Shown piece by piece: positions 1 through 64,000 of a DNA stretch of 64,000 nt. The DNA comes from an uncultured delta proteobacterium. GTDB lineage: Bacteria > Desulfobacterota > Syntrophobacteria > Syntrophobacterales > Syntrophobacteraceae. The stretch spans positions 46,435 through 110,434 of the forward strand of contig CAWEHK010000017.1 of assembly GCA_963808625.1 (NCBI GenBank), in the 5' to 3' direction. The notes under the pieces are model-generated. The model searched no databases. It was not told where the DNA came from and saw nothing but the letters and a program-made list of their open reading frames with translations. Numbering within the stretch: position 1 is the first letter of the stretch; each line of letters starts with the position of its first letter. The position numbers and the translations under genes are program-made.

Positions 1-2473
1 TGGCAACGCAGAATCCACCTAATCCCTGCCACAACAACTCACCTTTTTCGACTTCGTCCTGAGCTAATCCCTCCCGCAATTGAGCTGGGGTAAGGCCGAC
101 CAATGCTTGTTCAAGTGTACGGAGCGCTTGACCCCTTCGCGTCAGCTGCTGCCATGAACTCTGGAGATGATCCAAAGAGGATGAATCCTGAACGTCTGTG
201 GTTGGATGTCGAAGAAGCTTGGAAAGCTGTTCGGCTATTTCGGTCTTGTCACCGCCATGCCAGAGCCAGGGCAATCGTGCCACGGACAGAATACTGGCAA
301 ACCTGAAACGCGCGTTATCAATGTATTGTTGAATCGAACCGTCAGGAAGTGCCAGAGCCCACATGACCAGTGTCGCCGAGAGTTCGCTCGAAATCATGCT
401 TGCGGCAAAATTGACGGGAGACTCACTTGAACGATAGCGATGTTCAAGCCAGCCAATGTGCCTATCAGCCTCTGAAGTAATAAACAAAGGTGACCATATC
501 CGCTGTGTGCATTCTACGAATTCATTTTGGCTGAGCCATCCCTCACGAAGCCCCGTGCGCAAAAGGATCGCACTAAGTTTGATATCATCAGCCAAATGCT
601 CCGGGGGACGTCGCTCAAGATAGTCTCAACCAGCCATCACTTGAATGACCTGTTCTATTATCTGTCTGGCTTTTTTGCGTTCTTTTTCGGTTTCGCTCTT
701 GGGAGGGTGAGGTTTCTGTTTCGGAGTTTTCGCTCCGGGAAGGATCTTTATTTTGGTATCAACGGTTTCACCATCTGTCTCGTTCCCGTCATCGTCCGTT
801 ATTGTGTCAGGTAAATCGAATTCCTTTTCACCTCCTTCATATCCAGGCGCCCCAAACCATTGAAGAAACATTTGTCTCAGACTTCCCAAGCGATCTTCTC
901 CGGACCCGAAAGTCTTTACGCTTCTGATAACAGGGAAGCTATAAGAGTCAGCAAATACATCCTCTTCGGTAAATTCTAAGACGTTTACGGCTTGGTTTCC
1001 TACACCGCCACTCGAAAAAGCAGGAGCGCGGGAAGGTATGTACCGAAGATGTCTGCAGAAAACTTCGATTACTTCAGTCCACGCTCCCAGGTTCCATACA
1101 CCGGGCCTCACGTTCCTATGTATTGATTCTGATACTGCTCGCCCCCATGAAGTAGAACGGAGCTCCTTTTCGATATCTATCCACATGAGAATGGAACGTA
1201 TTGGGAGGCCCTTACTCGATCCTTCGAAAAAGACAGTACGCGGCGGGTTGCGTGGAGTCTTGACTGTTGCGATGCGATCGCTAATCAATTGAAATTCGGT
1301 TGGGCTTTCATCCACTTGACAGCCTGTCAACTGCGCGTTGTGGGCACATTTAAAAGCCACTCGGAGTTCTTGGCCTTCCAAGCGGGCTCCCAGAATCTGG
1401 ATTCCGGCTTGCTCGCTGGGAGTCTCATCTTGCTCCAACAAATCATCGGGTAATTGAATAGGTTCATCGAGTATTTCAAAATGATTTAGATATTGATCCT
1501 TAAAATCTGAACGATTGAATCGCTGGATAGCCAGAAGTTCAGCATTCCCGGAATTCCCTGGAATGGTTAGGGCTGCCCGTGAGCAATTGGCGCTCCCGGC
1601 AAACACGGTGACTTCATCCCCTCGCTGGAAAGCATAGAACTTTGCATGCAGAAAAGGCTGGCGATCTGTATTTGTCTCGGAGGAACGGGTAAAGTCTATC
1701 GGAACTACTCTTGTGAGTGGTAACTTTGATGCGATATTCTTGGTAAAACCCGATCCTCCCTTTTGAACCAGCACTTCAGATTCACCAGGTTGCACTCGAT
1801 TTATGAATTCCTGTAACGCGGCACCCTCTGTATCAAAGTACGGAGAACAGCAAATGAATCTCTCTATAGGCCCTGAGCCCTGAAATCGTAGCATTTGGCC
1901 CAAGAGGGCTTCACCTTCGGTTATTCTACCAATTAACATCCCAGGCTCTTCGAGCCTTGTAGCCCAACTGCGGGTATTGCCGTCAAAAGCCTCCTCTATT
2001 TCAGCTTTAACGGAGTTATTCAAGGGGACTCTCTCCAGGATTTTCCGGAGGTAATCATTAAAAGCTGCAAATGCTGCCGTACCATCCGTTCCTGAATCAA
2101 ATCGAATCCAGACTTCAACATTTTCACGCCATCCACCAAACGTAAGATTGCCACTACCAATAAAAAGTGTCGCTTTGTTGGAAGCGGACAGGAGGACAGC
2201 TTTAGGGTGGAAGCAAAAACCCGACTCCAAAAGGATAGGTACGACCCGGAATCGGATTCCGAGACCGCTAAGCACCTTGGATTGATATGCAAATGTCTCG
2301 GCAGCGCAATGAGCATCTGCAAAAATCGTTATGGCGGGTTGGCCGCAGCGTTTAAGCGCAGGGAGAACGACGAGTTGAAAAAAAACAAAATCAATATTGT
2401 GGGTAAGGATAATCACATTGGTGACATCCTTCTCCTTCTCTATGAGGCTGATAAGATCTGAAATCATGGACAC
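1..2473 (-). CDS. Large phospholipase D (HKD) family protein, probable nuclease; frameshifted near 530-630 and running off the window start
   Basis: ORF 626-2473 has two HKD-like motifs (FHPKAVLL...GSGNLT; LHAKFYAF...GSANCS). A shifted frame (WLSQNEFVECTQRIWSPLF...LLWQGLGGFCVA) stays open to base 1. Confidence 0.75.
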
Positions 2474-2481
2474 CGCTCCAT

Positions 2482-4020
2482 CTATCCGACGAACGCTCTC
2501 CCTTCATCGTTCAGTGCAAATTTGCCGCCTTCTTCCCGATCACACAGACCCAGATCTGCCAGCATTCCAAGCACATTGGTTAGTCGGTCTCCACTAAAAC
2601 CGGCAGCCACAGTCTTGCCGGTGGGCCTAAGTAAATCCCCTTCCGGATAGAATCGGAGAGAGCACTTTTGTCCTTGTCCCATTTTTCGAAGAGTTGTGGT
2701 CAGATGAGGTTCAATCGCAGTTTCTATTAGAGCAGAAGACAGGATCTCACCAACGGTCTTTTGCGCACCGTTCTGCAGAAGGGTAAAGATCCGTTCCATG
2801 TAGTGGTCGCGTTTAGGAATCTTTCCCGCTCCCCTGAGCTGTTCAGTCAGCCGCTGGCAATTCAGGAGCATTGCCAGCGCATATAAGGCTTGGGGGAATG
2901 GCGTCAGCGTGCGGCCAGTTTTTCGATCCAAGGGGCCGTTCAAGAATGCACCAACAGGCAAACGGTCATTGATCTCGCCAAGCTTTGTCTCCAGGGGGAC
3001 AGAATCAAATTGCAGGATTTCCGTTAACAGAGAAGGGAGTCTTTCAGAACTTGGCCAGGCATCCAGTATTTGCTGAACGGTTGCCTCGGTCAAATCCATC
3101 AGGGTGTCTGTGAGCGCACAGAGGAGAAGCTCTAAAGAAGAATGAACCCTTCTTCGAAGTTCGTATTCCGCCCATGCTAATTGCGTATCTGAAAGGTTGG
3201 CCTGATTCCCGACTACAGCATCCCGAAAATTCTCGAAAATCAAGTCGTTCGAGGATTTGCCCGTGCTGCTAATCCCCGCCAGAGCCCAGCGCACCGTTGC
3301 ATTGAAGCATCGGTAGGACTCAAGAACGGTATTATCCTTCAGGTAAGGAGTGAAAAACGACGCTCGCAGAAGCTCGAGTTCTCTGCTGTTATGACCAAGC
3401 CCATTTAACGAGAAGTGATGTCCTTCTCGTTTTATGGCCTCAAGGTTCAACAGACCCCCATCCAGGATGAGCTTTGTCAACTCGCTTTGCCCAAGAGTCT
3501 CGCGCCGAGCCTTGTGTATGTCCTCTCCTCTGGGCACAATTTCAACGGGCACATCTGTGTCGCCTGCTGGTGCTGCCAAAATCCCGAAAGAACGGCATGG
3601 CATTATGTACGTCCCATAAGATGCCCCGTGATGGTCGGAGGATATCTCAACGCGGTGGTTGCTGAGTAACTCAGCCAGCTCACCCGCATAGAGATCTGAA
3701 CCAAGAACACCGTATGTAATCCCTGACTCACCCCATTCTGTGCCGATTTTCGAGGCTGCGAGAACGACGAATTCCATTCGGCTGAGCACCTTTGAATAGC
3801 GTGCTGCATCGAAATGTCCTTTCCCTCCGCCTTCATTGATCTCCTTTCGGAAGAATTCCGCTGTGATCCAGGGGAGCAGCGAAAGATACCTCGCCCGGTA
3901 TGAAATAGTCGTAATGCCCGCGACCCATTTGCGTTCGATATTTTGATCCAGTTGTCGCAGCCCCAGGATGTCTAAGCCTTGGATTTTTTCTCTTTCACCA
4001 GAATTCCAAAAGCATTGCAT
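2482..4020 (-). CDS. Uncharacterised 512-aa protein, defence-associated, ending 8 bp upstream of the PLD gene
   Basis: Intact long ORF. The N-terminal GLDILGLR...[18 protein letters not shown] resembles the D-x-LG...G-x-T-T...RARY...PW motif of DUF6361-like proteins (recognised by eye, not searched). Confidence 0.75.
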
Positions 4021-4308
4021 ACCGAGTCCAGTCTCAATGAGGCGAAATAGGTTGTTTCCATGTCGGAGCTCAAACTCGAAAACAGTTTTAAGTGTTCACC
4101 GAAATGGGGATTTTCTTGGAACCTGTCCGATGAAGAGCAAACCTTATGCCAGCGCAATCAGTGGTAATGAGCGCTTCGTGCCCATGAGTTGAAAGGCAGA
4201 GTAACTTCACAATGGATACGGAAAAAGGAACGGGTAAAGAATATTATGCTATCGGAAAGAATTTCATGAATTGGCAATCATTGCCTGTGAGATAGGCTTG
4301 AGATCCTT

Positions 4309-6422
4309 CTATCCTGGATTGCCCTTAAAAATGTCCACGATCGTTTCAAGCAGGGCCGCATCTCAAGGTCGTTGGCGCCGATGCTGAACCAGCTGTCCGG
4401 TTTCTGGTAGATGTCGAAGCCGCGGCCGACCTTGATTTTCCAGCCATTGTCCAGGCGGATTTCCCGGTCGTGCTGGTGTTGGTTGTAGGTGACATTCAGC
4501 TTGATGCCGTGATCGATCAGGCTTGATGCCAGCGCCTGGAACTTTTCGTCCGCTTCCTTCCGCTGGGACTCGTCATCAAATCCGGTGGTGAGATTGATCG
4601 TATGCGCCGATCCGATCTTTACCACCAGCTCGCAAAACCGCACGAAATTGGCTAATCTGATGTTGAGAACGGATGTACGGGTCTTCAATGTCGATGACTT
4701 TTGCTCCCCGCAGATAGTCGCCGAAAAGAGCCTCATACGTAAGCCGGTATCACCATAAAAGATCTTGGAGTGTTTCTCCTTCAGTTCTTCTCAGGAGGGG
4801 GTAGAGGCTCCGGCTCCGGTTGGATCACTTCCGTGGTCACCACCGCGGGCTCCGGCTTGACCTGCATCTCCTCATCAGGCCTCTTTCCTGCGCTCCTTCT
4901 CCCGCGGCCGGGTTTTCTCCTGCATCAGCCCCGGCAGCACCCGCCTCTTGGGTTCTGCGTCGCTCCTGCGTCTTTGGATTCCGGGCACCAGACGATGACT
5001 TCCTCACCCGGATCTTGATATACGAAAGATTGATGCTGGCGAACTCGTCGTCGGCTTTGCGCTTGTTCATCTGTTCCTTGACCCGCCGCCGGCCCTCAAG
5101 CGCGTAGTCCAAATATTGCGTCAACTCCTCCCGGGTCGGCTTCTCCGTCGGGATGCAGCAGCTTCAAAAAGGCCGCAACGGTCTTCTTGATCGCCACTTC
5201 GTCCCGACCCTCGAGCGCCTGCCCAAGCCGGCAATGTCGGTTCACGTATTCATAGCGGTTCATCTGCTGGCTCAAGTGGTGGAAGACTTCCGCCAAATAA
5301 TCGGTGATGAAGCCGTAATTGGTGGTCAAATACTCACTGCTGTTCTTGGGCATTTCCCAGCCGGGCAGATAGGTGTGGAAGCGATCCATCACCGCCAGGT
5401 CGAAAGACATCCGGGAGCGGAATGAACAGGTCGAACTGCGTGGAATTGACCAATTGATCGATGGAATGGTCGATGTTCCCGATAAAGCCAAGGCTGGCGT
5501 TGGCAATCACCTCGACGCCCCGCGAGAACCGCCCGTTGGCCATGTAATCTTTCAGAATGTCGATGGTGCTCTGAGTCCTTGATCTTGACGCCGCCGACTT
5601 CATCGAAGGCCATCATGTCCCAGAAGCCAACCAGGCCGACCTGCCTCTTGGCGTTGTTGTAAAGCAGGACGGACGTGCTCGCCTGCCCGCCGCTGACGAG
5701 CGTCGAGTAGGGGGAAAATTCACTGAACACGTAGGATTTGCCCGTGCCCCGTGGCCCCAGTTCAATGAAGTTGTAGTTGGCCTCCACAAAACCAAAGAGC
5801 CGCGCCAGGAAATGGAATTTTACCCGCAGGGTGAGCTTTGACGGCTCCAGCCCGATGGAGCGGATCAACACGTCCATCCATTCATCCCGGGTGAATTTGT
5901 CGCGCTCCGCGAGGAATCATCGGAATTGAAGCGTGACAGCTGGATGGGCCGAAGATCCTCGATGTAAAAGGCGTAATCATCGTCATCCACGTCGTTGTGG
6001 GCCACGCGTTACCTCCGCCCAGATGCCGCCCTCCAGCAGCCGCTCGTTGTTCCGGTAGAATTTGTCGTGGATGGCGATCCGCCGGGAATTGAAATTCTCC
6101 ATCTCCGCCCAGTGCCGCTTTTCGCTCTCCACATATTTGACGTGGATTTTGTCGATGAACTTGTGCTTGCCCTTTCTGTTGCACCAGGGATTGGGCCCTG
6201 TTGGCTTCGTCCGGGCGCACGTAGTTCTTCTGAATCGTCTCGATCACCGCGCGATGCCGGCATGGATTTCATCCGGGTCATCGGTGGCGCAGAACTTGGC
6301 CAGCAGGAACTCCAGCACAAAAGACGGCACGTTCGTTCCCTTCTTGATCTGATGCAGCAGGTCTTTGCGGACCACGCGGCCCGGGTAGGCTTCATTCAGT
6401 TTGATTGATCAAGAGCATCCAT
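4309..6422 (-). CDS. brxL: BREX BrxL-family ATPase with C-terminal MIT_C/PLD-like domain (several frameshifts)
   Basis: Stitched frames read YPGRVVRKDLLHQIKKGTNVPSFVLEFLL, NFIELGPRGTGKSYVFSEFSPY (Walker A), AFDEV, LKDYMANGRFSRG, MDRFHTYLPGWEMPK, ALEGRRRVKEQM and C-terminal HDREIRLDNGWKIKVGRGFD. Confidence 0.9.
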
Positions 6423-6429
6423 GAGCTTA

Positions 6430-8953
6430 TCACTCCATGTAGTTGGTCTTGAGTTTCAAGGTTGCGTAAGTTTGCCTGAGTCTTGGGATCGATGGCCCGA
6501 ACCTCAAATGACCCTTCAAAATCGTCATCCATTCTGAGCGGCACCTTGATGGCCTGACCCAGCTGGATTTTGATGAAATTCGTTGAGGGGTCGAGGTAAT
6601 GGCACGAAGCCGCTTCGCCGACCACTTTCCCTTTGGCATAGGCCTCCAGCTGGAACTCGAGTTCGTTGGCTCCAAATCCCTCGATTTGTTCCCGGAATAG
6701 GACGATCTCCACCATCGGCCTGCGCGTCGTGACGCTGTCGGTCGCCCCGCCCTTGTAACTGATCCTGAGATTGCCGGGCCGCCCCTCCTTTTGCACCTTC
6801 TTTTTTGCGGTTACACAGAGCACGGGAAGGACGCATTCCTGGAGCGACAGCCCCCCATGAAAATACGGGCTGGACCTTCCAAAGGTCCCGAAACTTCTCG
6901 GGACCACAAGGGTATCCACTTCTCCCTTGATGCCCACCTGCTCGGCTTCAAAAGCAACCGTGCCCGGGCCTCCGGAGCCGCTGCCCAGAAGGTAACGGTC
7001 CTTTGCCTGCAACCAGTCGCCCGCAGGCTTTGGTACCGACGTCCCCGGCTTCCTGCTCCTCCAGCAGGATGAAGCCGTGATCGGTTGCCAGCACCACATG
7101 ACCAAAGCCCAGTTCCCTCAATTTGCTGATGGCTGCCGGGAGCTTCTTCAGAACCGCCGGGATAAACCGGGCCGTGTCCTGCGCCAGGTGCGTCCCCAAG
7201 TCATCGACGTCCTTGGTTTTCAGCATGACCAGCTGGACGGTCTCGGGAAACTGCAATTTCTTTTGCTTGAGGAACTTATCGAGATCCATCATCGCACAGC
7301 GGTCGCCATAAAGCGCCTGGACGGCCTTGAGCCGGTCTGACGGGTCTTTGATTTCGCGCTCGCTGATCATGGGAATCAGGTCTCTCATCCTTGCGAATCA
7401 GGCGGAGATTGCCTTCCGCTTCGGGCATCAGCGCCGCCATCCCTACTTTGGTGACCGTCGGGAGCTGTGCTGCAACCGCATGGAGCTCTACAGTGTAGTC
7501 TTCGAGAAGACGTGGCTGGAGTTCAGCGGCCAATTCAAAGCGAAGGGCGTCAATGAGAAGCAGAGCGATGTTTTCGCGTTCTTCCAGTTTGGGCGCCAGA
7601 AACTTCTCAAAAACCTGAGTCTGTCTCAGATATCCGGACGGGGGCCACCCCTCTTTTTCCACCAGAGCAACAAACCCATCCTGCACTTCTTCCGCGAATT
7701 TCAAATAGCGCTGCCGAGCCTTCTCCACAAACTCTGCGACCGCAGCCCAATTCGCCATAAGCATCGTTCACCGCCTGCTCAAAAACCCGGTGCAGGGTAT
7801 CAAGCTGTCGCAGCCTTTCCGTGTAATAGGAAATCAGCGCCGTTAGGTCGCCGGCCTGCTTTTTCCACTCAGGCTTGCTCTCGTCGACTTTTGAAATGAG
7901 CTCCAGTCCTCGTTCGGCAATTGTCCAGAGAAGCATTCGTTCGGCCTCGCGCGCCCAGACGGAATTCAGCCGGAAAGCGGCAATCTCCCGCGCCCGCTCG
8001 ATCTCTCCTGCTTCCGCGGCAGCAAGGAACTGGAGCAGGAAACTCTCCTCTTCAAACGAGAAGGTATCGCGCTTGCCAAAATCCTTGAGGTGTTTGAGTC
8101 GCTCCTCGAGGTTCAGTTCGACAGCCGCTTTGTTGGCCATTTCGAGGTAGGCATTTTGATGCTTTGACGCCGTGCGCAAGGTGTCACAGACGTTGAAGAT
8201 CAGGGCACCATGAGATGCCTTCACCCTTGGGCACGTCCTTCAGGTCTTCAGGGATTTCACCGGGAAGGTCCAGGACCAATTCAGTGAAGAGCACATACCT
8301 GGCCAGCTCTTCCTGGATCGGCCGCCATTTCAGGCTTTTGGTTTTGAGCTTGAGTCCCAGCGTCACCCTGGCAAAATGTTTGAACTCCGCAGGCCAGGCA
8401 TCATCTTCTTCCAGGGCCTTCCGTTGTGTTTCCGTGGGTGAGAGCAGGGCAACGAGAATCTCCGCTGCCGATTCGGTCTTGAGAAGGCTCCTCAACTTGG
8501 GCCAGTTCGGTCCGCTGTCGATGGCATCCACCGTGTCGAAATCGGGGATGCCGGCCTCGAACAGTTGATCCACTTGCTGCTGAAAATCGGGTTTCGCCTT
8601 GCGACAGAGCGCCTGATACGCGTCCCCGTCGTCATAGGGGAACTCGCTGCCGCCAATGGCAAAGGCCTGATAGGGGTTTCGCTGTCGTTCCACTTCCGTT
8701 TTGGGCTTTGGGATCGGGAGATAGATTACCAGGGACTGGAGCTCGTCCGCAGATTCCGCCAGCCGGCGCCAGGCCTCCATGGCTTCTTCTCTGGCCAGGA
8801 TGGTGGACTGGCTGCCGTCGATCACGCGGCATTCGGGTTCCTCCAGATCTCCACGATTTCCCGGTATCGCTCTTCGGGATCGTAAAGCACCAGGCATGCG
8901 GACTGCTCCAGCCGCTTTTGAAAGTGGTCTTTCAAGAACTCACGGATTTTCAT
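6430..8953 (-). CDS. pglZ: BREX PglZ alkaline-phosphatase-domain protein (several frameshifts)
   Basis: Starts MKIREFLKDHFQKRLEQSACLVLYDPEERY. Motifs LLIDALRFELA, LPTVTKVGMAALMP, ATDHGF and YFHGGLSLQECVLP lie across ORFs 8184-8897, 7607-8224, 7276-7764, 6948-7388 and 6392-7105. Confidence 0.92.
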
Positions 8954-9210
8954 TCTACTTCATCACTGTCTGGCCGAGTGAAAGTCACCTCGTGGCGATT
9001 TGCAGACCAGCGCTCCTTCACGAAAGGCTCTTCGATGACCTCTCCCTTGCCCCTCATACGTTTGTGGGCGTTGATGATCTCGTCATCGATAAGCGCCATC
9101 TCCAAGGCTCTGTTAACTGCTTCGGTGTCCCTTCTCACGCCGAAAATGCGGCGCAACCGATCGATGTAGTCCTGGTTCATCTTCATGGTTTTTTTGACGA
9201 GTCTTGACAC
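8950..9210 (-). CDS. VapB-like (RHH) antitoxin with no cognate toxin visible
   Basis: KKTMKMNQDYIDRLRRIFGVRRDTEAVNRALEMA is typical of VapB-type antitoxins. The stop overlaps the pglZ start (ATGA). Confidence 0.6.
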   Translation of the reverse strand: MSRLVKKTMKMNQDYIDRLRRIFGVRRDTEAVNRALEMALIDDEIINAHKRMRGKGEVIEEPFVKERWSANRHEVTFTRPDSDEVE

Positions 9211-9267
9211 AGTTCTCCCTGCTCAGTACACCTCTGCACAAAAAAGTGTCCGAAAATTTGTAGCCTC

Positions 9268-9433
9268 GTAGGTTGGGTTTCGTTCCTCACCATGATTGCG
9301 GTCCACAATGCCGTGATTGATCGAGGAACGAAACCCAACATTTCGCTTCAGTTGGTCGGCTTTTGTTGGGTTTCGTTCCTGGGATATTCCACAATTTCAT
9401 GCGTATTTCGTAACGGAACGAAACCCAACCTAC
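9268..9433. repeat. GTAG-family REP doublet cluster
   Basis: Four alternating copies of GTTGGGTTTCGTTCC / GGAACGAAACCCAAC, bounded by GTAG...CTAC. Confidence 0.8.
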
Positions 9434-9486
9434 AAGACTGTCTGGCCAATCACAGAAATCCTCAAAAGAGACCGTCTCCCGCCATC

Positions 9487-10065
9487 CTACGTCGGTAGCG
9501 CGAACAGCTCTCGTGCCACGAGCTCCAGTCCGATTGCCTCGATCCGGAAAGTCTCATCTTCCTGGTATAGTTCAGGCTTCTTATAGATCCCGGCCTCGAG
9601 AGTGTATTTCTCAACGTATTCCCGGTCCGGGTGAACTATGAAATACTCTTTGACACCGAAACGTTCGAACTGGTTCCGCTTCTGCTTGCGATCTTTGGTC
9701 TCCGTGCTGGGGGAGATCACTTCAAAGACCACATCCGGCGCCCCAAAAATGCCTGCCTCTTTGATTCTGGATCGCTCACAGACAATGAGGACGTCCGGTT
9801 GTACAACGTCCTTATCAGAGAGGATTACATCTATCGGCGCCATGAAAACCCGGCAAGGGTAACCTTTGCTTTCCATGTCCCTTTCCAGGACATAAGCTAT
9901 CCTTAAGGTAACCGCCTGATGGACCGTAGTGGGAGCCGGGGTCATGTCGTAGATTTCCCCATCCAAGATCTCGCAGCGTAGGTCATCAGGAAACCCCCTG
10001 TAGTCCTCGTAAGTGTATGAAGTCTTTTCTTCTGCCAGGTTTGTTGCCATCCCTCGTTTCCTCAT
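9487..10065 (-). CDS. Uma2 family (PD-(D/E)XK) endonuclease
   Basis: YTYEDY...EILDGEIY.MTPAP...HQ, VVQPDVLIVC, GAPDVVFEVISPST...D...K...GVKEY. Confidence 0.92.
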   Translation of the reverse strand: MRKRGMATNLAEEKTSYTYEDYRGFPDDLRCEILDGEIYDMTPAPTTVHQAVTLRIAYVLERDMESKGYPCRVFMAPIDVILSDKDVVQPDVLIVCERSRIKEAGIFGAPDVVFEVISPSTETKDRKQKRNQFERFGVKEYFIVHPDREYVEKYTLEAGIYKKPELYQEDETFRIEAIGLELVARELFALPT

Positions 10066-10099
10066 GTGTATGGTTTCCTGCGCTTATCGCCGGACCCCT

Positions 10100-10135
10100 T
10101 TAAAAATGGTCTTTCAAGAAGTTGCGAATCTTCAT
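10100..10135 (-). pseudogene. Relic duplicate of the pglZ 5' end
   Basis: ATGAAGATTCGCAACTTCTTGAAAGACCATTTTTAA = MKIRNFLKDHF*, against the pglZ start MKIREFLKDHFQ at 8953. Confidence 0.75.
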
Positions 10136-10142
10136 TAGGCAA

Positions 10143-10376
10143 TCAGCTCTGGCGTTTGCTCGCGTGAAGGATGGTCAAGCCAACCACCTCATCTTCCTCG
10201 TACCGAATGATGACGTCATCATCGGTCAATTCGCTGTCGGTGGCGGTGCTCGGCTTCTTGAAGTTGATGTAGAGTACATCTGCCTCAGCATCGTAGGAAG
10301 ACCAGAGATATCGTTGTGGGGCTTGCCTGACCGCTGCGATCAGGGGCAAATAGTCTCTTACTGTAACGGTGGCCAT
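10143..10376 (-). CDS. DUF2283 family protein (putative antitoxin)
   Basis: YDAEADVLYINF...DSELTDDDVIIRY...EVVGLTILHAS. Confidence 0.85.
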   Translation of the reverse strand: MATVTVRDYLPLIAAVRQAPQRYLWSSYDAEADVLYINFKKPSTATDSELTDDDVIIRYEEDEVVGLTILHASKRQS

Positions 10377-10399
10377 GTCACTCTAACGGCCCAATCTGC

Positions 10400-10621
10400 T
10401 CAGGCTGCATACCGGATCACTTCGATCTCTGCGGCAACGTCCACTCTGTCGAGCATCTCTTCCACACGGCTCATTACGGCATCCTCCAGCAAGTATTCGC
10501 TGCAGTTGTCACACTGGAGCACCGGCAGATCCTTAAAGATGACGATGGTTTTATCGCGCACCTTGAAAGGGAGATCCGTGGCCGACAACCTCATCATGGA
10601 CCCGCATACGTGGCATTTCAT
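10400..10621 (-). CDS. YgiT/MqsA-type zinc-finger antitoxin
   Basis: MKCHVCG...IVIFKDLPVLQCDNCSEYLL; lies immediately downstream of DUF4258. Confidence 0.85.
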   Translation of the reverse strand: MKCHVCGSMMRLSATDLPFKVRDKTIVIFKDLPVLQCDNCSEYLLEDAVMSRVEEMLDRVDVAAEIEVIRYAA

Positions 10622-10623
10622 GA

Positions 10624-10962
10624 CTACCGCCTCCTCGTTTTCAGGTCCGCCTCCCACTCCTCGGGGTTTGGACGATAAACGGTGATAATTCTCATATTAT
10701 CTCCTTCCACGTCGGTCGCGCACAGTACATGGAAGATTTCGCCTCGATACACTGAATACAAAAGATAGCTTGGGAAGTATCTGTCCTCCGGATATTTTTC
10801 AATCATTTCAAAGCTGTTCCGTGAAGAGATGATCGCTTTCCGAGAGATGGACCTGCCCTTCAGACGCATATTAACATGGTAGGTCCAGAAGATCTTTCCT
10901 TGCTCCATGCAGCGACGGATAAATGTCAAAGGATCATCTGGAAACCTTCGCTCATCGTTCAT
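10624..10962 (-). CDS. DUF4258 family putative toxin
   Basis: WTYHVNMRL..RSI, IEKYPED.YFPSYL, HVLCA, IITVYRPNPEEW. Confidence 0.85.
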   Translation of the reverse strand: MNDERRFPDDPLTFIRRCMEQGKIFWTYHVNMRLKGRSISRKAIISSRNSFEMIEKYPEDRYFPSYLLYSVYRGEIFHVLCATDVEGDNMRIITVYRPNPEEWEADLKTRRR

Positions 10963-11009
10963 TCATGCTATCCTGTGTTACTTCGGCAATCCAGCTCGGA
11001 ACTTCAAAA

Positions 11010-14000
11010 TTACCGCTTGGCTCTTGCTCTTTTCGGTTTGTCCGTTTTCGGCTCTTCATAAAGCTCTTCCAGGTCGTGGGCGATGGCGATGGAGCGATCG
11101 GTCTTGCACTTCTCGCGAACCCGGTCCGGCCAGATGCTGTAGGCCAGGTGCGCCCAGTCGTATTCGCCGGCTTCGAGCTTCTCCCAGCACGCCTTCAAAT
11201 CCTTCTGCCACTTGGGCAGGCGGAACAGTTTCCAGAGCGGGCTGGCGGTGATCAGCACGCCGTCGTTCAGGTTCGGCCGGTAGGGAAGTTGGGCGACCCG
11301 CAAGAGCTCGTCACGGAATTCCTTGAGTTCCTGCTGCAGCTTCTGGTGCCTTTCAAGCTGGTCCCGCTGTTTGGCGGTTCCGCCTTGAAGCACTTCTCCT
11401 CGCAGGCGCTCGATGTCCTGGTTCACTTCTCAAGCTTGGGCTTCACGAAGTCGTTCACGCACTGGAACAGCGTCTGGTCGGTCAGGCGGTGGTAGTAGAT
11501 CCAGAGCGTATAGATCCGGAGCGGTGGAGAGCGGCCAGTAGATGGGCGCTTTCCGCCGGCTCTTGGAGTAGCGCTTCAGGTGGTCGGCGAAAGAAGCCGG
11601 CGGGCTTGCGGAAATAGTCGCGCAGGCTACACCCCGAGGATTTCGCAGGCTTCCTGCTCGATGGCCTGGGCCCGTTCACCCCAGAGAAGTTCGAGCACTT
11701 CGCGCACTCGGCGGACGATGTCCTCAGGGTGCGTCTGCGTTGCGTCGCCGTCCGAGTCATCGAGCAAGATGCCGCTCCAGGTGATCCGCAGCGGGTATTC
11801 TTCATCGGGAATGGTTGGTCTTGAGACCGACCTTCCGGGGGCAGGGTAATTGCGTTTGGCCGCGCCCGGAGCCATTCTTCGCTGACGATCCGGCCGGGTT
11901 TGGCTGGAAGGCCGTCGGGGGCCGCGAGCATACCTGGGGGCAAACGGGAAGTGCATGGGAGAAGGATCTGACAATTTGGGTGCGAGTAATGGATCTATAG
12001 CGATGCGGGCGTCCCCAACACCCGAAGACGATGCCTACTATTGTTGATATTTCGCTGTGTGCTGCAAACCACTTACATCCGAAGCCAAATCAACGTCACA
12101 TACAGGGGATTCGACCTTAGGCTGTCTTATCCGAAAAGAATCAATCTCTGCTCGCTTTGGCTGGAAAACTTTGTATGTACAGATTGATTCCTCATGACAA
12201 CACATCTCTGCTTCAAGGCATACTTCGCGTGATGAATCAACTAGACGATTGATGAATGATGCATTATCCAAAATTCCAATTCCTGATCGAATAATTGAAA
12301 ACAGCGATTGAGTCTCATCAAGACGCTGAGCATCTCGAAGCGTATCTATTGCCGACTCAACCAGTGCTCTACATTTCTCCATATTTGACAATGGATGGTA
12401 TGGTAAGAGGTTGACGTAGCCAGAATACTTATGTTGTCCAGAATATATTTATTGAGGGAGAATCTGACCAAAGGTGTATTGAGAAGGGCAAGTGCATCCA
12501 ATGCTCTATTTTTTTCTCTAATCGGAATTGATTGGCCTTCGACTTGGTGAAAATATGATTGCGTGGTAGGACATGAGTCAAAAACTCACCTCTCTTCCCC
12601 AAAGCAAATACCCGGCAGCAACTATACCCGATTCGGATTACAGTGGCGCTGTCTTTCGGAAGAGATTCAGGAGGGACATCAGCAAGGACGCAATCATGAA
12701 GTGTTGTGCAGTATGGTGCAAATCCCGACCCATTAAACATTCTCGCCACAAATCCCATAGACGTTGGGCTCGAAATTTCCCACCACAGGCGGAAGTGCTT
12801 ATCGGCTTTCAGCGCATGGCCTTGGTTTGCTTTCAGTCCAGAACGTTCCAGGGACGGACATTCCATAAAAGCAACTATCAAAAATTCGGGAAAGTCATAT
12901 CCGACGACAGCGTTTGGAAGATGTTGAAAGGATGAACCTTTTTCACAGAAAGTTCTGTCTTTTTCCAGTCCACTGCAAAAAGCACAAATTGAATCCAGAA
13001 TGTAGAGAACCTTGCTGTCAGCATCGACTTCCCTGGAATCGATAAAAACCCCTCTATTTGAAGGAGGTTGATGATTCAAAATGGAAGTTGTGACTTCGAC
13101 ATTAGCATCGAGCACTCCCCATCCAAGGTCTGCCATTGCGCTGAGGCGATTATCTAAATAATGCGGTCCTGCGAAAATCCTCATATGTGCTCTTAACGAT
13201 TGCCGTTCTGTCGTAAATAGCACCAACCGCTCCCTTGGGGTGAGACATTTGGTAACCTATTTCAAGGAAGGAACAGAGTATATTTTTGTTCCATGTCGGA
13301 TAGGTGCGGGCGAAATAATCTGATAAGTGAGAAGATACTTCACCAAACGGCGGATTCATCAGCACCACATCGTACTTCTTCCGACAGAGATCGATGAACG
13401 CAAATCCCTGCGCTGCATCTTCCGCAAAGAGCTTGCGTTGGTAGCCTTTGCCGTTAGCTAGCCTTTTCGGCAAAATGCTTCAATGCTTCCAGCACCCAGC
13501 CTTCTAGCTTGATCCCAGAATTCTTCCTTTTTGATTTCCTGCAGGGCCATGCGGAGTTCGAGCTGCCTCGGCGGTTGTCGGTCAGGCCACATGTGCAGCT
13601 GACCGACGGTTGTCCGCGCCGGACATCTTCCCATTCCTTCCTAACTCTCTCGATGGCACTCGCGAAGCTCTTCCTCGATCTTAAGGAGTGATCCCGCTTC
13701 GCCGGCAAGCTGCATTTTGTCCCAGACTTCCCGGACCAATTCGCCCACAATCCGCTGCTCGCCCCGGAAGGAGCCGATGAATTCCTCCAGGAGGTCCTTC
13801 TCTCCCGGCATGGGTTCGGCGCAAACGACATTGGCCCGGGTGATGCGTGGGCGCTCCGCAGGTTTCAGTCCCAGCTTCTGGTAGGAGTCGCTGCACTCTC
13901 AGCCAAAGCGAGAGGCCGGCAATCTGGCAGGCGCGCGGGTCGATATCGATGCCGTGGATGTTGTGGCGCAGGATGAGCTCCGGAACTCGCTTCAGGAAAT

Positions 14001-15096
14001 CTTCTTTGGTGCGGCAGACCTCGCGCAGATCCGGCATGAGCTCTGGATAGCGGTCCCAGGCTTCCTCATAGATGTGCTCATAGAGGTCAAAGGCATACAG
14101 GCCGAAGTGCATGGAGCCGCAGGCCGGGTCCAACATGCGGATCTCCCGCGGGTCTTTCAAAGGGCGATGTGCGATGTAAACGGGTTCCTTGAGCAGTTCT
14201 TCCTGCGTCTTCTCCGCCGTCTCTTCTTTATCGGCTGGGGGAGCTTCTTCACCTTCTGCCAGAAAGATCTCATTGGGCCGCCGGACCAGGTAGCGGCATT
14301 CCTCCTTGAGGCGCGTCTCGCCTTTGGTCATTTCATACCAGATGCGCCCCAGGGTGTTGTCGGTCAGGAATTCCACCACGTAGCGCGGGGTGAAAAACTG
14401 GTTGCGAACCGCCAGTTCCCGGCTGTTCCGGGGAGCCGCCGAAGCCTTGCGCATGGCTTCCCGCTCTTCCTTGGAGTTGAAATACTGGTAGATCCAGCCG
14501 ATGGCCTCGTCTTCTTTCCAGACCTCTTGCAGTTCGGCATCGTCCAGGACCGTCAATACTTCCAACAGCGCTGGCTCTCTCGGGAAGAGCAGGCCAAAGG
14601 GCGAGAAGTGATCGAAAAGCAGGCCAAGATCCAGGGATATTTCATCGAAGAGGCACTGCAGAAAAATCCGGTAGCGCTCGTATGCGTCGCCCAGGCTGCT
14701 CCCGGCCGTGGTGCAGTAGACTTGAAAACCGCGGGATTGGAAGCCGTTTCGAATGCATTCCTGCACAATGCCGCGCTCTTCGCACATGCGGAGCGCTGCC
14801 AGGCGATTCAAGACGGTGAACGCCTGCTCCCGGATAACGCGGTCGATGGCTTCCCGTGCGGCTTTCCTGTCTGTGGATTGCCCATCCGCCAGGTGGTCGA
14901 TGCGTTCGCGCAAGAGCGAGGCAATGGTGTGATGCTCATCGTCGAGGTGGGTCAGCGAGGTGAGGCCGGCCATTTCGCCGGTCGGCTGTATCCCGTAGAG
15001 ACTCTGCAGCTGCCCGGTGAATTCGTCGGTCAGGATGCGGCGGCAGGAGGCCACCATCTTTTGCAGCTTATTGCGAGTTGAAGAGTCAAATGGCAT
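11010..15096 (-). CDS. pglX: BREX PglX adenine DNA methyltransferase (several frameshifts)
   Basis: EQAFTVLNRLAALRMCE, IGWIYQYF, RNQFFTPRYVVEFLTDNTLGR, LDPACGSMHF (motif I), YDVVLMNPPF (motif IV), and C-terminal YRPNLNDGVLITASPLW...GEYDWAHLA. Confidence 0.92.
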
Positions 15097-15168
15097 ATGG
15101 GATCTTCTCCGTTCTCTCTTGGATTCCTGATCATTGGACTCGCGCGAGTCATGGTCTGAGTGTCTCTT

Positions 15169-15252
15169 ACCGCAGAGATCAGCAGATTGGACGCCTGATG
15201 ATAAATCCCATATACATACATTCTCTGCGCATCTCAGCGTTCTCTGGCGGTG
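15169..15252. repeat. Empty ACCGCAGAG-type inverted-repeat element between brxC and pglX
   Basis: ACCGCAGAGATCAGCAGA ... CTCTGCGCATCTCAGCGTTCTCTGGCGGT; same family as 18981 and 33676. Confidence 0.65.
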
Positions 15253-15326
15253 AGTTCATGTCTTTCCACTTCCTGCTGGTCGGTCTCGCGCGTAAACTCA
15301 ATTACTCTTCTTACGGTATGGCCCGT

Positions 15327-18300
15327 TCAGGCGCCATTTTCCTCTGCTATTTTCCACTCGACTCTAATTGTAGTTGATTTCCCCAGTTTCTTCTTGAGGT
15401 TTGACAACTCGCGAATGATGGCGTCAATCTCATCGGCAGTGGAAAACACCACAGGCAAAGCCGGGAAGGGGATCAAGAGCTCCGTAGGCGTCTCAACCCC
15501 CTCTTCGCCGCCGTTGGTTGTTATGCTCGTTTGGATTTCATTTTCAATAAGCTCCAATTGCTGCATCAGGCTGTAATGATCGTTGATCACTTTCTGCATG
15601 CCGGCAAGATCGGCTGCCGCTTCAATCTTTAAGGCATCCAACCGGCCGGCGATGCGAAGACGGTCCTCCCCGCTCAACTGCCCCCATTCATCCGCCTGCT
15701 GGAGTCGTTCCTTTTCCTTCTCAAGCCATTCCTGCTCTTTTTGCAGGAGTTTTGATGCCAGCTGCTTGATTTTGCTGTCGAGCGCCGTCAGGTGGGTCTG
15801 AAACTCAGGGATGGCATCAAAAAAGTCTTTTCGTTCCACGAGTTCCTGCAGACTCAGGCGGGCCATGTCGGTTTCATCGATCAACTGGCCGGGAATCCCG
15901 AAGGCGGGCAGCGACGGGATCGCAACGAGGTATCGGTTGACTTTCCGAATGATGGCTTCAATCCCGTTATCAAAGGCCTTCTTCACCTTGCTCGCCCAGA
16001 TCAGGTTGTCATGGAGTGGGCAGGCCTCGCCTCCCAGCCTGTGGGTGGCATCCGAGGCATCCCCTTTCAGGATTTCGGTAATCCTGTCCTGAACACTCTG
16101 CGCGATATCGACGCCAGGGAGCTCCAGATTCTTGAGCTGAGCACAAAGGGGCGCAAAGTCCTGTTGAAAATCCGGGAAGTGCCTCATGACCCCCTTGCTG
16201 ATATCTTCCTCCAGGGGCAGGACGTTTTCCCCGGTCAGCTCCAGCAGCCTTTCCGATGCCCGCAGCCGCATTTCGGGTGAAGGTTTGCCTTCGGACCGCA
16301 AGGCGACGCCGATCTTATTGAAGCTCGTGGTGTTGCTCAGGACCTGGACAGCGGTGTCGCCCCGGACGGTGATATCCTGGCCGCTGACTCGCAGCTTGAT
16401 CTCCCCGCCAACCAGAAGGGCGGCCACAAGATAGCGCGTGGTGTCCTTGGACCAGCCATAAGGCGAGGCATAGAAGTCGTCCAGAATTTTCTTGCCGTCC
16501 GTCTGGCCGTACTTGTCGAGATAGTCTTTGATCGAAACGAGCGCCTTGTGCCCGAGATCGATCCCTGTGGTCTTTCCGATCTTCTTCACCAGCTTCAGCG
16601 GGTCGTCTTTGGATGCGATCTTGTCCAGATGATCCGTCTTGAGAAAGCGTTCGGCGACAGCAGATTCCACCTGGACAGGGGCTTCGGAATATTTTTCAAA
16701 TACGTCCTCGGCGACTTTTTTCAGGAATTTTTTGGCGGCTTCCTTGAGCTCGGAGTCCAGTTCGGAAACCGGTTTGGGTTGCCCGCGAAAGATGAATGAG
16801 CCTTTGGAGAGTCCCTTGACCAGAAGGGTTCCGAGCTCCGTAGTCTTGGTCTCGGATCGTTGAAGCTGACCGTTGAGGTAGTCTGCAACCTCTTTTTCGG
16901 CGGCCTTGTTGCGATACTGATTGTATATCGATCGGCATCTGAAGATTTCGATGAGGGTGTCATCCACTTCGGGATCTTCTCGCCCGAGGAGATAGATTAT
17001 CTTGCGATTGGCGCCCTGTTGGGATTCCAGGACGGCATTCCGGCGCCGCCCTTCATAAGTCGCATCCGAAATGAACTCAAGGTGCGTTTGGATCTCTTCT
17101 TTGTCACCCAGAAGGGAGACCGTCAATCCATTGCTCACGATTTTGATCCCGCAGTTGACGGTCCGGGTGCCCGCAAGCTGGGTGTTGGGCAGAGGCGTGA
17201 ACATCTCCCGCAATTTGGCATTGAGGATGTTGCGAAGGTCAATCGCTCCGGGAATGATCTTGCGGCGCTCGTTTTCCAGGATAGTGACCGCCTCGCTCAT
17301 GAACCGGAGGCTCCCGTCCACTTCGCTGAGAGGGATGGCCTGCTCCTTCAGGAGATCCTCCACGGCTTCTTTGACTTGAGGAAGCAGGGAAGCGCTCTCC
17401 ACCGAAGGATGCATCAACGCAGCCAGGTTTTCCCGGCTGACCGGGAAATCTTCCAGCACTTGCAGAACGGCAATCGATTTCGCAGCGTGAGCATGGAGAG
17501 AGTCTGCGCCAAAAATGGTCTGCACCTTTTCCACGCCCTCAACGATGTGGCGGAACGACCGCTGGATGTCTCTGCGCAGGGTGTCATAGAGCACCACCGT
17601 GGTCGCCAAAGTCCCGGTTTCCTGATCGGCCAGCAGGGGTTCTCCGGGCCGGACGCCGCTCTGGTCCACCAGAACGTCCTGGACGACCTTGATGGCGGAT
17701 CGCAGCCCAATGCCGCCGCTCGTTTTGGCGAGGCGGCTCAGGAGCTCCAGGAGGATGTCGAAATGCTGCGGGAGAAAAGGATAGAGATCGCAAAAGGTCT
17801 TTTGTTCCAGATCGGATTTGTAGTAGCGGGTGTTCGCCAGTTGGGTCGCATAGCGCAGGACATGACCCTTGGAATCAAAAAGAGCCTTCAGCGTGTCCTG
17901 GCCCTGTTTTGATTTGCCGAGGAGGCGCTTGATGCAGATTTCCTTGATGTCACTGGCTTCCAGATCAATAGGAACGGGAAACCGGTCTTTGAGCTTGAAG
18001 AGCTTGGCCGTGTTCATGTGTGCCCGCGGATCATCTTCCGTCAGCGTTTGCTGAGCGGTGGCAATGATCCAGGCGTGGCCCCCGCCGATATTTCTGATGT
18101 TCTTGGCGAGCCCATCCAGGTTCAAAATCAGCGCATCACGAGCCATCACATACTGGCCCACCTCATCGAGGATGAAGAGGATGTTTTGCTTCCCGGAACG
18201 GCGGCGAATCAGGTCGATCATGCTCCGAACCCGATCATCTTCTTTTTCGGCCTCATCCACGGTGATTTCGTTGAAGGCTTTCGCATCGGGCCAGATGTCG

Positions 18301-18956
18301 GGGTAGAACTCCGAAGCCAGGCGGGAAGCAAACGTTTTAACCACGAGGGGTTGATTGTGGACCTCCTGCCAGGACGCTCCCTTGGCGAGCTCGGCGATTC
18401 TCGCCTCAAACTGCGCCATCTTGCCGTCTTTTTCCAGCATGTATTCGAGGTAAGCGATTTTCTTGTCGCGCGAATAACCGGCCCACTGCATGACTTTGGA
18501 ATAGAGTACACTCGAGATTTCCATCATAGCGGCGCCGGCAAGCTGTTCGCTGGCGAGATCGAGCATGACCACCGCCGTGGAGTGCTTCTTGGCAACCGTG
18601 GCAATTCGTGCCCGCAGGGTTTGCGACGTCAGGCGACTTTGCATCCACTCCAGGAAGGGCTTGCCGTCGAGCGTTCTGCCGGGGTCCAGGGCAAACCCCA
18701 GATACTTGGTGAAAGAACTCTTCCCGGAACCGTAAAAGCCGGACACCCACACCCCGATTTCGTGGCCTCCCCCTCCGCCCATGCCTTCATCGAGCATATC
18801 GAGGAGCCGTTCGAGACTGGTTTCAATGCTCTCGGTGGCGACGTACTCTGTGATTTCCTGTCGCAGGCGCTCGGGCTCGGTCGAATCAAAGGTGATGACT
18901 TTTTCGATCCGGCGATCGATGTTTTTACTGGGATCAAAGAGCTCCCGAATATACAT
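15327..18956 (-). CDS. brxC: BREX P-loop ATPase BrxC
   Basis: Intact 1209 aa. GVWVSGFYGSGKSSF (Walker A), FILDEVGQY (Walker B), KDRF, YPFLP and PYGWS motifs. Confidence 0.95.
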   Translation of the reverse strand: MYIRELFDPSKNIDRRIEKVITFDSTEPERLRQEITEYVATESIETSLERLLDMLDEGMGGGGGHEIGVWVSGFYGSGKSSFTKYLGFALDPGRTLDGKPFLEWMQSRLTSQTLRARIATVAKKHSTAVVMLDLASEQLAGAAMMEISSVLYSKVMQWAGYSRDKKIAYLEYMLEKDGKMAQFEARIAELAKGASWQEVHNQPLVVKTFASRLASEFYPDIWPDAKAFNEITVDEAEKEDDRVRSMIDLIRRRSGKQNILFILDEVGQYVMARDALILNLDGLAKNIRNIGGGHAWIIATAQQTLTEDDPRAHMNTAKLFKLKDRFPVPIDLEASDIKEICIKRLLGKSKQGQDTLKALFDSKGHVLRYATQLANTRYYKSDLEQKTFCDLYPFLPQHFDILLELLSRLAKTSGGIGLRSAIKVVQDVLVDQSGVRPGEPLLADQETGTLATTVVLYDTLRRDIQRSFRHIVEGVEKVQTIFGADSLHAHAAKSIAVLQVLEDFPVSRENLAALMHPSVESASLLPQVKEAVEDLLKEQAIPLSEVDGSLRFMSEAVTILENERRKIIPGAIDLRNILNAKLREMFTPLPNTQLAGTRTVNCGIKIVSNGLTVSLLGDKEEIQTHLEFISDATYEGRRRNAVLESQQGANRKIIYLLGREDPEVDDTLIEIFRCRSIYNQYRNKAAEKEVADYLNGQLQRSETKTTELGTLLVKGLSKGSFIFRGQPKPVSELDSELKEAAKKFLKKVAEDVFEKYSEAPVQVESAVAERFLKTDHLDKIASKDDPLKLVKKIGKTTGIDLGHKALVSIKDYLDKYGQTDGKKILDDFYASPYGWSKDTTRYLVAALLVGGEIKLRVSGQDITVRGDTAVQVLSNTTSFNKIGVALRSEGKPSPEMRLRASERLLELTGENVLPLEEDISKGVMRHFPDFQQDFAPLCAQLKNLELPGVDIAQSVQDRITEILKGDASDATHRLGGEACPLHDNLIWASKVKKAFDNGIEAIIRKVNRYLVAIPSLPAFGIPGQLIDETDMARLSLQELVERKDFFDAIPEFQTHLTALDSKIKQLASKLLQKEQEWLEKEKERLQQADEWGQLSGEDRLRIAGRLDALKIEAAADLAGMQKVINDHYSLMQQLELIENEIQTSITTNGGEEGVETPTELLIPFPALPVVFSTADEIDAIIRELSNLKKKLGKSTTIRVEWKIAEENGA

Positions 18957-18980
18957 GGTGAGTTTCCTCTCCTCTTTTTT

Positions 18981-19260
18981 ACCGCAGAGAGCGCAGAGAA
19001 CGCAGAGTTTAGTCTTCTTTCAGATTGTTCACCAATCGCCGTAGTCCAGCCGAATGCTGTACGCCAGTGACTTTATTCAAGTAGAGCTTTCTGTCCTCTC
19101 CACTTTGCCCTCTGCTCAACTCATAGCAAGACTGCCTCATAGGTCGACTCAAGCAAACCTGGACCGAGCTCCCGATGAACGGCTATAGCCGCCCCAATGA
19201 TGGACTCAGTACTTTATTCAAGTCTCCTGTCATCTCTGCGTCCTCTGCGAGCTCTGCGGT
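18981..19260. mobile_element. Inverted-repeat element carrying a GxxExxY gene relic
   Basis: Left arm ACCGCAGAGAGCGCAGAGAACGCAGAG (18981-19007); right arm CTCTGCGTCCTCTGCGAGCTCTGCGGT (19234-19260). Confidence 0.7.
19009..19221 (-). pseudogene. GxxExxY family protein, internally deleted and frameshifted
   Basis: Manual translation gives [28 protein letters not shown] (19210-19127) and C-terminal GLRRLVNNLKED*. Missing from the ORF track. Confidence 0.85.
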
Positions 19261-19281
19261 GAATTTCAAGCACGTTTTCCG

Positions 19282-19857
19282 CTAACCGCCAATGTGGATA
19301 GAGCGGTAATTGCCGTCTTCCGGATAAATCCCCAAGAACTTCAATGTCGATTTCCCCGTTCGCTTGCCGGGGTAGAGAAAAACCGTTGGGACTTTGAAAC
19401 GGCCCTGAAGCTTCTGCTCAATGGTTCCGACCCGCAGGTATGGGTGGAGAGCCTCAAGGTCCGTCACCAAAAGAAGCGCATGCGGCTGGCCGCTTAGCTC
19501 TTCCAGCTTCTCCTGGAGCGCCATCTTGAGCGAGTCGCCTTCCATCAATGCTTCACGCAGTGTGGCATTGATGGCTTCAAAATCCAGGGGAGTTTCAGCC
19601 TCACTTTCCAGCCAGATGTCACGAAATTCATGATTGCCGAAAATTTGGTGCACGGCTTCTGCCATGGAAAACTTGTCAACCGCCCAGCCATCAAGCTTGA
19701 GCCTTGCTGTCCATTGCTTCAACCGGCGCTTGACCTCCAGCATTTCTTCCGGTCGAAATACGAGGTAGAAAACCGGGTCGTCCCCGGTATTGCTGAGTGA
19801 TCTCCCGGAGTGGAGCCGCTCCCGCAATTCCTCAAAGCTCGCTTGCAGCGATGGCAT
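19282..19857 (-). CDS. brxB: BREX BrxB (DUF1788)
   Basis: DPVFYLVFRP...LLLVTDLEALHPYLRVGTIE...VFLYPG...LKFLGIYPEDGNYRS; positioned between brxA and brxC. Confidence 0.88.
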   Translation of the reverse strand: MPSLQASFEELRERLHSGRSLSNTGDDPVFYLVFRPEEMLEVKRRLKQWTARLKLDGWAVDKFSMAEAVHQIFGNHEFRDIWLESEAETPLDFEAINATLREALMEGDSLKMALQEKLEELSGQPHALLLVTDLEALHPYLRVGTIEQKLQGRFKVPTVFLYPGKRTGKSTLKFLGIYPEDGNYRSIHIGG

Positions 19858-20626
19858 CGAGACATTCCTCCATGGATTTGTACTTCCAGGCGATTCTCAG
19901 AAGCTCACCGGAGTACTGAACGATGAAATGGCCTGCAAAGGAGACCTTCTCCAGTTCACGAACTACATTGTGCCTCTCTATCCCAAAGAGAGCCCAATCG
20001 GGGTGCTCCATGACAGCGCTATCTCCGAGCCCCCGGAAGTGGAGTTCATGAGAGAGATAAAGCGTAGTGATAGGTGTAATCACGAAGGGCAAGATCTCCC
20101 TTTCTCCTTTGTGAATCGGTGTCACCAGATGAAAATCCTCGAGGCAGCCAAGGAGGTATCCTGCCACTCTGAAGTTCATGGTAGGGGACCAGCGGGGTGC
20201 AATACATCCCTTGTTGACCGCCGATTCAAGGAAATCCAGCGCGTCCTCCTTTTTTAGATGGGTTGCCCCGGAAGCGTACTTATGCCAGTAAACTTCTCGT
20301 ATGAAGTCGTATAAAACCAGGTTGGCTCTAGCCGTGTAAATGAGAAATATTTGACCCAGCTGCTTTGTGGGAACTGAATGCGAGAGCAAGCGTTTCAGGT
20401 AAAGCGCGGGGCGACCGTCATCAACCAGGTACCGAGCGGCGAAGGCGCGATTCACCAGGTCTTTGGTCCTCAATGCGGTTGCCTTGGAAAGAACGCCCTT
20501 TTTCAATACCTCCGACACCAGTTCAGACGCGCCCATATGAGGCCGCCAGATATCGAATATCGCCAGGGTTTCGGGAATCAATCCCTGGCCCTTGGCTAAT
20601 GCCGTCGTGTAGACCTTTCTCCCCAT
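19832..20626 (-). CDS. brxA: BREX BrxA (DUF1819)
   Basis: YTTALAKGQGLIPETL, YTARANLVLYDFIREVYW, HPDWALFG; overlaps the brxB start. Confidence 0.88.
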   Translation of the reverse strand: MGRKVYTTALAKGQGLIPETLAIFDIWRPHMGASELVSEVLKKGVLSKATALRTKDLVNRAFAARYLVDDGRPALYLKRLLSHSVPTKQLGQIFLIYTARANLVLYDFIREVYWHKYASGATHLKKEDALDFLESAVNKGCIAPRWSPTMNFRVAGYLLGCLEDFHLVTPIHKGEREILPFVITPITTLYLSHELHFRGLGDSAVMEHPDWALFGIERHNVVRELEKVSFAGHFIVQYSGELLRIAWKYKSMEECLDAIAASEL

Positions 20627-20627
20627 G

Positions 20628-21119
20628 CTATTCCATCGTAAGATACGGGAAGGTCTGTTTTCCCGAGCCGAAAGCATCGAAATAATGCTTGGCCATCTCT
20701 TCGATCGTGAAGGTGCTCAAGAGGTTCTTCAGCGTTCCCACTTGAACCGGTCCTTCCGGGGCATCGATGGTGCTCACGGCCAGTTGTTGGAGAATGCCAA
20801 GAGCATTATCCTTCGTTTCAATGCCGGCCAAAAACCCTGCCGGGTCAGCATTGAGCAACTCCAGATGGACTTTTTCCTCCACTGTCGCAGGCAGCCGAAA
20901 CAGGTGAAAAACCCGGCCCCTGCCAATGCGCCGGTCATGAAGTTGCTTGGCCGCTTCGGTTACTGAATGAACACCGGCTGAAAAAGCGGAACGAGGGAAG
21001 TTGATCTCCAGGAATTTCTGTCCGGTCTTGCCCAGAAAGGAAGTATCCCACCAGTTGAACTGGTCCTTTTCCCCCAGATAACCCACAAGGACGCGCAATT
21101 GCAGCAATTTGTCAATCAA
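20628..21119 (-). CDS. brxE: BrxE family protein
   Basis: LRVLVGYLGEKDQFNWWDTSFL...FPRS...AAKQLHD.RIG.G.VFHLFRLP..VEE...FPY; TTG start after a GGAGG Shine-Dalgarno. Confidence 0.85.
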   Translation of the reverse strand: MIDKLLQLRVLVGYLGEKDQFNWWDTSFLGKTGQKFLEINFPRSAFSAGVHSVTEAAKQLHDRRIGRGRVFHLFRLPATVEEKVHLELLNADPAGFLAGIETKDNALGILQQLAVSTIDAPEGPVQVGTLKNLLSTFTIEEMAKHYFDAFGSGKQTFPYLTME

Positions 21120-21339
21120 CCTGAATCACCTCCGACATCGAATGTCATCATTGCCATTTTGCCTCGCCAGCAATCGCTATAGGTTCTTCCGCAAGCTCAA
21201 ATGCTGGGTTTTGTCCCGCATATTAAGCCCATACCATATTGTACGAATCTTTATCGAGCAAAGTGACTTTGACCATTTCAGCTTCCCCTCGGATGGCGAC
21301 ATTCATCACCGCCAGTCGCCAGGCGGTATTCGTGACCAA

Positions 21340-21430
21340 GGTTGCAGAACTCTCCATCCGATTTAGCGCGTCGCTCGTTAAAGGCATCGGAGACGTGTTT
21401 CAGTAAGATGAGGCCGAGAACGGCAAGCTC
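21340..21430 (-). pseudogene. Fragment of the type I restriction-modification HsdM N-terminal domain
   Basis: AVLGLILLKHVSDAFNERRAK matches the HsdM-like vLGLIFLKYiSDaF.err motif; no continuation. Confidence 0.6.
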
Positions 21431-21614
21431 AATGATAGCAGTTTTGAGGCATAAGTTCACGCTTTAAGACGAAAACCAGGTTAACCCATGAGGGCATATC
21501 AGGGCTCCCTGCCGGGTCACTAATTGGAGCACGAAAGGGGTTGCTATCTGACCATTTATCATTACAATTACGAGGCTTAAAATTTGGTTGCACCAGCTCA
21601 AGTAAGGAAACGAT

Positions 21615-22756
21615 ATGGTCTCTCCCTGGAAGCGCACCAAGGCCATCCTGCTGCTCGAGGATGGCACCATTTTTCGCGGTTATGCCTTTGCGGGACAAGG
21701 GCGGGCCCTGGGCGAAGTGGTCTTTAACACGAGCATGACGGGCTATCAGGAGGTCCTCACCGATCCCTCCTATAAGGGGCAGATGGTCGCCATGACCTAT
21801 CCTCTGACCGGGACCTACGGCATTAACGACGAAGACATGGAATCCGCAACGATCCGGGTGGAAGCCTTTATCGTGAAGGAGTATCAGGATTTCGCCAGCA
21901 ACTGGAGAAGCACCAGGACCCTTGCTGATTTTCTCAACGACCACCACAAGATCGGGATCGAAGGCCTCGACACCCGGGCACTGACCCGCCACATTCGGGT
22001 GGCCGGCGCCATGCGGGGGATCATTGCCACGGACACGGACGACGTTGCCGCCCTGATGGAAGAGGTTCAGGCCTTTCCCGGGCTGAACGGCATCGATCTC
22101 GTCCAGTACGTTACCTGCGCGCAGCCCTACCGGTGGTGCCATGGACCCAAGTTGGCCCGGATTCTCTTGCCTGGTCTTCGGGGCAGGCGGGGTTCCGGGT
22201 GGCGGCCCTGGACTGCGGGATCAAGTACAACATCCTGCGCCTGCTCGAACGAGCCGGATGTCAGGTCATCGTGTTCCCGGCGCATACTCCGGCTGAACAG
22301 ATCCTGGCGACCGATCCCGACGGTGTCTTCCTTTCCAATGGTCCGGGCGATCCGGCGGCGCTGCACCAGGTCATTGAGACGGTGCGGGGGCTTCTGGGAA
22401 AGCGGCCGGTCTTTGGGATCTGTCTCGGTCACCAGGTAATGGGACTGGCCCTGGGCGGAAAAACGTTCAAACTCAAGTTCGGCCATCGCGGGGCGAACCA
22501 GCCCGTCAAGGACCTGACTACCGAAAGAGTTGAGATCACTTCTCAGAACCACGGGTACTGCGTCGATATCGACTCGCTGGCCCACGTCCCCGTGCGCCTC
22601 ACCCACCTCAACCTCAACGACAACACGCTGGAAGGAATGGAACATCTGGAAATCCCCGCATTCAGCGTGCAGTACCATCCCGAAGCTTCACCCGGCCCTC
22701 ATGACGCTGCCTACCTCTTTGATCGCTTTATCGACCTGATGAAGCGGAACCAGTAG
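21615..22756 (+). CDS. carA: Carbamoyl-phosphate synthase small subunit (one frameshift near 22140)
   Basis: [50 protein letters not shown]. Confidence 0.97.
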
Positions 22757-22772
22757 CAAGGAACACCCTTTC

Positions 22773-25996
<3,224 letters not shown>

Positions 25997-26009
<13 letters not shown>

Positions 26010-26145
26010 TGAGTGAGAGAGAACGAGTGATGAGTGACGAGTGATGAGTGACGAGTGATGAGTGACGAGTGACGGGAGTGACGAGTGATGAGTGATGAGT
26101 GACGAGTGGTGAGTGACGAGTGATGAGTAATGAGTGGTGAGTGAG
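25997..26145 (+). repeat. Tandem heptamer array (GAGTGAY) x ~20
   Basis: Counted 20 units of GAGTGAT/GAGTGAC and variants with two small interruptions; begins inside the last carB codons and supplies its TGA. Confidence 0.95.
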
Positions 26146-26176
26146 ATGACACGGACGATGAGAGAAGAACGGGGTA

Positions 26177-26554
26177 ATGACTGAAAGGATCAGCAGGTTC
26201 GAGGACCTGATTGCATGGCAGAAGGCGCGAAGTCTCACTGCAAGTGTTTACAGGATTACAACAGGAGGGCTTTTCGCCAAGGATTTGGGGCTGAAGGACC
26301 AGATCCGGCGGGCAGCGGTGTCAGCCATGTCAAACATTGCCGAGGGCTTTGAACGCGGAACACCAACTGAATTCCACCGCTTCCTTACGATTGCTAAGGC
26401 TTCGTGTGGAGAGCTTCGGTCTCAACTTTATGTAGCATTGGATGTGGGTTACTTAACCGAGGAAATATTCGGCGCCTTGCTTGCGCAAGCAGACGAAGTG
26501 GCACGGATCATCGGGGGCTTGCGCATTTCAGCCAAGCGACGTCGGGAGGCATAG
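26177..26554 (+). CDS. Four-helix-bundle protein (23S rRNA IVP / bAvd-like fold family)
   Basis: [56 protein letters not shown]. Confidence 0.93.
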
Positions 26555-26563
26555 AGAACTCTT

Positions 26564-28123
26564 ATGAACCAAACCCCTTCACTCACTACCAGTCACCCAG
26601 CGCCTGCTCCTGAAGTCCCTCCGCTCATCACTCATCACTCATCACTCATCACTCGTCACTCGTCACTCGTTCCTCCCCACTCATCACTCGCTCCTTTCAT
26701 CCCCCGAAAACGCGAAGAATGCGGTATTTTTGGGGTTTACGGGAACTCCGAGGCGGCCAAGCTGACCTATTTCGGGCTTTATGCCCTCCAGCACCGGGGC
26801 CAGGAAAGCGCGGGTATCGCGGTTTCCGACGGTCAGCAGGTCAGAGAATACAAGCATATGGGACTGGTGCACGATATTTTCAAGGAAGACATCCTTCAGG
26901 CCCTGAAGGGACATCTGGCGATCGGCCATGTCCGCTATTCGACGACGGGTTCTTCCCTGCTGGCAAATGCTCAGCCGTTCGGCGTCTTCCTTGGCGATGA
27001 ATATTACGGGATTGCGCATAACGGCAATCTTGTCAACGCGTTTCAGTTACGTCGAGAGCTGGAGGCAAAGGGCGCCATTTTCCAGTCCACCATGGATACC
27101 GAGGTGATCATTCACCTCATGGCCAGGCGGCTGCGTAATGGTCTCGAGGAAGCCCTGATTGAAGCTCTGAATCAGGTGCAGGGGGCCTATTCACTCGTCA
27201 TGTGCACGAAGGATAAGCTGATCGGGATAAGGGACCCCCGGGGCTTTCGTCCTCTCTGCCTTGGTGAGTTAGACGGCAGTTACGTGCTCGCTTCCGAAAC
27301 CTGTGCCTTCGATCTGATTGAGGCGACCTATATCCGCGATCTCGACCCGGGTGAGATTCTCATCATCGACGGCAGCGGCTTGCGGTCTCTGCACCCTTTT
27401 CCCAAGGCCCGACCTGCCCACTGCATCTTCGAATTCATCTACTTCGCCCGGCCCGATAGCAGCATCTTCGGACAAAACGTCTACTTGTTCCGGAAGCGAT
27501 TGGGACACCTGATGGCGCGGGAAAATCAGTCCCTCGCCGCCGACCTGGTGATGCCCTTTCCCGATTCCGGAAACTACGCGGCGCTGGGGTTTGCCGAGGC
27601 TTCCAGGATACCGTTCGAAATGGGTGTAATCAGAAACCATTATGTGGGAAGGACCTTCATTCAGCCGAGCCAGGCGATGCGGGATTTTGGGGTGCGAGTC
27701 AAGCTGAATCCGGTTCGGGAGTTGCTGCAAGACAAACGGGTTGTTCTCGTGGAAGACTCCATTATCCGGGGCACGACTACCCGCACCCGCCTTCGCGCCC
27801 TTCGTAAAGCCGGGGCAAAAGAAGTCCACATGCTGGTGAGCTGCCCGCCGCACCGCTTCCCGTGCCCCTATGGCATTGACTTCTCCACCAAAGGCGAGCT
27901 CATTGCCGCATCCCATTCGGTGGAGGAAATTCGGCAATTCATTGGCCTCGACTCGCTCAGTTATCTGAGTCTCGAGGGACTGCTTGAGGGCGCGGGTGCA
28001 GCGAGGGACAATCACCATTTCTGCCTCGCCTGCTTTACCGGCAACTACCCGGTCGCCTTCGAAGGGCAGGTGCGAAAGAACTGTTTCGAAAATCGCGGGC
28101 AAGATTCGCTGAACGTATGCTGA
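26564..28123 (+). CDS. purF: Amidophosphoribosyltransferase with an extended propeptide
   Basis: REECGIFG, LQHRGQESAGI, IGHVRYSTTG, AHNGNL, VEDSIIRGTT, CLACFTG (Fe-S type). Confidence 0.97.
   Translation: MNQTPSLTTSHPAPAPEVPPLITHHSSLITRHSSLVPPHSSLAPFIPRKREECGIFGVYGNSEAAKLTYFGLYALQHRGQESAGIAVSDGQQVREYKHMGLVHDIFKEDILQALKGHLAIGHVRYSTTGSSLLANAQPFGVFLGDEYYGIAHNGNLVNAFQLRRELEAKGAIFQSTMDTEVIIHLMARRLRNGLEEALIEALNQVQGAYSLVMCTKDKLIGIRDPRGFRPLCLGELDGSYVLASETCAFDLIEATYIRDLDPGEILIIDGSGLRSLHPFPKARPAHCIFEFIYFARPDSSIFGQNVYLFRKRLGHLMARENQSLAADLVMPFPDSGNYAALGFAEASRIPFEMGVIRNHYVGRTFIQPSQAMRDFGVRVKLNPVRELLQDKRVVLVEDSIIRGTTTRTRLRALRKAGAKEVHMLVSCPPHRFPCPYGIDFSTKGELIAASHSVEEIRQFIGLDSLSYLSLEGLLEGAGAARDNHHFCLACFTGNYPVAFEGQVRKNCFENRGQDSLNVC
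26627..26689 (-). repeat. Reverse-complement heptamer array (RTCACTC) x 9, inside the purF 5' coding region
   Basis: ATCACTC x4, GTCACTC x2, GTTCCTC, CCCACTC, ATCACTC; complementary to the 25997-26145 array. Confidence 0.92.
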
Positions 28124-28127
28124 TGGA

Positions 28128-29159
28128 GTGGCGGTGAGCGGAGAGTGCGGCACAAAGCGTGTTCAGCAAGAGGAGATCCTGGAGATTGCACGGGACGTCC
28201 TGCGGATTGAGGCCGAGGGGCTCCTCCATTTAGTCGACACCGTCTCCGAGAGCTTTGCAACAGCGGTGCAGTGGATTTACCAGGCTAAAGGACGAGTCAT
28301 CGTAACGGGAATCGGCAAGTCTGGAATCGTTGGTCGCAAAATCGTCGCGACGCTCAGCAGCACCGGCACTCCCGCCCTCTTTATCCACCCGGTTGAAGCC
28401 ATGCACGGTGATCTTGGCATGGTGCGCGGCGAGGACATCGTCTTAGCCCTGTCGAACAGTGGTGAAACCGACGAACTGAACGTCATCCTCCCCAGCCTTA
28501 AAGGGATCGGGACGCGCGTCATTGCCTTTACCGGCAGTATCACCTCCACTCTCGCCCAATACAGCGATCTGGCGATTTATACCGGCGTCCCGCGGGAGGC
28601 CTGTCCCCTTGGCCTGGCTCCTACGGCCAGCTCCACCGCGCTCCTGGCGATGGGAGATGCGCTGGCGGTCGCCCTCATCAAAGTGCGGGATTTTCAACTT
28701 CAGGACTTTCAGCGCTATCACCCGGGAGGCCATTTGGGCGAACGGCTCCAGGTCCCCCTCTACGAAGTGCTGCGCCAGGGGGCCGACATTCCCAAGGTGT
28801 ACCGGGATACGCCTGTCTCAGAAGCGCTGGTGGTGATGAGCCAAAAAGATCTTGGGGCAACCCTGATCGTAGACGCAGAGGAAGAGCTGCTCGGGATTTT
28901 CACCGATGGCGATCTGCGGCGCGCCCTCAATCGCTTTCCGGACCTCGGCAGCCGCTTCATTCATGAGGTCATGACGCCACAGCCACGCTCCATCTGTGCC
29001 GATCGCTCGGTGGCGGAAGCTCTGGAAATGATGGAACAGTATCTGATTACGGTGCTGCCGGTAGTGGATGCATCCGGCCGGCTGCAAGGCATCCTCCACC
29101 TTCATGACCTGCTGGGTAAAGGCCACATCCGCTTCACCCGAACCAATAGTGGTCACTGA
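28128..29159 (+). CDS. kdsD: Arabinose-5-phosphate isomerase, KpsF/GutQ family (SIS + CBS domains)
   Basis: GIGKSG, AMHGDLG, EACPLGLAPTASS, HPGGHLG, GIFTDGDLRR. Confidence 0.92.
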   Translation: MAVSGECGTKRVQQEEILEIARDVLRIEAEGLLHLVDTVSESFATAVQWIYQAKGRVIVTGIGKSGIVGRKIVATLSSTGTPALFIHPVEAMHGDLGMVRGEDIVLALSNSGETDELNVILPSLKGIGTRVIAFTGSITSTLAQYSDLAIYTGVPREACPLGLAPTASSTALLAMGDALAVALIKVRDFQLQDFQRYHPGGHLGERLQVPLYEVLRQGADIPKVYRDTPVSEALVVMSQKDLGATLIVDAEEELLGIFTDGDLRRALNRFPDLGSRFIHEVMTPQPRSICADRSVAEALEMMEQYLITVLPVVDASGRLQGILHLHDLLGKGHIRFTRTNSGH

Positions 29160-29167
29160 CCACTGCC

Positions 29168-31015
29168 ATGTACAATCAGCTCATCTATTTCATCATTGCC
29201 CTGCTGCTTTTTGCCATCCAGGAGCCCGGCACCGAGGCATTCATGCCTCTTTGGGAAACCATTCTGCTGGGGTTGGGCCTCTTCTCGCTCTATGCGATAA
29301 TCTGTTGCGCCACCTTTCGCCGGTTGCAGCATGATCTTGCCGTAAATCTTCCTCGTGCCCTTCTCATGCGGCGCTATCTTGCCGCGCAAAAGATGCTCTC
29401 CATTCTGGCGCTGCTCAATCTTGCCGTGGATGTTTACGTTCTGAACATCAAGTACTATCTCCACGGTCTCCCCGGATTCGAACAATCCCTTACCCTGCCG
29501 GGAATGGCCGGTCTTGCGCTGTTCTTGCTTCACCTGGCGGTGATGTGGGTCTGGAGCTACCCGGTATACCGGCATCTCTACCATTCGAACCTGGGGCCAC
29601 GGGCCTTCCTCAAGGGAAACCTGGCATTCAGTGCCGGCTCCTGATTCCCTGGTTCCTCATTTCGATGGTTTCCGACGCGTTGCAGTTCCTTAAGACCCCG
29701 GTTTTCCTGAGAACTGAGGCGGGGCAATTGGTCCTCATGGGAACGCTCCTGATCGTTTTCGTCCTCTTTGCACCATGGCTGGTGGTGCGTTTGTGGGGCT
29801 GTCGGGCGCTGCCGGATACGGCCGAGCGTGCGGAACTGGAGAGGTTTGCCGAGGAGCAGCATTTTCGTGTCGGCAACCTTATGCTGTGGCCGTTGTTTGG
29901 TGGGGAAACGCTTACCGCGGGAATCGTCGGGATGTTGCCGGGGTGGCGTTATATCCTCTTCACTCGAGGTCTTCTCGGGCTCCTCAATGTTGATGAACTC
30001 AAGGCGGTGATCGCCCATGAAATAGGCCATGTGCGTCGGTACCATCTGCTCTTTTACCTGGCTTTTTTCTTCTGTTATTCGGTTCTGGTTTATGCCTTGG
30101 GCGACCTGGCGGTGCTCGTGCTTCTTCGGAACCCGGTTGTCCTGGACTGGTTGCTTGGCTCTGAGCCGGTAAACGCCACGCTTCTCTCCGTCCTCACCAG
30201 CATCCCCATGATCCTTATGCTGGTGCTCTATTTTCGGTATGTGTTCGGGTTCTTTATGAGAAACAGCGAACGCCAGGCCGATCTCTATGCGCTCAAGTTG
30301 ATTGGCCACCCGTTTCTGCTGGTTTCCTCCCTGCGCAAGATAGCGTTTCACAGCGGCCAGTCGGAAGACTTGCCCAGCTGGCATCACTACAGCATCCGTC
30401 AGCGCATCGAGTTCCTTCTCGAGGCTTATAGGGATCCTGCGTTGATCAGAAAACATCACCAGAAGTACTACACCGCCGTGGTGCTTTTCTTCCTTCTGGT
30501 AGCGGGCTTGAGTACGGCGGGATTCAGCTTGGAAAAGACTAAAACCGTTCGGAATTGGCGCGCGGAGCTGCAGCTCTCCGTGATTGAGCGGGAAATTACC
30601 CGCAACCAGGCTGACCGGAAGCTGTACTCGGCGTATGGCAGCCTCCTCTTGGAACGGGGCCAGTTTGCAAAGGCGGAATCGGCCCTCCGGAAATCTTTGG
30701 AAGAGGCACCGCTGGACGCAAACACCTTGAACAATCTCGCCTGGCTCTATGCCACTTCTCCGCCGCCCCTATTTCAAGCCGCAGGCAGCCTTGGAACTGG
30801 CCTTGCGGGCCGCCACCCTGGAGCCGGATCCGGCCATTCTCGACACCCTGGCTGAGGCCTATTTTGTCAACGGCCAGGCCGAAGAAGCCTTGAAAATCAT
30901 TCAGCAAGCCATGCTCAAGAACCCCCGTAACCAGGAATATTTTTTGAGCCAGAAACAGAAGTTCGAGGCGAGCCTGAGTACCGCTCCCCGCCAAAAAGGG
31001 GCCGTCCAAGAATAA
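29168..31015 (+). CDS. M48 family membrane metallopeptidase with C-terminal TPR (two frameshifts)
   Basis: AHEIGH, ERQAD, TLNNLAWLYAT and LDTLAEAYF across three ORFs; many transmembrane segments. Confidence 0.85.
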
Positions 31016-31041
31016 CGTGCTCACATGTTGATCCTATTCCA

Positions 31042-31110
31042 AACCACGAAACACCCGAAAAACACGAAAGAATCTCTTCTGATCTTTCGGCTGTTTCGGG
31101 TCTTGGTGGT
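31042..31110. repeat. Empty AACCACGAA-type inverted-repeat element
   Basis: AACCACGAAACACCCGAAAAACACGAAAGA ... TCTTTCGGCTGTTTCGGGTCTTGGTGGT. Confidence 0.6.
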
Positions 31111-31134
31111 GAAAAACCGAAGGGGCTCCCGAAC

Positions 31135-31240
31135 GTCATTCCCGCATGCCTTTAGCGGGAATCCAGATGCTATTCGTCCCCTGGACCCCCGCTAAGAGCA
31201 TGCGGGGGTGACGATGTGTTGTGTGGGGGTGACGATGTGT
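31135..31240. repeat. GTCATTCCCG-type REP pair with a duplicated end
   Basis: GTCATTCCCGCATGCCTTTAGCGGGAATCCAG ... CTGGACCCCCGCTAAGAGCATGCGGGGGTGAC, then GGGGGTGACGATGTGT repeated. Confidence 0.7.
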
Positions 31241-31504
31241 GTCCGTGGCTAAAGACGGAAGTACCTGAAAGCAAGCACAGATCCTCATAAGCTGAGGCGC
31301 ATGGGCTGTGCCGGAATGACGACAAGGATAACGGTCAGTTTATTATTTGGAGCTGTATTGAGAGGATAAGAGGAGAGGGAGAACGCAAGGCTGGGAGGAG
31401 AACTGAGGGCTTCACTCCCAGCCTGGCTGAAATAGTCTCCATCTGAAAACCCCGGTTGTTCCCCTCCCCCGAAGACCAGGGCGGAGCCCGGCTATCGCCA
31501 ACTG

Positions 31505-32644
31505 CTAAAGCTGGCTCATAACCACCATGAGGTGGGCGACCTCACTGAGTGGTGCGTTCATGTTAGCGCGGTGGTTGGCGAAGAAACTGTCCAGATCGGC
31601 GTTGAGAACGAGCCACGGATCCATCTCCTCCGTTCGGCTCAGTTCATGCAACATCGTATCCATGATATCAATGCCATAGAGGGTCGAGGCCAGTTGCGGC
31701 TGATATCCTACACGCACAACTCGAAGGATTTCGTAGTAGACATGGGCAACCCCTTCGCGTAGTAAAAATAATCATCCGATTTCCACCAGCTCACGGTGCC
31801 GTCCACCAGCGACTTATTTACATTTCCCAGAAGATCTTTGTAGCTGGATATCAGCGAGACCAAGTTGTCCTTCCGATAATAAAAACTCCGTTTACCTGTT
31901 TTCAGCTTCTCCACAAATGTCTTCAGGTGGTCGACGGCTTCTTCATAACAGCTTTCGGCAGAGGGAAACCAGAAGGAGGTAGCGCTGTTCATAAAGAGAT
32001 GGAGTGCCTTCTCCAGGTCCGGATCGTAGGTGTCGGCATCGCCCATGCGCGTCAGGCTGTCCTTCAGACGGCCGGTGGTGAAACGAATCGCTTCCAGAAC
32101 ACCAAGCTGGTAGTTGTTTATATTATCGGTGAAGCGGCCAATAATGAGATCGTTCGGGCGCCATCCGAGGACCCGCCCGTGGAGCTCATGATTCATCAGA
32201 TTGATCATGGTCTCAACAAAGGTGACACCTGGGATCGGGGAAATTTCCGGAAGCGCTGGGCCGTGAGCCCCAGCCGGCGCCGCGTGTCCGGCAGCGGGTT
32301 CGTGGGCAGGTGCAGGAGCCTGAGTTGCTCCCGCCGGTGGATGGCCGGGAGGAACTTGGCCAGCCTCGCCGGGCACAGAGGAAGTGGCTGGAGGAACTGG
32401 TTCCCCGTGGGGCGCCTGAGTTGGTGCCGCCTGTCCATGCCCCTCAGACGCTGCCGGGCTTGGCAGCCGGTGTGGCAACGCCTGCCTCTCCTCCAGGAGT
32501 CAAGGTGTATTTTTGCAGTGCCCAGCTATAATAGGTTCCGCCCAATCCCAGCATCAGCGCCAGACTTGTCATCAAAATGAAAATGCCCCGCCGTCTGAAT
32601 GACCTTCCACTGCAGCCTCTCGCTCGTTCATCTTGAACTTCCAT
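31505..32644 (-). CDS. DUF2333 family protein (two frameshifts)
   Basis: N-terminal transmembrane helix, Pro/Ala linker, GWRPND, DNINNYQLGVLEA, FPSAESCYEE, DDYFYYAKG, FANHRANM. Confidence 0.8.
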
Positions 32645-32684
32645 GATTCCCGCTCCTTTTCTATGATCAGCTCATTCCACCAAG

Positions 32685-33059
32685 TCACTCACTCATAAAC
32701 GTTGCACAAGCATCTGCCGATTCCCAGGCTGATACCCTGTATAACCAGCGATTTTCATTGGTTAATCGCTGCGCCAGGAACTCGAAGAGGTATCGCGCAA
32801 TATTTTCCGAAGACGGATTGTGTTCGCGAAAAAAGGGGATATCGTTCAAATAGTGGTGATCCACTTCCCTGAGCGCTTCCCGTGTGGCTTCCTTCACTTC
32901 TTTAAAATCGATGAGGACGCCGCTTGCTTCCAGCTCTCTGCCCCGGAGCACCACCTCCACTTTCCAGTTGTGGCCATGCAGATTCTCACATTTACCTCGA
33001 AAATTCCTGAGGTTATGCGCAGCGGCAAAATCACTGAGGATCTTTACTTCGTAAATCAT
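32685..33059 (-). CDS. queD: 6-carboxytetrahydropterin synthase
   Basis: FAAAHNL...KCENLHGHNWKVEV, DHHYLND, NPSSENIA. Confidence 0.93.
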   Translation of the reverse strand: MIYEVKILSDFAAAHNLRNFRGKCENLHGHNWKVEVVLRGRELEASGVLIDFKEVKEATREALREVDHHYLNDIPFFREHNPSSENIARYLFEFLAQRLTNENRWLYRVSAWESADACATFMSE

Positions 33060-33208
33060 ATTCTTCAAATCAAGCTTTCCCCCCTCGGTCAACGACCTGA
33101 AAACCTTCGAAAAATTGTAAAACCCAAGGGCTTTGAAGGGTATTTCACATTTAGCTGAAAGGGTCTTCTTTGTCAATTGCAATCCCAGAGCCCCAAACTA
33201 CTTTCCGG

Positions 33209-33237
33209 TTGACGGAACCCACAGTTTCCTTTAAATT
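33209..33237 (+). promoter_or_regulatory. Sigma70 promoter of the tRNA gene
   Basis: TTGACG-17 nt-TAAATT followed by GC-rich CCCCTCCG, 14 nt before the tRNA. Confidence 0.65.
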
Positions 33238-33251
33238 CCCCTCCGTTCAGT

Positions 33252-33328
33252 GGCGGTGTAGCTCAGTCGGTCAGAGCATGCGGCTCATATCCGCAGTGTC
33301 CGGGGTTCAACTCCCTGCACCGCCACCA
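33252..33328 (+). tRNA. tRNA with CAT anticodon, most likely elongator tRNA-Met
   Basis: GGCGGTG/CACCGCC acceptor stem, D arm AGCTCAGTCGGTCAGAGC, anticodon arm TGCGG-CTCATAT-CCGCA, GGTTCAACTCC T arm, encoded CCA. The paired G1-C72 excludes an initiator tRNA. Confidence 0.95.
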
Positions 33329-33348
33329 AAACCGCATGAAATAGGGCT

Positions 33349-33416
33349 TTTCGGTTCATCTTCGGGGTGCTGCGCATGCTTTCTATACAAAGTGAGCCCC
33401 GAGGATGAATCGAAAA
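33349..33416. repeat. Imperfect inverted repeat just downstream of the tRNA
   Basis: TTTTCGGTTCATCTTCGGGG ... CCCCGAGGATGAATCGAAAA; the mismatches are G-U compatible. Confidence 0.55.
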
Positions 33417-33675
33417 CGCCCTTCCCGCTGATCACAATCCTGCTTGATTCTGAATACAATAGGCTATTACTTTCGCCTGTCAGTCCCCCAAGGCATGCCG
33501 TGTATTGTACGCAGGGCGGAATTTCGCTATTCTCTCCGCACGAGCTCATTAGCCGAGTCGCGGAGTGAGCCCCGGCGAATGGCGGGATGCTTAACACTAT
33601 CGGCGTGAATTTGTTATCGACACTACCGTCGCGAAAATCGGTGTTATACTCGTTGAAGATGAAGGGCTTAATTCT

Positions 33676-33747
33676 CACCGCAGAGACGCAGAGGACGCAG
33701 AAGCTCCATTTTTGAGCTTCCTCTGTGCTCTCTGCGTCTCTGCGGTG
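33676..33747. repeat. Empty ACCGCAGAG-type inverted-repeat element
   Basis: CACCGCAGAGACGCAGAGGACGCAG ... CTCTGTGCTCTCTGCGTCTCTGCGGTG. Confidence 0.8.
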
Positions 33748-34163
33748 AATAAAAAAGTGAAAGATCTCAACCTAAACAAGTATAATTGAAATCAGGACAT
33801 CACTAGGGGGAGGAAGCAGGGCGATTGCATGCAGGGCAAACGCACGAAATCATGAGGGCCCAAGGAGAGTGAGGAGGTCGTCGATGTTCCAACCAGCCTT
33901 ATTCCAGCTCGCCAGTTAATGCCATTCAAAGATCGTTTTCGATTCCTGCTGAAAACCCTTCCCTTTCATCTCGGCTTCGGTCTGTGGTTTCTGATCCCCG
34001 CGTTAAGCATTATTTTCTCTCCTTCGCACCCATTGCGAGCCACGCTGTATCATGTCGACCGGCAAAAGAGAGAGGTCTGTTCGACCAACCGTCGTATCGA
34101 TTGAAAAACATTCCAAGCGGTGAGACAGAGAGTTGTTCAATTTGCTGTCATTCGTTTTTCTGC

Positions 34164-35021
34164 CTACGTCATTTGGCGTTTACTCCAGACTGAGTAAGGC
34201 ACGGCCAGGAGCGCGCCCAGAATCATGTAGGTCAAGAGCGTGGGAATGAAGATCTGTCCGCAATCCGACAGTCCCGCGATGAACAGGGCGAGTCCGACAT
34301 TGCGCGCGATGCTTGCGATAGCGAGGACGGAACGCTGCTCCCGGGATGGGCCGCCCAATAGGTGGCCGATGGCCAAGGAGCTCCCCACCATCATGATGAT
34401 TGCCGCAGTGGGCAGGCCGCCCAGATTCAGCATCATCCGGAAGTCAGGCGAAAGAACAAGGAAAATGATCAGCACGGCAAAGAGCACGATGAACAGGACA
34501 TTGGCGAGCATTCGCACAGGTTTGCCCATCACCTCAGCGAGCCTGGGCGCGAAGCGCTGGATGAGCAGACCGATGATCACCGGCAAGAATGTGACCTGGG
34601 CGACTTGCCGGGCCACCTCGAAAGGGCTCACCCGTTCGGTTGCCAGTTCAAACAGAGCGTAAAATAAATGCAGGATGAGCGGTGTTATCACGACAGCCAG
34701 CAAAGCCAGTGTCAACTGCAGGCTGGCGGCGTAGGTAGGATCCCCGCCCGCCATTTCGGTCCGTTTGGTGGTGAGCGGGGCGCCCGGCGCGGCGGCCAAC
34801 ACAGCGAGGCCGGTGGCTACTGCGGGTGGTAATTCGAACACCCACAACAGTAGGCCCACAACAGCGGGGACCAGCACGATTACAGCGAGAAGGGAGCGGA
34901 GCAGTAATTCAGGCCGACGCAACAGGGAGGTGAGTTGTTGAAAAGAGTGGCTAACCCCCATGGCGAGCATGAGGCTGAAAATCGTCACGGTGACGAACTT
35001 GAGTAGGATGGGGTTATCCAT
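34164..35021 (-). CDS. Bile acid:sodium symporter (BASS) family transporter
   Basis: MLAMG, LAAAPGAP, SIARNVGLAL; about 9 transmembrane segments. Confidence 0.8.
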   Translation of the reverse strand: MDNPILLKFVTVTIFSLMLAMGVSHSFQQLTSLLRRPELLLRSLLAVIVLVPAVVGLLLWVFELPPAVATGLAVLAAAPGAPLTTKRTEMAGGDPTYAASLQLTLALLAVVITPLILHLFYALFELATERVSPFEVARQVAQVTFLPVIIGLLIQRFAPRLAEVMGKPVRMLANVLFIVLFAVLIIFLVLSPDFRMMLNLGGLPTAAIIMMVGSSLAIGHLLGGPSREQRSVLAIASIARNVGLALFIAGLSDCGQIFIPTLLTYMILGALLAVPYSVWSKRQMT

Positions 35022-35210
35022 AGTTCCAATCCCCTGCAATTCCAGAAGAATATGATTCTTCTTGTCTAAACACTTTTTCAGTTCACTCTTCTGCGCACCC
35101 CAAGAATCTTCCGTGCTCTGAAATTTCGCTTCGGTCGGCTTTTGCCTGCCAAGATACCTTGGCCGATTCTAGTGATTGATTGCATAGGTCATTGACATCA
35201 TGAATACAAC

Positions 35211-35280
35211 GTCACCCCGGTGAAAGGCGGGGTCCAGAACCCCTTAAAGACCGGATTCCGGCTCTCGCCGGGATTATGAC
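35211..35280. repeat. GTCAYYCCG-type REP pair
   Basis: GTCACCCCGGTGAAAGGCGGGGTCCAG ... CCGGATTCCGGCTCTCGCCGGGATTATGAC. Confidence 0.6.
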
Positions 35281-35336
35281 AAGGTGCACAACGTAAACGG
35301 CGTACATTTCTGCAATCAAGAGGGTCGACCTTTATG

Positions 35337-35722
35337 TCAATAGCGCGACAAGGGAAGCAGGCCAATAATCATCAGCAGAATCGCCATAATGAGCACCAGG
35401 GGATGGAAGCCGGTATAGTGAAACCGATCCTGTTTGATTTGCTGGAGAATACGCCAATGCTGGATCGTCGCGGCCGCCAGACCCAGAATTCCCAAAGTGA
35501 TAAAACTCAGCCCGAAATAAAAGGGGGTGTCCAGATGTTCCAGAGGGCGTCCCCCTCTACGGCCTGGTCGAAAAGGTCCCGAAACTGGGCGATTCCAAAC
35601 CCGAAACCGATAAGGGAGAGGGCCGTGCGGACCCAGGCCATCAGGGTCCGGTCAGCCGCTTGCCGGCTGCGCTCTCTGGCAAGTTCGGTGGCTACTTTCG
35701 GTTTTTGCGTGTTTTCATTCAT
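35337..35722 (-). CDS. DUF202/YidH family membrane protein (frameshift)
   Basis: ELARERSRQAADRTLMAWVRTALSLIGFGF; the hydrophobic C-terminal half is in a shifted frame. Confidence 0.8.
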
Positions 35723-35838
35723 GGGCAATCCTTTTTCCTTTAAGCAAGCTCAGGATATCAAGCCATCGCCCCTCGGCGGTGGCCATCGGCTCCGGCATCC
35801 TGGTCGCCGGACGCGCGGCTCAACCGCGGGACCTATCC

Positions 35839-36492
35839 TTAGGAACTCCAGGGGTGGAGCACCCCGGCACGAACCAGACCATTGAACAGGTATTGCACCG
35901 CTTCCACCGCCTGCAGCACGGCCATCACCCAGCCGACCACCTTAAACAAGGGAGAGGGCAGCCGTCTGATCGCCTTGGCGTTTAACAGAATGACCAGATT
36001 GAGGGTCATGATCACCAGCAATGTCCCCAAGACGATGCCCGTTTGACTCCAATCACCCCCGGCGATGGCCATGAAGACCACTATGGCCGCAAGGCCGGGA
36101 GCCGTGACCATGGCGGGAACGGCTACCGGGAAGCAGGCCAGCGCTAAACTGAGGGGAGCCGGTTCAGCGTCTTGAGGCTGAAGGGGCGGCGGCGCTGGGG
36201 CTGGAGGTTCCATGATCATTTGCCATGACTGGCAGAAGATGATGATGCTCCCGGACACCACCATGGCGGCCACGGAAACGCGCCATCGTTCTAAAACGAC
36301 TGAACCCAAAAGCGCAACGCCGATAACGATGGCGGTGGCGATGGCTGTGGCCCGCCAGGCCACGGTGCGGCGGAAGGCGGGGTCGGCTCCCTGGGTGGCC
36401 TGGGCAAAGGGGCCTAAAGCATTTAGCGGCCCAAGGCTAAAAAAGAAGATGATAAAGGCGTCCAGGATGGAAACCTGAGTTACGACAAACAT
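35839..36492 (-). CDS. MarC family protein (copy 2)
   Basis: FFFSLGPL, FPVAVPAMVTAPG, GWVMAVLQAV; paralog of the adjacent gene. Confidence 0.8.
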   Translation of the reverse strand: MFVVTQVSILDAFIIFFFSLGPLNALGPFAQATQGADPAFRRTVAWRATAIATAIVIGVALLGSVVLERWRVSVAAMVVSGSIIIFCQSWQMIMEPPAPAPPPLQPQDAEPAPLSLALACFPVAVPAMVTAPGLAAIVVFMAIAGGDWSQTGIVLGTLLVIMTLNLVILLNAKAIRRLPSPLFKVVGWVMAVLQAVEAVQYLFNGLVRAGVLHPWSS

Positions 36493-36596
36493 AGCAACTC
36501 CTGATGCGGTCAGCAGGTGGCCCCAACGGTTAGGGCAGGCCCGCCACCATCCCCAAGCCCATGTGCTGATGGTGGATCAACTCCGCAACCTGATTT

Positions 36597-37247
36597 TTAG
36601 GAACTCAAGGGGTGTATCACCCCGATACGAACCAGACCATTGAACAGATATTGCACCGCCAGCGCCGCCTGTAGCACGGCCATCACCCAGCCCACCACCT
36701 TGAGCAGAGGAGGCGGCACCCGCCTGAGAATCGCCTCGGCGTTCAACAGAGTGACCAGATTCAGGGCCATGATCACCAGCAATGTCCCCAAGACGATGCC
36801 GATTTGACTCCAATCACCCCCGGCGATGGCGATGAAGGCCACTATGGCCGCAATGCCGGGGGCCGTGACCAGGGCGGGAACGGCTACCGGGAAGTAGGCC
36901 AGCGCTAAGCTGAGGGGAGCCGGATCAACCCCTTGAGGCTGAATGGGCGCCGGGGCCGGCGCTTCCATGATCAATTGCAGTGACTGGCAAAAGAGGATGA
37001 TGCTCGCGGTCACCACCAAGGCGGCCGTGGAAACGCGCCATTGTTCTAAAACGACTGAGCTGAACAGCAAAACACCGATAACGATGGCCGTAGCGATGGC
37101 CGTGGCCCGCCAGGCCAGGGCCCGGAGCAGGGCCGGGTCGGCCCCCCGTGTGGCCTGAATAAAAGGGCCGATGGCTTTCAGCGGCCCGAGAGTCAAAAAG
37201 AATATGATGAAGGCATCGGGAATGGAAACCTGGGTTAGGAGAGACAT
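36597..37247 (-). CDS. MarC family protein (copy 1)
   Basis: FFLTLGPLK, FPVAVPALVTAPG, GWVMAVLQAALAVQ. Confidence 0.8.
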   Translation of the reverse strand: MSLLTQVSIPDAFIIFFLTLGPLKAIGPFIQATRGADPALLRALAWRATAIATAIVIGVLLFSSVVLEQWRVSTAALVVTASIILFCQSLQLIMEAPAPAPIQPQGVDPAPLSLALAYFPVAVPALVTAPGIAAIVAFIAIAGGDWSQIGIVLGTLLVIMALNLVTLLNAEAILRRVPPPLLKVVGWVMAVLQAALAVQYLFNGLVRIGVIHPLSS

Positions 37248-37400
37248 GCCGACTCCTGATGCGGCGCCGCAAGCAGCGCCCTGGTGGAACTGTGCCCTGG
37301 TGCTATGAGAAATGTTAATGCCCCCCATAAGTCCCTGGTATAATCAGGACTTACGGGGGGATTGTTCCCTTCTCGCCAGGAACAAGGCCTGGCAGAAAGG

Positions 37401-38894
<1,494 letters not shown>

Positions 38895-39004
38895 AACTCC
38901 TCCTTGCTGTGTGGTTAACGGTGAACTTTAATCATGAGTCCGCCAGTCCTGCTCCAGGTCTTTCCTGACGGGTTTGGCGACATCACTTCTCCTTCATCCC
39001 CAGA

Positions 39005-40351
39005 TTAAGTGCGGCTCCCCTGTGGAAGGCTCTTTTCGGGTTCGGCAGGGTTACTGTGGCAGTGGCATTTTTTAAACTTGAGCCCGCTGCCGCACGGACA
39101 GGGATCGTTGCGCCCCACCTTGCTCTGAACAGAAGCCTGTCGGGCTTCCTCTGCGGCCAGGACCTCCATCACCGGAGCGGCCGGCTGTTCCTGGCGCAGC
39201 AATTGAGCCATGATCTTCAGGGGCCGGTCGATGTGGCGAAAAAAGGCCTTATAGCCGGCGCACAAATAATTCAGTCCAGGCTCCCCCTCCGGGGTGGTGA
39301 GAAAGCGGTTCTTGGGGCATTCCCCCTTGCAGGCGAACCAGACCTGGCAATCCCGGCAGGAGCGGGGCAGGGCCTCCAGCTTGTTGCGGCCAAAGGTGCG
39401 CTGAGGCTCGGAGGCCACTAACTCCAGCAGGTGGCTTTGCTGGATATTGCCCAGAAGATATTTGGGCTCCACGAAATGGTCGCAGGCGTAGAGATCCCCG
39501 TTATGCTCCAGGGCCAGCCCATGGCCGCAGGTGGCATTGAAGACGCACATGCCGGAGGAGGGCAGCCCCAGCCAATTCCTCACCGCGGCTTCGAAGGTCT
39601 GCACAAACACCGTGCCCACGTCGTGGCGCACCCATTCATCAAAAATAGTGATCAGGAAATGGCCGAACTGCTTCGGTTTGACCGAGCGCTCCGAGACCGT
39701 CGTCCCTTCCTGGTAAATGGTGACTTTCCCTTCGCTCAGGCGCTCGATGGCGGGAATGAACTGGATCCAGGTGGTGCCGGCTTCATCCCGCAGGAACCGG
39801 TAGACCTCCAGGGGATGGTCGGCATTGATGCGATTGACGGTAGTCAGAATGTTGTACTCCACCCCATGCTTCTGCAACAACCGGAGGCCCTGCATTACCT
39901 TGTCGAAAGTCGGTCGGCCCTGCTTATCCCGCCGGTAAACATCGTGCAGGTGGCGCGGCCCGTCGATGCTGATGCCGATGAGGAAGTTATGTTCTTTGAA
40001 AAACTCGCACCACTCATCGTTTAAGAGCGTGCCGTTGGTCTGCAGGGTGTTCTCGAAGACCATGCCGGGCTTCTTGTATCGATACTGGTGGTCGATGGCC
40101 CGCCGGAAGAAGTCGATCCCCATCAAAGTGGGCTCCCCCCCCTGCCAGGAAACCGTCACTTGGGGGCTGCGATGGTACTCTATAAGCTGGCGGATGTAAG
40201 TCTCCAGCACTTCATCGCTCATGCGAAAGTGACTGCCGGGATAGAGACGCGCTTTGTTGAGAAAAAAGCAGTAGGAACAGTTAAGATTGCACATTGCCCC
40301 GGTGGGCTTGGCCAAGACGTGAATTCGAGGAGGTATGGCGGCGCTGGTCAT
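39005..40351 (-). CDS. Anaerobic sulfatase maturase (radical SAM/SPASM) with SEC-C motif
   Basis: KPTGAMCNLNCSYC, WQGGEPTL, SPASM cysteines, GRNDPCPCGSGLKFKKCH. Confidence 0.95.
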   Translation of the reverse strand: MTSAAIPPRIHVLAKPTGAMCNLNCSYCFFLNKARLYPGSHFRMSDEVLETYIRQLIEYHRSPQVTVSWQGGEPTLMGIDFFRRAIDHQYRYKKPGMVFENTLQTNGTLLNDEWCEFFKEHNFLIGISIDGPRHLHDVYRRDKQGRPTFDKVMQGLRLLQKHGVEYNILTTVNRINADHPLEVYRFLRDEAGTTWIQFIPAIERLSEGKVTIYQEGTTVSERSVKPKQFGHFLITIFDEWVRHDVGTVFVQTFEAAVRNWLGLPSSGMCVFNATCGHGLALEHNGDLYACDHFVEPKYLLGNIQQSHLLELVASEPQRTFGRNKLEALPRSCRDCQVWFACKGECPKNRFLTTPEGEPGLNYLCAGYKAFFRHIDRPLKIMAQLLRQEQPAAPVMEVLAAEEARQASVQSKVGRNDPCPCGSGLKFKKCHCHSNPAEPEKSLPQGSRT

Positions 40352-40431
40352 GACAAGCTCCTAAGGTTGGCCCCTTGCCTCTTTCCATTACATGGCGTTT
40401 CGTTTGAACTCCTGGCCCAACTAGTGAAGGG

Positions 40432-40549
40432 TTGACTTAGCACCCGTCATGGATGTTGTCAATGGGATTTAGGTGCCATGATGTTCTTTGTTCTTGACAG
40501 CATCCACGATGGATGTAACGCAAAAACCGTCAAAAGTCATTTCTTGTCA
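40432..40549. promoter_or_regulatory. Back-to-back copies of a conserved promoter-like element between divergent genes
   Basis: Minus copy TTGACAACATCCATGACGGGTGCTAAGTC (from 40462); plus copy TTGACAGCATCCACGATGGATGTAACGCAAAAACCGTCAAAAGTCATTTCTTGTCA (40494-40549). Confidence 0.6.
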
Positions 40550-40579
40550 GCCGCCGCGCCGTAGAGGAGGAAGGATCGG

Positions 40580-41044
40580 ATGTCGGTACACAAAAGCTCG
40601 TACGTGATATTTCTGACGGTCGCCTTGGTGAGCGTGCTCTACGCGGCGGTCGCCTTGGCGCAGCAACTCTTCATCTATCCGCAGCGGGGCCAGAGCCCGC
40701 AGCAGCAGCAACAGGATCGCTTCGAGTGTCACCAATGGGCCGTGCAGCAGACGGGGTTCGATCCCATGATGGGTCCAGCGCCTGCGGCGCCAACGGCGGC
40801 GCCGACGACAGGCGCCTTGCGCGGCGCCGCGAGAGGAGCGGCCATCGGCGCTGTCGGCGGGGCCATCGGCGGCAATGCGGGCCGGGGCGCGGCGATCGGC
40901 GCGGGTACCGGGGCGGTGTTCGGCACGATCCAGCGTAACGACCAGATTCGCCAGGGCCAGGTGCAGCAGGCGGGCCAGCAGATGGAGAATTTTAACCGGG
41001 CGGTTGCCGCTTGCCTGTCGGGACGCGGCTACACGGTCCAGTAG
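40580..41044 (+). CDS. Exported glycine-zipper (YMGG-like) protein
   Basis: Signal peptide, IYPQRGQSPQQQQQDRFECHQWA, GAAIGAVGGAIGG zipper, ACLSGRGYTV. Confidence 0.85.
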   Translation: MSVHKSSYVIFLTVALVSVLYAAVALAQQLFIYPQRGQSPQQQQQDRFECHQWAVQQTGFDPMMGPAPAAPTAAPTTGALRGAARGAAIGAVGGAIGGNAGRGAAIGAGTGAVFGTIQRNDQIRQGQVQQAGQQMENFNRAVAACLSGRGYTVQ

Positions 41045-41068
41045 GTCCACATTGACACGGAGCAGAGC

Positions 41069-41483
41069 ATGAAAGCTTTGACGAAACCCTTCGTTTGCGC
41101 GATTCTCATGACGGCCTTGGCCGGGACGCCCGGCCTCGCCGCGGCCGGCCTCTATGACGGCTCGCGCCCATTCCTGTGCGCCGTGACGGCGATCCTGGAA
41201 TGCGCCGCCTCCTCGGGGCAGGTGCGAACCCCACATTGCCGACGACGCCACCGCCCCCGCCATCATCAAGTTCGACGTGGCCGGCCAGACGGTCACCACC
41301 GGGGCTGCCAGGAAGAGTCCGCTCAAGAGCGTCACGCGCTTGGACGGCCAGTTGATCCTGCAGGGGGGCGAGAACGGGCGGGGCTGGAGCGCGACGATCG
41401 ATGAGGAAACCGGGCGCATGGCCATCGCCATCGTCGACAACGACTACACCTTCTCGCTCTTCGGCGCCTGCACCATCCCCTAG
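41069..41483 (+). CDS. Exported hypothetical protein (frameshift near 41220)
   Basis: Signal peptide and DGSRPFLCA, continuing as LILQGGENGRGWSATIDEETG...FGACT. Confidence 0.65.
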
Positions 41484-41617
41484 CCTTAGGACGGCCGCCG
41501 GGCCCCAATCTACTCCGGCGCCACAGCGGATAGCCGCAAAGCCGAATCCCGGTTCCATGCTCACCGCACCACTGTGATCGACAAATTCAGGTGCCGGATG
41601 GCCCCCAAAGAAACCTT

Positions 41618-42574
41618 ATGATGCGACGCCTTCAAACCATCGGGCCGTATCTGCGTTCAGTCGTTCTGCCATCGAGACCGGCGCAGTTGCTGATTCAAAC
41701 CGGGCTGAAGTGGGACCGCGATAACTGCCCCGGCATGGCCGCCGCCCTCTCGTACTACGCGCTGTTCTCCCTTTTCCCCTTGCTGCTGGTGATCCTGAGT
41801 ATTGTGGGCGCCCTGATCGGCCCGGACACGGAGGCGTTCCGATACATCCAGTCTATGATTGTGCGGGACTTGCCGCCGGACGTGCAAAGCATGGTTGTCG
41901 GCACGATCATTGCCCTGCACGAAACCAGTGTCGGCGCCGGGATCGTGGGCTTCATGCTGCTCTTTTTTGCGGCCAGCACCTTGTTTGCGATCCTCCGGCA
42001 GTCGGTCAACAAAATCTGGGAGTCCCCCAACCGTGTCTCCGATGCGGGCTCGGTCCCCAAAATGGTTTTATTCCTCATCGTCAACAAGCTGGTGGCGTAT
42101 TTGCTCGTGGTGGGGACGGCCTTGCTGCTGCTGACGTCACTGGTAGCGAACATTTTTATCAGGACCGTCCTCGATCTGCTATCCCGCTTTCAGGAAACCT
42201 TCGCCTGGATTCAAAGGGTGGACGAGCTGCAATTGACGCGAGGTTTGCAGATCGGCTCGACCATTTTTATTCTGAGCCTGACCCTGTGCGTGCTGTTCAA
42301 AGTGCTGCCCTCCGTCCGCCCGCAGTGGCGGGATGTCTGGATGGGGGCGCTGATGACGGCGGTCTTGCTGGCCGGGCTGCAGCAACTCGCCACCGGCAGC
42401 GTTGTTTCCGTTTTCAGCCGGTTCCTGTCCTACGGGGTGATCGGCAGTGTGATGATTCTGATGCTGTGGATTTTTCTGGCCTGTCAGATTTTCTTCCTGG
42501 GATGCGAGTTCTCCTATGCGTATGCCAACATTTATGGCAGCCGCCGCCTCGCCGCCAAGCAGGCCTTGTCCTGA
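41618..42574 (+). CDS. YihY/virulence factor BrkB family membrane protein
   Basis: MAAALSYYALFSLFPLL, VNKIWE, YGVIGSVMILMLWIF...LGCEF. Confidence 0.9.
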   Translation: MMRRLQTIGPYLRSVVLPSRPAQLLIQTGLKWDRDNCPGMAAALSYYALFSLFPLLLVILSIVGALIGPDTEAFRYIQSMIVRDLPPDVQSMVVGTIIALHETSVGAGIVGFMLLFFAASTLFAILRQSVNKIWESPNRVSDAGSVPKMVLFLIVNKLVAYLLVVGTALLLLTSLVANIFIRTVLDLLSRFQETFAWIQRVDELQLTRGLQIGSTIFILSLTLCVLFKVLPSVRPQWRDVWMGALMTAVLLAGLQQLATGSVVSVFSRFLSYGVIGSVMILMLWIFLACQIFFLGCEFSYAYANIYGSRRLAAKQALS

Positions 42575-42976
42575 AAGGCCTGCCGCACAAGGAGAGCCAA
42601 CCATGAATGCAACCCTCTTCGAACCGGCAATGGACGCAGACTCGGGCTGGAAGGTCCGGTTTTGATGCTCCCGGGCAACCCCTCTGAAAGACGAAAAAAG
42701 GGTGAAGAAAAACAAAGGTCCGGCGTTGCTGATCAATGTCGAGCAGTTGACAGGCATAGAATAGCAGCGGTATAAGAACGGTGCGGATACAAACTCGCTC
42801 GATGACATGGTTCGGCGTGCAATAAACGATTCCATATCACCTGTTGTCGACCCCGGGGCCTACCGCTGCAAGTTTGCTGCCATTTTTGTCAACATTGTGC
42901 TTGATCCGTCGTGAAAACGAATACCGCCCGGGCGCCAGGTTTGAAACGGCACCGATCGGGTGCAGGAGGAGATGCC

Positions 42977-44173
42977 ATGACCCGCTTCAAACGACGATTG
43001 CTGATCGGCATGGGGTTGAGCGTGGTGGTTTTGGTGGGGCTGGGGGTCTGGTTCTACAAGGTCTATTTTGCTTCGACGAGCTACGCGTTGCAGCGCGCCG
43101 AGGCCTTTTTGTTCCGGCGTATGCAGGTCGCCCAGCTGAGCCAGCAGGGGGAGTATCGGTTTTTCTTCGTCACGAACCGCCGTCCGGAAAGCAATGCCGG
43201 GCCGCTCCAGGAGCGTTTCGGGATAGAACGCCAAGAGGCCCTCAAGTTCGGCTTTTTTGATGTCAAGATTGAACCCTCGCTGGGCCTGGGCATGATCATC
43301 AACCCGACCGAGTGGTTCCAGAATGAGGAAATCAAGCTCAAAGAGGTGCAAGAGCTGGATCAGTCTGCGTTCGTCGCGCAAGTGCGAGGGCTCGTTCAAG
43401 AATCCCCGCGCCGATCGTTGCTGGTCGTCGTACACGGATTCAGGGAGGCGTTTCCCTCCGCCCTGCGCAAGACCGCTTTCCTCGGCCACGTGCTCGACAT
43501 CAACTCGCCGATGCTTCTCTTCGACTGGCCCGGCAACCAGGGCAGTTCGGTGAGCGGATACCGGCAGGCAAGCCGGGTCGCTGAAGCCTCCGGGGCTGAG
43601 CTGGCCCGCACCCTGGAGCTGGTCATTCGGGACATCCGGCCCGAAAAGCTGTGGCTGATCGCCAACAGCATGGGGGCCCAGGTCGTCGTCGATGCTGTCC
43701 GTCTGCTGTACCAGCAGCCGGACCTGGCCGACGCGGAGACCGAAATCGAAGATCTGATGCTGACCGCGCCGGACGTCGATTACCAAGAGTTTGATGACGA
43801 CCAATTCAGGCAGGCGCTCAAAGCCTTGGCCCGCAAGACCACGGTCTACGTTTCCTCCAACGACAGGGCCTTGCTGGCAAGCCGCCTCCTCAACCGGGGA
43901 CGACGGATTGGCGAAAGTACCTTGAGACCGAGCCAGATGGAAGAGGCCGTGCGCGTGGTGGACCATGATCCGGACAGCGAGGAGGTCACCGTGGTGGATG
44001 TCACACCGGTGAACCGCACGCGCAATTTCCATAATTTCAGCCTGGAAACGCCGGAGTTTTTCGACGATCTGTACCTGCGGCTTACCAACACCGAAACCCC
44101 CCGGAGCCGACTGATCTATGCGGTCCAAGCCCCCAATGGCACGGTCTACTGGATCCTGACGCGCGGCCGATAG
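42977..44173 (+). CDS. Alpha/beta hydrolase, DUF900 family
   Basis: FFVTNR, VVHGF, FDWPG, IANSMGA, LTAPDVD, VYVSSNDRAL. Confidence 0.85.
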   Translation: MTRFKRRLLIGMGLSVVVLVGLGVWFYKVYFASTSYALQRAEAFLFRRMQVAQLSQQGEYRFFFVTNRRPESNAGPLQERFGIERQEALKFGFFDVKIEPSLGLGMIINPTEWFQNEEIKLKEVQELDQSAFVAQVRGLVQESPRRSLLVVVHGFREAFPSALRKTAFLGHVLDINSPMLLFDWPGNQGSSVSGYRQASRVAEASGAELARTLELVIRDIRPEKLWLIANSMGAQVVVDAVRLLYQQPDLADAETEIEDLMLTAPDVDYQEFDDDQFRQALKALARKTTVYVSSNDRALLASRLLNRGRRIGESTLRPSQMEEAVRVVDHDPDSEEVTVVDVTPVNRTRNFHNFSLETPEFFDDLYLRLTNTETPRSRLIYAVQAPNGTVYWILTRGR

Positions 44174-44245
44174 CCGGAGGCCCCAGTTTCACAAGAGCAT
44201 CCACACGCGGGAGCCCGCAGTCGGGAAAACCCGGACCGAGACCGA

Positions 44246-45544
44246 ATGATGAAGACGGAACCCACGGCACCCGACACGGCGATCCTGCTGGAGTTCATGT
44301 TCCGGCTGGGGCAGGCCTATCTTGCCTGCGGCGAGCAGACGGCGAAGGTGGAGCAGATCCTGCGCCGCACCGCGTCGGCCTACGGGATGAGCAAGTCGCG
44401 GGTCGTGGCTTTTCCCACCGCCGTGTTCATTTCAATTCACGACGAAGCGGGCGAGCGCGTGACCCTGGCCGAATGCGAGCCGAGAACACTGCGACTGGAC
44501 CAGATGGCGGACGTTTACGCGGTGGGCGAGGCGGCACAGAACGCGGGGGTGGCGCCGGGCGACGGCCTGCAGCGGCTCTCGGCGATCCTGGCCCAGAAGG
44601 CGCGCTTCGGCACCGCCGGGGTCATCGCGGGCCACGCGATTCTCACCGCCGGCCTGGCGATCGTGCTGAGGCCAACGGTCGCCAACCTGGCGGCGGCGGC
44701 GGTGCTTGGTTTCATCGTGGGGGTGGTGATGCTGTTCAATCGCGGGCGTGCCGTGCTGTCGGTTCCGCTGCCGGTGATCGCCGCGGCACTGGTCTCGACC
44801 CTCGTTTTTCTCGCGGTCAGATATGGACTGCCGGTGGATCCCCTGCACGCGCTGGTGCCGCCGCTGGTGACCTTCCTGCCCGGCGGCATGCTCACACTCG
44901 GCATGGTGGAGCTCGCTTACGGCGACATGTTGAGTGGCGCGAGCCGCCTGATCGCCGGCTTCGTGCAACTGGTGCTGCTGGCGTTCGGTCTCGCCGCGGG
45001 CGCCATGCTCGTAGGCTATACTCCCAACGACCTGATCCTCTCCGCCGGGCAGTATGTGAACGTGATCGAAGCGCCCTGGGCAGGCGTCCTGGTGTTCGGC
45101 CTGGGAGTTTATCTTCACTTTTCGGCGCCGCGAAACTCGCTGAAGTGGATTCTTCTGGTGCTGTTGATCGCCTTTGCGGCGCAGCAGATCGCGGTGGGGT
45201 TTTTGGGCAGCGAGATCAGCGGTTTCTTCGGCACCCTGGTTGCCACGCCGCTTGGCTACTTGATTCAGCACCGCTTCCGCGGTCCGCCGGCGACCGTGAC
45301 CTTCCTGCCCACCTTCTGGCTGCTGGTGCCGGGCGCCCTGGGCCTGCTGAGCGTCACGCGCATGTTGAGCGACCGCGCTGCCGGGCTCGATGGCCTGGTC
45401 ATGGTGGTGTTTGTGATCACCTCGATCGCCCTCGGCACGCTGGTGGGCGCCACCCTTTACAAATGGCTCTCCGAGAGCTTCGGGTGGTGGCAGTTGCAGA
45501 TCGGGCGGGTTGGGTCCTATTTCCGGCGCGCGAAGAAAAGCTGA
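44246..45544 (+). CDS. Threonine/serine exporter ThrE family protein
   Basis: LGQAYLACGEQTAKVE, AFPTA, FLPGGMLT...EL, WLLVPG. Confidence 0.85.
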   Translation: MMKTEPTAPDTAILLEFMFRLGQAYLACGEQTAKVEQILRRTASAYGMSKSRVVAFPTAVFISIHDEAGERVTLAECEPRTLRLDQMADVYAVGEAAQNAGVAPGDGLQRLSAILAQKARFGTAGVIAGHAILTAGLAIVLRPTVANLAAAAVLGFIVGVVMLFNRGRAVLSVPLPVIAAALVSTLVFLAVRYGLPVDPLHALVPPLVTFLPGGMLTLGMVELAYGDMLSGASRLIAGFVQLVLLAFGLAAGAMLVGYTPNDLILSAGQYVNVIEAPWAGVLVFGLGVYLHFSAPRNSLKWILLVLLIAFAAQQIAVGFLGSEISGFFGTLVATPLGYLIQHRFRGPPATVTFLPTFWLLVPGALGLLSVTRMLSDRAAGLDGLVMVVFVITSIALGTLVGATLYKWLSESFGWWQLQIGRVGSYFRRAKKS

Positions 45545-45564
45545 AGGGTGAATGCGAACCTGGA

Positions 45565-45800
45565 GGCTGTCCGAGAATTGTCAATTACCGTGAAAATGAA
45601 GTGGTGGACTGGTCAAGTATAAGAATATCTCGTTCGCTCGTTCCCAAGCTCCGGCTTGGGAACGTAAGCACTGAAGCTCCAGCTTCCGTGCTTCTATGGG
45701 ATCAAGTGGCATCCACACGTCTGACGAAGCCGGAGCTTCCGGCAGATGGTTCCAAGCTGGAGCTTGGGAACCAGCTCTTGGGTGAATTCTCGGACAAGTC
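45565..45800. repeat. MITE-like shell enclosing a CTCGTTCCCAAGCTC-type REP element
   Basis: Outer IR TGTCCGAGAATT (45568-45579) / AATTCTCGGACA (45785-45796). Inner palindromes GTTCCCAAGCTCCGGCTTGGGAAC, GAAGCTCCAGCTTC, GAAGCCGGAGCTTC and GTTCCAAGCTGGAGCTTGGGAAC. Confidence 0.65.
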
Positions 45801-47483
45801 CTAGGCCGCCGGCGTTGCTTCTACCTCGGCGGACGCTGTCTCCTTGATGATGTCTTCGCTCGGCAACTCTCCCGGCGCGTACTTCGGCAATCTCGTCGCC
45901 GGGAAGATCGCCAGCAGTGAAATGGCGGCGATCAAAATGAACGTCGCTTTCAGCGCGCGCAGGCGTGCTTGCTCGTTGATGAGCACTGCCTCGTCCACTT
46001 GTTGCGGCGAAACCGACGTACGGGCGAGCACCGTCTTCAACTGGTCGTTGCTCACGAAGTCAATCTGGCTAAAATTGATCTCGGTCTTCAAGCTGGGCGG
46101 AAGGTCCGACCGGGCGAAGCTGCTGTGGATGGCCGCGCTCAGCAAGCCCACGGCCAAGACGCTGGCAAACGCCGCGCCCAGCGCGTTTGAGACGTTGTTC
46201 GCGACCCCGCGCAAGGCGCCCACATCTCCGGCCAGCTCCTTGGGCGATGCCGACACCAGCACATTGAAGAGCAGCGTCAGCATGGTGCCTTCACCCAACC
46301 CGAGCACCAGCAGCCCGAGGATTACGAGCGGCATGCCCCAGTCGTTGCTGATGGTGAGGGCGACGATCACCGACCCGATGGCAATCAGCAAGAAACAAAC
46401 GACACCGAGCTTTTGGGGTGTCAGCCGGCTATACAGGCGAACCGAGGCAATGGCGGCGACGGCAACTGCGAGCGCGTAAGGGACGATCGCCACACCCGTG
46501 AAGAGCGGGGTTCGATCCATCACGAATTGGATGTAGAGCGGGATGAGGAAGCTCACTGCGGTGCTGAGGGCGCCCGCGACGAGAAAGGCGATGACGGCGT
46601 TTTTCTCCTCCGGACTATCCAGCACCTCCAGCGCAAGGAGCGGTCGCTTCCGGTCAGCGACCCGCTTGTGGGACCAGACAAAAAAGCCCTGGCCCAACAC
46701 GATCCCCAGAATGATCATGATTGGCACGGGCGATACCCCAAACAGCGAGAATGGCGCCGCGGGCGTCGCCCAGAGCAGCCCCCACTGGTTGATGTTGTTG
46801 AAGCCAAAGAGCATGAGCGCAATTGCCACAGCCGAGAGCACGACGCCGACGAAGTCAATCCTGATATGGGGCTGGCGCGGGATGGGCTTCAGCCGAAAGC
46901 TGAGGATCAGGACGGCGATCGAAAGCAGGGCGATCAGCCCGAACGAGTAGCGCCAGTTCAAGGCGGTGGCGATGAACCCGGCAACGACGAAGGCCACGCC
47001 ACTTGCGATCGCCGGCACGCTGGACAATATGCCCAGCGCCTGCGACTGTTGCCGGTCGCGATAGTTGGCGGCGATCAGCACGACCAGCGTGGGCACCAGC
47101 GCGGCGGCGGCGATGCCCGCAATCACCTGAGCCAGATTCATCATGCCCGCGTCGGTGCTGATCGTCATGAGCACCATCGCAAGGCCATGCGCAGCCACGG
47201 ATACCTGGAAGACCAGACGCTCGCCAAGGAGCTTGCCGATCTTTGCCCCCAGCATGACGAATGCGGCGACGAAGAGCGAATACATGACCAGCGCCGTGCC
47301 AATGGCCGTCGGAGGCGCGTTCAGGTCTGCGGAGACCGGCCCAATCGACACGGGCAAGGCGCTGATGCTGAATCCCATCTGAAGCTGGGCCAGAACGATG
47401 ATGACTAACGGCAGCCATGAGACTGCCTTATGGGTCGCGTCTTCCGCAGTGGCGGCGGTGGTTGAAATAGAATTTGCTGTCAT
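45801..47483 (-). CDS. MFS transporter (14-TM type)
   Basis: GAKIGKLLGERLVF, LNWRYSF, DFVGVVLSA; many transmembrane segments. Confidence 0.88.
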   Translation of the reverse strand: MTANSISTTAATAEDATHKAVSWLPLVIIVLAQLQMGFSISALPVSIGPVSADLNAPPTAIGTALVMYSLFVAAFVMLGAKIGKLLGERLVFQVSVAAHGLAMVLMTISTDAGMMNLAQVIAGIAAAALVPTLVVLIAANYRDRQQSQALGILSSVPAIASGVAFVVAGFIATALNWRYSFGLIALLSIAVLILSFRLKPIPRQPHIRIDFVGVVLSAVAIALMLFGFNNINQWGLLWATPAAPFSLFGVSPVPIMIILGIVLGQGFFVWSHKRVADRKRPLLALEVLDSPEEKNAVIAFLVAGALSTAVSFLIPLYIQFVMDRTPLFTGVAIVPYALAVAVAAIASVRLYSRLTPQKLGVVCFLLIAIGSVIVALTISNDWGMPLVILGLLVLGLGEGTMLTLLFNVLVSASPKELAGDVGALRGVANNVSNALGAAFASVLAVGLLSAAIHSSFARSDLPPSLKTEINFSQIDFVSNDQLKTVLARTSVSPQQVDEAVLINEQARLRALKATFILIAAISLLAIFPATRLPKYAPGELPSEDIIKETASAEVEATPAA

Positions 47484-47563
47484 ATTGCAGGTCCTCAAAA
47501 AGTTGACGAAGCAACGACATCAACGCGGTCATGAACTCACGCTTGGTCACGAATCCATCCGCT

Positions 47564-49124
47564 TTAAAGCCCCCACGGCAACCCCAGCAGCTGCCAGGCG
47601 ACGAAGAGCGCGATCCAGATCAGCGAGATCCACAGGACGTAGGGCAGCATCAGTGCCACGATCGTTCCCACGCCCGCATTCTTGTCATACTTCTGGGCAA
47701 AGGTGACTATCAGCGCGAAGTAGGCGTTCAACGGGGTGATCACGTTGATCGGTGCTATCGGCCACCCGGTAGGCCGCCAGCACCGCCTCCGGCGCCACCC
47801 CCAGTTTCATGAGCAAGGGCACGAAGATGGGGGCGAAGAGAGCCCATTTGGCGATGGCCCCGTTGATGAGCACGTCAATGATGGCGACGACCACGATGAA
47901 GCCGAGCAGCAGCAGCAGGGGAGGGAAGTTCGCGCTCTGAAGGACACCGGCCATCTTCACCGCCATGATGGTGCCGATGTTGCTGTAGTTGAAATAGGAG
48001 ATGAACTGGCTGAGGATGAAGAGCAGGAAGATGAGGCTGCCCAGACCCGACACCGCCTTCTCAATCGCCTTGATCACGTCGGTGCTGGTTTTCATCGTCC
48101 TGGCGCCGAATCCGTAGGCGGCGCCCGTGACCAGGAAGAGGACCATGATCAGGGCGATCAGACCGTTCATGAAGGGCGAATTGCCGATGAGGGCGCCGGT
48201 GTCCGGATTGCGCAGGGGCGCGCCCGACGGGAGCGTGAGCAGGCCGAAAACGACCAGAACCCCGGCGAGCGCGATGCCGGCGAACCGGAGCCCGCGCGAA
48301 TCGTGGTCCGCATCCGCTCCTTCCGCATCGGTCGCGCCAGCCCCCTCGGCATCCGGGTCGGGCTGTCCGCCCGCGTAGGCGCCGAGCCGCGGTTCAACCA
48401 CCCGCTGGGTAACGAACGTGATCACGACGGTCAGCAGGATGACGGAGACGATCGAGAACCAAAGGGTGGCGGTCAGGCCGATCGAGAGCGACGGGTTCAC
48501 GATGTGGATGGCGTCGTTGGTGAATTCGGTGAGGATTGCGTCCAGCGGCTTGACGAGCATGTTCACGGTGAACGCTCCGGCGACGGAGGCAAAGCCGGCG
48601 GCCAGTCCCGCGAGGGGATTCCGGCCGACGCTCAGGAATGCGGTGCCTGCCAGGGGGATGAGCACGAGATAGCCGGCGTCCGCCGCGAGGCTCGAAACAA
48701 TGCCGATGAAGACCAGGATGTAGGCAATGGCCCAACCGGGCGAGACCGCCACCAGCTTGCGAATGAGCGCCCTGATCAGTCCGGCCTCCTCCGCCACGCC
48801 GACGCCCATCATCGCCACGATGATCAGCCCCACCGCCGTGAAGCCCATGAAGCTCGGAATGATCGAGCTGTAGATGAAACGGATGCCTTCCGTGCTGAGC
48901 AGGCTCCTGACCGTCACGGTGGTGGTTTGAAGCTTCTCCGTCTGCGGGTCGATCATCTGCTGGGTGACGGACGCGCCCGTCAGATAAAGGACATGGGAGA
49001 GCACCATGACCAAAACCATGAGGGCCAGGAAGATGATCACCGGGTGCGGGACCTTGTTTCCCGCCTTCTCGACGCCGTCCAGCAACTTTTCCATGAATCC
49101 CTTGTCCGCTTGCGAAGCTTTCAT
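47564..49124 (-). CDS. AbgT family transporter (frameshift near 47750)
   Basis: VEKAGNKVPHP, VRSLLSTEG, GRNPLAG, AKWALFAPIFVPL, YRVADS, GTIVALMLPY. Confidence 0.92.
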
Positions 49125-49426
49125 CTCGGTATTGCTCCTTGTTGATAGTTGGTTCTTTTCATTGCCTCTTATGAGCCTCCTCCTCAGCCCCCTTGGTAAG
49201 GGGGTCATTTTTCGAGTGAACGCTGCGAAACTGAATTTTCAACAGCCTCTCAGCAAATCCCACGACCGGTCCGGCGTCCTGGTCGTGACCGCGTGTCAGA
49301 GATTCAAATCACCGATCCGAGTGCCGGGTTCAATCAGAACAAGATTCGGAACCGCCCAAAGAAAGCGCCCACCCCTCCGTTGATTCACGCGAACTGTTTC
49401 CATGGAAATGATCATCCGCAGTTCAG

Positions 49427-50629
49427 CTACTCTTCCAGCGTCGCCAGGGCGACGGCCAGTCGGCAGCCCTGGGCGAACTCATGCAGGTCGACGTACTCTT
49501 TGACCGTGTGAACCTCGTATTGGCCGACGCCGAAGGTGACCGTCGGCACGCCGTGCTTATCGAGCCAGTTGGCGTCCAGGCCGCCATTGGAAAAGATCGT
49601 CGTGGGCGTCATTCCGAGCGATTCCACGGCCCGCTTGGCCCGGGCGACTGCCGGTGAATCCTCCGGCAAGTTGAACGACGGATAGGAAGGTTTGCTCGAG
49701 AACTTCACGTCGGCCGTCGCGCCGTCGGCGTCCTTCACTTCCTCCCGGGCCTTGGCGAATGCTTCCCGGTACCCCTCGCAGATGGCCGTAGCGAACGCCC
49801 CCTCCTGGCTCCGCGCCTCGCCCTTGATTTGCACGTAATCGGTGACAACATTCGTGGCGTCGCCCGCCGGTTGGCCGTCCTTGCCGCTGAAGACGCCCAC
49901 GTTGCTGGTGCCTTTGCCGTCCGGCTTGACGACCTTGCCGAACCAGCCGCTGCGGTGCGCCTCGGTCAATGCCACGGCTGCCACCAAAGTCGCCGAGATC
50001 CCCTTTTCCGGGGCGAGGCCGGCATGAGCTGCCTTGCCGGTGATCTCCACTTCCCAGTTCTCTTGACCCACCGCACCAATGATCAGCTCCGAAGCGAGTT
50101 TGCTGTCCACATTAAAACACATTGTAGCCCCGCCCAGGTCGGCCGGGTCCAACTCGCGAGCGCCGTGCAGTCCACTCTCCTCGCGCACGGTGAAGAGCAC
50201 GGTCAGCGGCGGGTGGGGCAGCTTGTGCTTGAGCAGCGTCTCAACCAAGGCGACCAGCGCGGCGCAGCCGGTACGATTATCGCCGCCGAGGGCCGTCGTG
50301 CCGTCAGAGACGATGCGGTCGCCCTCGCGCCTGGGTTTGGCGCCGGCGCACAAGGGCACCGTATCAAGGTGGGTTGAGAAGAGCAGGCGCGGACCGGGAC
50401 GGGTGCCGGGGAGCGTGACGATCAGGTTGCCGGTCTCGGTCGGCACGGGAATCCGCTCGTGAACCGTGTCGAACCGGATGGCCGACGGCGGCACGCCGAC
50501 GGCTTTCAACTCATCGATCACAGCGGCCGCGATGGCCGCCTCCTGGCCCGTGACCCCATCCACCGCCAGAAATTTCAGCAGGTGGTCCTCAGCGGACTTG
50601 ACGTCCAGTGGAATGTCTTTGCTGCTCAT
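49427..50629 (-). CDS. M20 family metallopeptidase (peptidase T-like)
   Basis: THLDTVP, LGGDNRTG, TVREESG, GKAAHAG, GGLDAN, VHTVKE. Confidence 0.9.
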   Translation of the reverse strand: MSSKDIPLDVKSAEDHLLKFLAVDGVTGQEAAIAAAVIDELKAVGVPPSAIRFDTVHERIPVPTETGNLIVTLPGTRPGPRLLFSTHLDTVPLCAGAKPRREGDRIVSDGTTALGGDNRTGCAALVALVETLLKHKLPHPPLTVLFTVREESGLHGARELDPADLGGATMCFNVDSKLASELIIGAVGQENWEVEITGKAAHAGLAPEKGISATLVAAVALTEAHRSGWFGKVVKPDGKGTSNVGVFSGKDGQPAGDATNVVTDYVQIKGEARSQEGAFATAICEGYREAFAKAREEVKDADGATADVKFSSKPSYPSFNLPEDSPAVARAKRAVESLGMTPTTIFSNGGLDANWLDKHGVPTVTFGVGQYEVHTVKEYVDLHEFAQGCRLAVALATLEE

Positions 50630-50769
50630 GATGTAGTCCTTTTCTGTGTGTCGGTGACAGGAATTTGCTTTTGGGGCCGGGGCGATGATTCGACCCTCAG
50701 CCGCCCCGCACGCCAGTCGGAACCGCGCCGGTGTTGGCCTCCGCGCGGACGGTACGCTTTTTTAATAGA

Positions 50770-50895
50770 GCCTCTTGCAAAAGTCCTTTTCACCCTTTAA
50801 GACCTCAGTGCGAAAGGACTTTTGCATGCGTAAGGTGCTGAATTTCTGTCCGTGGTGAGAGACGGTATCGAACAACGAGAGGTATCGAACAACGA
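50770..50895. repeat. Inverted repeat plus a 15-bp direct repeat in the divergent intergenic region
   Basis: TGCAAAAGTCCTTT ... AAAGGACTTTTGCA; GGTATCGAACAACGA at 50864 and 50881. Confidence 0.6.
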
Positions 50896-51200
50896 ACGAA
50901 AATAGCCCTGTAAGAATATCTACATTAAGCTATTTAACCACCGACGGTTTGTCAAGGGGAAAAACGGGCCACGGTGAACTTGTTCTGGCATTATCAAAGA
51001 GTTAATTCGTCGTACTTAAGGTGAACTCTGGTCAAACCCCATCCAATCATGTATAAAAAGATACATTGTACACTATAAGTTCGCTTGGTTTTCGATTATC
51101 TGAAAATGACGACAAACTCTTGCGCCTCCGTCCATATATTGACAGAGAACAAATTTACCGTGAAAAACGGACGAAGGGTATAGGAATTTGCGTTTTTTTT

Positions 51201-51285
51201 AACCACGAAGGACACGAAGATCACGAAGAAGAGCACAGAGATTATTGTGAAAGCATTCCTTCATGTTCTTCGTGCTCTTCGTCGT
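51201..51285. repeat. Empty AACCACGAAG-type inverted-repeat element
   Basis: AACCACGAAGGACACGAAGATCACGAAG ... CTTCATGTTCTTCGTGCTCTTCGTCGT; near-identical copy at 63738. Confidence 0.75.
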
Positions 51286-51293
51286 AAATGCCC

Positions 51294-51350
51294 TTGACAG
51301 GAGCCACGAGAGGTGCTACCCGAAAAACCACTCAAAGCTATTTCTTATTA
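51294..51350 (+). promoter_or_regulatory. Copy of the dispersed ~57-bp element, upstream of the RND operon
   Basis: TTGACAGGAGCCACGAGAGGTGCTACCCGAAAAACCACTCAAAGCTATTTCTTATTA. Confidence 0.55.
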
Positions 51351-51479
51351 TCTTATCACCTCAAAAGGGGCGGCGCGAGGGTGACCTCGACCATGGTGTC
51401 ATGACGCGTGATGGTTAGCCCGAATCGAACTTACCATGAGATTTGGGGTAAAGCCCACGCCTGGGTGGGAGAAGCAGTG

Positions 51480-52775
51480 ATGAACCCGAAAAGGAGTGCT
51501 CGCAGGGGCTTCAGTCTAAGCCTGCCGATCGCGTTGTCAATCATCTGTCTTGTCGTCGGGTGCTCGCGGCAGGAACCGCCTCGTTCAGAGGTGGTTCGTC
51601 CCGTTAAGACGATGGTCGTGACAGCCGGGGAGGCAATCAATGTACGTTCCTTCTCCGGGAGGGTCCAAGGGTCGAAAAACGTCGAGCTTGCCTTCCGCGT
51701 AGCCGGTCTGCTGGTCAGACTGCCGGTCAAGGAGGGACAGAACGTCGCCAAGGACGAGATGATCGCCCAGCTCCGGCAGGGCGAATTTCAGGCCCGGCTG
51801 AAGGCCGCGCAAGGCCAACTCGACCAGTCTCGGGCTGTCCTCAGCGCGCTGAGACTGGGGGAACGATCCGAGGAGCGACTGCGGCGGGAAGCGCAGGCGC
51901 GGGCGGCCGAGGCGCGGCTCGCGAACGCCCGGGCAGAATTTGAGCGTTTCGCGCGGCTGATCCGGTCGAATGCCGTCTCGCGCTCGGATTACGAGCGTGC
52001 TGAGACCGCCTACCGCATTGCCCAGGAAGATTACAAGGCAGCCGTCCAGATCCTCGAGCAGGCAACCATTGCCCGCCCGGAGGACATCGAGGCCCAGGAG
52101 GCCCAGGTCCGTGTTCTGGAAAGCCGCCTGGGCGAAGCGGACATCGACCTCAAGGATTCCACGCTCCGCGCCCCCTACGACGGCGTGATTGCCCGGCGTT
52201 TCGTCGATGAGGGGCAGAACATCAGGGCGAAGGAGCCTGTGGTACAGTTCAAGAACGCTGACGAGGTCGACATCGTTGTCGACGTGCCGGAGGCGTTCAT
52301 GATCGCCGACATTCGGTCGGCCAAAATCGTGCAAATGATGGCGACGTTCAGCGGGGCCCCTGGACTTGAGTTTCCGGTGCAGGTCAAAGAGGTCGCGCAA
52401 GCAGCGGACCCCATTACCCAGACCTTCGAAGTTCGCGTTACCATGAAGTCCCCGCCCGGCATCAATCTGCTGCCGGGCATGACGGCCACGGTAACCCCCA
52501 CCTACCGCCGTGACGGCAGCCAGGGTGACCGGATTCTCGTGCCGATTTCCGCCGTCTTCAAGGACGGCAAGGGGGAGCAAGTGGCGTGGGTCGTCGGGCC
52601 GGATCAAACCGTCTCGCGCCGCCCGGTGAAGCTCGGCGAAACGACAGGCGGCAAGATCGCAATCACGGCGGGACTGCAACCGGGCGACCGCGTCGCGGTG
52701 GCGGGCGTGACGTTCCTGCGCGAAGGGATGAAGGTGAGGGATCTGGGCGACGCACTCGGAGGCGGACAGTCATGA
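51480..52775 (+). CDS. RND efflux periplasmic adaptor subunit (lipoprotein)
   Basis: VVGC lipobox-like motif, VRPVKTM, LAFRVAG, LRAPYDG, LLPGMTA. Confidence 0.92.
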   Translation: MNPKRSARRGFSLSLPIALSIICLVVGCSRQEPPRSEVVRPVKTMVVTAGEAINVRSFSGRVQGSKNVELAFRVAGLLVRLPVKEGQNVAKDEMIAQLRQGEFQARLKAAQGQLDQSRAVLSALRLGERSEERLRREAQARAAEARLANARAEFERFARLIRSNAVSRSDYERAETAYRIAQEDYKAAVQILEQATIARPEDIEAQEAQVRVLESRLGEADIDLKDSTLRAPYDGVIARRFVDEGQNIRAKEPVVQFKNADEVDIVVDVPEAFMIADIRSAKIVQMMATFSGAPGLEFPVQVKEVAQAADPITQTFEVRVTMKSPPGINLLPGMTATVTPTYRRDGSQGDRILVPISAVFKDGKGEQVAWVVGPDQTVSRRPVKLGETTGGKIAITAGLQPGDRVAVAGVTFLREGMKVRDLGDALGGGQS

Positions 52776-55700
52776 ACCCCGGCGAGCTCTCCATCCGCAA
52801 TAACCGTGTCGTTTTCGTCGCGATGATCCTCATCCTCATCGGCGGGTTCGTGGCCTATCAAAACATGGGCCGGCTCGAGGATCCGGAGTTCACGATCAAG
52901 GAAGCGCTGATCATCACGCCATACCCCGGGGCGAGCGCCGAAGAGGTCGCCAAGGAGGTCACCAACCCGATCGAAAGCGCCCTGCAGCAGCTCGGCCAGC
53001 TCGATCGCGTCGACTCGGAGTCCTCGCGCGGGATGTCCGTCGTCAGCGCGCATATCAAAGACCGGTTCCACAAGGACGCGATCCCGCAGGTGTGGGACGA
53101 GCTTCGTCGCAAGATCGCCGACGTCCAATCGCAGCTGCCGCCCTCGGTACGCGGCACCTCGATGGTGATCGACGATTTCGGCGACGTCTACGGCATCTTC
53201 CTGGCCATTACCGGCGACGGCTACTCATCCTCGGAACTGCGCCGCTACACCGAGTTCCTCCGCCGCGAGCTGCTGTTGGTGCAGGGCGTCAAGAAAGTCG
53301 ATCTCTTCGCCGCACAGCACGAAGTCGTCTTCCTCGAAATCTCGCGGCAACGGCTGGCGCAGCTCGGCATCAACGAGGAGCAAATCTACAGCCAGCTCCA
53401 GGCGAGGAACGTCGCCGCCGACGGCGGCCGCGTGCGCGTCGGCGATGAGCACATCGCCCTGGATCCGCACGGTGCCTTCGCCTCGGCCGAGGACATGCTG
53501 GATCTGGTGATCGGCTCGGACCGGACGGGCCGCCAGCTCGTCCTCAGGGACGTCGCCACGCTGGCGCGCGGCGATCAGGACCCGCCGCGCCGTCTGCTGC
53601 GCTACGACGGTAAGCCGGCCATCGGCCTGGGAATCTCCACGGTGCAGGGCGGCAACGTCGTGACCCTGGGCGACGGCGTCCGGCGAAAGCTCGAGGAGCT
53701 CAAATCCTTCCAGCCGATCGGCATCGAGATCGGCGAGATCAACTTCCAGCCCGAGGCGGTCAGGGCGGCCACCAATGAGTTCATGTTCAACCTGGGCAAG
53801 GCGGTCACCATCGTCTTCGTGGTGCTCCTGTTCGCGATGGGCCGCAAGACCGGGCTCATCATCGGGGCGGTGCTGTTCCTCACGATCATGGCGACCTTCC
53901 TCGTCATGTACATGAAGGGCGACCTCCTGATGGAGCGCATCTCGCTGGGCGCGCTCATCATCGCGCTGTGCATGCTCACGGACAACGCGATCATCGTCAT
54001 CGAGGGGATCAAGGTCGGGATCGAGAAGGGCGAGGACAAGCTCAAGGTGGTCCGCGAGGTGGTTGGACAGAACCAGTGGTCGCTCTTCGGGGCGACGGCC
54101 ATCGGCATCATCGCCTTTGCCGCGATCGGCCTGTCGGAAGATGCGACCGGAGAATATACCAACTCGCTCTTCTGGGTCATCCTGATTTCCCTGAGCCTGA
54201 GCTGGGTTTCGTCGGTCACGATCACGCCGCTCTTGAGCTATCTGGCTTTCAAACCCAAGGCCGGCGGGGCATCTGCGCAGAGCGATCCGTACAACAGCCT
54301 CCCGTTTCGGATCTACCGGCAGTTGCTGGTGCTGGCGCTTCGCCACCGCTGGGCGGTGGTGGCGCTGGTGACCGTGTCGTTCGTCCTGTCGCTGCACGGC
54401 TTCACGAAGGTCAGCCAGAGCTTCTTCCCCCCCGCCACACGGCCGCAGTTCATGGTCGACACGTTTCTGCCGGCCGGCACCCACATCCGCGAGACCGAGG
54501 CGTTCGCCGGCACCGTCCAGCGATACATCCAGGCCCAGCCCGGCGTTACGCATGTCACGTCGTTCATCGGCGGCGGCGGGCTGCGCTTCATGCTCGTCTA
54601 CAGTCCGGAGCGGGAGAACCGCGCCTTCGTGCAGTTCCTGGTCGACGTCGACGACTGGAAGAAGATCGACGGGTTGATTGTTGACATCCAGAAGCATCTG
54701 GACGAGCGGCACCCGAATGCCAACGCCATCGCCAGGAAGTTTCTCCTGGGCCCCGGCCTAGGCGGGCGCATTCAGGCGCGGTTCCAAGGCCCCGATCCGG
54801 CGAAACTGCGGGAGCTCGGCGATCAGGCGGTGACGATTCTGAGAGACGGCGGCGGGACTCTCGCCGTGCGCAGCGACTGGCGCGAGCGCGAAAAGGTCAT
54901 CCGCCCCAAGCTGCTCGAATCCCAGGCGCACCGCAACGGCATCACGCGCGTCGAGGTGGCCCAGGCCTTGGCCAGCAGCTTCGAGGGACGCGTGGTCGGC
55001 TTCTTCCGCGAGCCGGGGAGCGCCGGCACGGGTGTCTACCCGCAGGAGACGCGGCTGCTGCCGATCGTCGCCCGACCGCCCCTCGCCGAGCGCCGCGACG
55101 TCGCGGCGATCCCCAGCCTGCAGATCTGGAGCCCGGCCGCCGGGCGGATGATCCCCCTGAATCAGGTCACGTCCGGCGCCGAAGTCGTCTGGGAAGACCC
55201 GGTCGTGATGCGCCGTGACCGCTTCCCGACCCTCATCGTCCACGCCGACCCGCGGTCCGGCCTGCCCAGCGAGCTGTTCAACCGGGTACGGTCGAAGATC
55301 GAGGAGATACCGCTGCCGCCGGGCTATTCCTTTGCCTGGGGAGGTGAGTACGAAGACTCCGGCCGCGCCCGCGCCGCCCTGGCCCGGCCCCTCCCCTACG
55401 TGCTGGCGCTCATGGTGTTCATCGTCGTGTGCCTGTTCAACTCGATCCGCACCACACTGCTGATCTGGCTGATCATGCCGATGATGATCATCGGCGTGAC
55501 CGCGGGGTTGTTGCTCACCCGCCAGCCGTTCGGGTTCATGGCCCTCTTGGGAGTGCTCGCCGTGGGTGGCGAGCTGATCAAAACCCAGATCGTCGTCCTG
55601 AGCAAGGTCGCCACGGAGCGCGAGAAGGGGAAGACGGCCTATCAGGCGATCCTGGATGCGGGCGTGACCAAGATGCGGCCGGTGAGCATGGTGGTGTTGA

Positions 55701-55915
55701 CGACCGTCCTCGGGATGATCCCCCTGCTGGTGGACCCGTTCTTCGGGGCCATGGCCGTGTGCATCATGTTCGGGCTGACGGTGGCGGCCATCCTCTCCCT
55801 GATCGTGACGCCGGTGTTGTACGCCACGTTCTATCGTATTCATGAGGGGGACGCCGGGACCGGCGCCGAGCGGCTGACGCTGCCCGCTGATCCCAAAGGG
55901 GCGCGATCCGTGTGA
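52772..55915 (+). CDS. RND efflux permease subunit (AcrB/D/F family)
   Basis: GRLEDPEFTIK, DDFGDVYG, TDNAII, MRPVSMVVLTTVLGMIPL. Confidence 0.95.
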   Translation: MNPGELSIRNNRVVFVAMILILIGGFVAYQNMGRLEDPEFTIKEALIITPYPGASAEEVAKEVTNPIESALQQLGQLDRVDSESSRGMSVVSAHIKDRFHKDAIPQVWDELRRKIADVQSQLPPSVRGTSMVIDDFGDVYGIFLAITGDGYSSSELRRYTEFLRRELLLVQGVKKVDLFAAQHEVVFLEISRQRLAQLGINEEQIYSQLQARNVAADGGRVRVGDEHIALDPHGAFASAEDMLDLVIGSDRTGRQLVLRDVATLARGDQDPPRRLLRYDGKPAIGLGISTVQGGNVVTLGDGVRRKLEELKSFQPIGIEIGEINFQPEAVRAATNEFMFNLGKAVTIVFVVLLFAMGRKTGLIIGAVLFLTIMATFLVMYMKGDLLMERISLGALIIALCMLTDNAIIVIEGIKVGIEKGEDKLKVVREVVGQNQWSLFGATAIGIIAFAAIGLSEDATGEYTNSLFWVILISLSLSWVSSVTITPLLSYLAFKPKAGGASAQSDPYNSLPFRIYRQLLVLALRHRWAVVALVTVSFVLSLHGFTKVSQSFFPPATRPQFMVDTFLPAGTHIRETEAFAGTVQRYIQAQPGVTHVTSFIGGGGLRFMLVYSPERENRAFVQFLVDVDDWKKIDGLIVDIQKHLDERHPNANAIARKFLLGPGLGGRIQARFQGPDPAKLRELGDQAVTILRDGGGTLAVRSDWREREKVIRPKLLESQAHRNGITRVEVAQALASSFEGRVVGFFREPGSAGTGVYPQETRLLPIVARPPLAERRDVAAIPSLQIWSPAAGRMIPLNQVTSGAEVVWEDPVVMRRDRFPTLIVHADPRSGLPSELFNRVRSKIEEIPLPPGYSFAWGGEYEDSGRARAALARPLPYVLALMVFIVVCLFNSIRTTLLIWLIMPMMIIGVTAGLLLTRQPFGFMALLGVLAVGGELIKTQIVVLSKVATEREKGKTAYQAILDAGVTKMRPVSMVVLTTVLGMIPLLVDPFFGAMAVCIMFGLTVAAILSLIVTPVLYATFYRIHEGDAGTGAERLTLPADPKGARSV

Positions 55916-55929
55916 TGCCCTGTGTGCAT

Positions 55930-56160
55930 TGAAGCTCAGTGATAAGCACATCGGTTATTCTGCCTTCACCCTTGAGCATGGCCAGGACCTTGGAGCGGAA
56001 GATCCCTTCCAACTCCTTTAGGTCCCTTTTGGGCAGGCAATAGAAGGTCCCGTACGGTCGAAAGAGCCCGTCGGCGACAATGGCATGAAGATGGGGATGA
56101 AACCTGGCGTAATCTCCGAAGGTGTGGATGACCATGATCATGCCGAGAATGCCGTCGTCA
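55930..56160 (-). mobile_element. IS91-family (HUH) transposase fragment
   Basis: GMIMVIHTFGDYARFHPHLHAIVADGLF; about 160 bp repeated at 58912-59073. Confidence 0.8.
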
Positions 56161-56224
56161 AGAGCACAGCACCGTGCGCAAGAACATCTGCAGGCTCTCG
56201 TTGGCACAAGAGGGGAGATACCAA

Positions 56225-56345
56225 ATGTCCACAACCCATCAAGACAACGCAGGAAAGCAGTTTGATTCAGTACTACTCGATGAGTATCAAGGATTTCTCT
56301 CAACCCATCGTGGCCTGGCAAAGGAGACCATACGTATCAGGGCGA
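56225..56345 (+). pseudogene. Possible tyrosine recombinase N-terminal fragment
   Basis: LLDEYQGFLSTHRGLAKETIR resembles the Y..FL...RGLA..TI helix of integrase N-terminal domains; truncated. Confidence 0.4.
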
Positions 56346-56412
56346 TAGATAATCAAATTCCATTTTGCCGTTTCTTCCCGGTGCGTCATATCTTCCGCCG
56401 CAGAGGTGTCAC

Positions 56413-57180
56413 TCACTGCGCATGCAGGGATTGAGAGAGGCTTAGGAGGTTTTTGGGGACCACGCGAATAAGGCCACCGCGGGGACTGTCGATGTCCGCT
56501 ATAAGAAGGAATGAAATGGAAACAATAAGCGGCAGAACCAGAAGCAAGAAAGATCCCGCTCTATCGTTTTTTGCACCAAAGCCAACCAGCACGTTGGAGA
56601 AGATGGCGATCGCCGCCATCAGGCCCCATGCCGCAATCGGTATTCGGTTCCGCCACGCTGCCTGCGTGTAGCCCTGCGAGTTCAACACATCGTTCATGCC
56701 TGCAACTGCCAGAGCGACAACGGGTTCCGGTCGCGCAACAGCCGGAACCTGGACAGCGGACCACAACTCGGCCTGCAATTTGGCAGTTTGGGCTTTGATC
56801 TGCCGAAGCTGTTGCCCATCGCGGGTGCTATAGTGCAAGACACGCTGATCGAGGTAGTCCAGAAGCAGCGCCCGCGCTTTCACCGCATCGGCGGCAGGCA
56901 ACAGGTCGGCCCGGACATATTCCGTACCGATCGCGTTGGCCTCTTCCCCCTCACAATTCTTACGCAGATCGTACCTGCCTATGGCCATCGAAAAGCTGAA
57001 TCCGATGATGAGGCCGAGTAGTGTCAGCGTAGCGGCCCGGACAACGCTAAACTCTTCAAGCGCCTCAGCTTCCAGGGTTCGCCGCCTCCGGGAAAAAAAC
57101 TTTCCGATCCACGCCGAGAGCGAGAGGCCGAAGAAAGATAGCGCGAAAACAAACAGTGGGTAATCCACTATATTAGCCAT
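56413..57180 (-). CDS. Membrane protein, DUF4239/bestrophin-like
   Basis: LTLLGLIIGFSFSMA..RYD.R...EEANAIGTEYVRADLL, IADIDSPRGGLIRV. Confidence 0.75.
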   Translation of the reverse strand: MANIVDYPLFVFALSFFGLSLSAWIGKFFSRRRRTLEAEALEEFSVVRAATLTLLGLIIGFSFSMAIGRYDLRKNCEGEEANAIGTEYVRADLLPAADAVKARALLLDYLDQRVLHYSTRDGQQLRQIKAQTAKLQAELWSAVQVPAVARPEPVVALAVAGMNDVLNSQGYTQAAWRNRIPIAAWGLMAAIAIFSNVLVGFGAKNDRAGSFLLLVLPLIVSISFLLIADIDSPRGGLIRVVPKNLLSLSQSLHAQ

Positions 57181-57559
57181 ACTATATCGCTCCTATCGTG
57201 AAAAACTATGTTTACCGCGTTTTCCCCACGGACCAACCGAATTGGCCCGAGCAGATCGGATATGATAAACAGAAACTACCTCAGCGAGCGCCCCGACAGC
57301 ACAGACTGCGGCAGTGTGTCATCAGAACATTTTCTGTCTGCAGCTCCTGGCCTTTATCCGCCGCGAGATCACAAGACGGCGACCGCAGCTCAACCCAACC
57401 GTGCCAAGTTGCACGGCACGCGAGCGGGAATGGTCTCGGACGATCGACGATAAGAAATTGCCTTTTGACGGCCTTGTAATAGCACTTAACATGGGTGCGG
57501 ACAATAACCTTTTCGGTTCGATCCTTTCGTTCCACGATTCCAGCAATGCTATTGCCGGA

Positions 57560-57824
57560 CTATGATTCGAAGCAGCGACTGCGCAGGTCATCGGTCTTAC
57601 CGACATTTCGCCGGTCACCTCATCTTCACCTGCACCTGGGGTCGGCCCCCTCCCGGGGGCTCCCGGCTCCCGGAGGTCATATTCGGTGCCATCTTAGATC
57701 CTTCACTTTGAACCGACCGTCCGCAGATCCTGGAGTCTGCAGCACCGCCAGAGGGGTACCTACCTTCATACCCGACTTCGAATACGGGACGCTGAGCCCT
57801 CGGACTCTTCCCGGTAGACCGCAC
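57560..57824 (-). ncRNA. Possible 5' fragment of a group II intron (no RT, no domain V seen)
   Basis: Non-coding, hairpin-rich stretch starting GTGCGGTCTACCGGG, which fits the GUGYG 5' consensus. The 3' extent is uncertain. Confidence 0.4.
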
Positions 57825-57874
57825 TGCAGATGATCAGATCATCCGCCTTTTCGAACCCAAATTGAGCGATTTCC

Positions 57875-57960
57875 TACCCCCTCCCCCTACCCCTCCCGCC
57901 AGGGGAGGGGTTGTACAGAATAGTCCCTCCCCCTCGATGGGGGAGGTTAGGTGGGGGTGA
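57875..57960. repeat. CCCTCCCC-type REP-like palindrome pair
   Basis: ACCCCCTCCCCCTACCCTCCCGCCAGGGGAGGGG ... CCCTCCCCCTCGATGGGGGAGGTTAGGTGGGGGT. Confidence 0.6.
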
Positions 57961-58390
57961 AATCATTGTCAGAACGAAACGTTACCCTACTGCAGAGGAC
58001 CGAATCGCTCAACTTGGGAAACAGGCATTTCCGGCAAAGGATACAGCGGGCAGGCACCGGATCAAAGCAGGGATGTTTGATCACAGCAAGGTTCAGACGC
58101 TCCAGTTTTTCATATTCAGTGACCTTAAGTCGGACTCCCAGGAGTTTTGCAATCTTCTGCAGTTCGCAATGCCTTTTGGACAGGCAGTTCTTGCAGTCCA
58201 TGTGATGGGCCGTCATGATCAGCTGAAAGTCTATCCGCTGGAGCTGTCTGACCGTCGGCGTATCCGTCTTGACCACCATCCCATCCCTTCACCAGACAGG
58301 AGGTGCGGGGCTTGAGTTCGCCTTCGATTTCAACAAGGCATAGTCTGCAAGACCCTGTAGGATTCTCCATTTCTTTGAGGTGGCACAGGT
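57947..58390 (-). pseudogene. Fragment of a 2Fe-2S/4Fe-4S N-terminal module (NuoG/hydrogenase/FDH-like)
   Basis: [14 protein letters not shown]...[11 protein letters not shown]....HCELQ, CILCRKC; broken and truncated. Confidence 0.7.
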
Positions 58391-58481
58391 TGGGAATGTA
58401 AATATCTCCAGAGATTTAAGTTTAACGGCCGGGCCGGCCGTCGTCGAAATCCTCAATGACAAGCGGCCCGTCCGCAGGCGC

Positions 58482-59073
58482 TTAGGTTTTTACCTGATCA
58501 GGGTCCGGATGCTGTCTCCACAGTCTCAGATGACGGAGGATGCGCGCTATTACGTCCGGTTCATGAGGTTGATGATCTTCATTTCGTAGCCGCATCGGGG
58601 GCAGCTGAGAGGGTCCTCTTCCCAAATACCCGCCTTCGCGGGCACAAGCCTTCGTTATGAGCTCCCACCAGGTCATGGACGGTACTCGCCGAAGTTGGTG
58701 CTCGGACCTATCAAGCACGGTCGCCTCGGGATGGCCCTCGGGAGACGCCGGCTCATCACCGGGCCTGAAGACCCCTGCCTTGATTCTTTCTCCCCTGCTT
58801 CTGCTTGAGTACCAGCCATAGTACCTGACCATCTGGAAACTTTTGTCAGGAATATGCTGAGTAATGGCGGCGATGAATTCCTCGACGGAGGAGACCTCGA
58901 AGTTCTTCTTGGATAAGCACATCGGTTATTCTGCCTTCAGCCTTGAGCATGGCCAGGACTTTGGAGCGGAAGATCTTTTCCAACTCCTTCAGGTCCCTTT
59001 TGGGCAGGCAATAAAAGGTCCCGTTCGGTCTAAAGAGCCCATCGGCGACAATGGCATGAAGATGGGGATGAAA
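58482..59073 (-). mobile_element. IS91-family transposase fragment (internally deleted)
   Basis: FHPHLHAIVADG, EFIAAITQHIPDKSFQMVRYYGWYS, C-terminal CPRC. Confidence 0.85.
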
Positions 59074-59306
59074 AAAGAAACAACGCAATGCAGAAGCTCT
59101 CGCTCGATATAGTTATGACAGTTGAGGTAACAGGTCGTTTGAAATGGAAGGAAAGAGGCCACACGCACACACATGGCTCCCAGCTTTTCGTCACGAAGGC
59201 AGAAGCAGTAATGGGTAAAGCGGCTGCGACTCTTCTTCACGATTCGATCAAAACAGAGGTATACGAAAGTCATCATCGATCCGAACAGTTGCATCAAGGT
59301 TTCCAT
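59074..59306 (-). pseudogene. Fragment of an unclassified transposase-like gene
   Basis: MTFVYLCFDRIV...HYCFCLRDEKLGAMCVRVASFLPFQTTCYLNCH resembles an IS-associated ORF family (recognised by eye); has a GGAGG Shine-Dalgarno. Confidence 0.45.
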
Positions 59307-59442
59307 CGGTTGTTCCTCCTTCTGATTTGTTCGTCAAAACACTCTTTGGAAGAACGACCGATAGCATGGTGAGACCCATGCGGGGGTGCGGGCTGGCGTA
59401 GAAAGAGTGTTGCATGCAGCAGAAGCGTTGCGTTCCTTTCAA

Positions 59443-59499
59443 TTCGCATGTTACACGACAGGTGCTACTCAAAAAACCTCAAAAAGCGATTTCTTGTCA
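59443..59499 (+). promoter_or_regulatory. Copy of the dispersed ~57-bp element
   Basis: TTCGCATGTTACACGACAGGTGCTACTCAAAAAACCTCAAAAAGCGATTTCTTGTCA. Confidence 0.55.
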
Positions 59500-59543
59500 C
59501 CTCACCCAGCACCCCACGTTATACCTCACCTCACCCATTCTTA

Positions 59544-61181
59544 CTACCAGTCGGGTGCGCGGATCAAACTCCCCGGGGGTTCCGGAGCCGATGGCTCGAC
59601 CGCCGCCGGGGTCAAAAGATTGCCCCAGTCAGTACGTTCCTTCATGGTCTCCTTGATTTCAGCCGGGATGAAGTCGTGTCCCTCGCGAATCTCCCAGCCG
59701 CCTCCAAGCGCCCGATATATCGATATCAAGCCCTGTGGCACGGCGCCCTGACTGTTGGCCAGACTATTCTGGTATCTGAGTAAATTCTGCTGAGCAGTGA
59801 GCACCGTCGTGTAATCAGTTATGCCCTCCGAGTATTGAATCGTCGCCAGATAGACGCTTTGTTTCGCCGCCTTGGCGGCCTCCGTGAGTGAGCCGACCTC
59901 TCCCTGGGCATTGAGGAAAGATACCAGGCCGTTTTCCACTTCCTGCTGGGCCTGGAGCACGGTGTTCTGGTAACTGACAAGCGCTTCCTGGAACTTGGCG
60001 TCCTGAAACCTGACCTGGTTCGTAATCTGGCCGTAATTGAGCACATTCCACTGGAAGGCGGGTCCGATGGAACCGGTTCTACTCTTCCATGAAGTCAGGT
60101 CGCCCAACTGAAACTGGCCGACATCGCTGGCGAGGAATCCGAAATTGCCCGACAAGGAAAACGCCGGATAAAGGTCTGCCTTGGCCACACCGATTTGTGC
60201 GCACTGGGCCACCGCCAGGTATTCCGCCCTGCGAATGTCGGGGCGCCGACGCAAAAGGTCGGCGGGAATGCCAACCGCCACCTGAGATGGCACCGCAGGA
60301 ATCCCGGAAGTGGCGGAGAGCACATCCTCCAGGTGGCTTGGCGGCAACCCGAGCAGAGTGCACAAGGCATTCTTTGCCTGCCTCAGTTGGGTATCCAACT
60401 GGAAAACACTGGCCTCGGTGTTCTTCAATTCGGCCAAGGCCTGCTGAACGTCGCGCTCGCTGGTGACGCCGCCCTCAAAGCGAGCCCGGGCAATGTTCAG
60501 ACTTTCCTTCTGGATTTCCACGTTTTCTTTGGCAATTTGGACAAGGGCTTCGAGGGTGCGAATCAGGACATAGGTGCTCGAGACATCACCGGTCAGGGTC
60601 ACCAGCACGCTATCGTAGGCGGCGACGGAACTGACCAGACTGGCGTCGGCAGACTCTATGGCGCGTCGAAACTTGCCCCAAAAATCAAGCTCCCAGCCTG
60701 CCCCGACACCCACTTGGGCCTGCATGTAGGAAAAACCGACGCCGCTGCTGATTCCTGGCTGGGGAGCTACAGGTGAGGTCTCGCTGATCCGGTTGAAATT
60801 CGTTGATCCGAGTGCCTGCTGTGCTTGTGGGTAGAATCCCCCGATGGCGATGCCAAGCTGTGCCCGTGCTTGAAAGACGCGGATGCCGGCGATCCGGAGC
60901 GGCAGGTTCTGCCGGTAAGCGGTCTGGACGAGGTTTTCCAGGACCGGATCGTTAAAGGCTTTCCACCATTCACGGTAAATCGCCGATGCCGTTTCAACGC
61001 GATGGTCATCGGCTTCCAGCCATTGATCCGAAACCTTCGAAGAGGGCCGCAGGAAATCCGGTCCGACCATCGTGCAACCGGTGAAGAGCGTGACAGGGAG
61101 AAGAAGAGCCGGCCAGAGCCTCAAAAATCGCCAGAAACGGGCAAGTACCGGAACGAGTATTGCTTTAGGGACATCACCCAT
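59544..61181 (-). CDS. RND outer-membrane lipoprotein (NodT/TolC family)
   Basis: FTGCTMVGPDF lipobox, WELDFWG, PADLLRRRPDIRRAE, YRALGGGW. Confidence 0.93.
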   Translation of the reverse strand: MGDVPKAILVPVLARFWRFLRLWPALLLPVTLFTGCTMVGPDFLRPSSKVSDQWLEADDHRVETASAIYREWWKAFNDPVLENLVQTAYRQNLPLRIAGIRVFQARAQLGIAIGGFYPQAQQALGSTNFNRISETSPVAPQPGISSGVGFSYMQAQVGVGAGWELDFWGKFRRAIESADASLVSSVAAYDSVLVTLTGDVSSTYVLIRTLEALVQIAKENVEIQKESLNIARARFEGGVTSERDVQQALAELKNTEASVFQLDTQLRQAKNALCTLLGLPPSHLEDVLSATSGIPAVPSQVAVGIPADLLRRRPDIRRAEYLAVAQCAQIGVAKADLYPAFSLSGNFGFLASDVGQFQLGDLTSWKSRTGSIGPAFQWNVLNYGQITNQVRFQDAKFQEALVSYQNTVLQAQQEVENGLVSFLNAQGEVGSLTEAAKAAKQSVYLATIQYSEGITDYTTVLTAQQNLLRYQNSLANSQGAVPQGLISIYRALGGGWEIREGHDFIPAEIKETMKERTDWGNLLTPAAVEPSAPEPPGSLIRAPDW

Positions 61182-61375
61182 CTATTCCTCCTCCGAAAGA
61201 TCAAAACAGAAGCGGCTTCCCTGCAGATGTCGCGGGCTGACCCTTGCCTTTTGGGAGCGCTGGAAAAAGTAAGCAAGACCTGAAAACAAGCCCAACCTAT
61301 ACTTTATTTTCGTACAAAGATAAAAGAATAAATTTCGCGGTTAAACCCTTATCAATCATGAACAAGGAGGTCGTC

Positions 61376-61495
61376 ATGAAGAGCAAATGGTTCCCCAATT
61401 TTTTCGCTTCACTCCTGGTGCTGCTGATGTCCGCCTCCGAGTCTGCGGCTGGCAAGCCGGTGACGATCGGTTTCGTCTGCATCTTAGAAATTTGA
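61376..61495 (+). pseudogene. Truncated exported-protein gene (signal peptide plus KPVTIGFV; BMP/ABC binding protein-like)
   Basis: AAGGAGG Shine-Dalgarno and signal peptide; stops just before the dispersed element at 61509. Confidence 0.4.
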
Positions 61496-61508
61496 AACAC
61501 AGATGTTT

Positions 61509-61565
61509 TTGACAGCATCCAGGAAAGATGCTATCCAAAGACCCTCGAAAAGCGATTTCTTATTG
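61509..61565 (+). promoter_or_regulatory. Copy of the dispersed ~57-bp element, upstream of pepA
   Basis: TTGACAGCATCCAGGAAAGATGCTATCCAAAGACCCTCGAAAAGCGATTTCTTATTG. Confidence 0.6.
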
Positions 61566-61763
61566 CCTTTCTTATTGCCTTTCAACCTGGACCGGATCAT
61601 CCCGGCGCGATGCCCAAGTAGTGGATATTGGCGCCAATCTTCGCGCCGCTGCTGGTGGCTTGGCAACTGCTCGGCCTGCCTTGGGGAATCCGAGCTTCGC
61701 GCGCGCGGAGCCTCGGCCCCGGCATTGAGTGACAAAATTTAAAACCTAGCACGGAGCAAAGTC

Positions 61764-63255
61764 ATGGAAATCACTCTTTCAAATTCCGCACCTGCAACGT
61801 TGAAGACCGGGGTGCTTGTCGTCGGCGCTTTTGCCGACGGCTTGCCGGCACCGGCGGCCCAGCTGGTGGACGAGGCCCTGGGCGGCATGCTTTCCGCGGC
61901 GATCAAGCGCGGCGACCTCGGCGAAAAGGCCGGCTCGATCTTGTTGTTTCCGGGTCCGGCCAGGGGCGGCCGCCGAGCGCGTGCTGCTGGTCAGCGTCGG
62001 CAAGCGCTCAGACATCGGCGACAAGGCGTTTCGGCAGGCGCTTGCCGCAACCGCACAGGCACTTGCCGACGGTGCGGCGAAAAGCGCCGTAGTGACGCTG
62101 GCCACCATCGATTTGCCTGACCGACCGCTGGCCTGGCGTGTGCAGCAGGCGGCGCGACTGCTTACCGACGGCGCCTATAAGTTCGACGCCCCGCGCGAGA
62201 AGAAGCTGCCGGAACGCGGCGCCAACGCGGTGACGCTGACGCTGACCACCGCAGCGACAGCCGAGTTGGAGACGGCGGTTGCCCAAGGGCTGGCAATTGC
62301 GGAGGGGGTCGCGCTCACCAAGGACCTCGGCAATCTGGGCGGCAACGTCTGCAATCCGGCCTACATGGCGGAGACCGCGCAGGCGCTGGCCCAGGAGTTC
62401 GGCTTCGAGGTCGAGGTGTTGGAGCGCGAAGACATGGCCACGCTTGGCATGGGCTCCGCACTGTCGGTCGGCCGGGCCTCCTACTCGCCCTGCAAGTTCA
62501 TTGTCATGAACTACCGCGGCGGCGGCACGGTCAAGCCGATCGTGCTGGTCGGCAAGGGCATGACCTTCGACAGCGGCGGCATTTCGCTCAAGCCGGGCGC
62601 CGGCATGGATGAGATGAAGTACGACATGTGCGGCGGCGGCACCGTTATCGGCGCCTTCAAAGCGGTGGCCCGGCTGGGTCTGCCGATCAATCTGGTCGGT
62701 CTGGTGATGGCGGTGGAGAACATGCCGGGCGGAAACGCCAGCCGGCCCGGCGACGTGGTGCGGTCGATGGCCGGCATCACCATCGAAATTCTCAACACTG
62801 ACGCCGAGGGGCGGCTGGTCCTGTGCGACGCGCTCACCTATGCCGAGCGCTTCGACCCGGCCTGCGTGATCGACGTCGCGACTTTGACCGGCGCCTGTGT
62901 GATCGCGCTCGGCGCTCATGCCAGCGGTCTGTTCGCCAATGACGATATGCTCGCCGCCGAGTTGCTGGCGGCCGGAATGAGCTCCGGCGACCGCGCGTGG
63001 CAGATGCCGATTTGGGACGACTATCAAGCCCAGTTGAAGACCAATTTCGCAGACATAAGCAACCTCGGCGGGCCGGCGGCGGGCTCGATCACCGCCGCCT
63101 TGTTCCTCAGCCACTTCGCCAAAAAATACAAGTGGGCGCACCTGGATATCGCGGGCACGTCGTCGGTCTCGGGCGAGGCCAAGGGCGCGACCGGCCGCCC
63201 GGTGCCCTTGCTGGTGGATTTCCTGCTCAACCGCGCCGCAGCTGCCGCGGGCTAG
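61764..63255 (+). CDS. pepA: Leucyl aminopeptidase, M17 family (frameshift near 61950)
   Basis: LVGKGMTFDSGGISLK, MKYDMCG, NTDAEGRLVLCD, WAHLDIAGT, GATGRPVPLL. Confidence 0.95.
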
Positions 63256-63280
63256 GGAAGGCAAAATCCAACCGTCGCCG

Positions 63281-63648
63281 ATTCAGGCAGGCGCTCAAGG
63301 CCTTGGCCCCCAAGACCACGATCGACGTTTCCTCCAACGACAGGGCCTTGCCGGCAAGCCGCCATCTCAATCGGGGACGACGGATTGGCGAAAGCACCTT
63401 GAGACCGCGCCGGTGGAAGAGGCCGTGCGCGTCGTGGACCATGATCCGGACAGCGATGAGGTCACCGTGGTGGATGTGACACTGGTGAACCGGACGCGCA
63501 ATTTCACAATTTCAGCCTCGAAACACCGGAGTCTTTCGACGATTTATACCTGCGGCTTACCAACACCGAAACCCCTCGGAGCCGGATGATCTGTGCGGTC
63601 CAAGCCCCCAATGGCACGGTCTACTGGATCCTGACGCAAGGCCGCTGA
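63281..63648 (+). pseudogene. Diverged duplicate of the 3' third of the DUF900 hydrolase gene (43804-44173)
   Basis: Near-identical nucleotides (ATTCAGGCAGGCGCTCAA ... GTCTACTGGATCCTGACGC) with substitutions and indels. Confidence 0.9.
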
Positions 63649-63713
63649 ACGGGGGAGGGACAGCGGTAAACAACCTGCCGTCTCGTTTCTTGCGCGGGGA
63701 TGTCCATTTGACC

Positions 63714-63813
63714 GTATAGGAATTTGCATTTTTTCTTAACCACGAAGGACACGAAGATCACGAAGAAGAGCACAGGGATTATTGTGAAAGCATTCCTTCG
63801 TGCTCTTCATGGT
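63714..63813. repeat. Duplicate of 51178-51285, including the AACCACGAAG-type inverted-repeat element
   Basis: GTATAGGAATTTGC...AACCACGAAGGACACGAAGATCACGAAGAAGAGCACAG.GATTATTGTGAAAGCATTCCTTC in both copies. Confidence 0.85.
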
Positions 63814-64000
63814 GAGTTGTTTGATTAAAGTTCGCCCACAGGGCCCTAAGTTCAGGCACGGGTGCCGGCGTGGATGGCTAGCACCGCCATGGCTATGGAA
63901 ACGACAGCACGGGATGGTCCACACCCGGAGGGCAAGGCGTTCGGGTAATCCCGCCCAAGCAATGGAAAAACATAAGCCTTGCCTATTGTCATATTTATTC

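Follow-up and report, generated by a model that had tools for sequence, protein, structure and literature searches.

Among the closest described systems are the ORF-bearing intervening sequences (IVSs) of 23S rRNA genes, of which the Coxiella example has tandem heptamers upstream of its ORF and is excised by RNase III, according to the available part of the source (PMC4990558). In the accessible text of a CPR preprint, the PF05635 family to which such ORFs belong was reported only inside rRNA genes. A protein of related fold, Avd, is needed by its reverse transcriptase; the RNA to which it binds lies next to the avd gene itself, with flipped-out RNA bases going into crevices between protomers, as described in the accessible preprint text (bioRxiv 10.1101/2023.10.23.563531). 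Polar intergenic heptamer arrays have been recorded in Xanthomonas and Nostoc (PMC4692102) and in Beggiatoaceae (PMC4679880), and their polarity after stop codons and before start codons is known from Xanthomonas (PMC4692102). In the portions available, both papers leave these arrays unexplained and propose G-quadruplex or translational-regulator roles. A binder of the heptamer arrays was sought by MacGregor in 2015 (PMC4679880), the available text of which does not name the PF05635 family, and a word search of the available texts of both papers found no 4HB (four-helix-bundle) or S23 partner named. In the literature covered, which consisted of main texts largely from outside subscription journals, PF05635 genes with flanking arrays outside rRNA were not found.

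The locus described here lies between carB and purF on the forward strand of the analyzed window, a stretch of 64,000 nucleotides, and not in an rRNA gene. A C-terminal carB ORF piece encoding the CPSase and MGS domains (24303..26009) ends in a TGA (26007-26009) that is itself supplied by the left repeat array. This G-rich arm of ~21 GAGTGAY units begins in the last four carB codons (25997..26144; period 7, 20.9 copies, consensus GAGTGAT by TRF). It is followed by a 4HB gene of 125 amino acids on the same strand as the operon (26177..26554), and then by a purF propeptide of 52 codons (26564..26719; 19-26 codons in most of the relatives shown). The right arm, ~9 C-rich units forming the reverse complement of the left arm (26624..26689; period 7, 9.4 copies, consensus CTCATCA by TRF), is contained in frame within purF codons 21-42, and is not intergenic. 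The mature PurF begins at the catalytic Cys53 (26720..28123) and matches TIGR01134 with 523 bits over residues 53-496. Folding of the arm-gene-arm region as RNA gave a z of -8.5 versus 20 shuffles, with positions 26003-26071 pairing with 26622-26690 in a stem of 65 bp whose longest perfect helix is 31 bp, and these complementary termini enclose the 4HB ORF. TRF, profile scores, and the RNA fold confirmed what the initial annotation had described, a GAGTGAY array, a 4HB gene, and an inverse array able to form a stem of about this length.

A variant 10-mer in the left arm (26021..26030) has its copy in the right arm (26663-26672), and the two copies pair together, which may perhaps favor one pairing register. 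Among the genome's 421 arrays it is common only to these two arms, where chance sharing of a private variant is expected for ~6% of long same-family array pairs; the same test was positive in only one of five intact cassettes and thus did not generalize. Elsewhere in the window, carA and carB (21615-26009) and pglX (12429-15096) are each spread over several frames, and these splits are probably assembly indels, not true breaks. A BREX cluster is located 5' of carAB (12429-21119), with BrxC scoring 1452 bits.

The 4HB ORF scored 119 bits on PF05635 (cut-off 33.8), which was its only Pfam match, and 109 bits on TIGR02436 (cut-off 24); it did not match an HUH (Y1) transposase. The protein model (AF2, pLDDT 83) was all-helical with four helices. 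Its closest structure was the five-chain 2GSC (Xcc0516; E 2.5e-15, TM 0.76-0.78, rmsd 1.8), and the Avd fold was more remote (TM ~0.68, identity 13-15%). The kinship with 23S rRNA IVS ORFs and Avd, recognized in the initial annotation, was thus borne out by the PF05635 score and the fold match. By analogy with 2GSC and 2RLD, which both have five chains, we infer that the 4HB protein forms a pentameric ring. Contigs from public sequencing runs contained two 151-nt pieces on the 4HB gene from RNA library X13 (0 and 4 differences), with DNA carry-over possible, and one 241-nt piece, possibly DNA, from run X9, whose RNA type is a guess.

Heptamer arrays were identified by TRF at 421 places in this genome, which is 85% complete and whose gene calls were home-made and crude. 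The G-rich strand started at most 15 nt from a same-strand stop codon in 150 arrays versus 16 for the C-rich strand, and an end 0-40 nt upstream of a start codon was seen 67 times for C-rich arrays versus 21. The idea that arrays abut stop codons merely by containing them was rejected, as 46 of 189 stop-free arrays start at most 10 nt from a stop. Six near-complete 4HB genes, 17-49% identical, were found with six different unit families, and their units cover 284 of the 421 arrays within one mismatch; the remaining 137 match no 4HB gene found in this 85% complete genome. There is thus roughly one gene for each major unit family, next to hundreds of arrays without a gene at stop and start codons. 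The gene studied here is a single copy, and 86 arrays differ from its unit by at most one mismatch; a low-copy gene is thus flanked by a repeat family abundant genome-wide. Of the six genes, one has a left arm and a frameshifted end, and the other five lie between inverted arms. In each of these five, both arms belong to the same family, compared to one of 12 gene-less stop/start pairs and a chance expectation of 10.8%. That the arrays might occur genome-wide independently of the gene, a possibility raised at the outset, holds in so far as a 4HB remnant lies beside 13 of the 421 arrays and none beside the other 408, but fails in that the unit family still ties arrays to genes. A broken 4HB remnant by an AAGGGTG-family array (G000:C6:21051-21343) represents a seventh gene-unit pairing.

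The best 80 of 519 relatives in GTDB constituted clade A, and 74 of them had full flanks. At least one arm was present at 55-59 and both arms at 26-30 of these 74 genes, the ranges reflecting two window widths, compared to 3 and 2 of 74 at control positions 1 kb away; 15-19 of the 74 had no array at the threshold used. Inverted arrays beside homologs are therefore typical, as had been anticipated. A YGAGK core, defined after clade A was seen, occurred in 52 of 64 array-bearing loci among the 80 close homologs, across phyla, and the four-fold sites of these homologs agreed at 702 of 2680 positions (26%), indicating saturation of silent sites. The core was found in none of 54 array-bearing loci of the C39 clade (80 loci, kept from 140) and none of seven of the C37 clade (eight loci), the two outside clades compared. 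In the C39 clade, the GGATTTC unit of this genome was matched within two mismatches at 12 of 54 loci, this clade being more varied than predicted. Scans of viral sequences with the C29 and C50 paralogs yielded no relatives.

At the genome level, a YGAGK x4 pattern was present in 22 of 35 genomes of the family with a strong PF05635 match versus 4 of 26 without one (61 genomes), and within genus g10 in 9 of 11 versus 2 of 8. The corresponding p = 0.0002 is overstated because related genomes are not independent, and a backwards-pattern control does not provide a null since it matches other real unit families too. Five congeners (G001, G002, G004, G006, and G007) have YGAGK arrays with no close homolog (over 60%) of this 4HB gene. 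The clade-to-unit match fits the initial proposal of a multivalent array for the gene's own oligomeric protein.

The explanation to which we lean, with modest confidence and by analogy, is a pair similar to RAYT and REP, in which one ring protein would bind each repeat family and help it to be maintained and to spread at gene boundaries. Because repeat type tracks protein lineage, the protein likely recognizes its own repeat, and it seems somewhat probable that each 4HB lineage binds its own 7-base unit. In a first step, five subunits would assemble into a ring, as in Xcc0516 and Avd, and its five equal inter-subunit pockets would take up YGAGK-NN units one after another along the G-rich arm in single-stranded form, either as RNA or as DNA at a fork. 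In a second step, the ring would hold or bridge arrays for host replication or repair, and slippage, template switching, or ectopic recombination would copy units to new gene ends and mirror one arm into the other, with the gene itself being rarely mobile. Template switching occurs at quasi-palindromes, and the paired-position variant shared by both arms is as fold-back copying predicts. In-frame growth of the array would be cheap in the disposable propeptide of PurF, and the carB-4HB-purF mRNA would probably be read through and not cut. Spreading is the weakest part of this explanation, since the 4HB protein is without known catalytic activity.

The junction between carB and purF in relatives bears directly on how the locus was assembled. 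Among the best 30 purF loci from 41 genomes searched, carB was located upstream of purF in 29, and the 4HB gene was present in this genome alone, so that junctions lacking the cassette do exist, as had been foreseen. The congeners G007, G001, and G006 have neither the 4HB gene nor the left arm, but in each of them a short array of C-rich heptamers, with its own unit variant, occupies the equivalent propeptide position. Degenerate C-rich units at 26579..26603 are similar to the array at that place in G007, and the last two 4HB codons, the stop, and a 9-nt spacer (26546..26563) look like the end of carB and the spacer after it in these three gene-less congeners. In G003, a short G-rich array is found at the carB stop. 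The right arm thus likely arose separately from the 4HB gene, inside the purF propeptide. Position 26564 is the only ATG, GTG, or TTG before Cys53 in the purF ORF, and the purF start codon is likely host-derived, as the beginning of the propeptide (MNQTPSLT) resembles that of G012 (MNRRSLLT). PurF propeptides are removed autocatalytically (PMC7056826, available part), and the same likely applies here, which makes the propeptide a tolerant site for an array. An environmental contig (96% identical, one contig at depth 3) confirmed the junction from the 4HB gene to purF, and its right arm is 36 nt shorter, in frame.

These observations weigh on the best surviving alternative, which we consider unlikely, namely that arm, gene, and arm form a minimal mobile cassette inserting as a block, and that every solo array is a relic from which the gene and often one arm were lost, long inverted repeats being unstable. 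Orthologous sites in the genus can be read as a decay series of such cassettes. The C37 cassette is common to G000, G003, and G001 with a divergence like that of its flanks, and at the same site G004 has the right arm only, G006 has neither arm nor gene, and a different palindrome is found in G007. The C39 cassette is likewise common to two congeners with flank-like divergence, and its site is full in G004, reduced to a short left arm in G001, and cleanly empty in G007. A left arm alone remains at the C29 site in G007, and the C51 site has both arms without the gene in G000 versus a full cassette in G002. Furthermore, in clade A the first unit of 37 of 42 left arms lies at most 25 nt from an upstream same-strand stop (control, 2), and the genome-wide polarity after stops and before starts is expected from symmetric cassettes. 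This polarity follows from cassette symmetry alone too, so that no orientation-biased insertion is needed. The variant 10-mer common to both arms also suits block insertion, and the PurF tree, in which G000 falls weakly outside G007, G001, and G006 (support 85/69), is compatible with gain and loss alike and weakly allows a single loss in those three.

However, the likely host-derived start codon of purF separates the 4HB gene from the right arm, which argues against a unit arriving as one block. The self-contained contiguous cassette of the initial annotation is therefore not supported, the congeners having the right arm alone. The genome contains no multi-copy or near-identical 4HB genes, as judged from the six genes above. 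Few arrays have a 4HB remnant beside them, and gene-less pairs have no conserved spacer in common, the only sharing among 55 near inverted pairs being due to other repeats and to entries that overlap. No target-site duplication was found at the clean C39 site in G007, and the 6-nt direct repeat at the carB-purF locus is ambiguous as one. Examples among the sites listed also show the same stop codon bearing different unit families in different congeners, and the 4HB gene of the full G002 cassette has 74% DNA identity to a G000 gene located elsewhere, so that one lineage occupies two loci. So the 4HB genes are old and seldom move, with arrays turning over fast. In G023 of the same family, 26 PF05635 matches were found; several are truncated, and many lie close together on two contigs.

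A second alternative, which we regard as improbable, assigns the 4HB protein the part of an Avd-like cofactor, whereby a reverse transcriptase borrowed in trans would copy cassette or array RNA to DNA and resident arrays would serve as priming or homing sites. The fold shared with Avd, the dependence of the reverse transcriptase on Avd and the binding of Avd to RNA next to its own gene (available preprint text), and the location of homologous genes mostly downstream of a same-strand gene are in keeping with it. There are also four reverse transcriptase matches in the genome (on C36, C43, C38, and C54, with none on C17). Nevertheless, the only reverse transcriptase near a 4HB-like gene belongs to the C43 pair, in which Avd lacks arrays, and the similarity of the 4HB protein to Avd is remote, at the identity given above. 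The C43 pair itself (G000:C43:93708-95586), an Avd-like gene adjoining a reverse transcriptase, is likely a DGR, and heptamer arrays are absent around it.

Equally improbable in our assessment is an mRNA intervening sequence, as put forward in the initial annotation, in which RNase III would cut the stem and free the loop with the gene, as happens in 23S rRNA. The perfect 31-bp helix within the 65-bp stem and the excision of the Coxiella IVS by RNase III (PMC4990558, available part) suit this explanation. So does the 23S rRNA gene of the congener G002, where a 447-nt 4HB element (L148, L149) with heptamer-like arms replaces a 15-nt stem-loop of G000. Since the gene-plus-array design recurs in the 23S rRNA of this congener, the rRNA IVSs would seem to be one special case of it. 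In the operon, however, a cut at the stem would part the coding body of purF from its only start codon, which would stay behind in the loop, and ribosomes on the propeptide would be expected to open the right arm. The host ORF frame is open across a nested 4HB gene in 4 of 170 loci, which suggests read-through of the cassette. These four genes (L146 on G006:C1, L270, L272, and L273) are nested in another frame of a long open host ORF, and L146 and L270, the two scanned, score best as PglX of BREX. An empty ortholog of one PglX-nested 4HB site is present in this same window at ~13950-14260. Among the joints listed from the public-run contigs, none linked host sequence of carB with purF over the whole 4HB gene. 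Arm-to-arm joints in these contigs had short sides, probably came from repeats of other organisms, and were set aside as evidence. Partial cleavage of the stem may still act as a decay signal.

It is very improbable that slippage made the arrays as ordinary simple repeats collecting in intergenic gaps, with a gene caught between two of them by chance, for although 421 arrays changing fast between congeners and an in-frame length change in a close strain would agree with this, it is largely refuted by the same-family arms of five of five bracketed genes against a 10.8% chance for each, the rarity of arrays at controls 1 kb away, and the match of clade to unit with a clade-specific core across phyla.

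A parallel system of inverted 8-10-mer arrays occurs in the same window (18983-19258, 33679-33760, 51204-51282, and 63741-63767), and a broken GxxExxY (PF13366) remnant lies between inverted arms at 18983-19258. Each of the genome's four near-complete GxxExxY genes has its own inverted 9-10-mer arrays on both sides. There are 63 tight gene-less pairs of the 8-10-mer system, and the copies at 51204 and 63741 have a common spacer, like REPINs. The GxxExxY nuclease and its 9-mers thus run in parallel with the 4HB system in one genome.

Returning to the reading modeled on RAYT and REP, a wider and tentative extension is that such rings are genomic symbionts, non-catalytic, one for each 7-base family, which would read the repeat base by base while host replication and repair write the arrays and mirror the arms. 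If this were true, the bacterial excess of heptamer repeats would be explained, and the rRNA IVSs with S23p would be only those copies that landed in 23S rRNA. Two questions would then be joined, the role of the large PF05635 family and the reason why many bacteria bear hundreds of polar 7-base arrays. The locus itself provides a constraint, as its right arm is translated as part of a propeptide whose start codon is likely host-derived, so that bracketing can apparently arise on site, with no need to assume RNA excision. Should the recognition code prove real, small rings that prefer different 7-base units could be used as modular nucleic-acid binders.

Compared with known systems, the locus shares with the ORF-bearing 23S IVSs of Coxiella and Leptospira a PF05635 gene (S23p) in the loop of terminal inverted arms and an element size of ~450-700 nt (PMC4990558, available part). 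It differs from them in its position in an mRNA operon, in its long arms of heptamer arrays, in a right arm translated within purF with excision unlikely, and in the hundreds of gene-less arrays of the same families. The target duplication and near-identical copies of an insertion sequence or MITE were not found. With DGR Avd (4DWL, 8UB7/8) the protein shares the four-helix-bundle fold, Avd being a pentamer that forms a nucleic-acid-binding barrel and has pockets for bases at the subunit interfaces, as far as the available source describes it. However, no reverse transcriptase, template, or variable repeat is present at the carB-purF locus, the identity to Avd is low, and this genome's own Avd has no arrays. 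The arrays resemble those in the available texts of PMC4692102 and PMC4679880 in having the G-rich strand after stops, the opposite polarity before starts, and convergent pairs, whereas the GAGTGAY unit has no G-tracts. In the RAYT/REP(IN) system, as presented in the available part of PMC5581495, a low-copy and often vertically inherited gene with its own flanking repeat is likewise accompanied by many dispersed extragenic copies; further papers on such systems are PMC3116915 and PMC3337134. RAYT belongs to the HUH transposases and REPs are palindromic, whereas the 4HB protein has no known catalytic motif, and its units, unlike REPINs, are tandem non-palindromic 7-mers in which no conserved spacer was found. 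By this comparison, the element appears to work most like RAYT and REP.
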